DNA of 64,000 bases from Patescibacteria group bacterium (GCA_038065715.1 JBBTQL010000004.1:35693-99692); one strand, 5' to 3'. Positions 1 through 64,000 are shown, numbered from the stretch's first letter. The notes: generated by a model not told the origin, from the letters alone. Numbers and translations are program-made.

Positions 1-1
1 A

Positions 2-364
2 CCTAAAAAATTTAAAACGCAGGTTATACTAAAAAGAGATGAGTTTTTAAACCAAATTAAAACAGCATCTCTATTTTCTGGAAAAATCAACGAAGTAAAA
101 ATTACCATAAATGTTGAAAAAAAAGAAATAGAAATATTTGCTCAAAGCCCGGATCTTGGCGAAAATAAATCTATTATTATAGGAAAAATAGACGGAGAAT
201 CAATAGAAGCTTCTTTTAATCACAGGTTTTTAACAGATGGTCTATTAAATATAAAAAGCTCAGAAGTAATGTTTAATTTAAGCAAAGAAGAGGGGGCGTG
301 CATTTTAAGGCCGGTCGGCGACGCGAGTTATATTTATGTGGTAATGCCAATTAAATCAACATAG
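2..364 (+). CDS. dnaN: DNA polymerase III beta sliding clamp, C-terminal part (5' end lies outside the window)
   Basis: The frame is open from the window edge. The translation ends ...NHRFLTDGLLNIKSSEVMFNLSKEEGACILRPVGDASYIYVVMPIKST*, a typical DnaN domain III C-terminus. TAG stop at 362-364. Confidence 0.8.
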   Translation, partial: PKKFKTQVILKRDEFLNQIKTASLFSGKINEVKITINVEKKEIEIFAQSPDLGENKSIIIGKIDGESIEASFNHRFLTDGLLNIKSSEVMFNLSKEEGACILRPVGDASYIYVVMPIKST

Positions 365-367
365 GTT

Positions 368-2497
368 TTATCTTCCGGCAGCCAGCCAATTATTAATTCC
401 TTGTTGCCAATAATTATATTGCGCGTCTGTGTTTGGATTTTGTGGAGGAGGGCCCAAAGGATCATCTTTATTTATATAATATAAAATAGTGTTAGTGTCA
501 TTAGAATTTAACTGGCCCAATAAAACAGGGCTTTTATTTATTATATTGTCTGGCGGATTAAAATTTTCAACAGCATGATTTTTAATTATTTTTTCTATAA
601 CTTTTCTCCATATTGGAGCCGCTAATCCAACGCCAACATCTTTTGTTGGAGAATTATCGCTGTTTCCAACCCACACCCCCACAACCGTGAAGGGAGAATA
701 TCCCATTGTCCAGCCGTCTTTTAAATTTGATGTCGTTCCTGTTTTAGCCGCAACCTGATAGTCTGGAAAATAAAGAGCGGAATTTGCGCCGAAAACAGGC
801 GCCCTTAAATTATTGTCTGATAAAATATTATTTATTTGCCTTGCGGTCTGCGTGTCTAAAACCTTAGTAGATTGTTTGTTTTTTTGTTCAATAATATTGC
901 CGCCGCTGTCTTCTATTTTTAATATACTAGACGGAGAGGTCAGTAAACCTTCTGTCGCAAAAACACCATAAGCAGAGGTTAATTCTAATAAATTTACTTC
1001 TCCTCCGCCCAACACCAAGGATAAGCCATAACGATCCGGATTATTTAAAGTTGTCATTCCAAAATCTTGCGCTGTTTTTAAAGCGTCTTTAAGCCCCGAC
1101 AAATATAATAATTTTACCGATGGAAGGTTTAAAGATTGCGCTAAAGATTGCCTTATAGTAACCTTTCCTCTATAAGCGCCGTCATAATTTTGAGGATGAT
1201 AACATTCTAACCCATACATGTCTTTTTGCTGGCCTCCGTTAGGGCTGCAATTAGGGTTAAATTCAGTTTTTGCGTCCCATAACACTGTATCTGGGGTAAA
1301 ACCTTTTTTAAGCGCTGTAGCATAAACAAATGGCTTAAACGATGATCCTGGCTGTCTTTGCCCCATAGTTGCCACATCATATTTTGGATCAAATAAACAA
1401 CTTCCTGCGGGCTTTTCATCACATCCTGAAGGATAGGGTTTTTCAAAATAATTTTTTGATCCAATTAGCGCTAAAATTTCGCCGGTTTTTGGGTCAAGAA
1501 CCACCACGGCTGCATTATTCGCCCCGCGGCTTTTATTTGTTTTTTCTGCGTCTTTTAAAATTTTCTCTGCATATTGCTGAATATCCCAGTCTATCGTTGT
1601 ATAAACCCTTAATCCTTTTTCCTTTAAAAAATCTTCGCCGTATTTTTTATTTAAATATTTTTGTACATACATTACAAAATGCGGAGCTTTTATATTTGTT
1701 CTGTCTTCTGAAAAAACTATTTTTTCTGCCTTTGATTTTTCCATTTGGTCTTTTGTTATATACCCCGCTTTCTGTACTTTTTCTAAAACATAATCTTTTC
1801 TTTTTAAAAGTTCGTTTTTATTAGAACCGTATGGAGAAAGATAACTTGGAGCCGGAAGCAGCGCCGTTAAAGTTGCGGCCTCTGCCACAGAAATATCAGA
1901 CGCCGGCTTATTAAAATATGTTTGGCTGGCAGACTCAACCCCATAAGTATTTTGTCCGAAAGGAACTGCGTTTAAATACCAATTAAAAATTTGGTCTTTT
2001 GAATATTTTCTTTCTAATTCTATGCTTAAAACAATTTCCCTGACTTTTCTTGATATGCTTTTTTGGCCAGTTAAATAAACAGACCTTATTAGTTGCTGGG
2101 TTATTGTAGATCCGCCCTGGCTGGCAGATTGCAGTTTTAAGTCAATTAGTATGGCTCTGAATATTCCTTCAAAATCTATTCCGCCATGCTGGTAAAACCT
2201 TGCATCCTCTGAAGCTAAAACGGCATGTTTTAAATTATCTGAGATTTTATCAAACGCAACAATTTCCCTTTTTTCTTCGCCATAAATATCATATAAAAGA
2301 ACCTTTCCTGTCCTGTCATAAATTTTAGTGGATTGTATAAATGGAGTTTCAGTGAATTTTTCGGGCTGGGGCAGATTATAAGTGTAATAAAAAAACAGCA
2401 ATAAAATAAAACCTAAGAAAGCCAAAAACAAATAAGACAGGTATTCCCCTATCTTAATTACTATTTTTAATCTTTTATCTTTAATATTTTTAAACAT
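368..2497 (-). CDS. mrcA: Class A penicillin-binding protein (PBP1a; transglycosylase + transpeptidase)
   Basis: 709 aa with an N-terminal TM helix. GT51 motif EDARFYQHGGIDFEGIFRA. Transpeptidase motifs SSFKPFVYATAL (SxxK) and KTGTT. Confidence 0.85.
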   Translation of the reverse strand: MFKNIKDKRLKIVIKIGEYLSYLFLAFLGFILLLFFYYTYNLPQPEKFTETPFIQSTKIYDRTGKVLLYDIYGEEKREIVAFDKISDNLKHAVLASEDARFYQHGGIDFEGIFRAILIDLKLQSASQGGSTITQQLIRSVYLTGQKSISRKVREIVLSIELERKYSKDQIFNWYLNAVPFGQNTYGVESASQTYFNKPASDISVAEAATLTALLPAPSYLSPYGSNKNELLKRKDYVLEKVQKAGYITKDQMEKSKAEKIVFSEDRTNIKAPHFVMYVQKYLNKKYGEDFLKEKGLRVYTTIDWDIQQYAEKILKDAEKTNKSRGANNAAVVVLDPKTGEILALIGSKNYFEKPYPSGCDEKPAGSCLFDPKYDVATMGQRQPGSSFKPFVYATALKKGFTPDTVLWDAKTEFNPNCSPNGGQQKDMYGLECYHPQNYDGAYRGKVTIRQSLAQSLNLPSVKLLYLSGLKDALKTAQDFGMTTLNNPDRYGLSLVLGGGEVNLLELTSAYGVFATEGLLTSPSSILKIEDSGGNIIEQKNKQSTKVLDTQTARQINNILSDNNLRAPVFGANSALYFPDYQVAAKTGTTSNLKDGWTMGYSPFTVVGVWVGNSDNSPTKDVGVGLAAPIWRKVIEKIIKNHAVENFNPPDNIINKSPVLLGQLNSNDTNTILYYINKDDPLGPPPQNPNTDAQYNYWQQGINNWLAAGR

Positions 2498-2544
2498 ATA
2501 TTTTTGAATATAATTTAAGAATATAATACCACAAAACCCCTATT

Positions 2545-2587
2545 TTTACAAAAAACAAAAACTCCGCTTAAATTCCACGGAGTTTTT
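2545..2587 (-). terminator. Intrinsic terminator (9-bp stem aaaactccg/cggagtttt) downstream of the ruvC operon
   Basis: Perfect 9-bp stem at 2558-2566 and 2578-2586, followed on the minus strand by a T-run. Confidence 0.5.
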
Positions 2588-2602
2588 GTTTTGTTGTTGT
2601 TA

Positions 2603-2788
2603 TTATTCTTCTTCCTCTACCATTGTATCATCATCGTCGTCAACCACTTCTTCGGCTTTTTCATCGTCGCCGTCATCATCCCAATTATCTTCATCAAAGT
2701 CATCTTCTTGATTTATAAGCCTATTTAAAAATTCTTCTTCCATTTTTTTTATTTTTTTAATTCTATTGTCCTTATTATATTTTTTCAT
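2603..2788 (-). CDS. Small highly acidic hypothetical protein
   Basis: 61-aa ORF directly downstream of ruvC. DE-rich tail (DDDGDDEKAEEVVDDDDD). No obvious SD sequence. Confidence 0.3.
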   Translation of the reverse strand: MKKYNKDNRIKKIKKMEEEFLNRLINQEDDFDEDNWDDDGDDEKAEEVVDDDDDTMVEEEE

Positions 2789-2833
2789 AAACTATTGTCA
2801 ACCCCGTTAAAAGCCTACTCTGTGGAAAACTTT

Positions 2834-3331
2834 TTAAGTCCAATAATTTTTTAACGAAGCGCAAATAGCCAGCCCCAAAGCATCAAAAGCATCGTCCTTT
2901 TTTCTATTGTTTTTTTTAAAATCAAACCCGTTTAAATCCAATGTTTTTTTTAGCATCTCTTGCATTTGTTTTTTTTCTGCCCTGCCATACCCAGTGATAG
3001 CCATTTTCACTTGCAAAGGAGTAAATTCTACAACTGGCAATTTTTTTTCTTCAGCCGCAAGCAGTATTACTCCCTTTGTTTGGCTTACGGGAATTGCTGT
3101 TTTTAAATTTTTAAAGAAAAATAAATTTTCAACAGCCATTATTTCAGGTTTATGCTTTGCAATCAGTTTTTCTGTTTCTTTGTATATTTTTTTTAATCTT
3201 TCTCCAGTGGTTGCAAACTGCTCTGTTATTATGCATCCAAAATCAATAACCTCAACGCGGCAGTCTTTATGCTTTTTGATAATAGAATAGCCAACCACCA
3301 CAGACCCCGGATCTATGCCTAAGATTATCAT
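2834..3331 (-). CDS. ruvC: Holliday junction resolvase RuvC
   Basis: MIILGIDPGSVVVGYSII... RuvC N-terminus with catalytic Asp. 165 aa. Confidence 0.85.
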   Translation of the reverse strand: MIILGIDPGSVVVGYSIIKKHKDCRVEVIDFGCIITEQFATTGERLKKIYKETEKLIAKHKPEIMAVENLFFFKNLKTAIPVSQTKGVILLAAEEKKLPVVEFTPLQVKMAITGYGRAEKKQMQEMLKKTLDLNGFDFKKNNRKKDDAFDALGLAICASLKNYWT

Positions 3332-4057
3332 TTAGTTTTTTAGGTTAGAGTAAATATCGTTTACTGCATCGTTTTCGTCTAAGGCTTCAAAGAGTTTTTG
3401 CGCTTGTTGTTTTTCTTTTTCTGAAATTTCAACTTCTTCTTTAGCAACATAATCCAAAGACGCAGATTCAATTTTAATCCCCTTTTCTTCTAAGGATTTT
3501 TTTACGCTATCTAAATCTTCTATTTTTGTATAAATTTCAAGTTCGTCTCCGCGCCACTTTACATCATCTGCGCCAGCTTCTATGGCTAAAAGCTCCAGTT
3601 CTTCTTTTGTTTTATTGTTTCCGCTAACAGATATAGCTCCTTTTCTCTCAAACATCCATCTCACAGCTCCTTCGCCTGCCATTTTTCCGTTATTTTGGTT
3701 TAAAATAGATTTTATTTCTCCCAAAGTCCTGTTTGTATTGTCTGTAATGCCGTTAATTATTAAAGCGATTCCTCCTGGCCCAAATCCCTCAAAAGACACC
3801 TCTTCTAAAGTTTCTCCTGCCAATTCTCCGGTACCTTTTTTAATTGCCCGTTCAATATTTTCTTTGGGCATATTCATATTTTTAGCCTGTTCTATCACAG
3901 CCTTAAGTTTGGCGTTTTTAAATGGGTCTCCCGATCCCCCTCCTTCTTTGACGGCTATTGTAATTAACCGGCCATATTTAGAATATATTTTTCCTTTTTT
4001 GGCATCATTGGCCATCTTTGTGGCCATAATTGTTTTTGCATGACTATGTCCCGACAT
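3332..4057 (-). CDS. yebC: YebC/PmpR family DNA-binding transcriptional regulator
   Basis: MSGHSHAKTIMATKMANDAKKGKIYSKYGRLITIAVKEGGG... signature of the YebC family. Forms the common ruvC-yebC arrangement. Confidence 0.85.
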   Translation of the reverse strand: MSGHSHAKTIMATKMANDAKKGKIYSKYGRLITIAVKEGGGSGDPFKNAKLKAVIEQAKNMNMPKENIERAIKKGTGELAGETLEEVSFEGFGPGGIALIINGITDNTNRTLGEIKSILNQNNGKMAGEGAVRWMFERKGAISVSGNNKTKEELELLAIEAGADDVKWRGDELEIYTKIEDLDSVKKSLEEKGIKIESASLDYVAKEEVEISEKEKQQAQKLFEALDENDAVNDIYSNLKN

Positions 4058-5057
4058 ATTTTTTAAAAAGTTTTAATTTAATTAATAATACAATTGCGGC
4101 TGAAATTATAGTTATAATTAAGGCTGTTAAAAATAAAAACCAAGGATTTGCCCCGCTAAAACTTTCGTTGGCAGTTTGGCTTATTGCGTCATTAATGCTT
4201 GCTGTTTTTAAATTTTCATCAACTTTATTACTATTACCAGATTTTTTAGAATTAGACAATATCTCTAAAACAATAATATTTGCAGTTCCCGGGGTAAGGG
4301 TCTTACTCCATTGCCAGCCTGCCTGCGCGGGCAGGCCATTATTCGTTTTATTGTAAGATTGGCCGAGAGGCGCCTTTGTGAGAGAAACTAAATCAATGGT
4401 TTTGCCATCGGGAGTTAACAAATTTAAGCCGTCCCCATCATTGTTCAGTATTATTTTAGTGTCTTGTCTTTTAAAAACTAAATATCCATTGGCAGATATT
4501 TTTACCTGCCTGCCTTCAGGCAGGTATTTAGAAATTGTAAAAGCCGTAATTGTGCCTGCTGTATCTTTTATTTGCCAGTTTGATAAATCAACTTCAAAGT
4601 TATTTGCGTTATATAATTCAATCCATTCGTTTGTTTCGTCTGCGCCTTCTGGTGAAGGCAAAATCTCATTTATAAAAATTCCGCTCGGATAAATTATCGC
4701 GCGTGTTGCCTCTGTCGTGTTTTGTGTATTTAAATTTTGAGAATTAGGATTTGTTTCGGATTTAGAATTTTGAATTTCGGATTTTTCGCCTACATAGGCG
4801 AGCCCCTGGTCTTTTATTTTTTGTAAAGTTTTTTCTCCTATTCCTTTAACTTTTATCAAATCGTCAACAGATAAAAATGGTCTTGCCTCTATTATTCTTT
4901 GCGCCAATACCGGCCCTATGCCAATTATCTCATCTAATTGCGCCAATGAGGCGGTATTTATTTCCACCTTATCTGCCCGCGCAGACAGGTCTGCCGCCAA
5001 AATAAGAGGCGGGCAAAAAGAAAAAACTAATAAAAAAATAATAAATATATTTTTCAC
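4044..5057 (-). CDS. ComEA-like helix-hairpin-helix DNA-binding protein fused to a lamin-tail domain, with a C-terminal TM anchor
   Basis: N-terminal signal/TM segment. HhH repeats INTASLAQLDEIIGIGPVLAQRIIEARPF and VKGIGEKTLQKIKDQG. Middle region INEILPSPEGADETNEWIELYNANNFEVDLSNWQIKD (lamin-tail-domain-like). C-terminal hydrophobic helix. Confidence 0.6.
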   Translation of the reverse strand: MKNIFIIFLLVFSFCPPLILAADLSARADKVEINTASLAQLDEIIGIGPVLAQRIIEARPFLSVDDLIKVKGIGEKTLQKIKDQGLAYVGEKSEIQNSKSETNPNSQNLNTQNTTEATRAIIYPSGIFINEILPSPEGADETNEWIELYNANNFEVDLSNWQIKDTAGTITAFTISKYLPEGRQVKISANGYLVFKRQDTKIILNNDGDGLNLLTPDGKTIDLVSLTKAPLGQSYNKTNNGLPAQAGWQWSKTLTPGTANIIVLEILSNSKKSGNSNKVDENLKTASINDAISQTANESFSGANPWFLFLTALIITIISAAIVLLIKLKLFKKYVGT

Positions 5058-5070
5058 AATTCAGGCATGC

Positions 5071-6084
5071 TTAAATTAATGGACTTTGATTGTTCTTTGG
5101 TTTAAGCCCAAAATGTTCATAGGCAAGTTTTGAGGCGACTCTGCCCTTTGGAGTTCTTTCAATAAAACCGCATTGCATCAAATAGGGTTCGTAAATATCT
5201 AAAATAGAATCTTCTTCTTCCATGGCAGCAGCCGACAAAGATTGAAGCCCCACTGGACCGCCGTTAAATTTTTCTATCAAAGCTTTTAATATAGATCTGT
5301 CGCTGGAATCTAACCCCATTTTATCCACTTCTAAAGAATTTAGCGCATCATTTGCAATTTCTTTTGTGATAAATCCATCACTTTTAACTTCTGCAAAATC
5401 TCTAACTCTTTTAAAAAGTCGGTTGGCAACCCTTGGAGTAAAACGAGACCTCTTTGCTATAATTTTTACGGCTTCTGGCTCAATCCCCACATTTAAAATT
5501 TTTCCTGACCTTTCAATTATTTTTTCAATATCTTCATTTGAGTAAAAATTTAATTGAAAAGTCGCGCCAAAGCGATTTCTTAAGGGCGAGGACAAAAGCC
5601 CGGGCCTTGTTGTGGCTCCAATCATTGTAAAATGAGGCAACTTTAATTCCATTGTTCTTGCCATAGGTCCTTTGCCTAAAATTAAATTAAGCTTGTACTC
5701 TTCCATGGCAGGATATAAATATTCTTCAACCGTTTTATTTATTCTATGTATTTCATCTAAAAACAAAACATCGCCTTCTGATAAATTAGTTAGAATTGCC
5801 GCCAAATCTCCGGCTCTTTCTACGGCAGGGCCCGAAGTCACCCTAATGGACTTGCCCATTTCATTGGCAACTAAATATGCCAGCGTGGTTTTTCCTAATC
5901 CAGAGTTCCCATAAAATAATAAATGGTCAGGCGACTGGCTTCTTTTTTTTGCCGCTGTTATTATTATCCTGATATTTTCTTTGATTTTTTCCTGGCCCAC
6001 ATACTCTTGCCAGTTTTTTGGTCGCAAAGCAGAATCCAGCGCGTTATCGTCATTGTTTATTTTTTCTGGTAAAACTCTTGACAT
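5071..6084 (-). CDS. ruvB: Holliday junction branch migration helicase RuvB
   Basis: LRPKNWQEYVGQEKIKENI...LLFYGNSGLGKTTLAYLVANEMG Walker A. AAA+ RuvB architecture. 337 aa. Confidence 0.9.
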   Translation of the reverse strand: MSRVLPEKINNDDNALDSALRPKNWQEYVGQEKIKENIRIIITAAKKRSQSPDHLLFYGNSGLGKTTLAYLVANEMGKSIRVTSGPAVERAGDLAAILTNLSEGDVLFLDEIHRINKTVEEYLYPAMEEYKLNLILGKGPMARTMELKLPHFTMIGATTRPGLLSSPLRNRFGATFQLNFYSNEDIEKIIERSGKILNVGIEPEAVKIIAKRSRFTPRVANRLFKRVRDFAEVKSDGFITKEIANDALNSLEVDKMGLDSSDRSILKALIEKFNGGPVGLQSLSAAAMEEEDSILDIYEPYLMQCGFIERTPKGRVASKLAYEHFGLKPKNNQSPLI

Positions 6085-6170
6085 AAGCTTTATAAGGTGA
6101 TATAATTAAATTTATTGACGCCTACAATTTATTATAACAAATTTGTTCGTATTATTTATAGGTTTTGCTA

Positions 6171-6305
6171 AAACAGCTCTGGAGTTGGAGGTTTTATATG
6201 GGTTTGTCTCAGTTTCCGGGTAATCTTGCTCCGGCTCGATTATTCCTCAGACAAACTTTTACTTATGTCCCAGACATAAAGACACCTCCAACTCCAGAGC
6301 TGTTT
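6171..6305. repeat. MITE-like unit: perfect 21-bp terminal inverted repeats flanking a 93-nt core
   Basis: aaacagctctggagttggagg at 6171-6191 is the exact reverse complement of 6285-6305. The core has internal hairpins. Confidence 0.5.
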
Positions 6306-6343
6306 TCCCCCGTTTCTAGTTCTTTGTTTTTAGGAGAAACGCC

Positions 6344-6520
6344 ATGAGAAAAATATGTATTATCGGGCATTCCATTTCCTGGGTGGCAGTTGTTCTATAT
6401 ATACTTGCTTGCACTTTTGCACCAGAGTTGGCCGGAAAGCACAACTGGGCAGCAATACTGTCTTTCGCCGCTCTTGGGATGTTCTCTTTTCTCCACTTCT
6501 CAGTTGTTGATGCTAAATAA
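6344..6520 (+). CDS. Small hydrophobic protein (58 aa, probably 2 TM helices)
   Basis: Strong SD taggagaaacgcc followed by ATG. Hydrophobic ORF MRKICIIGHSISWVAVVLYILACTFAPELAGKHNWAAILSFAALGMFSFLHFSVVDAK. Intrinsic terminator follows. Not in the ORF track (<60 aa). Confidence 0.4.
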   Translation: MRKICIIGHSISWVAVVLYILACTFAPELAGKHNWAAILSFAALGMFSFLHFSVVDAK

Positions 6521-6537
6521 ACATTCAACAACCTCAC

Positions 6538-6578
6538 AAAAGTCCTAGTAGGCTTCGCCCAACGGACTTTATTTTTTT
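6538..6578 (+). terminator. Intrinsic terminator (aagtcc...ggactt + T7)
   Basis: Hairpin at 6540-6569 followed by tattttttt. Confidence 0.5.
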
Positions 6579-6581
6579 AAA

Positions 6582-7913
6582 CTAACCAGCTGGCTGCTCT
6601 TCGTCTTCCTCGACAACCCTCAAAACTTCTTCTAATGTTGTATCTCCTAAAACAACATCAATTAAACCCGACTGGTACATTGTGACCATCCCCTTTTTGA
6701 TGGCTAATTCCCTAATTGATGAAACTGGAGGATTAGTTAAAATAAATTTTTCCATTTGCGAGTCTACTAAAAATACTTCAAATAATCCCTGCCTTCCTTT
6801 ATATCCTGTAAAGTTGCAAGCCTCGCACCCTTTTTCTTTTGTTTTTGCAATTTGTATTTTATTTAAATCAGGAAGGATAATATCGTTGGGCAGATTTTTT
6901 AACCCTTTTTTTATTTCAGATAATTCGCTTGCAGTCGGCTTTGCAAGGGTTGAGCATTTTTTGCATACTTTTCTTACCAATCTTTGGGCTACTGTCATTT
7001 TTAATCCTGATGCGATTGATGACGGTTCTGTGCCTAGGTCCACAAGCCTTGGAATGGTGCCAGCAGCGTCATTAGTATGTAAAGTTGATAATACCAAGTG
7101 GCCAGTTAAAGCCGCTTGCAGGGCTATTTTAGCGGTTTCAAGGTCTCTAATTTCACCAACCAATATAACATCGGGGTCTTGCCTTACTATTGACCTTAGC
7201 CCGTCTGAAAAGTCATATCCTTTTTCTGGAGCCACTTGTGTTTGAGAAACGCCTTTTAAGTGATATTCAATCGGGTCCTCAATTGTGATAATTTTAATTT
7301 CTGGATTTTGAATCTTCATTAAAAAAGCGTAAAGAGTAGTTGTTTTTCCAGAACCCGTAGGACCTGTAACAATTATCATTCCATTGGGCTTTTCAATTTC
7401 TTTTTGAAAAATTTTATATAAATCTTTTCTTAATCCTAAAGAATCTAACCCAATTAAATTTTTTGGATTTAAAATTCTCATTACAATTGATTCGCCATAT
7501 TCAGCCGGCAGGCTGGAAGTTCTTATTTCTATTAATGAGTCCTCAATTTCTATGGTAAACCTTCCGTCTTGCGGCTTATCTGTGATATTTAATTTAAGCC
7601 TAGAGAGAAGCTTTAATCTGGAAATTAAGCTGTGATATATTTTTTCGTCAAAAAAAACAACGTCCTGTAAGACGCCGTCTAACCTTATTCTTAACCTTGA
7701 GTTATTTTCCTGCGGCTCTATATGTATATCAGAAGTATCAAGCGCTATGGCTCCAAACAAAATAACATCTAAAAGATTTGTGGTATTTTGCGTTATGTAT
7801 TCTTCTATCTTTGCTTTAAAATTGGAAATACTTTTAACATCTTTTTTTACTTCAACTATAACATCTTTTGAAATAGCTACGGTTCCTAATAATTTTTTCT
7901 TTGTTTCATTCAT
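6582..7913 (-). CDS. pilB: Type II/IV secretion-system ATPase (PilB/GspE family)
   Basis: Walker A GPTGSGKTTTLYA. GEIRD/Asp box and His box. C-terminal CxxC. 443 aa. Confidence 0.8.
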   Translation of the reverse strand: MNETKKKLLGTVAISKDVIVEVKKDVKSISNFKAKIEEYITQNTTNLLDVILFGAIALDTSDIHIEPQENNSRLRIRLDGVLQDVVFFDEKIYHSLISRLKLLSRLKLNITDKPQDGRFTIEIEDSLIEIRTSSLPAEYGESIVMRILNPKNLIGLDSLGLRKDLYKIFQKEIEKPNGMIIVTGPTGSGKTTTLYAFLMKIQNPEIKIITIEDPIEYHLKGVSQTQVAPEKGYDFSDGLRSIVRQDPDVILVGEIRDLETAKIALQAALTGHLVLSTLHTNDAAGTIPRLVDLGTEPSSIASGLKMTVAQRLVRKVCKKCSTLAKPTASELSEIKKGLKNLPNDIILPDLNKIQIAKTKEKGCEACNFTGYKGRQGLFEVFLVDSQMEKFILTNPPVSSIRELAIKKGMVTMYQSGLIDVVLGDTTLEEVLRVVEEDEEQPAG

Positions 7914-8748
7914 TTTTATTAAAAATATTATTTTTTATTTCTTTTAAGTCGGCTCCCGTTTTCATTAAAAGCCCGGCAGTTTCAAAAATTTCCTGCGTTG
8001 TTTTTGAATTTCCAAAATTTTCTGTGTAAATTGCCAGTCCTGCCAAAAAGCAGTTGGCAGCCTGTTTTTTTACCCCGTTAGAAAGCCCATCTTTTGAGGG
8101 TTCCTTATTGGATGGGTCGTATGGCCCCGGTTGCTCAAGCTTTCTATCGGGGTTTACAAGATTTAACGCCATCTCTGACAAAGAATAATCTCTTATTATG
8201 TTTATTCTACCAAAGTTTTGGTTTTTTGTCCCGACTTCGTCGAGGATGCTCGATGGCGAAGCCATCGGCACACTTTCACTATCTATATTTAAAATAAGAG
8301 AATCCAGTAAAAACCCATAAGAGTTAAGCTTGCCAGCCAATTCAGTTTTAAAATCTTTTATTCCTAAAGTTATTGTAAGGTCTGGTTTTGTTTCTGAAAA
8401 ATAAAATAAGAGGTTTTCTTTTTTTATATTTCCCCTGTCAATCATTAAATGAATTTTTAATCCTTCTTCATTTTTTTCGTAGTAAACCTGCGAGATTTCA
8501 GCTGTTTTTTGAGGAATTGAAATCACAAAGTTTTTTGGATATGAAATATGGCCTAAGCTAGGCAATAAAAATCGAAATTTTTCTGGAAATTCTTCTATTA
8601 TTAAGTTTACATTTTTATTTAATTCTTTTAAAGTATAAAAAAGAGCCAAAGCAACTGGAATGCTTTCGCCATTTGGGTTATCATTTGGAATAATGCAGAT
8701 ATTTTTTGCTTCAGAAATTAATTGCTTTGCTTCTTGCGGTATTTCCAT
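7906..8748 (-). CDS. Hypothetical protein, possibly a degenerate DHH-family phosphoesterase, carrying a GC-palindrome insertion
   Basis: N-terminus ICIIPNDNPNGESIPVALALF resembles DHH motif I/II but lacks the catalytic His. Overlaps pilB by 8 nt. Palindromic element at 8228-8271 lies in-frame. Confidence 0.35.
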   Translation of the reverse strand: MEIPQEAKQLISEAKNICIIPNDNPNGESIPVALALFYTLKELNKNVNLIIEEFPEKFRFLLPSLGHISYPKNFVISIPQKTAEISQVYYEKNEEGLKIHLMIDRGNIKKENLLFYFSETKPDLTITLGIKDFKTELAGKLNSYGFLLDSLILNIDSESVPMASPSSILDEVGTKNQNFGRINIIRDYSLSEMALNLVNPDRKLEQPGPYDPSNKEPSKDGLSNGVKKQAANCFLAGLAIYTENFGNSKTTQEIFETAGLLMKTGADLKEIKNNIFNKNE

Positions 8749-8796
8749 AAAATTTAAGATTTAATATACCCTATTCGATTTTAAAAAATAAGTCAA

Positions 8797-9312
8797 TTGT
8801 GGATTATGAGAAATAAAATTATAACAAAAAGTTTTAAAGAAACTCAAAAAATTGGCGAGAAATTGGCAGATGAAATTTTGAAATTACTGCCGCAAAAAAG
8901 CGCAATAATTTTAGGTTTGAACGGAAACCTTGGGGGAGGCAAAACAACCTTCTTGCAAGGTTTTGCAAAAGGGCTGGGAATTAAAGAAAAAATATTAAGC
9001 CCCACCTTTGTAATTTACAAAAAGTTTATTATTTCACCAATACTTATAAATAAGCGTACGCAGAATTTGGAGTATCGCCAATTTTATCACTTTGATTGCT
9101 ATCGCATAAAAAATTACAAAGACTTTTTGGCGATAGGATTTTCCGCCCAAGGCGGACCAGCCTCGGGCTGGAAAGAAATAATTTCAAACCCAAAAAATAT
9201 TGTGGCAATTGAATGGCCAGAAAAAATTAAAAAGATTTTTCCAAAAACTGCCGTAAAGATAAATTTTAAATTTATCAACGAAAGCGCAAGAGAGTTGACA
9301 ATTAATAAATAA
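8797..9312 (+). CDS. tsaE: tRNA threonylcarbamoyladenosine biosynthesis ATPase TsaE
   Basis: P-loop LGLNGNLGGGKTTFLQGF. SPTF and HFDCYRI motifs of the YjeE/TsaE family. In-frame GC insert at 9143-9171. Confidence 0.75.
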   Translation: MWIMRNKIITKSFKETQKIGEKLADEILKLLPQKSAIILGLNGNLGGGKTTFLQGFAKGLGIKEKILSPTFVIYKKFIISPILINKRTQNLEYRQFYHFDCYRIKNYKDFLAIGFSAQGGPASGWKEIISNPKNIVAIEWPEKIKKIFPKTAVKINFKFINESARELTINK

Positions 9313-9344
9313 TATGATAAACTCTAAATTAGTTCCTGAAAAAA

Positions 9345-9580
9345 CGTTTAGTTAGCGGCAAGGCGCCTTTTTTACCAACGGGGAAAGATGGAGCAATACC
9401 CATCTGAAAGCGCGTTGGATTGCTGAGATAATCTTTGTCACCCTGACACAAAGAAACGATTTTTGGCAAAGAGGCGCGCTGGAAAAGAAATGCCAGCCGA
9501 ATCTATTGGAGTCGATTCGGCGCCGCTAACCTTAAAGCCCCTTGTTTTGCAACTCGCAGAACAAGGGGCTGATTTTTTGA
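9345..9580 (+). ncRNA. Candidate structured RNA of unknown family with a closing helix and an intrinsic terminator
   Basis: Long-range helix gttagcggc (9351-9359) pairing with gccgctaac (9522-9530). Several internal hairpins (ccaacg..cgttgg, agatgg..ccatct, ccgaatc..gattcgg). Strong terminator agccccttgtt..aacaaggggct + T6 at 9536-9579. No plausible ORF on the plus strand. Confidence 0.4.
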
Positions 9581-9632
9581 ATAATTTGACATTATTATTA
9601 GTATAATAGTATTATAAATAATAATTAAATAT

Positions 9633-9845
9633 ATGTCTAAAAAAGTAATTTTATTAAAATCAACAGTAAGAAGGGAAAAAGGCGTGGTGGTTTTACCTTT
9701 GGAAAAATGGCAGAAACTGGAAAAAGAAAAATATGAACTTAAAGAGGTGGTAAAAGCGGTTTTAGAGGGAGAATTAGCGCTGAGGTCAGGGAAAACCAGG
9801 TCTTTTAGAGATTTTATAAAAGACAAATATGCCAAAGATTTTTAA
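9633..9845 (+). CDS. Type II antitoxin (Phd/YefM- or RelB-like)
   Basis: 70-aa protein with VVLPLEKWQKLEKE. Overlaps the downstream toxin start by 17 nt. Confidence 0.5.
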   Translation: MSKKVILLKSTVRREKGVVVLPLEKWQKLEKEKYELKEVVKAVLEGELALRSGKTRSFRDFIKDKYAKDF

Positions 9846-10101
9846 ATCGCATTCTACCCCTCATTTTGAAAGCAAATTTGATAAACTTCCGGAAGATATT
9901 AAAAAAATCGCGCTTAGAAAAATTTTACTTTTTGAAAGTAATTTTCTTCATCCCAGCTTAAATACGCACAAATTAAAAGGGCCCCTTTCTAACTTTTGGG
10001 CTTTTTATATTACTAAAAACTATAGAGTTCTTTTTCAGTTTTTAAAGAATAAAGAAGTCATCTATTATGATATTGATACCCACGATATTTATAAAAAATA
10101 A
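9829..10101 (+). CDS. RelE/ParE-family type II toxin
   Basis: 90 aa. THKLKGPLSNFWAFYITKNYRVLFQF...IYYDIDTHDIYK matches the RelE/ParE fold signature and resembles the second toxin at 42414. Confidence 0.6.
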   Translation: MPKIFKSHSTPHFESKFDKLPEDIKKIALRKILLFESNFLHPSLNTHKLKGPLSNFWAFYITKNYRVLFQFLKNKEVIYYDIDTHDIYKK

Positions 10102-10998
10102 ATGGAAACAAAACGGCTTATAATAATTGATTCTAATGCCCTGTTACATAGGGCATTTCATGCTTTGCCGCCTTTAACCAATAAAAAAGGCGAACCAACT
10201 GGAGCTGTTTACGGGTATCTGCTGATTTTATTTAAGGCAATAAAAGATTTAAAAGCAAATTACGTGGTTGCCTGTTTTGACACAAAGGCAAAAACTTTCC
10301 GCCACGAAGAATTTAAAGAATATAAGGCGCATAGAGTTGCCACGCCAGACGGCATAATCTCGCAAATACCAATAGCAAAAAAAGTCCTTCAGGCTTTCAG
10401 GATTCCTGTTTTTGCAAAAGATGGATTTGAAGCAGACGATTTAATTGCAACCATTGCTACAGAAGTCGCTAAAAAAGATAACTTAGAAGTTTATATTTTA
10501 AGCGGCGACTTAGATAATTTACAGCTTGTTTCAAATAATATAAAGGTTTATACTTTAGGTAAGGGCATAAAAGATACCGTGGTTTATGACAAAAATAAAG
10601 TTGTAGAACGTTTTGGAGTGGAGCCTTTGCAGATGAATGATTTTAAAGCGTTAACAGGAGACGCTTCAGATAATATTCCTGGGGTTCCCGGCATTGGCAA
10701 AACAACAGCGGCAGATTTAATACAAAGATACGGCAATATAAAAAATATTTATGACGAGCTTTCAACAGACACAGCTGTTTTAAAACCAAAAATAAAAGAA
10801 GCTTTGAAAAACAATAAAGAGTCAGCTTTTCTTTCTCTCAAGCTAGTAGAAACAAAAAAAAATGTTGATATAGATTTTAAAATTGATGATTGCGAGTTTG
10901 GCAAATTTGATTTTAAAGAAGTTGAAAATATTTTTAGAGAATTAGATTTTAATACTTTAATTGATCGTTTAAAATCAATAACAAACAGTAATTATTAA
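10102..10998 (+). CDS. Stand-alone 5'-3' exonuclease (Pol I N-terminal/FEN-like domain)
   Basis: LIIIDSNALLHRAFHALPPL...GEPTGAVYGY plus an HhH2 region. 298 aa with no polymerase domain. Confidence 0.8.
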   Translation: METKRLIIIDSNALLHRAFHALPPLTNKKGEPTGAVYGYLLILFKAIKDLKANYVVACFDTKAKTFRHEEFKEYKAHRVATPDGIISQIPIAKKVLQAFRIPVFAKDGFEADDLIATIATEVAKKDNLEVYILSGDLDNLQLVSNNIKVYTLGKGIKDTVVYDKNKVVERFGVEPLQMNDFKALTGDASDNIPGVPGIGKTTAADLIQRYGNIKNIYDELSTDTAVLKPKIKEALKNNKESAFLSLKLVETKKNVDIDFKIDDCEFGKFDFKEVENIFRELDFNTLIDRLKSITNSNY

Positions 10999-11013
10999 TT
11001 ACATAAATAAATT

Positions 11014-11610
11014 ATGATGAAAATTACATCAAGGATAGCTTTGCCAATAATACTTGCAGGATTATTTGCGATTGTCTCTTTGATAGCCATAGAATACGAT
11101 AGATTAGATACTAGTTTTTATATAGTATTTTTATTTCTTGCAATATATTTGTTTTTATTTGGTTTTGCTATAGGAGAAAGGGTTTCTCTTCCCGTAAAAA
11201 AAATATTACAAAGGGCAACTGAATTAAGCAAAGGAGATTTAAAATCAAGAATTTATTTAGGGGATAAAGACGAGCTTGGCGAGCTTGCAAAAGTTTTTAA
11301 TAAAATAGCAGAAGAACTTGAAAATAGCCGCCTTGAAGCTGGAAAAACAGAAAATTCGGTTAATATAAAAGTGAAAGCCAGAACAGAATCTTTAGAAGAA
11401 ACAATAAAAGCGTTAGAACAAAAAGTCGGGAATAGGGCTTTAGAGCTTGATAAAATAATAAATGAATCTAAAAAAATGCAGGAGATAGCGGCTAAAAAAG
11501 AGATGGAGGCTTTAGAATTAAAAAATGAGCTTTTATTTTTAAAAGAAAAAGCAAAAAGATATAAATCTAAGAAATGTCCGGTTCCGGTAAATGAGGATAA
11601 CGGACAATAA
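11014..11610 (+). CDS. Membrane protein with HAMP-like and coiled-coil regions
   Basis: Two N-terminal TM helices, then LPVKKILQRATELSKGDLKSRIYLGDKDELGELAKVFNKIAEELE (HAMP-like) and a coiled coil. Confidence 0.4.
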   Translation: MMKITSRIALPIILAGLFAIVSLIAIEYDRLDTSFYIVFLFLAIYLFLFGFAIGERVSLPVKKILQRATELSKGDLKSRIYLGDKDELGELAKVFNKIAEELENSRLEAGKTENSVNIKVKARTESLEETIKALEQKVGNRALELDKIINESKKMQEIAAKKEMEALELKNELLFLKEKAKRYKSKKCPVPVNEDNGQ

Positions 11611-11619
11611 TAAAAAAAG

Positions 11620-12513
11620 ATGCCAGAGCTTCCAGAAGTAGAAACAACGGTGCGCGGTTTAAATTCAAAGGTCCTAAAAAGGGCCTTTGTTGATGTGTGG
11701 TCAGATTGGGAAAGAATAATTAAAAAACCAGACAATTTTGAAGTTTTTAAAAAAAATATAAAAGGTAAAAAAATAGAAAAAATATGGCGCCGCGCTAAAA
11801 ATATTATTTTTGATTTATCTGAAGAAAGTTCTCTTTTAATCCACCAAAAAATGACAGGCCATCTTTTGCATGGAACATGGAACATAAAACATGAAACATG
11901 GACGCCGGCTGAAAAAGGTCCATTGAATGACCCGATGAATCGTTTTATTCATTTAATATTTTTTTTAGACAATGGAAAAATGCTCGCTTTGTCTGATGCA
12001 AGAAAATTTGCCAAAGTTGAATTATGGAAAACAGAAGAATTATTAAAAGAATTTGATAATTTAGGGCCAGAACCGCTGGACAAAAATTTTACTTTTGAAA
12101 AGTTTAAAGAAAGATTGTTGCGGCAAAACCCGCCTTCGCCAAGGCTTCGGCGGGGCAAAGTAAAACAGGTTTTAATGAATCCAGAAATAATTGCAGGCAT
12201 TGGAAATATTTATTCTTCAGAGGCATTGTGGCATGCAAAAATACATCCAGAAAAAGAAATCCAAAAATTAAATGGCAAAGAACTAAAAAATATTTATAAT
12301 TCTATTAAAAAAGTTTTAGAGTTGGGGGTGAAATTGGGAGGAGAAAGTTTCTCAGACTACAGAAAACCAGACGGCAGCAAAGGAAATTTTGACACAGAAA
12401 GAAGGGCTTATAAAAGGGAGGGGCAAAAATGCCATAGATGCGGGACAAAAATAAAAAGAATAAAATTTGGCGGCAGAAGCGCATTTTTTTGCCCCCACTG
12501 CCAAAAACTATGA
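11620..12513 (+). CDS. mutM: Formamidopyrimidine-DNA glycosylase (Fpg/MutM)
   Basis: MPELPEVETTVRGL N-terminus with catalytic Pro2/Glu3. C-terminal zinc finger CHRCGTKIKRIKFGGRSAFFCPHCQ. GC insert at 12129-12155. Confidence 0.85.
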   Translation: MPELPEVETTVRGLNSKVLKRAFVDVWSDWERIIKKPDNFEVFKKNIKGKKIEKIWRRAKNIIFDLSEESSLLIHQKMTGHLLHGTWNIKHETWTPAEKGPLNDPMNRFIHLIFFLDNGKMLALSDARKFAKVELWKTEELLKEFDNLGPEPLDKNFTFEKFKERLLRQNPPSPRLRRGKVKQVLMNPEIIAGIGNIYSSEALWHAKIHPEKEIQKLNGKELKNIYNSIKKVLELGVKLGGESFSDYRKPDGSKGNFDTERRAYKREGQKCHRCGTKIKRIKFGGRSAFFCPHCQKL

Positions 12514-12526
12514 TAAAAGCAAAAAA

Positions 12527-13331
12527 TAGAGACCCGATCTCGCACAACTCACACAAAAAAATACTATGCCATATAGAAAAGAACAATTTGTGAACGGAGA
12601 TATTTATCACATTACCAATAGAGCAATTGATGATAACTTAATTTTTAAAGATAAAAACGATTATTATCGCGGTATTTTTTCTATTTATGAATTTAATAAT
12701 GAAAAACCTGTGAATATATCTAATAGAAGACGAGATCGGATTGTCGAAAAAGAAAGAGAAAAACCGTGTGAGACCGGGTCTCATGCGAAGCTTTCTTCGG
12801 ATGAAAGGGAAAAGTTGGTGGATATTTTTGCATTTTGTTTTATGCCAAATCATATTCATCTTTTGGTAAAACAGCTGGAAGATAATGGAATAACTAATTT
12901 TATGAAAAAAGTCGGCATAGGATATGGAGGTTATTTTAATAGAAAATATCAGCGCAAAGGTTATGTTTTCCAAAACAGATTTAAATCAGTTCACATAGAG
13001 AATGACAATCAATTTATGGTGGTTGTGCCGTACATATTTACAAATCCCACCGCATTAATAGAGCCAGGGTGGAAAGGACAGGGGATCAAAAATCACTCCA
13101 CCAAAGAGGTGCTTAAATTTTTAGAAGAATACAAGTGGTCAAGTTATCAAGATTGTATTGGAATTAAGAATTTTGATTCTGTCACACAAAGAGATTTTTT
13201 ATTAGAAATGATGGCAGGCAAACAAGGTTGTAAAGACGCAGTTGAAAATTGGATAAAAAATAAAGTCGAAATTGGACAGCACGCAAATATTTTATTAGAT
13301 TAAAAACCGTGTGAGATCGGGTCTCACACAG
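12527..13331 (+). mobile_element. IS200/IS605-like (REP/RAYT-like) element: Y1 HUH transposase flanked by subterminal hairpins
   Basis: Left hairpin-forming end tagagacccgatctcgcacaactcacaca (12527-12555). Right end ccgtgtgagatcgggtctcacacag (13307-13331). Hairpin ends rather than classical inverted repeats fit IS200/IS605. A third copy of the right-end hairpin lies inside the transposase ORF at 12764-12787. Confidence 0.5.
12566..13303 (+). CDS. tnpA: IS200-like Y1 (HUH) transposase
   Basis: HUH motif MPNHIHLLV. Tyr region GYGGYFNRKYQRKGYVFQNRF. DIYHITNRA N-terminal motif. 245 aa. Confidence 0.6.
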   Translation: MPYRKEQFVNGDIYHITNRAIDDNLIFKDKNDYYRGIFSIYEFNNEKPVNISNRRRDRIVEKEREKPCETGSHAKLSSDEREKLVDIFAFCFMPNHIHLLVKQLEDNGITNFMKKVGIGYGGYFNRKYQRKGYVFQNRFKSVHIENDNQFMVVVPYIFTNPTALIEPGWKGQGIKNHSTKEVLKFLEEYKWSSYQDCIGIKNFDSVTQRDFLLEMMAGKQGCKDAVENWIKNKVEIGQHANILLD

Positions 13332-13341
13332 CTTGCTAAAA

Positions 13342-14316
13342 ATGATTTATTTTATTTACGGGGAAGATTCTTACAGGTCAAAAAAGAAATTAGAAGAGAT
13401 AATTTTAGGTTACAAAAAAGTCCATAAATCAGGATTAAATTTGGTTTATGTTGATGCTGGTAAAACAGACTTTAATGATTTTTACAGCAATTTTAAAATT
13501 ACCTCAATGTTTGCTGAAAAAAAACTGATAGTTTTAAAAAATGTTTTTTCTCGCCCTGAACGCGCCGAAGGGCCAAGTCAAAAGTTTCAGGAGGAGTTTT
13601 TAGAAAATTTTAAAAATTTAGAAAAAATTGAAGATATAATTATTGTTTTTGAATATGATGCGGTTGATGAAAGAAAAAAGCTTTTTAAAATTTTAAAAAA
13701 AGAAACAAAATGCCAGGAGCTCTCTTTTCTTTTTGGGCTAAGCCTAAAAAAATGGGCAAAAGAGGAGTTCGAAAAAAACAAAACAAAAATTAATCCTGAC
13801 GCAGAAGACTTGCTTTTGGCTTTTACGGGAAACGATCTCTGGCAATTAGCAAATGAGATAAATAAATTATCAAATTATAAAAGAGAGGGGTACTCGCTGC
13901 CAGGTCTTATAAAAAAAGAAGATGTTGAGCTTTTAGTAAGGCCTAAGTTAGAAAATGATATTTTTAAAACAATTGAAGCCATGGCTCAAAAAAATAAAAA
14001 AGAAGCTTTTTCTTTATTGCATAAGCATATTGAAAATGGAGACAACGCCCTTTATCTGCTTTCAATGATTGCCTACCAGTTTAAAAATCTTTTAATAATA
14101 AAAGAACTTATTGAAAAACGCCTGCCCTATGCTGTTGTTTCAAAAAACAGCGGGCTTCACCCGTTTGTTGTTAAAAAAACATATTATTTGTGCGGCCAGT
14201 TTTCATTTAACGAACTAAAAAAAATCTACCAAAAAATTTTTCAGGCAGATTTAGATATTAAAACAGGTAAGATTGATCCAGAACTCACCTTAGATTTATT
14301 AGTTTCAGAAGTATAG
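13342..14316 (+). CDS. holA: DNA polymerase III delta subunit HolA
   Basis: MIYFIYGEDSYRSKKKLEEI... typical HolA N-terminus. The ORF track starts at an upstream TTG (13333); the ATG at 13342 is preferred. Confidence 0.7.
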   Translation: MIYFIYGEDSYRSKKKLEEIILGYKKVHKSGLNLVYVDAGKTDFNDFYSNFKITSMFAEKKLIVLKNVFSRPERAEGPSQKFQEEFLENFKNLEKIEDIIIVFEYDAVDERKKLFKILKKETKCQELSFLFGLSLKKWAKEEFEKNKTKINPDAEDLLLAFTGNDLWQLANEINKLSNYKREGYSLPGLIKKEDVELLVRPKLENDIFKTIEAMAQKNKKEAFSLLHKHIENGDNALYLLSMIAYQFKNLLIIKELIEKRLPYAVVSKNSGLHPFVVKKTYYLCGQFSFNELKKIYQKIFQADLDIKTGKIDPELTLDLLVSEV

Positions 14317-14322
14317 TTATTT

Positions 14323-14583
14323 TTATTTTTTTTCTATCAATCTTGTTAATCTGGATTTTTTTCTTGACGCGGCATTCTTTTTTATAACCCCCTTTTTTGC
14401 CGCTTTATCTAAAATAGAATAAACCTCTGATAATAGTTTTTTTACTTCAACAGATTTTTTTTCTAAAACCAAACTGCGGGCCTCTTTAATGAGGCTTTTC
14501 ATTTTGTTTTTATAAACAAGATTTTGCTCTTTTCGCCTTGCGTTTTGGCGAATAGCTTTTTTAGCTGATTTTGTTATAGCCAT
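14323..14583 (-). CDS. rpsT: 30S ribosomal protein S20
   Basis: MAITKSAKKAIRQNARRKEQN... bS20. Confidence 0.85.
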   Translation of the reverse strand: MAITKSAKKAIRQNARRKEQNLVYKNKMKSLIKEARSLVLEKKSVEVKKLLSEVYSILDKAAKKGVIKKNAASRKKSRLTRLIEKK

Positions 14584-14724
14584 AATTTTTTATTTTATAT
14601 AAAAAAAGCATATCACATAATTATTATTTTTGCAATAGTTGAAGCTTTGTGCTATATTGTAAAAACAGTTTTTTACTTGCCCGTGTGGGCAGGTTTCGCA
14701 CATTGACATTAAGGGAGCTCAGAA

Positions 14725-16302
14725 ATGATTAGCAAACAAAAAAACAACGATTGGCGGTTGATAAGGATTATTGTTCCTGCGTCTAAGAGAGAAACTATAT
14801 ATAGCAGACCATTAAAGATTACTACATCTTTGGCGGCTGTGATTTTAGCAACTATTATCAATAAGATTTGGGGATGGAGGGTTGAGATAATAGATGAAAA
14901 CAATTTTAGGAGCGGTCCTTTAGATAAAAACGGTTTGCCAGACCATGCAGTTTTGCAAAGAGAAAATCCAGCTGTATTGGTTGGATTTTACTGCGGTTTA
15001 AGCAGCCAGATTGACAGAGTTTGGGATTTGGCCAAACTTTATAAAGAACAAGGAGTGGCCACTGTAGCAGGCTCTTGGCATTCTCACTATTTGCCAGAAG
15101 AAACCTTACGCCACGATATTGATTTAGTTGTGCACGGCGATGGAGAACCTGTGATAAAAAGAATTATCTCTAACTTCAGCGACGGAAAGCCTTTGTGGCA
15201 ATCTGTTCCAGGAGTTTCTTTTTTGAGAGATGGTAAAGTTTATCACAACTCTTTAAGCTTGCAAGAAATTCAAGGTATTCCAGATGAAGATGAATTTTTG
15301 AATGGCTTAATGAATAAGGCTTTTGACTTAAGCGACCAGCCCTATCCAGACTTTGGTTTAGTAAAACTTGCAAAAATCAAAATATACCCGATAGGTCGCA
15401 TTAGGGGGTGCAGTTTTAGATGCGAGTTTTGCAGTGTTAGGGGTTCTGCTAGATGGGCAAGCCCAGAATATTTATTTGGAACAGTTAATTGGCTGGTTCA
15501 AACAAGAAAAGCAAAAGAGTTTTTTATTGTTGACGACAGGCTTGAAGAAGATATTGAAGGCACAATAAGGTTTTTTGAAATGATTGCTAAAAAGTACGGC
15601 AACAAACTCAGTTTTATTGTGCAAGTTCGTCTTGGAGCCGCAGAAAATACAAGGCTCTTAGAGGTAATGGAAAAAGCAGGAGTTAGAGTTGTTTGTATTG
15701 GGTATGAATCTCCGATTCAAGAAGAATTGAAGGCAATGCGCAAAGGAGTGGCGGCAGAGAAAATGCTTGAACTAACTAGAATCTGGCGGAAACATTTTAG
15801 GATTCACGGAATGTTTATAGTTGGTTTTCCTCTGCAAGACAACCAACCGTCTCCGCCAGCAAAGAAAATTTACAAAGTCTACAAGGATTTTGTAAGAAAA
15901 GCTGGCATAGACAGCGTTCAGTTTCTTGTGGCAGGGCCGGTGCCGGGGTCTGACCTTAAAAAAAGGTTGAAAAAAGATCAAAGACTGCCCTTTTCTGACC
16001 AAGAAATGTCGTTGGCTGGCGATGGAAATTTTGTTTTGTTCAAACCAATTGGCATAACTGCAACAGAGCTTCAAAATACTACCATGCGGCTAATGAGATG
16101 GTTTTACGGGCCTCTGAACATTCCCAGATTTGTTTTTAGGCTCTTGTCTTTTCCATTTGATTGGCTGATAAGAGGATGGCAAAATTGGTACAAAGACTGG
16201 TGTAGAGACAAAATAAAACTTGGAGGCCATTATTTGTTAAGAAAATGGCAAAGAAGAAAAGAAGTAGCAGAGCTTTTGGAAGAGATTAAAAAGCGATGCT
16301 AA
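14725..16302 (+). CDS. B12-binding-domain radical SAM protein
   Basis: N-terminal B12-binding-like region. CxxxCxxC cluster GCSFRCEFCS. 525 aa with a long C-terminal extension. SD aagggag. Confidence 0.7.
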   Translation: MISKQKNNDWRLIRIIVPASKRETIYSRPLKITTSLAAVILATIINKIWGWRVEIIDENNFRSGPLDKNGLPDHAVLQRENPAVLVGFYCGLSSQIDRVWDLAKLYKEQGVATVAGSWHSHYLPEETLRHDIDLVVHGDGEPVIKRIISNFSDGKPLWQSVPGVSFLRDGKVYHNSLSLQEIQGIPDEDEFLNGLMNKAFDLSDQPYPDFGLVKLAKIKIYPIGRIRGCSFRCEFCSVRGSARWASPEYLFGTVNWLVQTRKAKEFFIVDDRLEEDIEGTIRFFEMIAKKYGNKLSFIVQVRLGAAENTRLLEVMEKAGVRVVCIGYESPIQEELKAMRKGVAAEKMLELTRIWRKHFRIHGMFIVGFPLQDNQPSPPAKKIYKVYKDFVRKAGIDSVQFLVAGPVPGSDLKKRLKKDQRLPFSDQEMSLAGDGNFVLFKPIGITATELQNTTMRLMRWFYGPLNIPRFVFRLLSFPFDWLIRGWQNWYKDWCRDKIKLGGHYLLRKWQRRKEVAELLEEIKKRC

Positions 16303-16308
16303 TAATTG

Positions 16309-16338
16309 CAGACGAACGAAAGTTCGTCTTTTTTTTGA
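16309..16338 (+). terminator. Intrinsic terminator (agacgaac/gttcgtct + T8)
   Basis: 8-bp stem followed by tttttttt directly after the radical SAM stop. Confidence 0.6.
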
Positions 16339-16419
16339 GTGGCTTGTTAGAAGTTTGACGTAATATGTGGCAAGTGGTAAAATTAAGTAAACTTTTTAAA
16401 AATAAAAAATAAAAAAAAT

Positions 16420-18360
16420 ATGGGAGAAAAACCAAACAGAGGAGAAAATGCCAAAAATATACAAATGGTAAAAAATATGGCCGAACAAGCCAAAGCACTT
16501 GAAGATAGTCAAGCTTCAACTAATCCAGAAATAACTCCACCGCAACTTCCACCAAAACCAGACGGAAGTCCAATACCTCCAGAAATTTTTGCTGGAGGTT
16601 TAAAAGGAGTAAAAGCGCCAGCGGAAGAGCTTGTTGGACAGGGAAAATTAGAAAATGTAATTAAACCCAACGAGTCTTTTATCGAAAGTGAAAAAAAATA
16701 TTTTCAAACAAAAGCATATTTTGAAAGATTGATAGAAGCTACTAATGACAAATTAGAAGAATTAAGTTTTAATTTGAAAGAAGGAAAAGGCGCGAAAGAA
16801 GACACAAAAAATGAAATAGCCGATGTAAAAAAAGATTATAAAAAAGTCTCGGATTTGCTTCACGATTTAGAAAACGGAAAAACCGAACAAGTAAAGGTAT
16901 TTATTGCCGACAGGCTGGAATTGGCAAAAAAACAAATTGAGATAGGAGAAATAAAAGAAGATGACGATAAATATACTCATCTTTTAGAGCTTGCTGAAGA
17001 GCTTGGTATACAGAAGGAGGCAGAAAAAGAAAATAAACCTCAAGTTACAGAAAAATTAATTCAGCCAAATGGAAATATAGAAGATGACAGCACAAAAAAA
17101 GTTTTAGATGCGGCAAAAGAAAAATTAGAAAAACAAAGACAAATTTTAGAGTCAGCTTATGGTTCTGGAGATAACACAATAGATGTTGGTGCAGAAGCGA
17201 AGCTAATTGTCAGCCAATTTGAAACGCCCCTGCTAGAGGAAATACCAGTTCCAAAAACAGAGGTTGAGCCGCTTGTTACAGAATCAAGTTTAGAAGAAGA
17301 AAAAGAACAGGGAGAAGCTGTTGTTAGTCCTGATGGCAAATTTATTTACATTAATGGAGAAAAAGAAAAGCCAGCCGTAGAAGAAAAGGTTAGAGTGGAA
17401 TCTGAAGAAGACAGAGAAAAAAGAGAAAAAGCAGAAGCACAGCTGGCTGAAGAAATGCGCTTGCAAAAAATCAAAGAAGCAAAAGAAGAATTAATAAAAA
17501 CAGCAGAGCAGATAAAAACTGCAGTTGCAGAAAAAAATAAAAGCAGTGAGGCGTTGTTATTAGAATCTGCCAAGGGGCCTTTTGAAACAGCAACTGGAGA
17601 AAATTTAGAAAGAAAGAGCGGTGAAAGAGCAGAATTGGTGGCTAAAGAAACAATGAATTGTAAAAGAGTAACTGTGGCAGAATATCTGCAAGAAAATACA
17701 AAAAAAGAAACAGGCATTGCTGAACAAAAACAGAGATTTAAAGCATTAAAAAAATATTGGGCTAATTTATCTAAGGAAGAACAAATACAATATGTTCATG
17801 ACGGTAAAGTTGATGCAAATAAAGTCGCTGTAGATTTGGATAAAAAAATAAATGATAAAAAAGCGGAGTTAGGTAAAAAAGGAATAGAACTTTCTACAAA
17901 TGCATTTTATGCAATGATTGATAATGGATTAAGGCCAGAAGAAATCAAGATATATAAACCATGGTATTCCTCCGTGTTTAAAATAGAAATTCCGCGTTTG
18001 TCTAAAAGAGATAAAAGCGGACCGGCTAAATATTCAGAAAAAGATTTTGCGGAGGAAATTAAAGAGATAGAGGGTGTTTTTAATAAATCAATTAGAAGCG
18101 ATGCAAGAGCCCAACTCGAAAGAAAAATTATATCAGGCAAGAATATATGGAAACAAATAAAGCAAAAGTGCATGAGAAATATAATTGAAGAAACAGCTGA
18201 TGAATATAAAAAACAACAAGAGAATCTGCAGGAAGAACAGGCCGAAAACGCCACAAATAATGTTGCGCCAGAAGTTAAAGTCAGGCGAAGAAAAAATCGA
18301 TTTACTGCGCCAAAAGCTGAGGGTAGACATAAAATAATAAAGAAAAAAAGTAAAAAATAA
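16420..18360 (+). CDS. Large E/K-rich coiled-coil protein of unknown function
   Basis: 646 aa, highly charged and low complexity. No TM helix or signal peptide. Pro-rich N-terminus. Confidence 0.5.
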   Translation: MGEKPNRGENAKNIQMVKNMAEQAKALEDSQASTNPEITPPQLPPKPDGSPIPPEIFAGGLKGVKAPAEELVGQGKLENVIKPNESFIESEKKYFQTKAYFERLIEATNDKLEELSFNLKEGKGAKEDTKNEIADVKKDYKKVSDLLHDLENGKTEQVKVFIADRLELAKKQIEIGEIKEDDDKYTHLLELAEELGIQKEAEKENKPQVTEKLIQPNGNIEDDSTKKVLDAAKEKLEKQRQILESAYGSGDNTIDVGAEAKLIVSQFETPLLEEIPVPKTEVEPLVTESSLEEEKEQGEAVVSPDGKFIYINGEKEKPAVEEKVRVESEEDREKREKAEAQLAEEMRLQKIKEAKEELIKTAEQIKTAVAEKNKSSEALLLESAKGPFETATGENLERKSGERAELVAKETMNCKRVTVAEYLQENTKKETGIAEQKQRFKALKKYWANLSKEEQIQYVHDGKVDANKVAVDLDKKINDKKAELGKKGIELSTNAFYAMIDNGLRPEEIKIYKPWYSSVFKIEIPRLSKRDKSGPAKYSEKDFAEEIKEIEGVFNKSIRSDARAQLERKIISGKNIWKQIKQKCMRNIIEETADEYKKQQENLQEEQAENATNNVAPEVKVRRRKNRFTAPKAEGRHKIIKKKSKK

Positions 18361-18364
18361 TATA

Positions 18365-18412
18365 AAAAAAGAGAGCTGAGGCCAATAAATTGGCTTCAGC
18401 TCTTTGCGTTTT
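18365..18412. terminator. Bidirectional terminator hairpin between convergent genes
   Basis: agagctgaggcca / tggcttcagctct 13-bp stem with A/T runs on both sides. Confidence 0.5.
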
Positions 18413-18439
18413 CCCTATTCCCGATGATTCGGAGAACTG

Positions 18440-18904
18440 CTACTTGTTGGTTTTAGCCGGCTCTTTTGGCGCTGGGAAAAGCTCCACAAACTTTTCCTTT
18501 GCCATTACTGGCACTTCTCTGATGCCCAGAGGCTGGGAAACCTTGGCGTAGAAAACTTTGCCCGAGCTGTCTTCAACAAGCAATAAGGTTTTCTTGTCTT
18601 TTGTCTGGCCCTCCCACATCACGTGGTAGATGTCCTCTTCTTTCGGGGTGGCATCAGAGGCAGTTGTTGGCGACTTTGCAGGAGGTGCTAATCCCTTTTG
18701 CACCAACAAAAACCCCGCAAAAGCGAACATGAAACAGAAAACAACAAACACTCCCAACAGCCATGGCCGTATTTCCCATTTGATGCCGTAGCTAAACGAC
18801 ATCAAAACGAAAAACCCAGCCACGATTATTACCGTCAGGCCAAAACAAATCTGAAGCACGTCCATTTTCAGACTCCCTATAGTAGGAACTTTTTGACGCA
18901 ACAT
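18440..18904 (-). CDS. Hypothetical membrane protein (GC elevated relative to neighbours)
   Basis: Two TM helices, then a soluble C-terminal domain. Local GC is clearly above flanking DNA. Confidence 0.5.
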   Translation of the reverse strand: MLRQKVPTIGSLKMDVLQICFGLTVIIVAGFFVLMSFSYGIKWEIRPWLLGVFVVFCFMFAFAGFLLVQKGLAPPAKSPTTASDATPKEEDIYHVMWEGQTKDKKTLLLVEDSSGKVFYAKVSQPLGIREVPVMAKEKFVELFPAPKEPAKTNK

Positions 18905-19034
18905 AGTGTCGCGTTCTTTATTTATAGTATCATATTATATAATGGTTGTCAACCCTTCACCTTTCCGTCAATACTTGTTCCTAAAAATATTCAAAATTAT
19001 AAGACTTCTATACGGCTTTTAAAAATTTGATTTC

Positions 19035-21083
19035 TTAAGGTGAAGGGTCAATAGCTGGTGGATTATTTATTAAATCTCTAATTTCTGCCGCTCTTTCAAA
19101 GTCTAAATTTTTAACGGCTATTTTCATTTCTTTTTCCAGTAATTTCCTGTCGTGTACTGCCCAAAATTCTTCTGAAACAACTTCTTTTTTTGAAAAACCC
19201 CAATCGCGTATGTCTTTTATTATTGCTTTTGGATTTATTTTATTTTTTTTATTGTAAGCTATTTGTATTTTTCTTCTTCTGTTTATTTCGTCAATGGCTG
19301 ACTGCATAGAAAAAGTAGTTTTGTCTGCATATAAAATAACGCGCCCCTGAAGGTGCCTTGCGGCCCTGCCCATTGTTTGTATTAAGGTTGTTTTATTTCT
19401 TAAAAAACCTTCTTTGTCAGCGTCTAAAATTGCAACCAATGAAACTTCGGGCAGATCAATCCCCTCTCTTAGAAGATTTATTCCAACTAAAACATCGTAT
19501 TTTCCCTCTCTTAAATCTTTTAAAATTTTAGGCCTTTCCATTGTTTTTATTTCAGAATGCAGATATTGGGTTTTGATTCCTCTTTCAATTAAATAATCAG
19601 AAATTTCTTCTGCCAATCTTTTTGTTAAAGTTACAACTAAAACCCTATGTTTTTTAGCAGTTTCTTTTTTAATTTCTTTTATTAAGTCTTTAATTTGATT
19701 CTCGGTTTTTTTGATTTCAATTGATGGTTCTAATAATCCGGTTGGCCTTATAAGCTGTTCAACAATATTTTTGCCTGATTTGTGTTTTTCATAATCGGCT
19801 GGAGTTGCTGAAACATAAATTGTCTGCCCGCCTGCAACGGCTATGCCGTAGGCATTGCGGGCAGGCTTTTGCCTTTTTTCAAATTCTGCAAAAGTTAAAG
19901 GCCTGTTATCAACTGCAGAGGGCAAACGAAATCCAAAATCAATTAAAGTTTCTTTTCTTATTTTATCTTGAACCGACATAGCGCGAATTTGCGGAATTGA
20001 AATATGCGACTCATCAATAAAAATTAACGACCCTTTAGGATTGAAGTAATTAAAATAATCAACCAAAGAAAATGGAGCTTCGCCATGTTTTCTAAATTCC
20101 AAATGCCTTGAATAGTTTTCTATTCCATGGCAAAAGCCAACCTCTTGCATCATCTCTACGTCATAATTTGTTCTTTGCCCTAATCTTTCTGCTTCCAGTA
20201 ATTTTTTTTGTTCATTTAATTTTTTTAGCTGTTCGTGCAATTCTAATTTTATATTTTCTATGGCTATATTTATTTTGTCTTTTGGAGCCACCCAAAAAGT
20301 TGCGGGGAATAGACATAAATTTGAAATTTGAAATTTGAAATTTGAAATTTCGATATTTTTATCGTTAGTTTTTTTTCTGTAAATTTTTTTTATAATATCA
20401 TTGCCAAATTCAATTCTAATAATTTCTTCGCCTGTTACTAAAAATATATCTATAATATCTCCCCTGACACGAAAAGTGGCTGGCTTAAAATCCCAGCCCG
20501 CATTGCTACGCGAAGCGTTGCTGGCGGGAATATCATTTCTTTTATATTGCAAAGCTATAAGATGTGAAATAAATTCTTTGCGTTTTATTTTTTGCCCGGG
20601 GTTTATATCCAAAGAAACATTTTGATAGTTTTCAGGCGAGCCAATATTATAAATGCACGACACAGAAGCCACTACAATTACATCTTTACGCGACAGAACA
20701 TCTTGAACTGCCGAATGCCTTAACCTGTCAATTTCTTCATTTATTTTTGCATCCTTTTCTATATATGTGTCTGATTGCGGGATATAGGCTTCGGGCTGGT
20801 AATAATCATAATAAGAAACAAAGTAATGCACGGCGTTGTTTGGAAAAAATTCTTTAAATTCCTGGTAGAGCTGGGCAGCTAAAGTTTTGTTTGGAGAAAT
20901 AACTAAAGTAGGTTTTTGGATTTTTTGTATAACATTAGCTAATGTGAAAGTTTTGCCCGAGCCAGTAACGCCTAAAAGCACCTGGTCTTTTACGCCATGT
21001 TTGAGATTATTAGTCAGTTCTCTTATTGCTCGTGGCTGATCTCCGGTAGCTGAGAATTTAGATTTTAATTTAAAGTTGGTCAT
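19035..21083 (-). CDS. uvrB: Excinuclease ABC subunit B UvrB
   Basis: Helicase motifs GVTGSGKT and DESH. C-terminal UVR domain. 682 aa. Heptamer array at 20317-20351 is in-frame (NFKFQISN). Confidence 0.9.
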   Translation of the reverse strand: MTNFKLKSKFSATGDQPRAIRELTNNLKHGVKDQVLLGVTGSGKTFTLANVIQKIQKPTLVISPNKTLAAQLYQEFKEFFPNNAVHYFVSYYDYYQPEAYIPQSDTYIEKDAKINEEIDRLRHSAVQDVLSRKDVIVVASVSCIYNIGSPENYQNVSLDINPGQKIKRKEFISHLIALQYKRNDIPASNASRSNAGWDFKPATFRVRGDIIDIFLVTGEEIIRIEFGNDIIKKIYRKKTNDKNIEISNFKFQISNLCLFPATFWVAPKDKINIAIENIKLELHEQLKKLNEQKKLLEAERLGQRTNYDVEMMQEVGFCHGIENYSRHLEFRKHGEAPFSLVDYFNYFNPKGSLIFIDESHISIPQIRAMSVQDKIRKETLIDFGFRLPSAVDNRPLTFAEFEKRQKPARNAYGIAVAGGQTIYVSATPADYEKHKSGKNIVEQLIRPTGLLEPSIEIKKTENQIKDLIKEIKKETAKKHRVLVVTLTKRLAEEISDYLIERGIKTQYLHSEIKTMERPKILKDLREGKYDVLVGINLLREGIDLPEVSLVAILDADKEGFLRNKTTLIQTMGRAARHLQGRVILYADKTTFSMQSAIDEINRRRKIQIAYNKKNKINPKAIIKDIRDWGFSKKEVVSEEFWAVHDRKLLEKEMKIAVKNLDFERAAEIRDLINNPPAIDPSP

Positions 21084-21181
21084 GTTTTTGGCTGGCCTTG
21101 CCCATCCGAAGCTTTAGCGGAGGAGGGTCGCCTGTTGGTTTAAATTTTGATTTTAATTTGAATTTCATATATTATTATTTA

Positions 21182-21787
21182 ATGATAGCATTTTTATCGG
21201 GTAAAATTTTATTAAAAAAGGACAAGTTTATCATTCTTGAAGCAGCTGGCGTTGGCTACAAAGTTTTTTTAAATCAGCAAACCCTATCCCGACTCGATCG
21301 AGGATCCTCGACGACTTCGTCGTCGGGATTAAAATTATCAGAAATAGGGCAGGATGTAAAGCTATTTTGCTTCCAAAATATAAAAGAAGATGCTTCGGAT
21401 TTATATGGGTTTTTAAGTTATGACGAGCTTGATTTTTTTGAGGTGCTAAACGATATTCATGGCGTAGGGCCAAAAGCTGCTTTGGAAATTTCTGTGTTAG
21501 GCCCCTTAGAAAAAATTAAGGACAGAATTTTAGCGCAGGACGAAAAAATATTTGAAGGAATTCCCGGAATTGGTTCAAAAAGGGCGTCGTCAATTATTTT
21601 AGAATTGACCGGAAAAATAATGGCGAAGTCCGCCTTTGCTAAAGCTTCGCCAGACGAAGCAGAAACCGCTTTAACCCAGCTTGGTTTTTCAAAACAGCAA
21701 GCAAAGGATGCCCTGGCTCGCGTGCCTGTTGCTGTTAAAAATTCTGAAGACAGAATAAAATTAGCGCTTAAAAATTTAGGAAAATAA
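21182..21787 (+). CDS. ruvA: Holliday junction DNA helicase RuvA
   Basis: MIAFLSGKILLK...GVGYKVF domain I. HhH motifs DIHGVGPKAALEI / GIPGIGSKRASSIIL. 40-nt GC palindrome at 21288-21327 is in-frame. The ORF track's upstream start (21098) is probably spurious. Confidence 0.8.
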   Translation: MIAFLSGKILLKKDKFIILEAAGVGYKVFLNQQTLSRLDRGSSTTSSSGLKLSEIGQDVKLFCFQNIKEDASDLYGFLSYDELDFFEVLNDIHGVGPKAALEISVLGPLEKIKDRILAQDEKIFEGIPGIGSKRASSIILELTGKIMAKSAFAKASPDEAETALTQLGFSKQQAKDALARVPVAVKNSEDRIKLALKNLGK

Positions 21788-21791
21788 AAAT

Positions 21792-22097
21792 ATGAAAGAA
21801 ATTTATTTGTTATTAATAGGATTATTATTAGGCATAGTTTTAACATGGGTGTTTGAGTTGATTTTAAAAACTAATAAAAAATTGCGGGAGAAATATTATA
21901 GGCGCCATAAGCTTTTTTGGGGTTACCATATACACCACAGCACTTTTGGATTAGTGTTTATTGCGCTTAATGTGGTTTTATTTTTAATGGATAAAAAACC
22001 AACAGATTTAATTTATACAGCAATAGGCGTAGGAATTATTATTATGCACACTATTTCAGACGGCAGGTTTGTTTTTATAGAAAAACAAAGAAATTGA
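21792..22097 (+). CDS. Small membrane protein
   Basis: 101 aa with 3 predicted TM helices. Tightly coupled to ruvA. Confidence 0.4.
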   Translation: MKEIYLLLIGLLLGIVLTWVFELILKTNKKLREKYYRRHKLFWGYHIHHSTFGLVFIALNVVLFLMDKKPTDLIYTAIGVGIIIMHTISDGRFVFIEKQRN

Positions 22098-22100
22098 AAT

Positions 22101-22129
22101 TTGACTTATTTTTTTGTATTTGCTATATA
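22101..22129 (+). promoter_or_regulatory. Sigma70-like promoter TTGACT-N17-TATATA
   Basis: ttgact 22101-22106, 17-nt spacer, tatata 22124-22129. A terminator lies ~120 nt downstream. Confidence 0.4.
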
Positions 22130-22245
22130 TAAATATATGAACTTCCGAACAGCGGAAAACATAATTATTCTTAGTATTATTAACCTCTCTTAGAGAAGGA
22201 GCATTTTGGGAAATTAAAAAATTAGAAAACCAAGAAATTAAAAAT

Positions 22246-22276
22246 GCCTCTTCTCAAAAAGAGGTTTTTGTTTTTT
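22246..22276 (+). terminator. Intrinsic terminator (cctctt/aagagg + T-run)
   Basis: gcctcttctcaaaaagaggtttttgtttttt. Confidence 0.5.
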
Positions 22277-22343
22277 AGGGCACGGAAAGCTCTAAAATCT
22301 TTTTTTGAAGTTCGTTGACAATCTATCGGGAAAGGAAAACACT

Positions 22344-22562
22344 ATGTGTGATTTGAATGAGGCTCACGAAATAGCCAAGGTTGCATGGAAAAATTCTCCT
22401 ATGAAAAGTTCTTTGTCAAGAAAAAAATGCCCAAGATGTTTTGATAATTGGCAAAGAAATGGCTGCAAGGCAGAACAAAAGCCTCCCTATTTTCCTGCCG
22501 ATTATGAGGAAAATTGTCCTGTCTGTAAAAGCGAACTTTCTAGGCCAGGCATTCCTTTCTAA
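22344..22562 (+). CDS. Small zinc-ribbon protein (two CxxC pairs)
   Basis: SD aaaggaaaac then ATG at 22344. CPRC...CPVC. The ORF track starts at an upstream TTG. Confidence 0.45.
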   Translation: MCDLNEAHEIAKVAWKNSPMKSSLSRKKCPRCFDNWQRNGCKAEQKPPYFPADYEENCPVCKSELSRPGIPF

Positions 22563-22569
22563 AATTAAG

Positions 22570-22600
22570 CCCGCCGGCTTGTATATAGCCGGCTTTTTAT
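22570..22600 (+). terminator. Intrinsic terminator (gccggct/agccggc + T5)
   Basis: Hairpin plus ttttta after the zinc-ribbon ORF. Confidence 0.5.
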
Positions 22601-22770
22601 TTTGCTTCATTCTTAAAAATAAATAAAAGCAAAATAACCCCTCGCCAATTTTACCAATATAGCTTGAACTGCCATAAAGGCCGGCGTAGCCGATTCGCCT
22701 TTCTGTATAAATATATTTAAGAAAAGTCGTTGAAATTGGCGACGGGGTTGCTACCATTATTTAAAACTTT

Positions 22771-24039
22771 GTGTTAGATTGGGTAAATATGAGGATAAAA
22801 GAAGCAGTTAAAAAAATATTAGGCAGAAATTTGTTGGGTTTTTATCATTATGGCATGGCTTTTTTGGGAGCTGTGATTTTTGGTTTTCCATCTAAAAATT
22901 TAACTGTTATAGGGGTTACAGGCACCAGCGGTAAATCAACTACTTCTGATTTTATCACAAGAATTTTAGAAGAACCCTTCGACGGGGCCCAGGGCAGGTC
23001 TGGCAATAAGGTGGCTTCAATTTCAACAATAAGATTTAAAATTGCAGAAAAAGAATGGGAAAATAAATATAAAATGACAATGCCCGGCCGTTTTGTTATT
23101 CAAAAGTTTTTAAGGCAGGCAAAAAAAGCAGGATGCAAATTTGTGGTTTTAGAAGTTACTTCGCAAGGCATTGAACAATATCGCCATAAATTTATAAATT
23201 TTGATACAGCTGTTTTTACTAATTTGTCGCCAGAGCATATTGAAAGCCATGGCAGTTTTGAAAATTACAGAAACGCAAAACTAAAACTATTTCGAGCAAC
23301 AAAAAACATCCATATTATAAATACTGATGACGCAAATTCAAAATATTTTTGGAATATTCCGGCAAAACAAAAAATTGGATTTTCAGCCAAAGATGCGCAA
23401 AACGCTAATTTAAAATTAAATTTAATTGGAGACTTTAATATTTTAAACGCCTTAGCGGCAATTTCTGCGGCAAAGGCATATGGCATTGATTTTAGCATTT
23501 GTAAAAGGGCGCTGGAAAAGGCCAAAGGAATTTCTGGCAGAATGGAAGTGATTCAAAAAGAGCCATTCAAAGTTATTGTTGACTATGCTCATACTCCAGA
23601 ACAACTCGAAAGTGTCTATAAGGCACTTTCTCAAAACCCAAAACCTCAAACTCCAAACCCCAAACTTATTTGTGTGCTTGGAAGTTGCGGCGGGGGAAGG
23701 GATAAATGGAAAAGGACTGTTTTAGGAGAAATTGCAAATAAATATTGCGACAAAATATTTATAACCAATGAAGATCCATATGATGAAAACCCCAACCAGA
23801 TTTTATCTGAAATAAAATCTGGAATTATCAATTCTCAATTTCCAATTTCCAATTTATATGAAATTTTAGACCGTAAAGAGGCAATTAAAACTGCAATAAA
23901 ATTAGCAAAATCAGATGATATTGTTATAATCACTGGCAAGGGTTCAGAATCCTGGATGTGCATAGCAAACGGTAAAAAAATCCCCTGGGACGACAGGCAA
24001 ATCGCTAAAGATGCGTTGGGGCTCCAAACCTTGACATAG
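22771..24039 (+). CDS. Mur ligase family protein (MurE/MurF-like central and C-terminal domains)
   Basis: P-loop VIGVTGTSGKSTT. DYAHTPEQLESVY. N-terminal TM helix. Three in-frame repeat inserts (22975-23005; 23634-23665; 23829-23856). Confidence 0.7.
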   Translation: MLDWVNMRIKEAVKKILGRNLLGFYHYGMAFLGAVIFGFPSKNLTVIGVTGTSGKSTTSDFITRILEEPFDGAQGRSGNKVASISTIRFKIAEKEWENKYKMTMPGRFVIQKFLRQAKKAGCKFVVLEVTSQGIEQYRHKFINFDTAVFTNLSPEHIESHGSFENYRNAKLKLFRATKNIHIINTDDANSKYFWNIPAKQKIGFSAKDAQNANLKLNLIGDFNILNALAAISAAKAYGIDFSICKRALEKAKGISGRMEVIQKEPFKVIVDYAHTPEQLESVYKALSQNPKPQTPNPKLICVLGSCGGGRDKWKRTVLGEIANKYCDKIFITNEDPYDENPNQILSEIKSGIINSQFPISNLYEILDRKEAIKTAIKLAKSDDIVIITGKGSESWMCIANGKKIPWDDRQIAKDALGLQTLT

Positions 24040-24059
24040 ATGCTTTAATATGATATGAT
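24031..24059 (+). promoter_or_regulatory. Promoter TTGACA-N17-TATGAT of the DGR-A target gene, conserved with DGR-B
   Basis: ttgaca 24031-24036, 17-nt spacer, tatgat 24054-24059. The same hexamers and spacing occur at 61998-62025. Confidence 0.45.
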
Positions 24060-24218
24060 TAATAATATAGCTCTTTTTTATTGTTACTTGCGAAATTGGC
24101 AGTTATAGCCAAAAGCTACTGAATTATATCGGTATCTTCTGGCTATGACTGCTATGTCGGTACGTCAAGCAGAAACCAGCCTGTCATAATTGGCGGGCAA
24201 AACAGAAAGGAGATTGTC

Positions 24219-24878
24219 ATGGCTGTGCAAGTCATTGGCGATCTATATGTGGAGTTGGATGGGAAGTTGGCGGAGATTAAGCGGCAAATGAGGCAGCAGG
24301 GAGGCTATCCGTTTGACCCGGAGAAATTAAACAAGTTTCTCCAACTAGCTGTCGAGGGCAGGTTCAACGACAACCGGTGCTGGTGCGAGAAGGAAGGAGT
24401 GATCTACTTTGAGGTCACCTCTGACGGCACGACTGGACCCCAATGGATTGAGCGTCTGGAGAAGAAGGGTATCCAGCTCTCCAAGTGGGCCAAGGACGTC
24501 CTGCTGTCTCCGGACTTCAAGCCGACCAACGGCGTGACCACCGAGATCGCTGTCCTCAAGGGCGCGCTTTTTATGGACAATGATCGCATCACGTCTAAGA
24601 TCCGCGCTGAGGCCGACAAGCGCAAGCTCGTCAAGCCCGAAGCCGAACTCGGTTGCCTTATCCGCGACACGTTCACGGACGAGGAAATCGAAGCCATGGG
24701 TCTTGTGTGGATCGTGGCGTTCCACGAGCCCATCAAGGACTCTGACGGCGATCCGACGTTGCTCGGTGCGCGTCGCCTTGGCGATGGCCGTTGGCTGCGC
24801 GCGTGCTGCGGCCTGCCCGACCGCAGGTGGCTTCGCGACCGTGGCTTTGCCTTCGCCGTCTCGCAAGTATCTTCGTAA
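24219..24878 (+). CDS. DGR variable (target) protein A, with the variable region at its C-terminus
   Basis: SD aaaggagattgtc then ATG. 219 aa, ~57% GC. The C-terminal 42 codons are the VR matched by TR-A. Confidence 0.75.
   Translation: MAVQVIGDLYVELDGKLAEIKRQMRQQGGYPFDPEKLNKFLQLAVEGRFNDNRCWCEKEGVIYFEVTSDGTTGPQWIERLEKKGIQLSKWAKDVLLSPDFKPTNGVTTEIAVLKGALFMDNDRITSKIRAEADKRKLVKPEAELGCLIRDTFTDEEIEAMGLVWIVAFHEPIKDSDGDPTLLGARRLGDGRWLRACCGLPDRRWLRDRGFAFAVSQVSS
24741..24866 (+). repeat. DGR-A variable repeat (VR)
   Basis: 126 nt aligned to TR-A (25208-25333). Mismatches fall essentially only where the TR has A (e.g. TR aatcgcaatgac vs VR cgtcgccttggc). The 3' end ggctttgccttcgccgtctcgcaa is identical (IMH-like). 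Confidence 0.8.
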
Positions 24879-25207
24879 GTCCTTTGGGCTTGAGCCTTTG
24901 CTCTAGCCCTTGGATCCTCTGCCCTTTGCATTTCCTCACGGACTTGCACTGGGCAGATTTTTTTTGCTAAAATATAAATGGTAATAGGTGAATCTTGCGG
25001 GAGATCAAGGTTTCCCGCGGCCGAATCCAGTATTCGTATGCTGAGAGCGTTTGCGATTAAGGTTGCAAACGGAGGGCATACGAATTACTTTCAAAAAAGA
25101 AGATACTTGGCGTGGGAAACTAGGGCATTACGATGCCGAATTCGATACAGCCCTGTGATCGTAAAACTACTTCAAGGGGCAGTGGCATAGATGGTTTCTT
25201 GCGTATT

Positions 25208-25333
25208 TCTGACGGCGATCCGAACTTGCTCAGTGCGAATCGCAATGACGATGGCCATTGGCTGAACGCGTACTACGACAAGCCCGACAACAGGTGGAAT
25301 CGCGACAATGGCTTTGCCTTCGCCGTCTCGCAA
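25208..25333 (+). repeat. DGR-A template repeat (TR)
   Basis: Non-coding copy of the VR, rich in AAC/AAT codons (…AACGCGTACTACGACAAGCCCGACAACAGGTGGAATCGCGACAAT…). Confidence 0.8.
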
Positions 25334-25339
25334 CTCTCT

Positions 25340-25699
25340 TCATTTCTCTCCTTGCTTAGGAGAGTTTTGTTTAATAATTTGTCCCGACCAACCACCGAGC
25401 ATTTTGCCAATTTCATCTAGTTTCAATGATAGAGCAATATATTTTTTGTTATCCAATGATTTTGTTTCCCAAAGAATCATTAAAAATATTTTTAACGTAT
25501 CGACCTTTCTAATTGCTAAACGTACATAGGACAATTTTTCTGATTGCCCAAGAAAACTTGCAGTCACTATTGCCTCTATTGCTTCAACAAAAAGTTTATC
25601 AATTTTTTCACCAAGAGAATATTTATGTATTTTTGGTATAATTAAATAGTGTTGGTACCAAAAAAGATAAGCTTCTTTCAACTTTTGCAAAACAGGCAA
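25340..25699 (-). CDS. avd: DGR accessory variability determinant Avd-A (TTG start)
   Basis: 120 aa. ...KYSLGEKIDKLFVEAIEAIVTASF...KLDEIGKMLGGWSGQIIKQ matches Avd four-helix-bundle proteins (compare Bordetella bAvd ...EVGRILGSWIARVNRK). Starts at TTG 25697-25699 just downstream of the C10 tract, as in copy B. The ORF track's longer start (25834) runs through the homopolymer. Confidence 0.7.
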   Translation of the reverse strand: MPVLQKLKEAYLFWYQHYLIIPKIHKYSLGEKIDKLFVEAIEAIVTASFLGQSEKLSYVRLAIRKVDTLKIFLMILWETKSLDNKKYIALSLKLDEIGKMLGGWSGQIIKQNSPKQGEK

Positions 25700-25705
25700 C
25701 AGTCT

Positions 25706-25715
25706 GGGGGGGGGG
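25706..25715. repeat. Homopolymeric G10 (C10 on the avd strand) in the avd/RT divergent intergenic region
   Basis: agtctGGGGGGGGGGattaaaag. The equivalent position in DGR-B has G7. Confidence 0.9.
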
Positions 25716-25739
25716 ATTAAAAGCTGAGTTATTTTGATT

Positions 25740-26726
25740 ATGAAAATTACTTTGCAACATAAATACGAAGACATCATAAGCGTTGAGAATATTTTGGAAG
25801 CATGGCAAGAGTTTCTTCTCGGCAAAAGAAACAAGCCCGATGTTCAAGAATTTTCTCTCTGTCTGATGAATAATGTTTTTAATTTGCACAACGACTTATC
25901 CAATCATACCTACAAACACGGAGGCTATCAACAATTTAAAATTAACGACCCAAAGCCAAGAACAATCCACAAAGCCAGCGTAAAAGACAGATTATTGCAC
26001 CACGCAGTATATCGTATATTATACCCGTTTTTTGATAAAAAGTTTATTGCAGACTCTTTCTCTTGCAGAAACAACAAAGGCACTCATAAAGCATTAAACA
26101 AATTCAGGGAGTTCAGCTATATTGTTTCCAAAAACAACACAAACACCTGCTGGATTTTAAAATGCGACATAAAAAAGTTTTTTGCCAGCGTTGATCAGCA
26201 GATACTAATTAAAATTTTAGAAAAATATATTTCAGAAAAAGATATTATCAACTTTCTAAAAGAAATAATTTTTGGTTTTAAACCCAATGGTTTGCCTCTC
26301 GGTAATTTGACTTCCCAGTTGTTCGCAAATGTTTATCTGAATGAATTTGACCAGTTTGTAAAACACAAATTGAAAGTAAAATACTATATTAGGTATGCCG
26401 ATGACTTCGTAATTTTATCAGAGAACAAAAATTATTTAAAAAACATAATTCCAGAGCTAAAATATTATTTAAAAAACAATTTAAAACTGGAAATTCATCC
26501 AAATAAAATTTTTATTAAAACATTGAATTCTGGCGTTGATTTTTTAGGCTGGATTAATTTTACAGATCATAGAGTTTTAAGGACAAAAACTAAAAACAGA
26601 ATATTAAAGAGAATAAAAAATAATTCAAGTATTGAAACATTAAATTCTTATTCGGGTTTGTTAAAACATGGAAATATGAACAAAATGATTAAGAAATTAT
26701 TTAAGGAAACGGAGATTGCTTTTTAA
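25740..26726 (+). CDS. DGR reverse transcriptase A
   Basis: RT motifs including GLPLGNLTSQLFANVYLNEFD (DGR-type motif 4) and YIRYADDFV (YxDD). 329 aa. Nearly identical to the partial RT at 63686. Confidence 0.85.
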   Translation: MKITLQHKYEDIISVENILEAWQEFLLGKRNKPDVQEFSLCLMNNVFNLHNDLSNHTYKHGGYQQFKINDPKPRTIHKASVKDRLLHHAVYRILYPFFDKKFIADSFSCRNNKGTHKALNKFREFSYIVSKNNTNTCWILKCDIKKFFASVDQQILIKILEKYISEKDIINFLKEIIFGFKPNGLPLGNLTSQLFANVYLNEFDQFVKHKLKVKYYIRYADDFVILSENKNYLKNIIPELKYYLKNNLKLEIHPNKIFIKTLNSGVDFLGWINFTDHRVLRTKTKNRILKRIKNNSSIETLNSYSGLLKHGNMNKMIKKLFKETEIAF

Positions 26727-26734
26727 TCTATTTT

Positions 26735-27031
26735 GTGTTAGAATTAAAAATCATGAAAAATTCAAAATCTGTTAAGAAATTTATTAGGACGCAAAAGGCG
26801 CAGATTAGGCGCCAGTTTTTTGATGTGAAAAAACAAGAAGCTGAAATAGCAGAGTTATATAAAAAAGTGGCAGGAACTGTGGTGGCGAAATCCTTCGACG
26901 CGGCTCAGGACGATGCTTCTACATTGAAAGCAGAAGTTAAAAAACCTGCCCGCAATGCTTCGCATAGCGATGCAGGCGGGGAGAAATCGAGAAAAGAAAT
27001 AAAGAAACAAAAGCTAAAAGTTAAATCTTAA
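26735..27031 (+). CDS. Small basic hypothetical protein carrying GC inserts
   Basis: 98 aa, K/R-rich. CCTTCGAC-family insert at 26891-26912 encodes KSFDAAQDD. Confidence 0.4.
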   Translation: MLELKIMKNSKSVKKFIRTQKAQIRRQFFDVKKQEAEIAELYKKVAGTVVAKSFDAAQDDASTLKAEVKKPARNASHSDAGGEKSRKEIKKQKLKVKS

Positions 27032-27038
27032 AAATAAG

Positions 27039-27983
27039 ATGAAAGTTATTGATATTCAAAATTTATTTATTAAGCTTGGAATGGAAGCCGATTTTCGCGG
27101 CAAAGACGGAGTGCAGAGTTTTTTGGATAACAAAAAGAAAAAGTTTGAAAAATTATCTTTACAGGAAAAAGAAGAATTTGATAAAGACGCTTTAGAAAAT
27201 CCTTATTTGGATTCAGGCATTTATAATATTTCAGACGATAAAGAAATAAAAAAAGTTTTAGTTGGGATTGATATTTCGCCCGCAGAAATTTTAATAGCAA
27301 AAGAGCTTGGCGGCATTGATTTAATTATCGCCCACCATCCAATAGGCAAGGGTTTGGCGCAGTTGGCAGATGTTATGAGCCTGCAGTGCGATGTTTTAAG
27401 TTATTACGGAGTTCCAATAAATATATCAGAAGGCTTAATGAAAGAAAGAATTTCAGAAGTGGCGCGAGGAGTTAATGCTTCAAACCACCAAAGAACAGTT
27501 GACGCGGCGAAACTTATGAATGTTAATTTAATGAATTCCCATACTCCAGCCGATAATTCTGCGGCAAAATTTTTAAGGGGTTTAATTGAAAACAAAAAAA
27601 TAGACAGGGTTTCAGACCTGATAAATATATTAAAAGAAATACCAGAATATAAAGAAGCTATGAAAATTGGAGTTGGCCCTAAAATTTTTGTGGGCACGCC
27701 CGAAAATCATTGCGGAAAAATTGCTTTATCTGAAATAACAGGAGGCACTGAAGGCTCTCCAAAGCTTTATGAAAAAATGGCCCAGGCTGGCATTGGAACT
27801 GTTGTTGGAATGCATATTTCAGAAGAGCATAAGAAAGAAGCAGAAAACGCCCACATTAATATTGTGATAGCTGGCCACATTTCTTCAGATTCGCTTGGCA
27901 TGAATTTATTAATGGACGAGCTGGAAAAACAGGGAATTGAAATTGTGCCTTGCTCTGGGTTCGCAAGATTTTCAAGAGTTTAA
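27039..27983 (+). CDS. Nif3-family dinuclear metal-centre protein (YqfO/YbgI-like)
   Basis: IDLIIAHHPIGKG, MNSHTPADNSA and IAGHISSD correspond to the conserved His clusters of Nif3. Confidence 0.6.
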   Translation: MKVIDIQNLFIKLGMEADFRGKDGVQSFLDNKKKKFEKLSLQEKEEFDKDALENPYLDSGIYNISDDKEIKKVLVGIDISPAEILIAKELGGIDLIIAHHPIGKGLAQLADVMSLQCDVLSYYGVPINISEGLMKERISEVARGVNASNHQRTVDAAKLMNVNLMNSHTPADNSAAKFLRGLIENKKIDRVSDLINILKEIPEYKEAMKIGVGPKIFVGTPENHCGKIALSEITGGTEGSPKLYEKMAQAGIGTVVGMHISEEHKKEAENAHINIVIAGHISSDSLGMNLLMDELEKQGIEIVPCSGFARFSRV

Positions 27984-27990
27984 AAATTAC

Positions 27991-28018
27991 TTGACATTTG
28001 TTTTTTTGGGATTAAAAT
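27991..28018 (+). promoter_or_regulatory. Promoter TTGACA-N16-TAAAAT
   Basis: ttgaca 27991-27996 and taaaat 28013-28018, upstream of a 170-nt structured transcript. Confidence 0.45.
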
Positions 28019-28024
28019 GCAAAG

Positions 28025-28200
28025 TGAGGGGGTGAGAGATTTATTCTCAAGGACAGAATAGTTCTTAATGAAGGAGGTTTATGCATATGCCTAGCTTCAC
28101 ATTGTCCGAATCTAGTTTAAACAACAGGCCAAGAGCGTTGAGAATTATATACCCCCTCATCAAAAAAACCATCCTTCGATAAACTCAGGATGGTTTTTTC
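28025..28200 (+). ncRNA. Candidate small RNA / leader-peptide transcript with a closing helix and terminator
   Basis: gagggggt (28026-28033) pairs with accccctc (28151-28158). Strong SD aaggagg followed by a 33-codon ORF (28081-28182, MHMPSFTLSESSLNNRPRALRIIYPLIKKTILR). Terminator aaccatcc..ggatggtt + T6 at 28166-28200. Confidence 0.35.
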
Positions 28201-28282
28201 GATTGATAAGGCGCATCTTTTTTGTTAATATACAAATAAAGGTCGTAACTTATTTTAGCTTTAAATTATTCAAATTTATTTT

Positions 28283-28561
28283 ATGCCAAAAGAAGAAAAA
28301 GCCCTGCCTGCCGTCAGGCAGGCAATTGGCAAAATTACTCACTATTTTTCTAATATAGGCGTGGCGGTTATTGATATTTCTGGTGTTTTAAAAGAAGGCG
28401 ATAGCATTAGAATTACAGGCGGAGAGAATACAGACTTTGAGCAAGAAGTTGATTCTATGCAGGTTGACCACAAGGAAGTAAAAACTGCCAAAAAAGGAGA
28501 TTCTGTGGGATTAAAAGTAAAAGAAAAAGTCAGAGAGGGATATAGCGTTTATAAAATTTAA
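28283..28561 (+). CDS. Hypothetical protein (small beta-barrel-like)
   Basis: 92-aa ORF after the terminated sRNA. No recognisable motifs. Confidence 0.4.
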   Translation: MPKEEKALPAVRQAIGKITHYFSNIGVAVIDISGVLKEGDSIRITGGENTDFEQEVDSMQVDHKEVKTAKKGDSVGLKVKEKVREGYSVYKI

Positions 28562-28653
28562 AATTAAATTTTATAAACGAATTTTTAATTTTTAATTTAT
28601 AATTTTTAATTATAGTATCGCATAAATCGCGATAATGTTTATTTTATTTTAAA

Positions 28654-29085
28654 ATGGCAGAAAATATACAAGAAAAGATAGAAAATAAAATTATTGATTT
28701 AATAGCATTGGGAGCAGGAGGAAGGCTTATAGTTTTTAAGCCCCAAAATTCCTTCGGGCGTAGCTCGCAGCCGTTAGCTTACGAGCGAGGCCCAACGGGC
28801 GAGCCAACGGGCGAGGCGGATAAAGATTTGGTTGTAGAAAAAAAGGGCGATTATAAAAAAAAGCCGATTTTTTTAAAAATTTACGATAAAAAACTTTTTG
28901 ATAAAGTTTTAGCAGATAAGGATAAGGATAAAAACTTTTATTTAATTTTTGCGCGTTTTGACATCGTAAAGCAAGATATTGAAGACGAAATTTTTATTGT
29001 TTCATCCGTTGATTCAAAAAAGATTATAATGAGTAAAAAAGATTTTGTCAGATTTCTATTAGAAAAATTTGAAAAAAGAGAATAA
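28654..29085 (+). CDS. Hypothetical protein with a 70-nt GC-rich insert
   Basis: 143 aa. Insert at 28750-28820 encodes NSFGRSSQPLAYERGPTGEPTGEA within otherwise K/I/D-rich sequence. Confidence 0.4.
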   Translation: MAENIQEKIENKIIDLIALGAGGRLIVFKPQNSFGRSSQPLAYERGPTGEPTGEADKDLVVEKKGDYKKKPIFLKIYDKKLFDKVLADKDKDKNFYLIFARFDIVKQDIEDEIFIVSSVDSKKIIMSKKDFVRFLLEKFEKRE

Positions 29086-29087
29086 TT

Positions 29088-30386
29088 ATGAAGTTTGCAG
29101 CTGATTTTCATATACACTCAAAATATTCAAGAGCCACTTCCCCTTCAATGGACTTGGAAAATTTAGATAAATGGGCAAAAATTAAAGGCATTAAGGTTTT
29201 AGGAACAGGAGATTTTACTCATCCTGGTTGGCTTAAGAATTTAAAAGAAAAATTGAGCCCCGCTGAGCGGGGTCTTTTTTGCGCCCAAGGCGCATCCGCC
29301 TTGGGCGCAAAGCTTAATGATAATTTTGCTACTAGGTTTTTACTTACAGCTGAGATTAGCTGTATATATTCTAAGGCTGGTAAAGTTAGAAAAATCCATA
29401 TTATAATTTTTGCCCCCTCATTTGAGGCAGTAGAAAAAATTAATTTAAAACTGGGCCAAATTGGAAATTTAAAAGCAGATGGCAGGCCTATTTTAGGCCT
29501 TGATGCAAAAGAATTGGCTAAAATTATTTTTGACGCAGATGAAAATTGCATGGTTGCGCCGGCTCATATGTGGACGCCATGGTTTTCTGTTTTCGGTTCA
29601 AAATCAGGCTTTAATTCAATGGAAGAGTGTTTTGAAGAATATTCAAAATATATTTACGCTGGCGAAACTGGTTTGTCTTCTGACCCGGCAATGAACTGGC
29701 GGCTTTCACAATTAGATAAAATTACCTTGATTTCTAATAGCGACGCCCATTCCCCCAGTAAAATCGGTAGAGAAGCGAATTTTTTTGATACAGAAATGAG
29801 TTATATTGGGATAATAGACATAATAAAAAACCCCATTAGAAAGCCTTCGGCTTCTAACGGGGCAAGGTTTTTGTATACAATAGAATTTTTTCCAGAAGAA
29901 GGAAAGTATCATTATGACGGCCATAGGTCGTGCGACATAAGATTATCTCCGCAAGAATCAAAAAGATATAACAATATTTGCCCAAAATGCCAAAAACCTC
30001 TTGTTATTGGAGTTTTAAACAGAGTTGAGGAGCTGGCTGATAGGCCTGAAGGATTCCAGCCAGAAAATGCTGTACCTTTTAAAAGCTTAATTCCATTAGA
30101 AGAAATAATCGCTGAATCTATCGGCGTTACGACTGCGTCAAAACAAGTCGCTAAATTTTATAATAATTTAATAAAAAATATAGGCAGCGAGTTTAAAATT
30201 TTGTTAGAAGCAGATAAAGAAGAAATTAAAAAAATAAGTTTGCCTGCCATTGCAGAAGGTATTATAAAAGTTAGGGAAGGGAAAATTTATATTGAGCCGG
30301 GTTACGATGGAGTCTATGGAAAAATAAAAATTTTTGCAAAACCAGAGGAAAAAAAATTTTTATTTTCACAAAAAACATTATTTTAA
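29088..30386 (+). CDS. EndoQ-like PHP-domain endonuclease (TIGR00375 family)
   Basis: MKFAADFHIHSKYSRATSPSMDLENLDKWAKIKGIKVLGTGDFTHPGW closely matches the EndoQ N-terminus. C-terminal zinc finger CPKCQKP. 432 aa. Confidence 0.6.
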   Translation: MKFAADFHIHSKYSRATSPSMDLENLDKWAKIKGIKVLGTGDFTHPGWLKNLKEKLSPAERGLFCAQGASALGAKLNDNFATRFLLTAEISCIYSKAGKVRKIHIIIFAPSFEAVEKINLKLGQIGNLKADGRPILGLDAKELAKIIFDADENCMVAPAHMWTPWFSVFGSKSGFNSMEECFEEYSKYIYAGETGLSSDPAMNWRLSQLDKITLISNSDAHSPSKIGREANFFDTEMSYIGIIDIIKNPIRKPSASNGARFLYTIEFFPEEGKYHYDGHRSCDIRLSPQESKRYNNICPKCQKPLVIGVLNRVEELADRPEGFQPENAVPFKSLIPLEEIIAESIGVTTASKQVAKFYNNLIKNIGSEFKILLEADKEEIKKISLPAIAEGIIKVREGKIYIEPGYDGVYGKIKIFAKPEEKKFLFSQKTLF

Positions 30387-30486
30387 TAAAGTTATTAACC
30401 CTTGCGCTATTATGTTTGCTATTATAAAATTATTCAACGGTGTTTTTTTAGTTCATTGAAAATCAGTAGAACAAGGAGGTTTTAAT

Positions 30487-30708
30487 ATGTCTGCCTGTGC
30501 GAAAACAGAACATAAAAAAGAATTGAAGAAGAAGCTAATTTATAGCGTAATATTTGAAAACGATGGAGAAGAATCATCAAACATGACAGAAATATTTGCA
30601 TTAATAGAAGAAAAAATAAACACCGCTGAAAGGCAGGGCAAGAGAGTTAAATTGTGTATATGTTTTGTTGATGATGTAATATTAAAAATATATCCTTTTT
30701 GTGTTTAA
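30487..30708 (+). CDS. Small hypothetical protein
   Basis: 73-aa ORF with SD aaggagg. Confidence 0.25.
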   Translation: MSACAKTEHKKELKKKLIYSVIFENDGEESSNMTEIFALIEEKINTAERQGKRVKLCICFVDDVILKIYPFCV

Positions 30709-30845
30709 TATAAATATGGGTTATCATTGCGATAGCCTTTTTTTATTATAAAAACAGCTCCGAAAATTGAGGGGTTGACATTTTTAAGAAAATAAATAAG
30801 ATTAAAGAACCCTAAGGGAAAGAAAATTAAGTTTGAAGAGAAATC

Positions 30846-31322
30846 ATGGACGAAAAGAAATTTTATTTAACTAAACAAAAATTAGCAGAATTGGAAAAAG
30901 AGCATAAAAAAATGCTTGCTTTTGAAAAAAATAAGGCAACAGGAGAAGAAGCGCCCAAAATTTTTGAATCCGAGGATATAAATCCAGAATTTATCAGTTT
31001 TCAAGAGGACATGATTTTTTTGAGGTCCAGAATTAAAGAATTAGAAAATATTTTAGCCAACTATGAATTGATTAAAAATCCTACGAAAGAAAATAAAAAC
31101 ATCGTTAATTTAGGGGCTAAAGTTTTGCTGGAAATAGACGGACAAAAAGACCAATTTATAATCACTGGCACCCTTGAGGCTAATCCGTCTTTAGGGAAAA
31201 TAAGCAACGAATCTCCTGTAGGAAAGGCGCTTATGGGGCATAAAATTGGAGACGAGGTCGTTGTTTCTTCCCCTATTAAGACAACATATAAAATAAAAAA
31301 CATAAAATACGAAATTAGCTAA
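30846..31322 (+). CDS. greA: Transcription elongation factor GreA
   Basis: Coiled-coil N-terminus. C-terminal SPVGKALMGHKIGDEVVV signature. Confidence 0.85.
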   Translation: MDEKKFYLTKQKLAELEKEHKKMLAFEKNKATGEEAPKIFESEDINPEFISFQEDMIFLRSRIKELENILANYELIKNPTKENKNIVNLGAKVLLEIDGQKDQFIITGTLEANPSLGKISNESPVGKALMGHKIGDEVVVSSPIKTTYKIKNIKYEIS

Positions 31323-31326
31323 GCAT

Positions 31327-31962
31327 ATGAAAGATTTGGTTAATTTTTTTCATCAAGTCGGCAAGCTAAAAGATATGCCGAGGCGCGGCTGGGTGATAAA
31401 TGATATTAAAAATCCAGAAAGCATTGCTGAGCATATTTTTCGAGCCTCTTTAATGGTTTGGATTTTGGGCAGTAAAAAGAAGCTTAATATAGAAAGAGTT
31501 TTAAAGATGGCTTTGATCCATGATTTGTGTGAGATATATGCTGGCGACACAACTCCCTATGATTCTATTTTGCCAAAAAATCACAAAAAAAGAAAAGAGT
31601 TTATGAAGACCTGGCCAAGGTTTTCAGATAAAGAAAAAAAGAGGTTAAGCGAAAAAAAGCATAAAAAAGAAAAAATTGCTTTAGAAAAACTTCTTAAAAA
31701 TTTACCAAGAGAATTAAGCAGTGAAATTAAACATTTGTGGTATGATTATGAAAAAGGTTTGACCAAAGAGGGAAGATTTTTTAAACAAACAGATCGTCTC
31801 GAAAATTTTTTACAGGCAATGGAATATTGGAAAAAGTATAAAAAGCCGCCGCAAGGGCCTTGGTGGGAATGGGCAAGAGAATTTTTTGACGACCCCGTCT
31901 CACTTGAGTTTGTTGAAGAAATGGCTAAAAAGTTTCACCATAAAATTAAACCAAGAGCCTAA
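31327..31962 (+). CDS. HD-domain phosphohydrolase (YfbR-like)
   Basis: IAEHIFRAS...ALIHDLCEIYAGDTTPYD (H...HD...D). Confidence 0.7.
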   Translation: MKDLVNFFHQVGKLKDMPRRGWVINDIKNPESIAEHIFRASLMVWILGSKKKLNIERVLKMALIHDLCEIYAGDTTPYDSILPKNHKKRKEFMKTWPRFSDKEKKRLSEKKHKKEKIALEKLLKNLPRELSSEIKHLWYDYEKGLTKEGRFFKQTDRLENFLQAMEYWKKYKKPPQGPWWEWAREFFDDPVSLEFVEEMAKKFHHKIKPRA

Positions 31963-32048
31963 AAAAAACAAAACTCCAAAATGGGGTTTTTTGTTTTTAG
32001 TTTAATAACAGGATATAATAAATATATAATTAAAAATATTCTATTAAA

Positions 32049-32690
32049 ATGCCAAAACTTATAAACAAGATTATTAAAGTATTAATAACAAGCGATTTCT
32101 TTTTGAATTTAGGCTGGGGTCTTTTGTCGCCTATTTTTGCCTTATTTATTTTAGAAAAAATAACAATTGGAAACCCAGCGAAGGCTGCGGAGGTGGCTGG
32201 ATTTGCTGCATTATTTTATTGGATATCAAAATCATCTATAGAAATACCCATAGGCAGATTTTTAGATAAAAATAAAGGGGAAAAAGATGATTTTTGGTTT
32301 ATGGTCAGCGGACTTTTTATAGTGGGATTAGTGCCTATTGGATATTTATTTTCCACATCTCCTTGGCAAATTTATTTTTTTCAGATAATTCATGCTGTTG
32401 GCATGGCAATGACTTTGCCTTCTTGGCTGGCAATTTTTACCCGCCATATAGATAAAGGCAAGGAAGCATTTGAATGGAGTATGGAAACCACATCTATGGG
32501 AGCTGGAGCCGGAATAGCTGGAGGATTGGGGGGTATTATAGCCTCGGTTTTTGGCTTTAAAATACTTTTTATTTTTGTAAGCTCTCTTACAATATTTTCT
32601 GCATTTTTGTTATTGTTTGTAAAAAACGATATTTCTGCAAAACCAGCTGGCGTTAAAATATATGCAGAAAAACCAGTAGTAGAACCATAG
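32049..32690 (+). CDS. Polytopic membrane protein of unknown function
   Basis: 213 aa with ~6 hydrophobic helices. Confidence 0.4.
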   Translation: MPKLINKIIKVLITSDFFLNLGWGLLSPIFALFILEKITIGNPAKAAEVAGFAALFYWISKSSIEIPIGRFLDKNKGEKDDFWFMVSGLFIVGLVPIGYLFSTSPWQIYFFQIIHAVGMAMTLPSWLAIFTRHIDKGKEAFEWSMETTSMGAGAGIAGGLGGIIASVFGFKILFIFVSSLTIFSAFLLLFVKNDISAKPAGVKIYAEKPVVEP

Positions 32691-32697
32691 TATAGTT

Positions 32698-34527
32698 ATG
32701 AAGAACAAGGAAATTGCTAAAATATTTTATGAAATAGCGAAATTTTTAGAAATAGAAAGAGTGGCTTTTAAGCCCTATGCTTATGAAAGGGCTGGTAATT
32801 CCTTAGAAGCATTGAAAGAAGATGTGGGCGATATTTATAGAAAAGGCGGGGCAAAGGCTTTGCAGGAAATTTCAGGAGTCGGCAAAAATATTGCAGGGCA
32901 TATTGAAGAGTATTTAAAAAATGGAAAGGTAAAAATCTACGAACAGCTTAAAAAGAAATTGCCCCTTAAAATAGATGAGTTGATTAAAGTAGAAGGTTTG
33001 GGCCCAAGAAAAATAAAAATTCTTTATCAAAAATTAGGCGTTAAAAATTTGAAAGATTTGGAAAAGATGGCTAAGGCGCATAAAATAGCCCCGCTTTTCG
33101 GTTTTGGAGAAAAAACAGAAAATAATATTTTAGAAGGCATTGAATTTTTAAAAAGAAGCAAAGGCCGGTCTCGTTTGGGAGACATAATGCCAATAGTAGA
33201 AGAAATTTTTGAAAATTTAAAAAATTTAAAAGAGGTTGAAAAAATCAGTTTAGCTGGCTCTTTAAGAAGAAGAAAAGAAACTATTGGAGATGTTGATATT
33301 TTAGTGGTTTCCCGCCCAGCAGGGCGAGGCTCGCCTGGTGAGGCGGCTAATAAAGTAATGGATTTTTTTGTTTCTCAAGAGGGCGTAGAAAAAGTATGGG
33401 GCAAAGGAGGAACAAAAGCATCGGTTCATATGAAATATGGATTTGATATGGATTTAAGAATTGTTCCCGAAAAAAGTTATGGCTCTGCTTTGCAATACTT
33501 TACCGGGTCAAAAGACCACAATATTGTTACAAGAAAAATTGCCATAGAAAAAGGCCTAAAATTAAGCGAGTACGGAGTTTTTAAAGGAAAAAAACAGATT
33601 GCCGGTAAAACAGAAGAAGATGTTTATAAAGCAATTGGTTTGCCATTTATAGAACCAGAATTAAGAGAAAACGAAGGCGAAATTGAGGCGGCTCTTCGAC
33701 AAGCTCAGGGTAAACTTCCGGGATTGCCAAAAATAGTTGAGTTAAAAGATATAAGGGGGGACTTACATTGCCATTCAAAACCCGATGGAGTCGCCCATTT
33801 GAATGTCGGAGAAAAATCGATTGAAGAAATGGCTAAAGTGGCAATGGCTATGGGTTACGAATATATTGGAATTTCTGATCATACAAAATTTTTAAAAATT
33901 GATGATGGTTTAGACGAGAAACAATTATTAAAACAAAATGAAGCAATAAAAAAAATAAATACCCGCCTCCGCCAACCTGCGCTTCGCCAAAGGCTTCGGC
34001 AAGGCGAGGGCTTCGGCGGGCAAGAAAAATTTCGCATACTTCACGGATGCGAGGCAAATATTCTACCGGACGGTTCAATAGATATTAAAGACGAAGTTTT
34101 GGCTCAATTAGATTATGTTATAGCTGGCGTTCACAATGCTTTAAAACAAGAAAAACTAAAAATGACAGAAAGGTTAATAAGAGCAATGAAAAATCCGAAT
34201 GTTGATATTATTTCGCATCCAACGGGCAGATTAATAGGCAGCAGAGACGAATATCAAATTGATTTTGATAAAATTTTAGAAATAGCAAAAGAAACCGGAA
34301 CAATTTTGGAAATTAATTCGTCTCCTTACAGATTAGATTTAAAAGACTTATATGTCAGAAGAGCAAAAAATGAAGGCGTGAAAATGATTATAAATACCGA
34401 CAGCCACCAAAAAGAGCAATTAAATCTTATGGAATATGGAGTTTCGCAAGCCAGAAGAGGTTGGGCGGAGAGAGAGGATATTATAAACACAAATTCATTA
34501 GACGGATTATTAAAATATTTTAAATGA
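32698..34527 (+). CDS. DNA polymerase X family protein with a C-terminal PHP domain
   Basis: N-terminal HhH/Pol-beta-like region (GVGKNIAGHIEEYL, GDVDIL). PHP motifs DLHCHS and ISDH. Two in-frame GC inserts (33311-33346; 33962-34021). Confidence 0.85.
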   Translation: MKNKEIAKIFYEIAKFLEIERVAFKPYAYERAGNSLEALKEDVGDIYRKGGAKALQEISGVGKNIAGHIEEYLKNGKVKIYEQLKKKLPLKIDELIKVEGLGPRKIKILYQKLGVKNLKDLEKMAKAHKIAPLFGFGEKTENNILEGIEFLKRSKGRSRLGDIMPIVEEIFENLKNLKEVEKISLAGSLRRRKETIGDVDILVVSRPAGRGSPGEAANKVMDFFVSQEGVEKVWGKGGTKASVHMKYGFDMDLRIVPEKSYGSALQYFTGSKDHNIVTRKIAIEKGLKLSEYGVFKGKKQIAGKTEEDVYKAIGLPFIEPELRENEGEIEAALRQAQGKLPGLPKIVELKDIRGDLHCHSKPDGVAHLNVGEKSIEEMAKVAMAMGYEYIGISDHTKFLKIDDGLDEKQLLKQNEAIKKINTRLRQPALRQRLRQGEGFGGQEKFRILHGCEANILPDGSIDIKDEVLAQLDYVIAGVHNALKQEKLKMTERLIRAMKNPNVDIISHPTGRLIGSRDEYQIDFDKILEIAKETGTILEINSSPYRLDLKDLYVRRAKNEGVKMIINTDSHQKEQLNLMEYGVSQARRGWAEREDIINTNSLDGLLKYFK

Positions 34528-34538
34528 AATTTAAAAAT

Positions 34539-34567
34539 TTGACACAGAGTTGAGGGGGGGGTATTAT
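34539..34567 (+). promoter_or_regulatory. Promoter TTGACA-N17-TATTAT whose spacer holds a G8 homopolymer (candidate phase-variable promoter)
   Basis: ttgaca 34539-34544. Spacer cagagttgaGGGGGGGG (17 nt, G run 34554-34561). tattat 34562-34567. Directly upstream of the secreted protein gene at 34665. Confidence 0.5.
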
Positions 34568-34664
34568 AAGATAATATCAAAAATATCAAATTTTTAGTTT
34601 TTAATTTCTAATTTTTTAAATAATTTTTCAATTTTAGAATTTTAAAATTAAAATTTAATAGCAT

Positions 34665-36359
34665 ATGAGAATAAAATATTTTTTAATAACAGCTGTTTTA
34701 GCAACATCAATTTTAGGTTCTGGCGGTTTTGTGAAAGCGCAAACCACAGACAATTCAGCGTTAATTGCCCAACTTCAAGCGCAAATTCAGGCAATTCTGC
34801 AACAAATAGCGCAACTGCAAGCTCAGCAAGATACAAACGCGGTCCAAAACTCTGCGTCAGAAAATGCTAATTCAGACAGTTCAAAAGCAAACTGGTGCTA
34901 TAATTTCAAACAAAACTTGTGGATTGGTAAAAATGGCAGGCCTGTTGAGGCTTTACAGATTGCTTTGTCTAAAGAAGGTTTGTTTGACGCCAGTTTAATT
35001 AAGAATCCATGGAGATTTGGCCCCTCTACCTTATTGGCAGTAATCAAGTTTCAGAATAAATATAGCATAAAACCAACAGGATATGTGGGCTTCGCCACAA
35101 ACAAAAAACTAAACGAACTCTACGGCTGCAAAACCACCGAGTCATCAGTTACAGTTACTTCGCCCAACGGCGGAGAGGAGTGGGTGCGAGGGTCAACTCA
35201 TAATGTTACGTGGACGTCTCAAAATGTGGAAAGAGATGTTTATCTTACAATTAAAAACTTTGACACAAACGTCATAAAGAGCATTTCTTTAGCGCCTGTT
35301 TCGCCGGTCAGCGATTCTGCTTCTTTTAATATTCCGTCTGATTTGGCCGTGGGAAACAAATATAAGGTTAGAGTGGGAAATAGCGATGTTTCAGATTACA
35401 GCGACAATTATTTTAGCATTCTTGATACAACAACTTCTTCAAATGCGTCTATTACCGTCACTTCGCCCAACGGCGGAGAAACATGGCAAGTCGGCGGAAC
35501 GCATAATATCACATGGTTCAGTCAGGGTGCAAATGCTATAAATTATAATGTTCAAATCGGAATTATTGATAATCGCTATAGTACGGAATCAGGAGATAGA
35601 TCCGAAAAAATTATAGTAAATTCTATTCCTAATACTGGCAGTTATTCTTGGACGGTGCCTCAATCTATTGGAACAATGAATCTGAATGATACTATCCAAC
35701 CGGTTTATAAAATTGTTGTACATTCTCGAAGTGATGCGGTTACAGGAGTGGCTCTTGGAGACTCGAGCGATAATCCTTTCAGTATTGTGGCGCCGACGGT
35801 TGCCTGTACGTCATTTACCTATTCAGCTTGGGGGGCTTGCCAGTCAAACAATACCCAAACAAGAACAGTTGTATCATCCTCGCCAACTGGATGCGCAGGA
35901 GGCAGCCCAATATTATCGCAATCTTGCGGAGTAGTAAAGACTGTATTCAGCAATAGCCAAATTTATCTTGACGCCAATAGCAAAGTAGCGCCCTTGTCTT
36001 GCACTAATTATAAGTGTAACGGCTCTTTTGGCTATTGCTCTGCTTCTTGCGGAGGAGGATATTATCCAGATAATTTAACAGCCCAGAAATTGTGCCAGAA
36101 AAAAGGTTACGATGCAGCTTCAAGTTTCACCATAAAAAATGGTTTTTATGCATCTTGCAGCGATAACTATATGTGGAAATGGAATGGGGTTAGCGCTGAA
36201 TATGTTTGGTCTTGCGTTAAAAATAGCGGTATAGACACTGTCACTTGCTCAAAAACTGTTGGGACTACGGCAAGCATTGATTCTCAAGATCAATTAGCGT
36301 CTATTTCTAGCGCAATACAAAGAATAGCTCAACAAATTCAAGCATTATTTGAAAGGTAA
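34665..36359 (+). CDS. Secreted protein with a peptidoglycan-binding domain, repeated SPNGGE-W-type beta domains and a Cys-rich C-terminus
   Basis: Signal peptide MRIKYFLITAVLATSILGSGGFVKA. Q-rich coiled coil. PG_binding_1-like GKNGRPVEALQIALSKEG...IKFQNKYSIKPTGYVG. Two VTVTSPNGGEEW/ETW..G.TH.TW repeats. Many Cys in the last 150 aa. Confidence 0.65.
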   Translation: MRIKYFLITAVLATSILGSGGFVKAQTTDNSALIAQLQAQIQAILQQIAQLQAQQDTNAVQNSASENANSDSSKANWCYNFKQNLWIGKNGRPVEALQIALSKEGLFDASLIKNPWRFGPSTLLAVIKFQNKYSIKPTGYVGFATNKKLNELYGCKTTESSVTVTSPNGGEEWVRGSTHNVTWTSQNVERDVYLTIKNFDTNVIKSISLAPVSPVSDSASFNIPSDLAVGNKYKVRVGNSDVSDYSDNYFSILDTTTSSNASITVTSPNGGETWQVGGTHNITWFSQGANAINYNVQIGIIDNRYSTESGDRSEKIIVNSIPNTGSYSWTVPQSIGTMNLNDTIQPVYKIVVHSRSDAVTGVALGDSSDNPFSIVAPTVACTSFTYSAWGACQSNNTQTRTVVSSSPTGCAGGSPILSQSCGVVKTVFSNSQIYLDANSKVAPLSCTNYKCNGSFGYCSASCGGGYYPDNLTAQKLCQKKGYDAASSFTIKNGFYASCSDNYMWKWNGVSAEYVWSCVKNSGIDTVTCSKTVGTTASIDSQDQLASISSAIQRIAQQIQALFER

Positions 36360-36373
36360 TCAATTAGAGAATG

Positions 36374-36405
36374 AAACCAGCCCAATGGGCTGGTTTTGTT
36401 TTTAA
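36374..36405 (+). terminator. Intrinsic terminator (aaccagccc/gggctggtt + T-run)
   Basis: Hairpin immediately after the stop of the 34665 gene. Confidence 0.6.
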
Positions 36406-36424
36406 TAGTTGATATAATAATCCA

Positions 36425-36916
36425 ATGCCAAAAGAAAAGTCAGCTGGAGTTATAATTTTTAGACGGGAACCCTTCGACCCGGCTCAGGGTAAAAAATCTG
36501 ATATTTTTTACCTGCTTTTGCATTATGCTCCGTCTGAGCCGGGAAAACATGGACACTGGGGGTTTGCAAAAGGGCATATTGAAAAAGGCGAAACAGACGA
36601 AGAAACAGCTAAAAGAGAAGTCGCTGAAGAAACTGGCATTAAAGACCTAAAAATAATTTCTGGATTTAAAGAATTAGAAAAATATTTTTTTAGGCAGGTT
36701 TACGGGCTAAAGGGCGAAGCAAGAAAAAAAGCGCCGTGGGTTTTCAAATCAGTTGTATTTTTTTTAGCTGAAACAAAAATTAAAGATGTTAAAATTTCAG
36801 AAGAACACGCTGGTTTTTTGTGGCTGGCTTACGGAGATGCTGTTAGAAAAATAAGTTTTAAAAACTCAAAAGAGCTATTAAAAAAAGCAAATGAATTTTT
36901 AGAAGAAAACAAGTAA
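36425..36916 (+). CDS. NUDIX hydrolase
   Basis: Nudix box GHWGFAKGHIEKGETDEETAKREVAEETGI. In-frame GC insert at 36470-36490 (EPFDPAQGKK). Confidence 0.8.
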   Translation: MPKEKSAGVIIFRREPFDPAQGKKSDIFYLLLHYAPSEPGKHGHWGFAKGHIEKGETDEETAKREVAEETGIKDLKIISGFKELEKYFFRQVYGLKGEARKKAPWVFKSVVFFLAETKIKDVKISEEHAGFLWLAYGDAVRKISFKNSKELLKKANEFLEENK

Positions 36917-36917
36917 A

Positions 36918-36962
36918 ATAAAAAACCGTCCTTCGATAATCTTGGGACGGTTTTTCGTTTTT
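36918..36962. terminator. Bidirectional terminator (aaccgtcc...ggacggtt), same hairpin family as 28166-28200
   Basis: Lies between convergent nudix and rplT. T/A runs on both sides. Confidence 0.5.
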
Positions 36963-36968
36963 AAATAA

Positions 36969-37319
36969 TTATTTTGATTTGACTTTTTCTATTATTTTCA
37001 CAAAAATTTCAGGATGCTTTTTTGCCAATTCAGACAAAATTTTTCTATCAAGCTCAATTTTATTTTCTTTTAATCCGTGAATGAGCCTGCTGTAATTTAT
37101 GCCGTTTTCTCTAGCTAAAGCATTAATTTGCAATTGCCAAAGCTGCCTGAAGTCTCTTTTTTTAATTTTTCTGTCGCGATACGAATAAGTCCACGCATGC
37201 CTTAAAGCATCTTTTGCCAGCTTATATTTTGATTTTCTGCCCCACTTAAAACCTTTCGCATGTTTTAATGTGTTTTTTCTATGTTTTCTGGCTGATACTG
37301 CTCTTTTTACTCTTGCCAT
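36969..37319 (-). CDS. rplT: 50S ribosomal protein L20
   Basis: MARVKRAVSARKHRKNTLKHAKGFKWGRKSKYKLAKDAL... Confidence 0.9.
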   Translation of the reverse strand: MARVKRAVSARKHRKNTLKHAKGFKWGRKSKYKLAKDALRHAWTYSYRDRKIKKRDFRQLWQLQINALARENGINYSRLIHGLKENKIELDRKILSELAKKHPEIFVKIIEKVKSK

Positions 37320-37331
37320 ATTTTTGGATTT

Positions 37332-37547
37332 TTATATATGTAAAAATCTTTTAATTTTTTTAGTTTCGGATTTGGAAACTTGAATCCATTTACGGCCTTT
37401 TCTTTTCCTTGCGCCTGATTTTTTAGCTTGAAGATGGTTTTGCCCGGAAAGCCTTCTTAAAATTTTTCCGGTTTTTGTTATTTTAAACCTTTTTACTAAT
37501 GCTTTTTTTGTTTTATTCATATTTTTATTTTTATTCTTTTGAAACAA
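37332..37547 (-). CDS. rpmI: 50S ribosomal protein L35
   Basis: ...KTKKALVKRFKITKTGKILRRLSGQNHL... bL35. The infC-rpmI-rplT operon order is conserved. Confidence 0.85.
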   Translation of the reverse strand: MFQKNKNKNMNKTKKALVKRFKITKTGKILRRLSGQNHLQAKKSGARKRKGRKWIQVSKSETKKIKRFLHI

Positions 37548-38037
37548 TTACTGTGAATCCCTTTGGCTCTCTTTTCAATTCTCTTTCAACCTTTATTGGC
37601 ATTAATTTATCTATATTTTCTAAAAACATCAGCACTTTTTTCTTTGCAAAATCTCCCAATGCCTTTTCTCTTCCTCTTAATACCATAGACAATTTAACTT
37701 TGTCTCCGCCTTTTAAAAATTTTTCTGCCTGTTTTGCCCTAATATCCATATCATGCGGCGAAATATTAAAGGTAAGCCTTATTTCTTTTAATTCTCCGCC
37801 CTTAGGATGCGCTACTTTTTTTTCTTTCTTTTGCAAAGAGTAAAGATATTTTCCATAGTCTCCAATTCTGCAAACCGGCGGTTCAACTTTTTCTGTAACC
37901 TGGATTAAATCCAAACTCTTAGATTTTGCCAAATCAATAGCCTCAAATATACCCATTACCCCGAGCTGGTTTCCAGCCTCGTCTATAATTCTTACCTCTT
38001 TTGCCCTTATATAATTGTTTATTAAAACTTTATTCAA
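37531..38037 (-). CDS. infC: Translation initiation factor IF-3
   Basis: INNYIRAKEVRIIDEAGNQLGVM...LDLIQVTEKVEPPVCRI. A non-ATG start is likely, as usual for infC. Confidence 0.85.
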   Translation of the reverse strand: MNKVLINNYIRAKEVRIIDEAGNQLGVMGIFEAIDLAKSKSLDLIQVTEKVEPPVCRIGDYGKYLYSLQKKEKKVAHPKGGELKEIRLTFNISPHDMDIRAKQAEKFLKGGDKVKLSMVLRGREKALGDFAKKKVLMFLENIDKLMPIKVERELKREPKGFTVIVSKE

Positions 38038-38054
38038 TTGTATTTATTATTTTA

Positions 38055-38403
38055 GTGGAAGCGCCGGGGTCGAACCCGGGTCCAGAAATTTTTTAAAAAT
38101 AAATCTACAAATTTATCTTGCTTTGTTGTTTGGATATTAAATAAGAAGCAAGAAAAATGTTTAATATCCTAATTCTCGTAAATCTCGACAGTTCCCCGAG
38201 AAATAAAACTGCCTATCCTGAAAATATAACACCCTCGGTCCATTTATCAGGAGTCAATGGCGAGGATGCAGCATTAAGCTAAAGCTAGTGCTGGTTGCCT
38301 ATTAAATAAATTAGCAATTATGTTTTTTCTATAAGTTTAACCAGGTTATAGAAAACTGGATTTGCATATTTTTAATGAAACATCTGTCAAAACTTACGCT
38401 CCC
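38055..38403 (-). ncRNA. ssrA: tmRNA (SsrA)
   Basis: 3' end GGACCCGGGTTCGACCCCGGCGCTTCCA (T-arm + acceptor) at 38056-38083 on the minus strand. 5' GGGAGCG at 38397-38403 pairs with the 3' CGCUUCC to form a 7-bp acceptor stem. Candidate tag reading frame gct aat tta ttt aat agg caa cca gca cta gct tta gct taa gives (A)NLFNRQPALALA* (plus 38274-38315). Lies immediately downstream of smpB. Confidence 0.65.
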
Positions 38404-38404
38404 A

Positions 38405-38908
38405 TTATCCTCTTAATTCGCGATTAACCTCGCGCTCTGTGTCTCTTTTCTTTATTTCCTCTTTTTTGTTGTATTTTTTCTTTCCCTTAGCCAATCCGAA
38501 TTCAAGTTTTATCCTACCATTTTTCTCGTAAACTTTCAAGGGTATCAGCGAAAAACCCTTCATATTTGACTTTCCTGCAAGAAAATTTATCTCTTTTTTG
38601 TTCAAAAGCAGTTTTCTTTGCCTTTCTGGATTATATCCCTCTGGCGCGTTTTTTGGCTGATAAGCTGGAATTTTAGCTCCTATTAAAAATACCTCTTCAT
38701 TTCTTAAAACAACATAAGAAGCAGTTAGAGTAATATGCCCGCCCCGAATTGATTTTACTTCTGTGCCAATCAAAACAAGCCCCGCTTCAAACTTGTCGAG
38801 TATTTCATAATCATAGTAGGCCTTTTTGTTTTCACTGAAAATTTTCATATTTTTCTTTAAGCTTAGCAGTTGTTTTATATTACCACAACTATTGACAAAT
38901 GTAAACAA
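38405..38908 (-). CDS. smpB: SsrA-binding protein SmpB
   Basis: ...KKAYYDYEILDKFEAGLVLIGTEVKSIRGG...LLLNKKEI... The likely true start is the internal MKIFSEN (~38848). Confidence 0.85.
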   Translation of the reverse strand: MFTFVNSCGNIKQLLSLKKNMKIFSENKKAYYDYEILDKFEAGLVLIGTEVKSIRGGHITLTASYVVLRNEEVFLIGAKIPAYQPKNAPEGYNPERQRKLLLNKKEINFLAGKSNMKGFSLIPLKVYEKNGRIKLEFGLAKGKKKYNKKEEIKKRDTEREVNRELRG

Positions 38909-38951
38909 TGGGTGTATAATTAATATAATATGATCTGTTGATTTATTTCTC

Positions 38952-39101
38952 TGCCGTCCCCGGTCAGATTCGTCTGATCGAGGGCTTTTTTATTGTTTTT
39001 TTGTCCGTGTGCGGCTTTTTCACTCGAGTGAAAAAGCCGCACCTTTTGAAAATTAGAAACCCGCTTCGCCCGCGAAGCGAGGCGAGTTGAAAATTGAAAA
39101 T
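38952..39101. repeat. Intergenic cluster of three GC-rich palindromes plus a (GAAAATT)2 repeat
   Basis: Hairpin 38952-38984 + T-run. Perfect 34-nt palindrome gtgcggctttttcactcgagtgaaaaagccgcac 39008-39041. ccgcttcgcccgcgaagcgagg 39061-39082. ttgaaaattgaaaatt 39086-39101. Confidence 0.5.
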
Positions 39102-39152
39102 TAGCCCATGAGCCCTTTAAATTTTAGCTAAAATAAGGTAGACTAAGAAATA

Positions 39153-39830
39153 ATGAATAAGGAAACTATAATAATTTCACTGGGTGGGTCGCTTGTAGCG
39201 CCGGGGGAAATTGATATTGGATTTTTGAAGAATTTTAAGCACGCTTTGTTAAAATACTTAAAGTTAAAGCGTTTTTTTATTATTGTAGGCGGAGGCAAAA
39301 TTTGCAGAAATTACCAAAAAACATTATCAGAATTTGGCGCAAAAGATGTTGATAAGGACTGGATAGGAATAAATGTTTCAAAATTAAACGCAGAAGTTGT
39401 AAAACAGGTTTTTTCTAAGTTTTCTTTTTCTGAAATTATTACAAACCCTACAAAAGAAATAACAACTAAAAAAGATATTGTTGTAGCGTCTGGCTGGAAA
39501 CCTGGCCGCTCTACTGATTACTGCTCCGTTGTGATGGCAAAAAAAGCCGGTATTAAGACGATTATAAACTTAACAAATATTGATTATGTTTACGATAAAG
39601 ACCCAAAACAGTTTCCTGGAGCTAAAGCCATAAAAGAAATAAGCTGGAAAGATTTTAGAAAAATTATTGGTGATAAATGGAGCCCTGGATTGTCAGCTCC
39701 CTTTGACCCTGAGGCTTCAAAAATTGCAGAAAAATTAAAATTAAAGGTGGCAATGATTAACGGCAAAAATTTAGAACGCCTTGAAGATTTTTTAAACAGT
39801 AAGCCATTTATTGGAACTATTATTCAATGA
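39153..39830 (+). CDS. pyrH: Archaeal-type UMP kinase (amino-acid kinase family)
   Basis: IIISLGGSLVAP...FIIVGGGKICRNY...VASGWKPGRSTDYCSVVMA... matches the short (~225 aa) archaeal PyrH architecture. Confidence 0.6.
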   Translation: MNKETIIISLGGSLVAPGEIDIGFLKNFKHALLKYLKLKRFFIIVGGGKICRNYQKTLSEFGAKDVDKDWIGINVSKLNAEVVKQVFSKFSFSEIITNPTKEITTKKDIVVASGWKPGRSTDYCSVVMAKKAGIKTIINLTNIDYVYDKDPKQFPGAKAIKEISWKDFRKIIGDKWSPGLSAPFDPEASKIAEKLKLKVAMINGKNLERLEDFLNSKPFIGTIIQ

Positions 39831-41482
39831 TAAAAGAAGAAATAAAAAAAATAGTGGAAAACTCAATTAAAAACCTGCAAAAACAGGGCGCATTTTTAAA
39901 ATTAAAAATGCCAGAAATTTTAATTGAGCGGCCTAAAGAAAAAATACGCGGTGACTATTCAACCAACATTGCCTTTGTAATTGGAAAAGATGTTTTGAAA
40001 AATCCATTTGAAACGGCATTGCTTTTGAAAACAGAAATTGTCTCGCTTTGCGAGATCTCGCGCAGCGAGAAAAAACAAAAATCTGTAATAGAAAAAGTTG
40101 AGGTAGTGGGAGGGTTTATTAATTTTTTTGTTGCTGACGATTATTTTAAAAATCAGCTGCAAATTATTTTAAAACAAAAAAACAAATTTGGAGATTTAAA
40201 ACTTGGTAAAAGTCAAAAAGTAAACATAGAATTTATTTCTGCAAATCCAACAGGGCCGTTAACTTTAGGAAACGGCAGAGGAGGATTTTGTGGCGATGTT
40301 TTGGCTAATGTTTTAGAAAAAGCAGGATATAAAGTTGAAAGAGAATATTATATTAACAATACCGGAGCTCAAATTAAAAAACTTGGGCATTCTGTAATTG
40401 GAGATGCAGAAGCTGTTTACAAAGGAAAATATATTATTGATTTAAGAAACAAAGTTAAGGGAGATGACCCCGAGAAAGTTGGAGAAAAATCGGCAAAAAT
40501 TATTTTAGAAAAAATGATAAAGCCGTCTGTAAAAAAAATGGGAATTAAATTTGACACATGGTTTTCAGAAAAAACTCTCTATAAAAATAAAGAAGTAGAT
40601 AAAACAATACAAGAATTGGCTAAAAAAGGGTTCACCTATGAAAGCGAAGACGCTGTGTGGTTTAAATCTAAAGAATTGGGCGATGACAAAGACAGGGTTT
40701 TGGTGAGAGCCGACGGAATTAAAACATATTTTGCTTCAGATATTGCTTATTTTAAAAATAAATTTAAAAGAGGGTTTGGTAAACTTATTATGTTTTTGGG
40801 AGCCGACCACTATGGATATGTTCCGAGGCTAAAAGCTGCCTCGCTTGCTTTTGGTTTTAAAAAAGACAGTATTGATGCTATTGTTATGCAGTTGGTGCGG
40901 CTTTATGAAAAAGGCAAAGAAGTAAGAATGGCAAAAAGGACTGGTATTTATGTAACAATAGATGAGTTAATTGGCGAGGTTAGTTTGGATGTTGCCAGAT
41001 TTTTCTTTTTAATGATAAGCCCTAATACCCACATGAATTTTAATTTGGATTTAGCAAAAGAAAAATCAGAGAAAAATCCGGTTTTTAAAGTGCAATATGC
41101 GCATGCCCGAATTTGCTCAATTTTCCGAAAATTTGGAAATTTCAAATTTTCCCGATTTCATCGAGGATCCTCAATGGCAAAGCCATCGGGACAAATTTCA
41201 AATTTAAAATTATTAAATGAGCCGAGCGAGTTAGGGTTAATTAGAGAATTAATTAAACTTCCAGAAATTATTGAAGAGATAGCTAAAGATTATCAAGTTC
41301 AAAGACTACCGCAATACGCAATGGATTTAACTGATGCATTCCATAGATTTTATGAAAACTGTAAAGTCCTGAGCGAAGTCGAAGGATTGCGTGATGCCCG
41401 CTTGTCTCTTGTTATGGCAACAAAAATTGTTTTAAAAAATACATTAGACTTAATGGGAATATCTGCTCCTGAAAAAATGTGA
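39827..41482 (+). CDS. argS: Arginyl-tRNA synthetase
   Basis: ISANPTGPLTLGNGRGGFCGDVLANVLEKAGYKV class I signature. C-terminal anticodon-binding DALR domain. Composite heptamer + palindrome insertion at 41129-41210 is in-frame. Confidence 0.9.
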   Translation: MIKEEIKKIVENSIKNLQKQGAFLKLKMPEILIERPKEKIRGDYSTNIAFVIGKDVLKNPFETALLLKTEIVSLCEISRSEKKQKSVIEKVEVVGGFINFFVADDYFKNQLQIILKQKNKFGDLKLGKSQKVNIEFISANPTGPLTLGNGRGGFCGDVLANVLEKAGYKVEREYYINNTGAQIKKLGHSVIGDAEAVYKGKYIIDLRNKVKGDDPEKVGEKSAKIILEKMIKPSVKKMGIKFDTWFSEKTLYKNKEVDKTIQELAKKGFTYESEDAVWFKSKELGDDKDRVLVRADGIKTYFASDIAYFKNKFKRGFGKLIMFLGADHYGYVPRLKAASLAFGFKKDSIDAIVMQLVRLYEKGKEVRMAKRTGIYVTIDELIGEVSLDVARFFFLMISPNTHMNFNLDLAKEKSEKNPVFKVQYAHARICSIFRKFGNFKFSRFHRGSSMAKPSGQISNLKLLNEPSELGLIRELIKLPEIIEEIAKDYQVQRLPQYAMDLTDAFHRFYENCKVLSEVEGLRDARLSLVMATKIVLKNTLDLMGISAPEKM

Positions 41483-41536
41483 AATTTAGCTATGCTGAAT
41501 TTCATCCTGAGCTATTGCGAAGGATAAATTATTACT

Positions 41537-42106
41537 ATGAAACTAAATAATAAATACTATGTTTTACGCCATGGGGAGGCTTTGTCTAATGTTAAAAATA
41601 TTGTTTCTTGCTGGCCTGAAAAATTTGAAAATTCATTAACAAAAAATGGAATATCGCAGATTAAAATAGTTGCGCAAGAGTTAAGGAATAAAAATATAAA
41701 TTTAGTATTAGCTTCAGATTTATTAAGAACTAAACAAACAGCAGAAATCAGCGGCAATATTTTGGGAATAAAGCCGGAATATGATAAAAGGCTAAGAGAA
41801 ATTGATTTTGGGATCCTTAACGGGGGTTTGGCATCAGATTTCGAAAAATATTTTAAAAATTATTTAGAAAGAATAGACAAGGCCACGCCAGAGGGAGAAA
41901 ACTATAAAGATGTTTTTAAAAGAGTTGCTGATTTTTTTAAAGAAATAAATAATAAATATAAAGATAAAAATATCTTGATAATTAGCCACCAGGCCCCGCT
42001 TTTTCTACTGGAAGGATATATGAGGGGTTTTTCGATTGAACAAACTATCGAAAATTTTCCAGAAGAAAAAATGCTTCGCAACGGAGAATTAAGAGGATTA
42101 AATTAG
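41537..42106 (+). CDS. Histidine phosphatase family protein (phosphoglycerate mutase-like)
   Basis: YYVLRHGEALSNV RHG motif. SHQAPL near the C-terminus. Confidence 0.7.
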   Translation: MKLNNKYYVLRHGEALSNVKNIVSCWPEKFENSLTKNGISQIKIVAQELRNKNINLVLASDLLRTKQTAEISGNILGIKPEYDKRLREIDFGILNGGLASDFEKYFKNYLERIDKATPEGENYKDVFKRVADFFKEINNKYKDKNILIISHQAPLFLLEGYMRGFSIEQTIENFPEEKMLRNGELRGLN

Positions 42107-42187
42107 AAGTATTGACAGATTTTTTAAAAAAGATAAAATGAATATGTAATACAAATTATTACATATTATAATTAATATTTTAATTTT

Positions 42188-42406
42188 ATGCGCTCAATTG
42201 TTAATATATCATTATCAAAAGAACTTGTTTCTGATTTGAATAAGGCGGTAAAAAAGGGAAAATATTCAAGCAAAAGCGAATTTTTGAGAGAACTTATAAG
42301 AGAAAGAATTGAACAGGAAGATTTGTTGAGGAGGGTAAGGATAAGTCAAAAAGAAATAAAACAAGGTAAAGGAAAAATTCTTAAGTCATTAAAAGATTTA
42401 AGGTAA
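42188..42406 (+). CDS. Ribbon-helix-helix (CopG/ParD-like) antitoxin
   Basis: 72 aa. SKSEFLRELIRERIEQ RHH motif. 8 nt upstream of the toxin gene. Confidence 0.5.
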   Translation: MRSIVNISLSKELVSDLNKAVKKGKYSSKSEFLRELIRERIEQEDLLRRVRISQKEIKQGKGKILKSLKDLR

Positions 42407-42413
42407 TTTTATC

Positions 42414-42671
42414 ATGCAGATTATTTATTCTCCGCAATTTGTAAAAGATTACAAAAAAATAAACGAGCAGACAAAGAGAAAAGCGGAGGCGAAAGAAAAT
42501 ATTCTTCGCAATAATCCTTTCGACAGCCGTTTAAAAACCCATAAATTAAGCGGTAAGTTTTATGATTTTTGGTCGTTTTCCGTTGATTATAATTGCAGAA
42601 TAATTTTTGAGTTTAAAAATGAAAAAATTGTTATATTCCATGCAATTGGTAGCCATTCTATTTATAAATGA
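42414..42671 (+). CDS. RelE/ParE-family type II toxin
   Basis: 85 aa. THKLSGKFYDFWSFSVDYNCRIIFEF...IVIFHAIGSHSIYK. Confidence 0.6.
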   Translation: MQIIYSPQFVKDYKKINEQTKRKAEAKENILRNNPFDSRLKTHKLSGKFYDFWSFSVDYNCRIIFEFKNEKIVIFHAIGSHSIYK

Positions 42672-42728
42672 TGTAAAAAAAGAATTCACAAAGCAGAAAG
42701 AAGAGAATCAAATTAAATTTTAATAAAT

Positions 42729-43355
42729 ATGCTAAAAGAAAATATTTCAGAAATTGTAGAAGGACTTTTAAAACTTCAAAAAAAATATTCTTCTACTCCC
42801 AGATCTATAGTGACCTACGATAGGAATAAAAATATTATTGAATCGGGTTTATTAAAAGAATATAATTATGACTCTGAAATAATTCGCGAGCCGCTAATTG
42901 AACATGTTGGGCATCTGCCGATTATTGCATCTTATTTGCACCAATTTATTGAACATAAAAATAAAGTTGATTTAGGAAAGTCATTAATTATTTTATCAGT
43001 GCATGATATTGGGGAAACAGAAGTCGGAGACATGATAACTTATTCAAAAACAAAATCGCACGAAAAAGCAGAAGAGAAAGCCGCTTTTAAAATCCTGCCT
43101 GATTATTTGTATAAATATTTTATAGAATATGATGAGGCAAAAACCATAGATGCCAAGTTTGCCAAGTCGGTTGATTCTTTGGCGCCATTATTACACGAAT
43201 TAACATTGCCAAAAATTACAGCCGAAAGATTTAAATATCATAATTTCAGCGTTGATAAAATTGTTGTAAAGAAAAAAGTATATTTTAAATGGGATAATGT
43301 TTTATCTAAAATATTTGATTATGTGACAGACGAATTAAGAAAAATAGAAAAATAA
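42729..43355 (+). CDS. HD-domain protein (YfbR-like nucleotidase superfamily)
   Basis: EHVGHLPIIASYLH...ILSVHDIGETEVGD. Confidence 0.6.
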   Translation: MLKENISEIVEGLLKLQKKYSSTPRSIVTYDRNKNIIESGLLKEYNYDSEIIREPLIEHVGHLPIIASYLHQFIEHKNKVDLGKSLIILSVHDIGETEVGDMITYSKTKSHEKAEEKAAFKILPDYLYKYFIEYDEAKTIDAKFAKSVDSLAPLLHELTLPKITAERFKYHNFSVDKIVVKKKVYFKWDNVLSKIFDYVTDELRKIEK

Positions 43356-43364
43356 TTTTTAAAT

Positions 43365-46313
43365 ATGTATAATTTTCCAGAAGCAGAAAATAAAATCTTA
43401 AAGTTTTGGCAGGATAACAAAATTTTTGAAAAGTTAAGACAAAAAAATAAAAAGGGAAAACCATGGTCTTTTTTAGACGGGCCTATAACTGCAAACAATC
43501 CGATGGGCGCGCATCATGCATGGGGCAGAAGTTATAAAGATATTTTTCAGAGATATAAGGCGATGCAAGGTTATGACCAGCGATATCAAAATGGTTTTGA
43601 TTGCCAGGGATTGTGGGTTGAAGTTGAAGTTGAAAAAGAGCTGGGCTTTAAAAATAAAAAAGATATTGAAAAATATGGAATTGATAAATTTGTTGAAAAA
43701 TGCAAAGAAAGAGTTGAAAAATATTCAACCATACAGACGCAGCAGTCAATAAGATTGGGCCAATGGATGGATTGGGAAAATTCTTATTACACAATGTCTG
43801 ATGAAAACAATTATGCTATTTGGCATTTTTTAAAAAAATGTTGGCAAGAGGGCTATTTATATAAAGGCAGGGATTCGGTTCCTTGGTGTCCAAGATGCGG
43901 AACTGCAATTTCTCAGCATGAAATTTTAACAGAAGAATATAAAGAAATAACGCACAAAGCCATATATTTTAAGTTACCCGTGATAGAGGGCAAACTAAAA
44001 GGCAAAAAGTTTTTGGTTTGGACGACTACTCCATGGACAATTCCAGCTAACGTTGCTTTGGTCGTAAACCCAGATTTTGATTACGGAATTTATAAAAAAG
44101 ATAACGAAGAATTAATTTTATTGAAATCTTTAGCCGAAAAAGTTTTACATGCCCGCGAAGGCGGGGGTAAAGATTATATTTTAGAAAAGAAAATTAAAGG
44201 CAAAGATTTAAAGGGCATAAAATATGAAGGGCCGTTTGACAGCCTACCTAGAGTTAAAAAAATAAAAGAAGAAAAAATAGACACATTTCATACGGTTGTT
44301 TTAGATAAAGATTTAGTGACAGAAACAGAGGGAACGGGAATTGTGCACTGTGCGCCGGGCGCCGGCGAAGAAGATTTTAAAATAAGCCAAAGAGAGGGCT
44401 TAGCGGTAATTGATGTGATTGATGAAGCAGCAGTGTATTTGCCGGAAATGGAAGAATTTTCTGGAAAAAATGCAAAAAAAATTCCAGATATTATTTTTGA
44501 TTATTTAAAATCCAGTGAAAATGGAAAATTCTTTTTTAAGATAGAAGATTATACGCACCGCTATCCTACTTGCTGGAGATGTAAAACAGAATTAGTTTGG
44601 AGGGTTGTTGACGAGTGGTATATTTCTATGGATAAGTTAAGAAAAAATTTAGAAAAAATTACAAAAAAAATAAATTGGATTCCATCTTTTGGCAAAGAGC
44701 GTGAGCTTGACTGGTTAAAAAATATGCATGACTGGCTGATTTCTAAAAAAAGGTATTGGGGTTTGGCTTTGCCTATTTTTGAATGCGAATGCGGAAATTT
44801 TGAGGTTATTGGCTCAAAAGAAGAGCTAAAAAAGAGAGCGATAGAAGGTTGGGATAAATTTGAAAATAATTCTCCTCATAGGCCGTGGATAGACAATGTA
44901 AAAATAAAATGCAAAAAATGCAAAAAAATAGTTTCAAGAATTAAAGATGTGGGCAGCCCTTGGTTAGATGCTGGAATTGTTTCTTTTTCCACAATGAAAT
45001 ATTTTTCAGATAAGTCATATTGGAAAAAATGGTTTCCTATAGAATTAGTTTGTGAATCATTTCCCGGGCAATTTAAAAATTGGTTTTATAGTTTGTTAGT
45101 GATGTCAGTTGTTTTAGAAGATACAAATCCAATAAAAACAATTTTTGGTTATGCCTTAGTCCGCGATGAAAAAGGAGAGGAAATGCACAAATCAAAAGGT
45201 AATGCCATTTGGTTTGACGAGGCCGTAGAAAAAATTGGGGCTGATCCAATGCGCTGGATGTATTCAAAACAAAATCCAGCAGAAAATCTTAATTTTGGTT
45301 ATAATACAGCCGATGAAGTAAAAAGAAGACTGTTAACACTTTATAATGTTTATGCTTTTTTCAATACCTATGTTAAAAAAGAAGAATTTGAAAATATAGA
45401 TTTGAATCCAAAGCCGAAAAGTGTTTTAGATAAATGGATTTTGTCAAAAATAGACCATTTAATTGGCGCTTGTGAATTTAATCTTGAAAAATACGATGTT
45501 GCTAAAGTAGTTTTAGCCATAGAAGATTTTTTCATAAATGATTTGTCTTTATGGTATATAAGAAGGTCAAGGAAAAGATTTCATCCTTCGGCGGACTCGG
45601 GGCAAGTCAATGATAGCCAAGATAGGTCAGAGGCGATGTCAGCTCTTTATTATGCGCTTTTGAATATTACAAAGCTAATAAGTCCGATAATGCCATTTTT
45701 TGCAGAAGAAATGTATCAAAATTTAAAAACAAACAATATGCTAGAATCGGTTCATTTGTGTAGTTGGCCTCAATTAAAAAAAGAAGGTTATGTTGATTTA
45801 GAACTTGAAGGCAAAATGGACGAAGCCCGCAATATTGTTAATTTGGCCTTAGCAGAAAGGGCCGAAAAAGTAATCAAAGTAAGACAGCCAATTGCTTTGA
45901 TTAAAATAAAAAATAAGAAATTAAAAATTGAGGGCGATAAAGAAATATTAGAATTGATAAAAGACGAGGTTAATACAAAAAAAATTGTTTTTGATGTCAA
46001 AATTAAAAATGAGATAGAGCTTGATACAAAAATTACGCAAGAGTTAAAAGAAGAAGGAATGGTCAGGGAAATAATTAGGTATATTCAAAATATGAGGAAA
46101 GAGGCGGGCTTAATACCAGAAAACAAAATTTTGGTTTTCTTTTTTGGCGGACTCGGAATAAACAAGGTTTTGGAGAAAAATAAAGAGTTTTTATTGAAAG
46201 AAATTAATGCAAAAGATTTTTATTTAGATAAAAAATCAGGCCCAGCTTGCGATATGGAAAAAGAATTTTTAATTGATAACCAAAAAATATTATTAAAAAT
46301 AAAAAAAATATAA
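43365..46313 (+). CDS. ileS: Isoleucyl-tRNA synthetase
   Basis: PITANNPMGAHHAWGRSYKD (HIGH region). MHKSKGNAI (KMSKS). CP1 editing domain. WCPRCGT zinc motif. 982 aa. GC insert at 45584-45608. Confidence 0.9.
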   Translation: MYNFPEAENKILKFWQDNKIFEKLRQKNKKGKPWSFLDGPITANNPMGAHHAWGRSYKDIFQRYKAMQGYDQRYQNGFDCQGLWVEVEVEKELGFKNKKDIEKYGIDKFVEKCKERVEKYSTIQTQQSIRLGQWMDWENSYYTMSDENNYAIWHFLKKCWQEGYLYKGRDSVPWCPRCGTAISQHEILTEEYKEITHKAIYFKLPVIEGKLKGKKFLVWTTTPWTIPANVALVVNPDFDYGIYKKDNEELILLKSLAEKVLHAREGGGKDYILEKKIKGKDLKGIKYEGPFDSLPRVKKIKEEKIDTFHTVVLDKDLVTETEGTGIVHCAPGAGEEDFKISQREGLAVIDVIDEAAVYLPEMEEFSGKNAKKIPDIIFDYLKSSENGKFFFKIEDYTHRYPTCWRCKTELVWRVVDEWYISMDKLRKNLEKITKKINWIPSFGKERELDWLKNMHDWLISKKRYWGLALPIFECECGNFEVIGSKEELKKRAIEGWDKFENNSPHRPWIDNVKIKCKKCKKIVSRIKDVGSPWLDAGIVSFSTMKYFSDKSYWKKWFPIELVCESFPGQFKNWFYSLLVMSVVLEDTNPIKTIFGYALVRDEKGEEMHKSKGNAIWFDEAVEKIGADPMRWMYSKQNPAENLNFGYNTADEVKRRLLTLYNVYAFFNTYVKKEEFENIDLNPKPKSVLDKWILSKIDHLIGACEFNLEKYDVAKVVLAIEDFFINDLSLWYIRRSRKRFHPSADSGQVNDSQDRSEAMSALYYALLNITKLISPIMPFFAEEMYQNLKTNNMLESVHLCSWPQLKKEGYVDLELEGKMDEARNIVNLALAERAEKVIKVRQPIALIKIKNKKLKIEGDKEILELIKDEVNTKKIVFDVKIKNEIELDTKITQELKEEGMVREIIRYIQNMRKEAGLIPENKILVFFFGGLGINKVLEKNKEFLLKEINAKDFYLDKKSGPACDMEKEFLIDNQKILLKIKKI

Positions 46314-46314
46314 A

Positions 46315-46614
46315 ATGTCATTATTTGATAAAAAAGGGCAATTACCGAGAAAAGAATTTAGGGATATACTTAAAAGAAGCGATATAAAAACAGGACCAAC
46401 AAAGGGGCTGAATATTAAAGAAAGACTTAAAATAGAAGAAGATGTTTTTCCTAAAAAACACGGTGAAATAATATCAAAAAGTATCTTTGACAGGGGGCTT
46501 AATAATCTTAAAAAGAAAGGCGCATGGGAAGTTGATCTTATAAAGAAATCGAAAATACATAAAAAAATAAAATACTTAAAAAAATTAGAAGAAACAGGAG
46601 GCACAGATAAATAA
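46315..46614 (+). CDS. Small basic hypothetical protein
   Basis: 99-aa K-rich ORF whose start overlaps the ileS stop. Confidence 0.35.
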   Translation: MSLFDKKGQLPRKEFRDILKRSDIKTGPTKGLNIKERLKIEEDVFPKKHGEIISKSIFDRGLNNLKKKGAWEVDLIKKSKIHKKIKYLKKLEETGGTDK

Positions 46615-46615
46615 T

Positions 46616-47371
46616 ATGGCAGTTCATTATAGAACCAAAGGTTTAATCTTTAAAGAAAATAACTGGGCTGAGGCAGATAAAGTTTTTTCTATTTTTACTT
46701 GTGATTTTGGAAGGCTTGAAGTTTTTGCTAAGGCCATAAGAAAAATTACTTCAAAATTAAGAGGAGGAATTGAAATTTTTTCTTTATCTGAAATCGAGTT
46801 TATACAAGGCAAAAACCGCAAAACCTTAACCGACGCAGTTTTTATAAACAATTTTAACAATATAGCGCATGATTTGGAAAAATTAAGAATTGCCAGCAAA
46901 GTTATCCAAGCTTTAGACAACTTTGTTAAAGGCCAAGAGAAAGATGAAAAAATTTGGAATTTGATAATTGATATTTTTGAAAAAATAAATAGCCCATTAT
47001 TATCTCAAGAAAAATATCAATTAACTTATTATTATTTTATTTGGAATTTTTTTTCTATATTGGGATATAAGCCCGAAGTTTCAAAGTGCGCTATATGCCA
47101 GAAAAAGTTAAATCCCTATAATTTATATTTTTGCAATCAAGAAGGAGGAATTATTTGCAAAAATTGTTTTTCAAAAAAAAGAGATGTTAAAAAAATAAAC
47201 TCCAGTATTGTTAAAGTTTTAAGGCTGTTTTTTAAAAAAGACTGGCAAACTATACAAAAATTAAAAATTGAGTTTTCTTTAATAAATCTTTTGAAAGAAG
47301 TTTCTGAAGATTATTATCTTTATCTTTTATCATCGCATTCTTTTAAAGACAGCATAAATGATGTAATATAA
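46616..47371 (+). CDS. recO: DNA repair protein RecO
   Basis: N-terminal OB fold GLIFKENNWAEADKVFSIFTCDFGRLEVFAKAIRK. C-terminal zinc motif CAICQKK...CKNC. Confidence 0.75.
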   Translation: MAVHYRTKGLIFKENNWAEADKVFSIFTCDFGRLEVFAKAIRKITSKLRGGIEIFSLSEIEFIQGKNRKTLTDAVFINNFNNIAHDLEKLRIASKVIQALDNFVKGQEKDEKIWNLIIDIFEKINSPLLSQEKYQLTYYYFIWNFFSILGYKPEVSKCAICQKKLNPYNLYFCNQEGGIICKNCFSKKRDVKKINSSIVKVLRLFFKKDWQTIQKLKIEFSLINLLKEVSEDYYLYLLSSHSFKDSINDVI

Positions 47372-47376
47372 AAAAT

Positions 47377-49041
47377 ATGAACAAAAAAGCAACTTTTATA
47401 TTGTTATTTATCGTTATTATGTTAGGTTTTTTAGGATTTTGGTATTACAGAAATACGATTTTTTCAAAAGAAATTTTAAAATTAGAAATCCTTGGACTTG
47501 ATTCTGCTAAAATGGGAGATGAAATTAAGTACACTGTAAAATATAAAAATAACGGCAATTTTGTTTTAGAGCAGCCAAAGCTGATTTTTGAGCTTCCTGA
47601 TAATTCTTTAACCGAGGACGGAAAAACAAGATTTGAAAAGGACCTAAAAGATATTTATCCTGGAGTTGAAGAAATTGTGCAATTTAACGGCAGGCTTCTC
47701 GGAAAAGAGGGCGACTTAAAAGTAGCCAAAGCCTCTCTTTCTTATATTCCAAAAAACATAACAGCCCGCTATGAATCAAGCACTACATTTACCACAAAAA
47801 TTGATGCTGTTGCCATAACTTTAGATTTTGATTTGCCTTCAAAAATAGAAAAAGGCAAGGAAATTTCTTATTCTCTTAATTATTTTTCTAACATAGATTA
47901 TCCTTTAGAAAATCTAAGCATGAAAATTGATTCTGTAAACGGTTTTAACTTTGAGTCGGCAACTCCCTCTTCATTAGATAATTCTGAATGGAAATTACAA
48001 ACATTAAACAAGGCCCAAGGTGGCAGGATAAATGTTAAGGGAGCAATTACGGCCTCTGCTAATAGCCGCATAATATTTGGCGCAACGCTTGGCGTATGGC
48101 AAAACGGAGCATTTATCGCAATAAAACAAACCAACGCAGATATTGAGGTTATTGATCCTTTATTATTTATATCGCAGCAAATAAACGGATCTTCTAATCA
48201 CATTGCTTCTCCCGGTGAAAAGCTGCATTATAAAATATTTTTTAGAAATATCGGCTCCAGTTCTTTTGATAATTTATTTATGATAGTAAGGTTAGACGGT
48301 TTAGCTTTTGATTTGTCTACGCTTCAGTCACAGCAAGGGCAAGCAAGGCCAAATGACAATTTAATTGTTTTTGATTCAAAACAAGTTTCAGAATTAACTC
48401 ATTTAAACCCCCAACAAGAAAACAAAGTTGAATTTGATGTTAAGTTAAAAGACAGCTGGCCTCCTGTTCCAGCTGAAAAAAACAATACAGTTATAAAAAG
48501 CAAGGTTAATATTTCTGATATCAGCCAGGAATTTGATACTAAAGTTAATTCAAGATTAGAAGTTTCTCAAAAAGCATATTACTCAAATCAAGGGAATGTA
48601 GAAAATTCAGGGCCTGTCCCTCCAGAGGTTGGCAAAGCTACCACATATACTATAGTTTGGCAGATTAAAAATTATTTTAACGATGTTAAGAATGTAAAGG
48701 TAAGAGCTGTTTTGCCCCAAGGCGTTGTTTTAACCGGGAAAATACTGCCAGACAATCAAATAGCCAATTTTTCTATGGATAATGGCAGCAGGGAAATTGT
48801 TTGGTCTGCTGGAGATATTTCAGCTGGCGCAGGAATTTCAAGTTCTGGGCCGTCATTATTTTTTCAGGTTTCTTCAACTCCAAGTTCTTTCCAAAAAGGA
48901 GGGACAGCGAGCCTTATTGGCCAGGCAACAATTTTTGGCGAAGACCAATTTACTAATTCCACTGCTCAAAGCAATGCGCCAGCGGCAGATACTAATTTGC
49001 CAGATGACCAAAATAATTCTGGCGGCGGAATCGTGCAGTAA
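47377..49041 (+). CDS. Membrane-anchored protein with a large extracytoplasmic beta-rich domain, function unknown
   Basis: N-terminal TM helix ATFILLFIVIMLGFLGFWYY. 554 aa, S/T/N-rich. Confidence 0.5.
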   Translation: MNKKATFILLFIVIMLGFLGFWYYRNTIFSKEILKLEILGLDSAKMGDEIKYTVKYKNNGNFVLEQPKLIFELPDNSLTEDGKTRFEKDLKDIYPGVEEIVQFNGRLLGKEGDLKVAKASLSYIPKNITARYESSTTFTTKIDAVAITLDFDLPSKIEKGKEISYSLNYFSNIDYPLENLSMKIDSVNGFNFESATPSSLDNSEWKLQTLNKAQGGRINVKGAITASANSRIIFGATLGVWQNGAFIAIKQTNADIEVIDPLLFISQQINGSSNHIASPGEKLHYKIFFRNIGSSSFDNLFMIVRLDGLAFDLSTLQSQQGQARPNDNLIVFDSKQVSELTHLNPQQENKVEFDVKLKDSWPPVPAEKNNTVIKSKVNISDISQEFDTKVNSRLEVSQKAYYSNQGNVENSGPVPPEVGKATTYTIVWQIKNYFNDVKNVKVRAVLPQGVVLTGKILPDNQIANFSMDNGSREIVWSAGDISAGAGISSSGPSLFFQVSSTPSSFQKGGTASLIGQATIFGEDQFTNSTAQSNAPAADTNLPDDQNNSGGGIVQ

Positions 49042-49058
49042 TTAAAAAAGAAAAAATT

Positions 49059-50369
49059 ATGAAAAAAGAAGAAAATAATTTAATGGAAAAAATAGTGTCT
49101 TTATGTAAAAGAAGAGGGTTTGTATTTCCTGGTTCTGAAATTTATGGAGGCATGGCAAACAGTTATGATTACGGCCCTTTGGGCGCCGAAGTTTTTAATA
49201 ATATACGTAATTTATGGTGGAAAAAATTTGTGCATGAAAGAGACGACATGGTGGGTGTAAGGGGACCCATTATAATGAATTCAAAAGTTTGGGAAGCTTC
49301 CGGACATATTAAAAATTTTACAGACCCCTTGGTTGAATGCAAAATTTGCCATACAAGATTACGTTCAGATAAGACAATGGAAATTAAAGAACATGAAAAA
49401 TCGCATAAAGAAAAAGTTGAGTGGGCAGATCCTAAAAATTTTAATTTGCTATTTAAAACGTTTATAGGGGCAACAGAAGATAAAACATCCGAAGTTTATT
49501 TACGCGGAGAAACTGCGCAAACCATGTTTACAGATTTTAAGCTTGTTATGGATTCTATGAGGCGCAAACTTCCCTTTGGAATTGCGCAAATAGGCAGGTC
49601 GTTTAGAAATGAAATTACCACTGGAAATTTCATTTTCAGAATGAAAGAGTTTACCATTGCCGAATTTGAATATTTCGTAAAACCAGAAAGTGATGATAAA
49701 TCTTTTTCTGAACTTTTAGATTATCAGCAAGATTTTTTTATAAATAGTTTAGGCATTAAAAAGGAAAACATAAAAACTGTTGAGTTGTCAAAAGACGAAT
49801 TAGCTCATTATTCAAAACGAACAGTTGATACGTATTTTAATTTTCCTTTTGGATGGGACGAGGTTGCTGGAATAGCAAATCGCGTAGATTACGATTTAAA
49901 AAATCATATTGCGTTATCTGGCGAAAATCTTTCATATAAAGATGAAGAAACAAAAGAGGAATTCGTTCCCTATGTGATAGAGCCGACTTTTGGTTTAGAC
50001 AGATTATTGCTAGCCGTATTAACTGATGCATATAAAGAAGAAGCAAACAGGGTTGTTTTGAAATTAAAGCCGAGTTTGGCGCCATATAAGGCTGCTGTGT
50101 TTCCGCTTTTAAAAAACAAGCCAGAGTTAGTTAAAAAAGCAAAAGAAATTTACAACGTATTAAGAAAGGAATTTAATATTGCTTTTGACGACAGGGGAAA
50201 TATAGGCAAGCGTTATTATAGCCAAGACGAAATTGGCACGCCCTATTGCATTACTATTGATTTTGACACATTAAAAGATGATACAGTAACCGTCCGCGAC
50301 CGCGACACAATGAAACAAGAAAGAGTAAAAATTCCCGATTTAATAAAAAAAATATCAGAATTTTTATAA
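49059..50369 (+). CDS. glyQS: Glycyl-tRNA synthetase (alpha2 class II type)
   Basis: MEKIVSLCKRRGFVFPGSEIYGGMANSYDYGPLGAEVFNNIRNLWW N-terminus typical of GlyRS. C-terminal anticodon-binding domain. Confidence 0.85.
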   Translation: MKKEENNLMEKIVSLCKRRGFVFPGSEIYGGMANSYDYGPLGAEVFNNIRNLWWKKFVHERDDMVGVRGPIIMNSKVWEASGHIKNFTDPLVECKICHTRLRSDKTMEIKEHEKSHKEKVEWADPKNFNLLFKTFIGATEDKTSEVYLRGETAQTMFTDFKLVMDSMRRKLPFGIAQIGRSFRNEITTGNFIFRMKEFTIAEFEYFVKPESDDKSFSELLDYQQDFFINSLGIKKENIKTVELSKDELAHYSKRTVDTYFNFPFGWDEVAGIANRVDYDLKNHIALSGENLSYKDEETKEEFVPYVIEPTFGLDRLLLAVLTDAYKEEANRVVLKLKPSLAPYKAAVFPLLKNKPELVKKAKEIYNVLRKEFNIAFDDRGNIGKRYYSQDEIGTPYCITIDFDTLKDDTVTVRDRDTMKQERVKIPDLIKKISEFL

Positions 50370-50374
50370 AAATA

Positions 50375-51361
50375 ATGGAAGGAGAAAAAAGAGAATCAGA
50401 AAAAATACCAGAACAAAAAATTAATATTCCTCAAAATGAGGGTAAAATTTTAGGAATTAACTCAGAAACCACAAAAGAAAGGGAGGCTGAAGAACAAGTG
50501 GAAATTAAAGAATTAAAAAAAGAAATTGAGAAATCATTTACTGACGAAAATCCTAATACAACAGAAAAATCGGTCAATTCTCCAGAAAAAGAATTTGAAG
50601 AAAAATCAGCGCAAGGAAAGAATGAAAGTATTGCTAAAAAATTTGGCGTCTTCATTGGGAAATCATTGAGCTGGATGTTCGGTTCATTAGAAAGCAGAGT
50701 TAAAAATTTTGATGTTGAACTTTCAGGGTCTGAAAATTTAAGAGAGTTAGAGGGTAGACCGTATATATTAGCGGCTAACCATATTAAACCAAAAAACATT
50801 CTAATGCAGGCAATAGGGTTGTCTCCCGATTCTTTTGTAATTAGAAGAGTCGTTCAGGAAGAAACCCAGCGGATGCCCCATGTCATTGCAAATGTATCAA
50901 GCAAGATAAGAAAAATTCCGATTTTTGGGCAAATAGATAAGATATGGTCTCCATTTCGAGAGGGAATAATGCAGGGAGCAGGTTTTATCCCTGTAAAAAT
51001 GAGGAGAGGAGGAGAATCGACAGGATTTAATCGTAATTTCATCGAAAGGTTTCGAGAGGTAGTAGACAAAAAAGAACCGGTTATTATTTTTCCTCAAGGC
51101 CATTGGGATAAAGATTTTAATCCCGAGAGAGAATTTGAAACTGGGACAGCTACGCTTGCTAGGAACTATGGCTTGCCGATAGCACCGGTTTACATTCAAG
51201 GATGTCAATCATGGTCACCAAAGGGAAGAGCGTCGGTTAGTATTGGTCAAATTATTGATCCTGCTGAAAAAAATAAAGAAGAGATAACGGATGAAATTAA
51301 AAAAAGCATAATCTGCATGAAAGAAGTTAAAGCAGGCAGTAATGACACAACAAAAAAATGA
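50375..51361 (+). CDS. Putative acyltransferase (PlsC-like), low confidence
   Basis: AANHIKPKN (degenerate HX4D) and FPQGHWDK (motif III-like). E/K-rich N-terminal extension. Confidence 0.4.
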   Translation: MEGEKRESEKIPEQKINIPQNEGKILGINSETTKEREAEEQVEIKELKKEIEKSFTDENPNTTEKSVNSPEKEFEEKSAQGKNESIAKKFGVFIGKSLSWMFGSLESRVKNFDVELSGSENLRELEGRPYILAANHIKPKNILMQAIGLSPDSFVIRRVVQEETQRMPHVIANVSSKIRKIPIFGQIDKIWSPFREGIMQGAGFIPVKMRRGGESTGFNRNFIERFREVVDKKEPVIIFPQGHWDKDFNPEREFETGTATLARNYGLPIAPVYIQGCQSWSPKGRASVSIGQIIDPAEKNKEEITDEIKKSIICMKEVKAGSNDTTKK

Positions 51362-51921
51362 GCAGGTTTTTTAGAAACATAATACACAAAATAAAAAATA
51401 AAGGAGCAAAAGATAGGATTAAAAAGATTAGGCCATATTTAAACAAAAAAGATAAAATTTTAGATATTGGGGCCGGTTCTTGCATTGTTTGCGAAGCACT
51501 GCGAGAAGAAGGTTATCATATTACGCCGATCGATATTAAAAACTCGAGTTTTGCTAAGGATATCAAGCCGATTATATATGGCGGTGTAAAAATACCGTTT
51601 AAGAGAGATGAATTTAATACAGCTTTAATTTTAACGGTTTTGCATCATACGCCTTCTCCCAGAAAAATTTTAGAAGAAGCTAAAAGAATATCAAGGGTAA
51701 TTATTATTATAGAAGATATTTATACAAATATATTTAATAAGTATATGACCTATTTTATTGACAACCTGCTTAATTTAGAATTTATTGGTTGTTATCATAC
51801 AAATAAAAATGACAGAGAATGGAAAAAAATATTCGATAAAATGAATTTGAAATTGCTTGACACTAAATACTATAAATCCTTTTTCAGAGTTAAGCGTGCG
51901 GTATATTATCTTAAAAAATAA
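51358..51921 (+). CDS. SAM-dependent methyltransferase
   Basis: Motif I ILDIGAGSCIV. 187 aa. Confidence 0.6.
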   Translation: MSRFFRNIIHKIKNKGAKDRIKKIRPYLNKKDKILDIGAGSCIVCEALREEGYHITPIDIKNSSFAKDIKPIIYGGVKIPFKRDEFNTALILTVLHHTPSPRKILEEAKRISRVIIIIEDIYTNIFNKYMTYFIDNLLNLEFIGCYHTNKNDREWKKIFDKMNLKLLDTKYYKSFFRVKRAVYYLKK

Positions 51922-51951
51922 TCTTTTACAGGAAAATAACGACATCGGCTA

Positions 51952-52821
51952 ATGAAATTTTTGATAAATCTTTTCAAGCTTACAAGACCACTAAGCAATG
52001 TAAAAAACATTGCAATAGTTGTCCTAGCTTTTTATTTTTCAAAAAAGGGATTTGATTTATGGCTGTTTTCAGGTTCTCTGATTTCTTTATCGTTGGTCTG
52101 CTCGGCTTTTTATGCCTATAACACTTTATCTGACTTTGATTTAGATAAAGATAATAAAAATAAAAAGCATTATCTGGAGGCGGTTAATTATTTTGGAAAA
52201 AATAAAAGTTTTATTATTTTTATAACTCTTTTAATTGCGGGGCTGTTCATCGGATATTTTATAAATTTATACTTTTTTATATTTTTATTGCTTTTAGCTT
52301 TAACCGATTTTTCATACTCTTTTAAGTATACTCGGTTTAAAGAAAAATTTATTTTAGATATATTGTTTGGCGCTTCTTTTACTTTTTTATTCAGATTTCT
52401 TGCTTTTTGGTTTGTTTTTTCGTCTGCCTTTCCGCCATTGTTGGTTGTGGCAGGATTGGTTTTTGCCAAAAGCGGAGGATATTTTTTGTATAAATCATTG
52501 GATTATCAGTATTTACTAAAAGAAAACATAAAAAATTCAATAACAATTTTAAATCAAAAAACAAAAATTATTGTTTCTATTTTATTTTGGGTTATTGCCC
52601 TCATTTCTTTTATATTTTTGTGCTTTAATTCTTATTTTAAAATCGGATTGATTGGAGAGCTTCCTTTTAAGTTTTTGTTTTTAGGGCTACTTGCAGTTCC
52701 TCCACTTGCTGTAATTTATCTTTCAGTTTTCGGAAAGATTAAAATAAAAATTAAAAATTTAAGAACTGCAGGATACATTTATTGGGCGGCAGTTTTGGCC
52801 ACTACCTTAACTTTTATATGA
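51952..52821 (+). CDS. Polytopic membrane protein, possibly a UbiA-like prenyltransferase
   Basis: 8-9 TM helices. Asp-rich NTLSDFDLDKD. Confidence 0.35.
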   Translation: MKFLINLFKLTRPLSNVKNIAIVVLAFYFSKKGFDLWLFSGSLISLSLVCSAFYAYNTLSDFDLDKDNKNKKHYLEAVNYFGKNKSFIIFITLLIAGLFIGYFINLYFFIFLLLLALTDFSYSFKYTRFKEKFILDILFGASFTFLFRFLAFWFVFSSAFPPLLVVAGLVFAKSGGYFLYKSLDYQYLLKENIKNSITILNQKTKIIVSILFWVIALISFIFLCFNSYFKIGLIGELPFKFLFLGLLAVPPLAVIYLSVFGKIKIKIKNLRTAGYIYWAAVLATTLTFI

Positions 52822-53330
52822 AAAAAGGATTTATTAGAAATTTATTGCCTGACCATAGGTTTGAAAAAATTATAGATATTATGTCGGATTTTTTTTCAGG
52901 CAGTCAGCTTGTTATTTTTGATTTGGATAATACGCTGGTTTTTTCTGAAAAAACAGAATCGACAAAAGAAATTATTAATTGGATAGCTTCTATTAAAAAC
53001 AGATACAAGTGCGTATGTATATCCAACAGCAGAACTGCCAAAGATAGAGCTCAGAAAATTTCAAAAGCGCTTGACATTGATATTTTTTTAAGCAAAGAAA
53101 AAAAGCCATCAAAAAAGTTATTTGAGGAAATCAAAAAAAAATATAATTTAGGAAATGGCAAAATATTTGTTGTTGGCGACAGAGTTTTTACAGATATTTT
53201 GTTTGGCAATTTAAATGGGGCGGCAACTGTCTTAATAAAACCTTTAAGCAGGAAAGAAAATATTTTAATTAAAATTATAAGGAAAATTGAAAACGCAATT
53301 CTTTTTTTAGTCAATTTAATATATACTTAA
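52818..53330 (+). CDS. HAD-family phosphatase (YqeG-like)
   Basis: LVIFDLDNTLV motif I. VVGDRVFTDI motif. ATG overlaps the upstream stop (ATGA). Confidence 0.65.
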   Translation: MKKGFIRNLLPDHRFEKIIDIMSDFFSGSQLVIFDLDNTLVFSEKTESTKEIINWIASIKNRYKCVCISNSRTAKDRAQKISKALDIDIFLSKEKKPSKKLFEEIKKKYNLGNGKIFVVGDRVFTDILFGNLNGAATVLIKPLSRKENILIKIIRKIENAILFLVNLIYT

Positions 53331-53335
53331 AATAT

Positions 53336-54607
53336 ATGTATAAAAAAACAACATTAAAAAACGGATTAAGGGTGATAACAATTCCAATGGAAAACGCCAA
53401 TAGTGTTACTGTTTTAATCTTGGTTGGCACAGGTTCAAAATATGAAACAAAAGACATAAACGGCATTTCTCATTTTTTAGAACATATGTTTTTTAAAGGC
53501 ACTGAAAAAAGGCCAACCACTTTAAAAATTGCCGAAACCTTAGATATGGTTGGCGGCGAATATAATGCTTTCACATCAAAAGAAATTACTGGATTTTGGG
53601 CTAAAGTAGATAAAAAACACACAGATGTTGCTTTAGACTGGATATCTGATATGTTTTTAAATTCTAAATTTGACGAAAAAGAAATAGAAAGAGAAAAAGG
53701 AGTAATAATAGAAGAGGTAAATATGTATTTAGACACCCCAATGGCCTATGTTGGAGAATTATGGGAAGATTTGCTTTACAAAGACCAGCCGGCCGGCTGG
53801 CGGGTTATAGGCGAAAAAGAAAACATACTGAACTTTAACAGAAAAAAAATTATAAATTATTATAAAAATCATTATTCGCCAAAAAATACAATAATTTGCG
53901 TGTCGGGAGGCATTGAGCAAGATAAAATTGCATCAAAAATACAGAGTTATTTTTCCCCCTTCGGGGGATCCGCCGTAGGCGGAAAAGTTAAAGTAAAAGA
54001 ATACCAAAAAGAGCCTGAAATATTGTTTCACCATAAAAAAACAGACCAGACCCATTTTTGTTTAGGGGTAAGGGCATACGATATGTTTCATCAGCAAAAA
54101 TATGCTTTGGTTTTACTGGCTATTATTTTGGGGGGAAACATGAGCTCGCGTCTTTTTATTAAAGTAAGGGAAAGAAGCGGTTTGGCTTATTCTATTCACA
54201 CATCTGTTGACGCTTCTACTGACACCGGATATTTGGTCACGCAAGCTGGAATTGACCATAAAAATTTAGAAAAATCAGTAAAGCTTATTTTACAGGAATA
54301 TAAAAACATTAAAGATACAAAAATTACAGAAAGAGAATTGCAAAAGGCAAAAGATTATTTAAAGGGAACTATGTCTTTGTCTTTAGATTCGTCAGACAGC
54401 CAAGCTTCTTTTTATGCCGTGCAAGAATTGCTTGAAAAGGAAGTTTTATCTCCTGAAGAAAAGTTTAAAAAAATTGACACAGTTTCTGTAAATGATATAA
54501 AAAAGGTAGCAGAGGATATATTTTTACCAGAAAAGTTGAATTTGGCAGTTATCGGCCCGTTTGAAGAAAATAAAAAAGAAGAGTTTAAAAAAATACTAAA
54601 AATATGA
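53336..54607 (+). CDS. M16-family zinc peptidase (insulinase-like)
   Basis: HFLEHMFFKGT (HxxEH). In-frame GC insert at 53945-53972 (PFGGSAVGGK). Confidence 0.8.
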   Translation: MYKKTTLKNGLRVITIPMENANSVTVLILVGTGSKYETKDINGISHFLEHMFFKGTEKRPTTLKIAETLDMVGGEYNAFTSKEITGFWAKVDKKHTDVALDWISDMFLNSKFDEKEIEREKGVIIEEVNMYLDTPMAYVGELWEDLLYKDQPAGWRVIGEKENILNFNRKKIINYYKNHYSPKNTIICVSGGIEQDKIASKIQSYFSPFGGSAVGGKVKVKEYQKEPEILFHHKKTDQTHFCLGVRAYDMFHQQKYALVLLAIILGGNMSSRLFIKVRERSGLAYSIHTSVDASTDTGYLVTQAGIDHKNLEKSVKLILQEYKNIKDTKITERELQKAKDYLKGTMSLSLDSSDSQASFYAVQELLEKEVLSPEEKFKKIDTVSVNDIKKVAEDIFLPEKLNLAVIGPFEENKKEEFKKILKI

Positions 54608-55635
54608 GCCAAAGCCAAACATTGGACATTTCTTGGGAAGCTATAATAAAAATATTTATAGCAATTTTTGTTTTATATATGATTTATTTGGCGCGGAATA
54701 TCGTCCTTTGGTTTTTCTTTGGGCTGGCAATATCTGTTTTATTGGATCCTGCAATTAATTTTTTAAGAAAGCTATGGATACCTAAAATGCTGGCAATAGT
54801 TGTGATTTATTTTTCTATTTTTGGATTATTAGGAATTTTAATTTATTTAATGGCGCCTCTTTTTATAAGCGAGTTAAAGCAATTTTCCAGTTATTTGCCT
54901 GATTATTTTAATCAAATAAATCCGGTTTTGCAAAAATTCGGGATAGATGCCGCCCAAAGCTTTAACGAATTTATCGGTTCGCTGGTAGGCGGGTTAGAGC
55001 AAAGTTCAAGGGGAGTGATGGACGCATTATTCACATTCTTTGGAGGGTTATCTTCAACTGTTATTATTTTAACAATAGCCTTTTTTCTATCGCTGGAAGA
55101 CAGGGGCCCAGAAAAGTTTTTGGCGCTGGTTTCGCCTAAAAAATACCAGGATAAAATTGTTTTATTTTTTGAAAAAGCCCAGACTAAGGTTGCAGGATGG
55201 TTTGGCGCAAGGATAATTGCCTGTCTTTTTGTGGGAGCAGCATCTTTTATAGTATTTTATATTTTTAACATAAAATACGCCTTTTTATTGGCATTAATTG
55301 CCGGTATTTTTAATTTTGTTCCATATATAGGACCGTTAATAACCGCTATTTTGCTGATTGTATTTGTTTTTGTTTCTGCCGGATCTTGGCTTATTACAAT
55401 GTATATTTTGCTGGCTATTTGGGTTGTTCAGATAATAGAAAATAATATTTTAACTCCTTTTTTAATGAAAAAAATGATAGACATTCCGCCAGTTTTAGTT
55501 TTAATATCTTTGCTGTTTGGAGCCAAAGTTTTTGGTTTTTTGGGGACTATATTTGTAGTGCCAGTTTTTGGAATTATATATGAATTTACAAAAGAGATGC
55601 TGGAAAAGAGAAAAGAAGAAACGTTTTCTGATTAA
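54604..55635 (+). CDS. AI-2E family transporter (PerM/YhhT-like)
   Basis: 343 aa with 7-8 TM helices and typical AI-2E topology and length. Confidence 0.55.
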   Translation: MSQSQTLDISWEAIIKIFIAIFVLYMIYLARNIVLWFFFGLAISVLLDPAINFLRKLWIPKMLAIVVIYFSIFGLLGILIYLMAPLFISELKQFSSYLPDYFNQINPVLQKFGIDAAQSFNEFIGSLVGGLEQSSRGVMDALFTFFGGLSSTVIILTIAFFLSLEDRGPEKFLALVSPKKYQDKIVLFFEKAQTKVAGWFGARIIACLFVGAASFIVFYIFNIKYAFLLALIAGIFNFVPYIGPLITAILLIVFVFVSAGSWLITMYILLAIWVVQIIENNILTPFLMKKMIDIPPVLVLISLLFGAKVFGFLGTIFVVPVFGIIYEFTKEMLEKRKEETFSD

Positions 55636-56078
55636 AATTTTAATAAAATAACAGAAATAATAATTATTATAATCTGGCTTGAAATTCTCCATAAGTTGGA
55701 GATTTTTTTGTGTTTTAGAAAATGGTTTTTTTCGTGAAAATTACTATGAATTTGCAATAATCTGTTTCTAAAAATCATATTTAAAATATTAAGTATGTCG
55801 GGCAGGACGGCAAAAAAAGCCACTATAAAAATTATTGGCTGGCTGTTTGAAAATATTAAAATAAGAAGTATTCCAAGAGAAAAATCCAGGAATACTCTTA
55901 AAAAATCCGGGAAAGCTTTAAGCCATTGCCTATTTTTAATATTTTCAATAGGATATTCAATATGGGGAATAGCATCTAAAATATAATGGCTTAAAAAGCT
56001 TAAAGTTATTGATAGTGGAATATATTTTATTTTAGAAGCAATAACAGCCCCTAAAAGCAGGTGCGCAATTAAAATCAT
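55632..56078 (-). CDS. Hypothetical membrane protein
   Basis: 148 aa with 4 TM helices. Confidence 0.35.
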   Translation of the reverse strand: MILIAHLLLGAVIASKIKYIPLSITLSFLSHYILDAIPHIEYPIENIKNRQWLKAFPDFLRVFLDFSLGILLILIFSNSQPIIFIVAFFAVLPDILNILNMIFRNRLLQIHSNFHEKNHFLKHKKISNLWRISSQIIIIIISVILLKF

Positions 56079-56135
56079 ATGAAATTTAATAAAAAAATGA
56101 TAAAATCAACTTAAACCAATTAGACCTATTATACT

Positions 56136-57569
56136 ATGTTTGGCAAAAAGAAAAAGTTTTATATAACGACAACTTTGCCCTATGTTAATGCCGACCCGCA
56201 TCTCGGCCATATTTTAGAATTTGCGCAAGCAGATGTGGCTGCGCGATATCATAAGTTATTAGGCTATGATGTATTTTTTAATACAGGCGTTGACGAGCAC
56301 GGATTAAAAATTTATCAAAAAGCGCAGGAAAGAAAATTAGATCCGCAGGAATATTGCGATATTTATGCTAAAAAATTTGATAATTTAAAAAGCGCGTTTA
56401 ATCTAAGCTATAATAGTTTTATTAGAACCACAGACGAACATCACATTAAAGCCGCGCAAGAATTTTGGCGACGATGCCAAAAGAACGGGGATATTTATAA
56501 AAAAATATATAAAATAAAATATTGCATCGGCTGCGAATTAGGAAAAACTGAATCAGAAATAGTTGGCGGCAAATGCCCCATACACCCAAATTTAGAAATA
56601 GAAATTATTGAAGAAGAAAATTATTTTTTTAAGTATTCAAAATATCAAAAATCACTTTTAAATTTTTATAAAAAAAATGCAGATTTTGTTGTTCCAGAAT
56701 CAAGATTTAACGAAATAAAAGAATTTACTAAAAGAGGTTTGGAAGATTTTAGCATATCCAGACTAAAAGAAAAAATGCCATGGGGCGTTCCAGTTCCCGA
56801 TGATAACAATCATATTATGTATGTTTGGTTTGATGCCCTTGTAAATTATATTTCTGCTTTAGGCTGGCCTGAAAATTCAAAACAATTTAAAGATTTCTGG
56901 CCAGGACTCCAAATAGCAGGAAAAGACAATCTTCGCCAGCAGTCTTCAATGTGGCAAGCTATGCTTATGTCTGCTGGACTGCCAAATTCAAAACAGATTT
57001 TTATTCATGGATTCATTACGGTAAATGGGCAAAAAATGTCAAAGAGCTTGGGAAATGTAATTGACCCGTTTGAGTTAGTAAAAAAATATGGAACAGATGC
57101 CGCGCGTTATTATTTATTGAGAGAGATTTCTCCAACAGAAGACGGCGATTTTACTTATGAAAAATTTGAGCGAAGATATAATTCAGATTTAGCTGGAGGA
57201 ATAGGAAATTTAGTTGCAAGAACAATGGCTCTGTTTTTAAAACTGAATATAAAGACAAAAAAACCAAGCTTGTTTATAAAAAAGGCAGTAGAAAAGGCCA
57301 ATAAAGATTGTTTTGGCTTTTTAGAAAATTACAAATTCAGCGATTCATTAAAATCAATTTGGGAGCTTATTTCTTTTTGCGACAAATATATAAATAATGA
57401 AAAGCCGTGGGAAAACAATGGCAGTTCTTTGCAAGTTATTTCAGATGTAATTTTTGCTTTGGAAAATATTGTAGAATTATTGAGTCCATTTTTGCCAGAA
57501 ACATCAGAGAAGATTAAAAAAATAATTAAAGCCGGAAAAAATTCAGAAATTCTATTTCTAAGGATTTAA
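56136..57569 (+). CDS. metG: Methionyl-tRNA synthetase
   Basis: TTLPYVNADPHLGHILEFAQADV (HIGH). KMSKSLGN. CxxC zinc knuckle. Confidence 0.9.
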   Translation: MFGKKKKFYITTTLPYVNADPHLGHILEFAQADVAARYHKLLGYDVFFNTGVDEHGLKIYQKAQERKLDPQEYCDIYAKKFDNLKSAFNLSYNSFIRTTDEHHIKAAQEFWRRCQKNGDIYKKIYKIKYCIGCELGKTESEIVGGKCPIHPNLEIEIIEEENYFFKYSKYQKSLLNFYKKNADFVVPESRFNEIKEFTKRGLEDFSISRLKEKMPWGVPVPDDNNHIMYVWFDALVNYISALGWPENSKQFKDFWPGLQIAGKDNLRQQSSMWQAMLMSAGLPNSKQIFIHGFITVNGQKMSKSLGNVIDPFELVKKYGTDAARYYLLREISPTEDGDFTYEKFERRYNSDLAGGIGNLVARTMALFLKLNIKTKKPSLFIKKAVEKANKDCFGFLENYKFSDSLKSIWELISFCDKYINNEKPWENNGSSLQVISDVIFALENIVELLSPFLPETSEKIKKIIKAGKNSEILFLRI

Positions 57570-57600
57570 AGGTGTTTTTTAGTTGTACTTGTTGACGCTA

Positions 57601-57629
57601 TTGACTTTATTTTAGCATTATGATATCAT
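57601..57629 (+). promoter_or_regulatory. Promoter TTGACT-N17-TATCAT upstream of csrA
   Basis: ttgact 57601-57606, 17-nt spacer, tatcat 57624-57629. The leader has a 9-bp hairpin (taactcttt/aaagagtta) and a C7 tract at 57675-57681 just 5' of the SD aaaggagag. Confidence 0.45.
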
Positions 57630-57698
57630 AAAAGTAACTCTTTATTTCAGTCAAGATGACCGAAAAGAGTTAGACCCCCCCAGAAAGGAGAGTGCAAG

Positions 57699-57953
57699 AT
57701 GCTGGTTTTGTCCCGCAAGAAGAACGAGAGCATTGTCATCAACGACGATATCACGATTGTCGTGATAGAAATCCGCGGCGACAAGGTTCGCCTCGGCATT
57801 GATGCGCCAAAAGAGGTGCCTGTCCACCGGCGCGAAGTGTTTGACGCGATACGTCGCGATGATGCTTCAGCAGCTAGTACGGGGATTAAAACCTCCGAGA
57901 CCCCCGATAATCTGGAGGATCCCGCCGAGGAAAGCCCTCAAGACCCAGGTTAA
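57699..57953 (+). CDS. csrA: Carbon storage regulator CsrA (GC-rich, with an acidic C-terminal extension)
   Basis: MLVLSRKKNESIVINDDITIVVIEIRGDKVRLGIDAPKEVPVHRREVFDAI aligns along its full length with CsrA/RsmA. ~55% GC against a ~33% background. Confidence 0.8.
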   Translation: MLVLSRKKNESIVINDDITIVVIEIRGDKVRLGIDAPKEVPVHRREVFDAIRRDDASAASTGIKTSETPDNLEDPAEESPQDPG

Positions 57954-57987
57954 TTCTTGGGAACACAGCACAAGGCGCGAAAGCGCA

Positions 57988-58019
57988 TAACGGATAACCG
58001 CTGGTTATCCGTTTTTTTA
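57988..58019 (+). terminator. Intrinsic terminator (cggataacc/ggttatccg + T7)
   Basis: aacggataaccgctggttatccgtttttttat. Confidence 0.6.
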
Positions 58020-58036
58020 TTTGTTATTATAAAAAC

Positions 58037-58945
58037 ATGATTATTGATACACATTCTCATTTAAGTTTTAAGGCATATGATAGCGATAGAGATGAGGTTA
58101 TAAAACGCACTCAAAAAGAGGGTGTTGTTTGTATTGATGTTGGCACAAAATATGAAACAAGCAAAAGGGCAGTTGAATTAGCAGAAAAATATGAAAATAT
58201 ATATGCAGCCGTTGGAATGCATCCAATTCATATAAAAACAGATTTATTAAAATTAAAATTAGACAAAGAAGAGGGCGCATTTGCTCCGCTTGGCGAAGAG
58301 TTTGATAAAGCGAAATACAGAGAACTTGTTATAAATAGTGAAAAAAAAGCCGAAGGTCCTAACTCGAGAAGGACCGAAGGCTCTGAGGAGCTAAAGCGAC
58401 GAAGAGTGGTAGCGGTTGGTGAAATTGGATTAGACTATTATTATAAGCCAAAAGGAACAGCTAAAAAAGAACAATTTAAAGAAAAACAAAAACAAGTTTT
58501 TTTACAGCAATTAGAATTGGCAGAAGAATTAAATTTACCGGTAATTGTTCATTGCAGAATGGCGCATCAGGATGTTATAGAAATTTTGAAAAATAAAAAT
58601 GTTGAAGGAGTTATTCATTGTTTCACAGGAAATTGGGAAGAAGCGCAAAAATATATAGATTTAGGATTTTATATTGGCTTAAACGGAATTATTTTTTCTG
58701 CCCTAGGCAGACCCGCCTCGGGCGGGAAATTACCGCTAGATGATGTTGTTACGCAGTGTCCCCTAGATAAAATTTTAACAGAAACAGATTGCCCATATTT
58801 AACACCCTTGCAGGAAAACGGAAAAAGAAACGAACCGATTTTTGTAAAACACGTTATTCAAAAAATCGCTGACTTAAAAAGTGTTAGTTTCGCCGAAGTT
58901 GCCGACAAAACTACCCAAAACGCCAAAAAATTATTTAATATTTAA
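58037..58945 (+). CDS. tatD: TatD-family metal-dependent hydrolase
   Basis: MIIDTHSHL start. Conserved His/Glu/Asp positions. Two in-frame GC inserts (58349-58381; 58698-58726). Confidence 0.85.
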   Translation: MIIDTHSHLSFKAYDSDRDEVIKRTQKEGVVCIDVGTKYETSKRAVELAEKYENIYAAVGMHPIHIKTDLLKLKLDKEEGAFAPLGEEFDKAKYRELVINSEKKAEGPNSRRTEGSEELKRRRVVAVGEIGLDYYYKPKGTAKKEQFKEKQKQVFLQQLELAEELNLPVIVHCRMAHQDVIEILKNKNVEGVIHCFTGNWEEAQKYIDLGFYIGLNGIIFSALGRPASGGKLPLDDVVTQCPLDKILTETDCPYLTPLQENGKRNEPIFVKHVIQKIADLKSVSFAEVADKTTQNAKKLFNI

Positions 58946-58992
58946 AACAAAAAAAGACCGCCCTTAGACTTTGCTCAAGGCGGTTTTTGATT
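58945..58992. terminator. Bidirectional terminator between tatD and the convergent gene
   Basis: accgcc/ggcggt stem flanked by A-run and T-run. Confidence 0.5.
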
Positions 58993-58998
58993 CGGAGA

Positions 58999-59337
58999 TC
59001 AACGGTCCACAATGCGCGTAACACACCATTCTTTCAAAACATCTTCTGACACACTATAAACAATGGTGTATACCGTTTTTCCGTGTTCATCTTTTGATGT
59101 TAGCACGGCCATGTTTTTTTTGAAGTCGGCGAAGTATAAGTTGTATGTTACACCTGCTTTGATCATCTCGCCTTCGGAAACAGGATTTTGAGATTTGACC
59201 ATTTCCATGATTGTCAAAGAAAGTTGGTCAATTTGACGCTGTTGGTCAATAAATTGTCCCATAAGAGTGACATAAACAATCGTCACAGTTACAAGAAAAA
59301 CACCAAAATGTGTTGGGGCAGTAAGAATTCTTTTCAT
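58999..59337 (-). CDS. Hypothetical membrane-anchored protein
   Basis: 112 aa with an N-terminal TM helix and an SD ggaggtg. Confidence 0.4.
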   Translation of the reverse strand: MKRILTAPTHFGVFLVTVTIVYVTLMGQFIDQQRQIDQLSLTIMEMVKSQNPVSEGEMIKAGVTYNLYFADFKKNMAVLTSKDEHGKTVYTIVYSVSEDVLKEWCVTRIVDR

Positions 59338-59467
59338 TTCACACCTCCGATGGTTGAAAACCTTGTTTAAAGAGGCGAAATGCCTCTTTGTTTGTGCTGG
59401 TTGAAGATTATCATATTATTATATTAATGTCAAGATTTACCAGATCAAATAATTCTGTTATTATTAT

Positions 59468-62014
59468 ATGAATATGGCAAAATATAATCCTCAAAAAATT
59501 GAGAAGAAATGGCAAGAGGCTTGGTATAAATCAAGCATTTTTAAAGCTAAAAACGGGTCTAAAAATAAGAAATTTTACCTTTTAGTGGAGTTTCCTTATC
59601 CTTCGGGAGACGGGCTTCATGTCGGCCATTGCCGAAGCTATACTGCCTTAGATATTATTGCCAGAAAAAAAAGAATGCAGGGATTTAATGTTTTATTCCC
59701 AATGGGCTGGGACGCTTTTGGATTGCCAACTGAAAATTATGCCATAAAAAAGGGAGTACACCCGTCTGTTGTGACAAAAAAGAATACAGATAACTTTAGG
59801 CGGCAGATGAAAAGTTTGGGGCTTTCTTTTGACTGGAGCCGAGAAATAAATACCACAGACCCAAAATATTATAAATGGACGCAGTGGATTTTTTTGCAGT
59901 TATTTAAAAATAACTTGGCTTATAAAGATAAAATTGCAATCAACTGGTGCCCTAAAGATAAAATTGGATTGGCAAATGAAGAAGTGATAAATGGCAAATG
60001 CGAAAGATGCGGCGCAAAAGTTGAAAAAAGAGATAAAGAGCAATGGATGATAAAAATTACAAAATATGCCGACAGATTAATTGAAGATTTAAATTTAGTT
60101 GATTATTTAGAAAAAATAAAAATACAGCAGAAAGATTGGATAGGCGAGTCACATGGAGCGTTGATAAAATTTTCGTTAGAAGGAAGCGAAGAATTCATAG
60201 AAGTTTTTACAACCAGAATAGACACAATATTTTCTGGCACGTTTTTAATTTTATCTCCAGGACACAATTTTATAGATAAATATAAAAATAAAATTGAAAA
60301 CATTGATGAAGTTTTAAAATATAGAGAAACCGCAAAAAATACTTCTGATATAGATAGAACTAATCAAGATAAAGATATTACAGGAGTGGAATTAAAAGGA
60401 ATTACAGTAAAAAATCCTGCCACAAATGAAGAAATGCCAGTTTGGACAGCTGATTTTGTTTTAGAGCAATACGGAACAGGAGTCGTTTTTGCTGATGCCC
60501 ATGATAAAAGAGATTTTAAAATGGCAAAAAAATATGGGATACCTTTGCGAACTTCAATAAAACCAGAAAATGAACTATCGGCGCAAAAAGCAAAAAATTT
60601 GGAAGAATGTTTTGAGGGCGAAGGCGCTCTTTATAATTCTATGCATTTTGACGGCTTAACTTCTTCTGAAGCCCGACCTAAAATAATTTCTTGGTTAAGG
60701 GAAAAAGGATATGCGGAAAACAAAATAAGCTATAAGCTTCGAGATTGGGTTTTTTCGCGCCAGCATTATTGGGGCGAGCCAATACCAATGATTTTTTGCG
60801 TAAAATGCGGTTGGCAGGCTGTTTTAGAAAAAAATCTGCCCGTTGAATTGCCTAAGGTAAAAAAATATCAGCCAACAGATACAGGCGAATCTCCTCTTTC
60901 TGCTATTGAAAAATGGGTAAATGTAAAATGTCCAAAATGCAAAGGACCGGCAAAAAGAGAAACAGACACAATGCCTAATTGGGCAGGTTCAAACTGGTAT
61001 TACTTGGCATATACTATGCCAAAAATTTCAAATTTCAAATTTCAAATTTCAAATTCTGCGAAAGAATTTTCGCAGTGGATGCCAGTTGACTGGTATAATG
61101 GCGGAATGGAGCACACAACTTTGCATTTATTGTATTCAAGATTTATTTTTAAATTTTTATGGGATATTGGAGCTGTTCCAAAAATAATTGGGGCAGAACC
61201 ATATAAAAAAAGAACTTCGCATGGAATGATTTTAGGCGAAGGGGGAATTAAAATGTCAAAGTCAAAGGGAAATGTAATAAATCCAGATTCAGTTGTGAAA
61301 CAATATGGAGCCGACACCTTAAGAGTTTACGAAATGTTTATCGGGCCTTTTGAGCAAATGATTCCTTGGGATATAAAGGGGGTTGTTGGTTCGCGCAGGT
61401 TTTTAGAAAAAATTTACAACTTAGTTTTGAAGAAGGCAATTCCGGCAAAAATCCCGACGGTCTCGCCGTCGAGGACCCGCGACGAAGTCGGGGCAGAAGA
61501 AAATTTTAAAAAACTTTTGCATAAAACAATAAAAAAGGTTGGTGACGATATTGAGGCAATGAAATTTAACACAGCAGTGAGCTCTTTAATGGAATTTGTA
61601 AATGCATGGAGCATTGCTGAAAATAGTTTAGATAAACCAGCCTCCGATAAAGGCTACGGCTTGGCGAAGAAAGATTTGCAAGAATTTTTAAAGATTTTGT
61701 CGCCTTTTGCCCCGCATTTGTCAGAAGAGCTTTGGCAAAGAGCTGGATTTAAAGGTTTGTGCTGCGCTCAAAAATGGCCTAAGTATGACGAAAAATTAAT
61801 TGAAGAAAAAAACATATTGCTTATTGTGCAAATTAACGGTAAAGTTAGAGATAAAATAGAAGTTAACGCAGGCATTACTCAAAAACAAGCTGAAGAAATA
61901 GTTTTAAAATTAGAAAAAATTAAAAACCGTATAACTAATATTAAAGAAGTGGAAAAAGTTGTTTTTGTGCCAGGTAAGTTAATAAATTTTGTGACTATTG
62001 ACAAGGATAAGTAA
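59468..62014 (+). CDS. leuS: Leucyl-tRNA synthetase
   Basis: HVGHCRSYTALDIIARKKRMQGFNVLFPMGWDAFGLP (HIGH region). KMSKSKGN. 848 aa. Heptamer array + hairpin at 61023-61077 and palindrome at 61453-61494 are in-frame. Confidence 0.9.
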   Translation: MNMAKYNPQKIEKKWQEAWYKSSIFKAKNGSKNKKFYLLVEFPYPSGDGLHVGHCRSYTALDIIARKKRMQGFNVLFPMGWDAFGLPTENYAIKKGVHPSVVTKKNTDNFRRQMKSLGLSFDWSREINTTDPKYYKWTQWIFLQLFKNNLAYKDKIAINWCPKDKIGLANEEVINGKCERCGAKVEKRDKEQWMIKITKYADRLIEDLNLVDYLEKIKIQQKDWIGESHGALIKFSLEGSEEFIEVFTTRIDTIFSGTFLILSPGHNFIDKYKNKIENIDEVLKYRETAKNTSDIDRTNQDKDITGVELKGITVKNPATNEEMPVWTADFVLEQYGTGVVFADAHDKRDFKMAKKYGIPLRTSIKPENELSAQKAKNLEECFEGEGALYNSMHFDGLTSSEARPKIISWLREKGYAENKISYKLRDWVFSRQHYWGEPIPMIFCVKCGWQAVLEKNLPVELPKVKKYQPTDTGESPLSAIEKWVNVKCPKCKGPAKRETDTMPNWAGSNWYYLAYTMPKISNFKFQISNSAKEFSQWMPVDWYNGGMEHTTLHLLYSRFIFKFLWDIGAVPKIIGAEPYKKRTSHGMILGEGGIKMSKSKGNVINPDSVVKQYGADTLRVYEMFIGPFEQMIPWDIKGVVGSRRFLEKIYNLVLKKAIPAKIPTVSPSRTRDEVGAEENFKKLLHKTIKKVGDDIEAMKFNTAVSSLMEFVNAWSIAENSLDKPASDKGYGLAKKDLQEFLKILSPFAPHLSEELWQRAGFKGLCCAQKWPKYDEKLIEEKNILLIVQINGKVRDKIEVNAGITQKQAEEIVLKLEKIKNRITNIKEVEKVVFVPGKLINFVTIDKDK

Positions 62015-62025
62015 ATATGCTATGA
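61998..62025 (+). promoter_or_regulatory. Promoter TTGACA-N16-TATGAT of the DGR-B target gene
   Basis: ttgaca 61998-62003 (inside the leuS 3' end) and tatgat 62020-62025. Matches the DGR-A promoter. Confidence 0.45.
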
Positions 62026-62201
62026 TTAATAATACAGCTCTTTTTAAGTGAAAATACTTGCAAAAACAGCGGTTATAGCCAAAAGCGACCGAAGGTCGTC
62101 CTGAGCAGAGCCGAAGGACAACAAATCGGTATTTTCTGGCTATGACTGCTATGGTAGTAGTCAAGCGAAATGGTGAAACCCTAAAGAAAGGAAAAAGCAC
62201 C

Positions 62202-62822
62202 ATGTCGTACGACAAGCAGACAGCCGAGTTCATCGCCACTGTGGTGCAGAACATCCCCAAAATGTCAGGCGATGTTATGCAGGGTTGGATTGGGAATCCA
62301 AAAGCGCTACAGAAGCTCCTCTTGGGTCTATGCCCTTCTGTCAATGAGCCCAAGGAAGTCTCGTTGCTCCGCAAGCTCGCCAGCGTTCAGGTGGAGGGCG
62401 TTGCAAGATTCGTCGTTGACGACGATACCCTGCAGGCGGCCAACATCGGCTGGACTGGCGACAACTTCAAAAAGTTTTTCGCCAAGAAGGTTGAGGAGGA
62501 TGTTCCCGCCTGCGCTATCGCTGTTCACCGGCTGGAACGCGCGTCTTCGGATGCGCCCATTCTCACCGAACTCGGTGACCGCGCCGAAATCAGCCTCGCG
62601 CACCTGTTCGAGCTGATCAAAAAGCAGTCCAAGGGCGAAACTGGCCAGTTGTTGGTTAATGGTTATGCGAATGTCGCATATGTCCGTGGAACCGATGGCA
62701 ACCTCTGGGCTGTGCTTGCGGCCTGGCGCTCTTACTGCGGTTGCTGGGGTGTCGAGGCTGACTCGGTTGAGGATCCGGACGGGTGGCGCGGTAGCCGCCG
62801 GATTCTCTCCCGCGATTCTTGA
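62202..62822 (+). CDS. DGR variable (target) protein B, with the variable region at the extreme C-terminus
   Basis: SD aaaggaaaaagcacc then ATG at 62202. ~57% GC. Last 36 codons = VR-B. The ORF track's upstream ATG (62142) lies in the conserved leader. Confidence 0.7.
   Translation: MSYDKQTAEFIATVVQNIPKMSGDVMQGWIGNPKALQKLLLGLCPSVNEPKEVSLLRKLASVQVEGVARFVVDDDTLQAANIGWTGDNFKKFFAKKVEEDVPACAIAVHRLERASSDAPILTELGDRAEISLAHLFELIKKQSKGETGQLLVNGYANVAYVRGTDGNLWAVLAAWRSYCGCWGVEADSVEDPDGWRGSRRILSRDS
62704..62813 (+). repeat. DGR-B variable repeat (VR)
   Basis: 110 nt aligned to TR-B (63165-63274). Substitutions essentially only at TR adenines (TR tac ggt tac tgg aat ... aac vs VR tgc ggt tgc tgg ggt ... 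gac). Shared 3' attctctcccgc. Confidence 0.8.
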
Positions 62823-62867
62823 AACTTAATCCTTTTGGGATTTTGGATCTTGAATCCTTTGAATCTA

Positions 62868-62916
62868 TGGCTCTCTGAAACTTTGAAAAAAGTAGTAAGA
62901 GAGCCTTTTTGTTTTG
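62868..62916 (+). terminator. Intrinsic terminator after target B (ggctctct/agagagcc + T-run)
   Basis: 8-bp stem, 22-nt loop, ttttt gtttt. Confidence 0.5.
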
Positions 62917-63164
62917 TGAAAAAGTAATGTAGAATAAATCTAAGGAATGCTAAGTATGAAGGCTACGGCTTTCATAAAGCGCTCCGAAAATGTATATTGC
63001 AGAATTATTGCGGATACGTCTTCAATAAGAGTTGATATACATATTTCAAAAAAAGAAAAGAATCGGTGTGGCGTGCTGGCGGACTTTGAGGTCCCAAATA
63101 AGATACAGCCCCTAGAGTATTCAAAGGGCAGTGGCATTGATGGCGCGTTGCATATTAATTAGGG

Positions 63165-63274
63165 TCTGGGCTGTGAATGCGAACTGGAACTCTAACTACG
63201 GTTACTGGAATGTCGAGGCTAACTCGGTTGAGAATCCGAACAGGTGGAACGATAGCAACCAGATTCTCTCCCGC
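63165..63274 (+). repeat. DGR-B template repeat (TR)
   Basis: AAC/AAT-rich (…AACTGGAACTCTAACTACGGTTACTGGAATGTCGAGGCTAACTCG…). Encodes LWAVNANWNSNYGYWNVEANSVENPNRWNDSNQ in the VR frame. Confidence 0.8.
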
Positions 63275-63642
63275 TACTGTTTTCTTTCTTCCGCTTTTAT
63301 CGCGGAAGTTTTGCTTATTATTCCTTTTTTCCAGCCACCGATTATCTTACCAATGCCTTCTATCTCAGCGCCAAGCGAGATATATTGTTTATTAGAAACG
63401 AGTTTTGTTTCCCATAAAAGCTGAAAGAAAAAACGCAACGAATCAATTTTGTCCGATGTCGCTTCAAGCAAAACAAGTTTTTTATTTATTGGCGTATACG
63501 TAGCTTTTCTTAATAACTCAAGAAGATCTAAAAATAAAATATCTACTTTAGTCCCGATTCCGAACCGCGCGATTCGTTCAATATTGCGATGCACTTCCAT
63601 CCACTGTTTATATATCAATTTGGATTTTTGCAAAACTGGCAA
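63274..63642 (-). CDS. avd: DGR accessory variability determinant Avd-B (TTG start)
   Basis: 122 aa. ...LGAEIEGIGKIIGGWKKGIISK C-terminus. Co-linear with Avd-A. Stop codon overlaps the last 2 nt of TR-B. TTG start 6 nt from the C7 tract. Confidence 0.7.
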   Translation of the reverse strand: MPVLQKSKLIYKQWMEVHRNIERIARFGIGTKVDILFLDLLELLRKATYTPINKKLVLLEATSDKIDSLRFFFQLLWETKLVSNKQYISLGAEIEGIGKIIGGWKKGIISKTSAIKAEERKQ

Positions 63643-63648
63643 CAGTCT

Positions 63649-63655
63649 GGGGGGG
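63649..63655. repeat. Homopolymeric G7 in the avd-B/RT-B divergent intergenic region
   Basis: agtctGGGGGGGattagaag. Homologous position to the G10 tract in DGR-A. Confidence 0.9.
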
Positions 63656-63685
63656 ATTAGAAGAATAACTATTTATATTTTGATT

Positions 63686-64000
63686 ATGAAAATTGTTTTG
63701 AAACATAAATATGAATATTTAATTAGCGTTAATAATTTATTGGAAGCGTGGACAGAATTTATCAAGGGGAAGCGCAACAAAAGCGATGTTCAGATTTTTT
63801 CATTTCATTTAATGGATAATATTTTACAACTTCATTGTGATTTAAAAAATGGCACATATAAGCATGGAGGCTATCAACAATTTAAAATCAACGACCCAAA
63901 ACCAAGGATAATTCACAAAGCCAGCGTAAAAGACAGATTATTGCACCACGCAGTATATCGTATATTATACCCGTTTTTTGATAAAAAGTTCATTGCAGAC
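63686..64000 (+). CDS. DGR reverse transcriptase B (5' part; continues beyond the window)
   Basis: MKIVLKHKYEYLISVNNLLEAWTEFIKGKRNK...GGYQQFKINDPKPRIIHKASVKDRLLHHAVYRILYPFFDKKFIAD. The last ~130 nt are ~95% identical at the DNA level to RT-A 25920-26050. Confidence 0.85.
   Translation, partial: MKIVLKHKYEYLISVNNLLEAWTEFIKGKRNKSDVQIFSFHLMDNILQLHCDLKNGTYKHGGYQQFKINDPKPRIIHKASVKDRLLHHAVYRILYPFFDKKFIAD

Follow-up and report, generated by a model that had tools for sequence, protein, structure and literature searches.

The right end of the window, the 64,000-nucleotide stretch of Patescibacteria group DNA analysed here, very probably carries a complete diversity-generating retroelement (DGR) of the Patescibacteria/CPR type, spanning positions 61998–64666 and consisting of a target gene with its variable repeat (VR), a template repeat (TR), avd, and a reverse transcriptase (RT) gene. 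This element, DGR-B, is the second such cassette in the window and, as the first-pass annotation had proposed, it has a target, VR, TR, avd and RT of its own, arranged in the order target(+), VR, TR(+), avd(−), RT(+). The left edge was also correctly placed at 61998, where a promoter-like site shared with the other cassette (DGR-A) begins. At the right, the element extends past the end of the window (64000) to window-equivalent position 64666. The host is an ultra-small groundwater bacterium, and the window matches part of a 139.5-kb Hainich groundwater contig with full identity.

DGR-B is a member of the CPR/Patescibacteria DGRs that is ordinary for its lineage, with no essential differences, and no feature of its sequence appears to exclude that it functions. 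The layout and spacing are found in every related locus with enough flank, a TR/VR pair is present in 58 of 82 sources (80 GTDB loci and both window cassettes), and avd lies on the minus strand wherever it is found among these loci. Most of the relatives carry the label of a Patescibacteria/CPR taxon or just 'bacterium', and three carry the label Gammaproteobacteria. The contig is not a chimera, because independent assemblies join LeuRS with target B, and join avd-B with RT-B and RT-B with the gene downstream, and a single NCBI MAG holds both targets (AAB352_00715 and AAB352_00930), 43 genes apart by locus tag and with the same longest contig, 271,864 nt, reported for each.

Genes and repeats of DGR-B

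The target B gene (62202–62822, + strand; 206 aa, MEK7658413.1) encodes a protein predicted to have three N-terminal helices and a C-type-lectin/FGE-like domain; the VR is at the C-terminal end. It had been described as unrelated to target A, which holds for the sequence (BLASTP E=5.2, hhalign probability 3%) but not for the fold, as in the predicted structures of both targets a helical N-terminal segment leads into a C-type-lectin/FGE-like domain containing the VR. Structural matches of the targets include TvpA and, for target A, also Mtd, and the variable region of target B is predicted from the model to sit on a C-type-lectin-type fold. We note that GC-rich target genes recur across the related loci, of which about 50–80 were compared.

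VR-B, the recipient (62704–62813, +), and TR-B, the donor (63165–63274, +), align without gaps and differ at 21 positions, all 21 of them TR adenines, with the 81 non-A positions of TR-B all the same in VR-B; the coordinates and the pattern of about 20 adenine-only differences given previously are thus confirmed. With an A content of 26%, the chance that all 21 mismatches would fall on A is about 7e-13. There is one VR per TR in 72 kb, and the distance from the end of VR-B to the target B stop codon is 9 nt. The 29 adenines of TR-B, of which 21 are changed in VR-B, occupy first (13) and second (16) but no third codon positions in 19 codons (AAC seven times, AAT three times, TAC twice, and others), none of which can mutate to a stop, and about 10^17 different forms of the ligand-binding face could therefore be generated from TR-B. 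The two repeats end in an identical 13-nt segment (GATTCTCTCCCGC, 62801–62813, +), a putative IMH by analogy with the Bordetella phage DGR. The last A-mismatch is at 62800, the first base of the segment is A in TR-B and the same in VR-B (there is no A-to-N change), and the repeats part directly after 62813 and 63274.

The avd-B gene (63274–63642, − strand) encodes 122 aa if started at the TTG at 63642, compared to 108 aa from the ATG at 63600 in the public call; its stop codon adjoins the 3′ end of TR-B, and it is transcribed divergently from RT-B. Its assignment is by homology and by a match to Pfam bAvd (E=2.9e-9, 102 of 107 profile positions), with a score of 37.8 bits that is just below the curated cut-off of 40, Avd-A being over it with 45.2 bits. 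Avd-B shares 36% identity with Avd-A (BLASTP E=1e-27) rather than the ∼50% estimated initially, and 66–70% with the Avds of loci L003, L009, L013 and L023.

The 5′ part of the RT-B gene (63686–64000, +) lies within the window and the gene runs to window-equivalent 64666 (14219–15199 of locus L001). Truncation or frameshifting beyond the window had been raised as a sign of decay, but the parent contig has neither; RT-B is an intact 326-aa ORF with catalytic and DGR-specific motifs, LGNLTSQ (in LPLGNLTSQ) and YADD, and matches Pfam RVT_1 with E=2e-24 (2.1e-24). It is 58–79% identical to hundreds of CPR RTs.

Between avd-B and RT-B is a G7 homopolymer (63649–63655, +), whose DGR-A counterpart is a G10 tract (25706–25715). 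This site carries a simple-sequence repeat in 71 of 77 related loci: G7–G14 in 67 of them, and (GT)n, (GA)n, (AG)n or (CT)n in L020, L027, L041 and L042. Among the 72 G/C runs of at least 7 nt in 501 kb of these loci, 67 are the avd-RT tract. The G7 of DGR-B is the shortest seen (2 of 77 loci), the modal length being G10 as in DGR-A.

RNA structure and other cis elements

The TR sits in a conserved structured RNA with a 110-nt three-helix domain on its 5′ side, a long-range clamp helix, and a stem-loop followed by a U-run. The 5′ domain (63049–63158, +), recognized from covariation and by covariance model R1, is directly 5′ of TR-B and contains helices P1 (63066–63077 with 63142–63153), P2 (63081–63084 with 63091–63094) and P3 (63108–63112 with 63125–63129), with compensatory changes in 21 of 23 pairs according to RNAalifold. 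The clamp helix, P0, brackets the 5′ domain and the TR, since its 5′ strand (63052–63063, +) pairs with 63276–63287 (+) directly 3′ of TR-B; 8 of its 10 pairs are changed on both sides, 89.6% of cells are paired, and the best register is 70.6% paired, no other register exceeding 49%. With P0 included, the complete structure of 33 pairs is 94.2% paired, against 74.8% when shuffled and 34–55% when slid. In the window R1 matches only the TR-B 5′ domain and 25093–25209, and it gives one match in each of about 16 held-out loci. The scores of 106.7 bits for DGR-B and 90.4 bits for DGR-A indicate that the element is intact but are not independent support, because both cassettes are in the training alignment. 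A search of Rfam with the 5′ domain gave no match.

Thirteen nucleotides past the TR, a terminator scan identifies stem-loop P4 (CTTCCGC-TTTTATC-GCGGAAG, then TTTT; 63288–63312, +), which overlaps the C-terminal codons of avd-B on the opposite strand. An automated scan finds a post-TR stem-loop in 54 of 54 loci (median stem 8 bp, median start 12 nt past the TR), with a T-run after 48 of them and weak or misplaced calls in L064, L068, L072 and L082; the stem sequences vary between loci. P4 is either terminator-like or the counterpart of an Avd-binding stem-loop, and together with its U-run it could end the RNA before any primer-supplying spacer such as that of the Bordetella phage.

Several other elements flank the target gene. 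Upstream is the promoter-like TTGACA-17-TATGAT (with TG; 61998–62026, +), which matches 11 of 12 consensus positions and is shared with DGR-A at 24031–24059; the DGR-B promoter region is 81% identical to 24031–24083 (direct repeat D9). The target-B leader contains a long hairpin (62068–62150, +; RNA fold z = −4.85) with a conserved base stem (GCGGTTATAGCCA / TGGCTATGACTGC) and a variable apical part. This element is also found ahead of target A (about 24097–24153; z = −5.58), and nhmmer locates it upstream of both A-type and B-type targets in L003, L047, L053 and L058. VR-B is followed by an array of CT(1-3)RR motifs (62814–62866, +; CTTGA, CTTAA, CCTTTTGG, TTTGG, CTTGA, CCTTTGA). Such arrays occur after VRs and are absent after TRs, with a modal spacing of 7–8 nt and, in 54 loci, a mean of 4.0 motifs per 70 nt after VRs, 0.57 after TRs, and 1.39 ± 0.15 in shuffled sequence. 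To the right of target B a terminator-like hairpin (GGCTCTCT...AGAGAGCC) and T-run (62869–62916, +) can be read from the sequence, and GC-rich hairpins with T-runs are in the same place in several relatives (e.g. L012, L016, L017). The DGR literature examined, which leaves out the principal CPR study (Paul et al. 2017), gives no description of the 5′ RNA domain, the clamp helix, the poly-G/simple-sequence tract, the post-VR array or the GC-rich targets.

Relationship between the two cassettes

DGR-B did not arise recently as a copy of DGR-A, because the Avds are only 36% identical and neither TR-B nor target B has detectable sequence similarity to its DGR-A counterpart. The RT genes had been reported as near-identical, with ∼95% identity at the 5′ end of RT-B, but this applies only to a patch of about 165 nt. 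The whole genes are 78% identical in amino acid and 76.5% in nucleotide sequence, and the 5′ ends within the window share ∼78% identity over 300 nt, with 57–78% in the first 170 nt and 92–100% only at RT nucleotides ∼180–330, approximately the last 150 nt of the window. The patch (63857–64000 and on to ∼64021, +) includes 77 nt of perfect identity (63914–63990) and is depleted in synonymous differences, which are seen at 11 of 54 codons compared to 84 of 194 conserved codons outside (Fisher p=0.002). The segment is 93% identical between RT-A and RT-B, and 67–81% identical between other close RT pairs. The patch is best read as a short gene-conversion tract; local constraint, if strong, could contribute, as the segment is also the best conserved in the other RT pairs.

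The phylogenies of the RT and Avd proteins differ. RT-A and RT-B are each other's closest relatives, grouping as sisters with 85% neighbor-joining bootstrap support (73.5% without the converted patch), and the clades that contain Avd-A and Avd-B are deeply separated, with 0% support for the two as sisters. The nearest Avd-B-like sequences are in loci that mostly have B-type targets, and loci with A-type targets have Avd-A-like proteins, although many targets are untypable and the loci are few. The RT sisterhood together with the deeply separate Avds supports modular evolution, as suggested previously, in this refined form. We infer from the single 165-nt patch and the sister RTs either concerted evolution, presumably by gene conversion, or exchange of an RT module between two old types of cassette.

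Two other histories can be considered. First, one DGR could have undergone a recent tandem-like duplication, with the target, TR and avd module replaced afterwards; this would account for the sister RTs, for the 93% identity in one RT segment, and for the promoter and leader, which are 78–87% identical between the cassettes. However, this is very unlikely, because over their whole length the two RTs are no closer than RTs from other organisms (RT-B shares 75–79% amino acid identity with those of other Patescibacteria, about as close as RT-A), and synonymous divergence beyond the patch is heavy. Moreover, other genera also conserve the leader, the TR 5′ domain and the avd-RT intergenic motifs, whose similarity therefore reflects function and not recency. 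Secondly, two ancient cassettes could have been inherited vertically together with a slowly evolving, host-tracking RT and no exchange, the patch reflecting purifying selection on RNA or codon usage. The compression of RTs in this clade to 58–79% identity, a correlation between RT and Avd identities of just r=0.28, and the conservation of the patch region in other RT pairs are consistent with this. We regard it as rather unlikely, since RT-A would be expected to group with RTs of A-type cassettes, and its nearest relatives are RT-B and the RT of L003, a B-type cassette; a 77-nt run with no synonymous change, compared to ∼43% synonymous difference elsewhere, is also unlikely without conversion. 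Conversion or module exchange between old cassettes is thus our preferred reading.

Possible activity of DGR-B and comparison with known systems

By analogy with the Bordetella phage system, RT-B with Avd-B would copy the TR RNA into cDNA, misincorporating opposite adenines, and the cDNA would replace VR-B at the 3′ end of target B, guided by the shared IMH-like end and by downstream signals present only at the VR, which in DGR-B would be the CTTGG-type motif array and the terminator hairpin. The outcome would be a varied ligand-binding face on a small C-type-lectin-fold protein. The ongoing diversification proposed earlier is not demonstrated, as all four independent assemblies and all database copies have an identical VR-B consensus, and diversification may therefore occur only rarely, be turned off, or go unseen in consensus sequences. 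This invariance, and the possession of the shortest G tract compared to the modal G10 of DGR-A, would also be expected if DGR-B were silent or decaying, its TR/VR pair a fossil of past activity that is serviced, if at all, by RT-A and Avd-A in trans. We consider this improbable: RT-B and avd-B are intact ORFs, every conserved cis element is present (the R1 scores attesting to intactness only), and the TR-B/VR-B pair has no non-adenine difference over 81 positions where the DGR-A pair has one. Service in trans is the less likely because Avd-B and TR-B are of a different lineage from Avd-A.

CPR-type DGRs are the most abundant cellular DGR clade, and we tentatively suggest that they might be a distinct mechanistic variant, in which the TR is carried on a discrete structured RNA of about 270 nt and Avd and RT are phase-varied. 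The RNA would comprise the 5′ three-helix domain, the clamp helix bracketing the TR, and the terminator-like stem-loop, with the 5′ domain assuming the RT-binding and stop functions that the Bordetella phage places downstream of its TR. A hypermutable simple-sequence repeat between the divergent avd and RT genes would give stochastic on/off control of the mutator proteins. If so, the cell would phase-vary its own hypermutation system, and the G10 and G7 cassettes of this genome could differ in expression state. As at simple-sequence contingency loci (Neisseria, Haemophilus and Campylobacter phase variation), a long homopolymer or dinucleotide repeat lies in the promoter/5′ region of a gene pair and its length varies between lineages (G7–G14); unlike at these loci, no length polymorphism was seen in the host population, where the tract is G7 in four assemblies. 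No DGR linked to a phase-variation-type repeat was found in the literature searched.

Compared to Treponema denticola TvpA and other FGE-type C-lectin targets, target B has no sequence similarity and no Pfam FGE-sulfatase match, its VR is much shorter (about 36 aa), and an N-terminal helical module stands where those proteins have a lipoprotein signal. With the Bordetella phage BPP-1 DGR (mtd-VR, avd, TR, brt), DGR-B shares adenine-specific TR-to-VR differences, a VR at the C-terminus of a (predicted) C-type-lectin-fold protein, an Avd accessory protein, an RT with an I/LGxxxSQ motif, and a common TR/VR 3′ end followed by divergence (IMH/IMH*-like in DGR-B). A stem-loop closely following the TR, and a duplex between the sequences on either side of the TR, are described for the phage DGR RNA (10.1101/2023.10.23.563531), and DGR-B likewise has a stem-loop 3′ of the TR and a TR-bracketing duplex. 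However, there are several differences from BPP-1. At the position of the phage's 140-nt spacer, between the TR and RT, DGR-B has an inverted avd; its bracketing helix has the 3′ strand between the TR and the stem-loop rather than after the priming site; ahead of the TR is a structured domain of 110 nt, where the phage needs only 20 nt; and a CTTGG-type array takes the place of the GC-rich cruciform right after the IMH. DGR-B is also cellular and not phage-borne, and its target has no evident surface-display domain.

The closest correspondence is with the CPR DGRs (B3, PMC5758913; clade 2, Roux et al. 2021, PMC8144416), whose gene order and strands DGR-B matches, the placement of RT-B in clade 2 being suggested by the taxonomy of its nearest relatives. 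TR-(avd)-RT, or B3, is the typical architecture of DGRs from the Candidate Phyla Radiation (Wu et al. 2018, PMC5758913), which like DGR-B are chromosomal, occur in groundwater Patescibacteria, and have small targets lacking recognisable transmembrane or Pfam domains.

A second, complete DGR cassette

The first-pass annotation recognized, in addition to the diversity-generating retroelement at about 24–26 kb (DGR-A), a second cassette starting at 61998 (DGR-B), and this core observation is right: DGR-B is a genuine, complete and canonical DGR of the Candidate Phyla Radiation (CPR) type. Its target gene (62202–62822, rightwards) carries the variable repeat VR-B (62704–62813) at its C-terminus, and the template repeat TR-B lies at 63165–63274. 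The two repeats (family D3) align without gaps, and base-by-base comparison bears out the claim that their roughly 20 differences all fall at TR adenines; there are 21 mismatches and 21/21 are at A, for which the probability is about 7e-13 given 26% adenine. Changes affect 21 of the 29 TR-B adenines, and all 81 non-adenine positions are the same in VR-B. In the frame of the target the adenines occupy the first (13) and second (16) codon positions and never the third, and the 19 adenine-containing codons (AAC seven times, AAT three times, TAC twice, and others) cannot mutate to stop codons; the protein variants that they permit number about 10^17.

The DGR-A repeats differ at 21 adenines and by one C>G change (24758/25225; C in the TR, G in the VR) located beside an adenine mismatch. 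Because there are 0 non-adenine differences between TR-B and VR-B, comparison of the repeats argues that the last homing into VR-B was recent relative to the point-mutation rate. TR-A and TR-B have one VR each, with no further matching VRs on either strand of 72 kb. No VR variants of target B are present among the protein collection copies (NCBI, MGnify, Logan and ENA), the cluster members, or four assemblies from well H43, an invariance that neither shows nor excludes activity, as all of them are consensus sequences and come from a single site.

RT-B runs past the end of the window, and its remainder, whose recovery the first-pass annotation had proposed, was obtained by looking up the LeuRS protein of the window by identity. 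This led to a contig of 139.5 kb in the Hainich groundwater metagenome Hain_H43_01um_R2_27, and the window is a part of that contig, with 0 mismatches over 4.5 kb. On this contig RT-B (window-equivalent 63686–64666, rightwards) is an unbroken 326-aa ORF that has the motifs LPLGNLTSQ and YADD and a complete RVT_1 domain, and the genes after it are ordinary housekeeping genes; the truncation of RT-B that would have marked DGR-B as a decaying copy is therefore absent. The leftwards-transcribed avd-B (63274–63642) is a 122-aa ORF between the TR and the RT gene that matches the Pfam bAvd family (E=2.9e-9) with 37.8 bits, just below the cut-off of 40; Avd-A scores 45.2. A chimeric assembly is excluded on two grounds. 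First, target A (MEK7658371.1, AAB352_00715) and target B (MEK7658413.1, AAB352_00930) are both in one NCBI MAG copy, and the longest contig reported is the same size for both (271,864 nt). Secondly, the link from LeuRS to target B, or that from avd-B through RT-B to the following gene, is present in three more independent assemblies.

A public gene call between target B and avd-B (62956–63162, 68 aa; ORF 62947–63162, 68–71 aa) probably encodes no protein; the equivalent region has stops in all three frames in 31 of 54 related loci, overlaps the RNA domain 5′ of the TR, and has RNA covariation. We also note that a short contig from another sample (L084) is the same as the sequence here through DGR-B, and that its downstream POR gene (contig positions 1–230, window-equivalent about 64871–65100) is about 25% diverged, which marks either a recombination breakpoint at the strain level or a chimeric assembly.

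Histories of the RT, Avd and target modules

Comparisons were made with 80 loci from GTDB species representatives, fetched with RT-B as query (relatives and other assemblies have handles L001–L085). The two RT genes are less alike than the ~95% nucleotide identity first reported for the 5′ end of RT-B, with 78% over 300 nt within the window and 76.5% (78% at the amino acid level) over their full length; identity is 57–78% in the first 170 nt, and reaches 92–100% only in RT nt ~180–330. The Avd proteins are likewise 36% identical when aligned, not ~50%. Across 73 loci RT and Avd identities correlate weakly (r=0.28). The nearest relatives of Avd-B (66–70% identity) are L023, L013, L003 and L009, followed by L053, L060, L059 and L008, and these loci have B-type targets with the exception of L013 and L023, which are untypable; those nearest to Avd-A (67–80%) include L016 and L017, with A-type targets, and the untypable L005, L014, L039, L043, L035 and L057. 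The RTs closest to RT-A are RT-B (78.5%) and then that of L003 (75%), a B-type cassette. In neighbour-joining bootstraps RT-A and RT-B are sisters in 85% of replicates (73.5% without residues 58–112), and Avd-A and Avd-B are sisters in none, their clades being deeply separate. Avd types are also mixed in the RT sister pairs L009/L016 and L014/L023. The loci L058 and L063, considered as a natural replicate, are uninformative, being 100% identical over 2940 nt.

The similarity of RT-A and RT-B is concentrated in one segment, and they share 77 consecutive identical nucleotides. Codons 58–112 are poor in synonymous differences (11/54, versus 84/194 elsewhere; p=0.002), and this segment is 93% identical between A and B compared with 67–81% in other close RT pairs. 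The simplest reading of these alignments is that there are two old cassette types, the RT genes of which would have been homogenised or exchanged within a lineage. The modular duplication or recombination originally proposed is supported in modified form, by discordance between the RT and Avd trees with a conversion-like patch in the RT; in these loci the RT and the Avd/TR/target module lack a single common history, and RT copies appear to exchange sequence.

The targets had been described as unrelated, which holds for their sequences (BLASTP E=5.2, not significant; profile–profile probability between the families 3%) but not for their folds. AlphaFold models from the family alignments have high confidence (pLDDT 88 for target B, 83 for target A). 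In both proteins they thus predict ~45 residues of helical segment at the N-terminus and then a C-type-lectin-fold domain, at the end of which is the VR. The 84 homologues of target B lack Pfam domains, and the few that are source-named are Patescibacteria or bacterium MAG proteins; the target A family is much larger (>1600). Neither target, nor any of the small ORFs between VR and TR, has a Pfam match. The first ~45 residues of target B (MSYDKQTAEFIATV..NPKALQKLL) recur at 67–83% identity on other proteins (P0079–P0084), and in the two inspected (P0079 and P0082) the C-terminal parts differ and look like variable regions; such a recurring module suggests domain shuffling among DGR targets.

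The target genes are also compositionally distinct, with GC3 values of 0.68 (B) and 0.75 (A) versus 0.25–0.35 for RT, avd and housekeeping genes including LeuRS, and a mean GC content of 54% in targets versus 37% across 52 related loci. The GC-rich stretches (62202–62702 in B, 24219–24740 in A) do not simply reflect adenine avoidance, because A and T are both depleted. Upstream of each target is a strong promoter-like site with a long leader hairpin (61998–62150 for B, 24031–24153 for A), whose base stem is conserved and whose tip is variable; the arrangement is common to these two sequence-unrelated targets and to some relatives (L003, at 1776–1947, L047, L053 and L058). The hairpin is a possible site of regulation, processing or recombination.

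RNA structure and repeats within the cassettes

An alignment of 54 loci that reaches from 140 nt upstream of the TR to 75 nt downstream of it (alignment A2) places the TR within a conserved structured RNA that is absent from Rfam. In the 110 nt 5′ of the TR, RNAalifold predicts three helices, with compensatory changes in 21 of 23 pairs, and a register scan identifies a long-range helix, P0, between the A-rich 5′ edge of the domain and the 12 nt directly 3′ of the TR (pairing 70.6%, versus ≤49% in other registers). In the complete structure the paired cells amount to 94.2%, compared with 74.8 ± 0.6% when shuffled and 34–55% with slid partners; double-change cells number 387 versus 119, and each helix has pairs changed on both sides. 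A covariance model of the 5′ domain (R1) has two matches in the 64-kb window, at 63049–63158 and 25093–25209, which match by construction as both sequences are in the training alignment; the informative outcome is that there is no other match in the window, and one each in about 16 loci outside the training set, upstream of the RT at the expected place of the TR. Two linked SNPs that mark assemblies from other H43 samples (63113 T>G and 63125 A>G, in L084 and L085) are both in helix P3 of this domain, and A63125G restores a C-G pair. An automated scan finds a stem-loop soon after the TR in 54/54 loci, typically 7–11 bp and GC-rich (median stem 8 bp, median start 12 nt past the TR) and with a U-run next in 48/54, although a few of these calls are weak or misplaced; that of DGR-B is at 63288–63312.

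Rfam searches of the whole window (gathering threshold) and of 61900–63750 (E≤5) returned only a tmRNA and chance-level matches. The tmRNA is at 38053–38403 (leftwards; 112 bits), with the tag peptide ANLFNRQPALALA predicted by ARAGORN, and there are no tRNA genes in the 64 kb. Three copies of a GC-rich 42–75-nt element, TCCCGA...TCGAGGAT.CTCGA...TCGGGA (8226–8300, 21287–21328 and 41147–41221), form a small branched hairpin of REP-like appearance in the otherwise AT-rich genome.

On the VR side, the 13-nt 3′ end shared by VR and TR is followed by tandem CT(1-3)RR motifs (62814–62866 after VR-B, 24867–24935 after VR-A) and then by a terminator-like hairpin, which together tell recipient from donor. 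Among 54 loci there are on average 4.0 motifs per 70 nt after VRs (range 0–9), 1.39 ± 0.15 in shuffled sequence, and 0.57 after TRs; they are thus about 3x the shuffled frequency, have a modal spacing of 7–8 nt, and take the forms CTTGG, CTTTG, CTTAG and CTTGA. We infer by analogy that the array and hairpin are candidates for the part that a GC-rich hairpin plays in the phage system.

The divergent avd and RT genes are separated in 67 of 77 related loci by a G tract of 7–14 nt (mode 10), at 63649–63655 in DGR-B (G7) and 25706–25715 in DGR-A (G10), and at most ~120 nt upstream of the RT start (loci L003–L082). Four loci have a dinucleotide repeat in its place, (GT)n, (GA)n, (AG)n or (CT)n, and 67 of the 72 G/C runs of at least 7 nt in 501 kb of related loci are the avd–RT tract; the only others in the window are at 34554 (G8) and 57675 (C7). 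The recurrence of a repeat at this position suggests a slipped-strand switch acting on avd/RT expression; its length does not vary in this population, being G7 in four assemblies. Alternatively the tract could be Shine-Dalgarno-like for the RT, or part of the avd 5′ UTR. The avd frame is open through the poly-C tract in 36/36 loci, with a canonical start upstream in 7, and in L009 direct reading of the sequence places a stop adjoining the tract; on balance we lean towards the poly-C tract being 5′ UTR rather than Avd-coding. Of 1,426 literature matches for homopolymers or phase variation, none of the 15 listed mentions DGRs.

Relationships to known DGRs

RT-B has thousands of homologues at 70–79% identity, and the named ones among those listed are from Patescibacteria metagenome bins. 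A repeat search tolerant of adenine changes recovered a TR/VR pair from 58 of 82 sources, and most of the others have under ~1.1 kb of contig upstream of the RT. In related loci the VR and TR are ~1 kb and ~0.5 kb upstream of the RT start, respectively. Wherever avd was found, it immediately precedes the RT and is encoded on the minus strand. This is architecture B3, 'TR-(avd)-RT', to which 90% of the CPR collection of Wu et al. belongs and which occurs almost nowhere else (PMC5758913), and the traits fit DGR clade 2 of Roux et al., which is cellular, aquatic and Patescibacteria-restricted, with targets lacking recognisable domains (PMC8144416). DGR-B is accordingly an ordinary example of a type already described. 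Enrichment of DGRs in Patescibacteria is known, and roughly 10% of genomes with a DGR have more than one. The cassette in itself thus adds little, and its worth is in the comparison of two types in one genome and with 80 related loci.

To our knowledge, work on the templating and regulation of DGRs has so far been confined almost entirely to one phage system, and the module histories, the TR RNA and the avd–RT repeat are testable handles on these processes in the commonest cellular DGRs. In the Bordetella phage DGR an Avd-binding stem-loop is located directly 3′ of the TR (10.1101/2023.10.23.563531). By analogy, the post-TR stem-loop described here may bind Avd or act as a terminator, and the 5′ domain may either bind the RT or act as a stop. 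The CPR and Bordetella phage RNA elements look analogous, although their arrangement differs and the CPR cassettes add a large domain 5′ of the TR.
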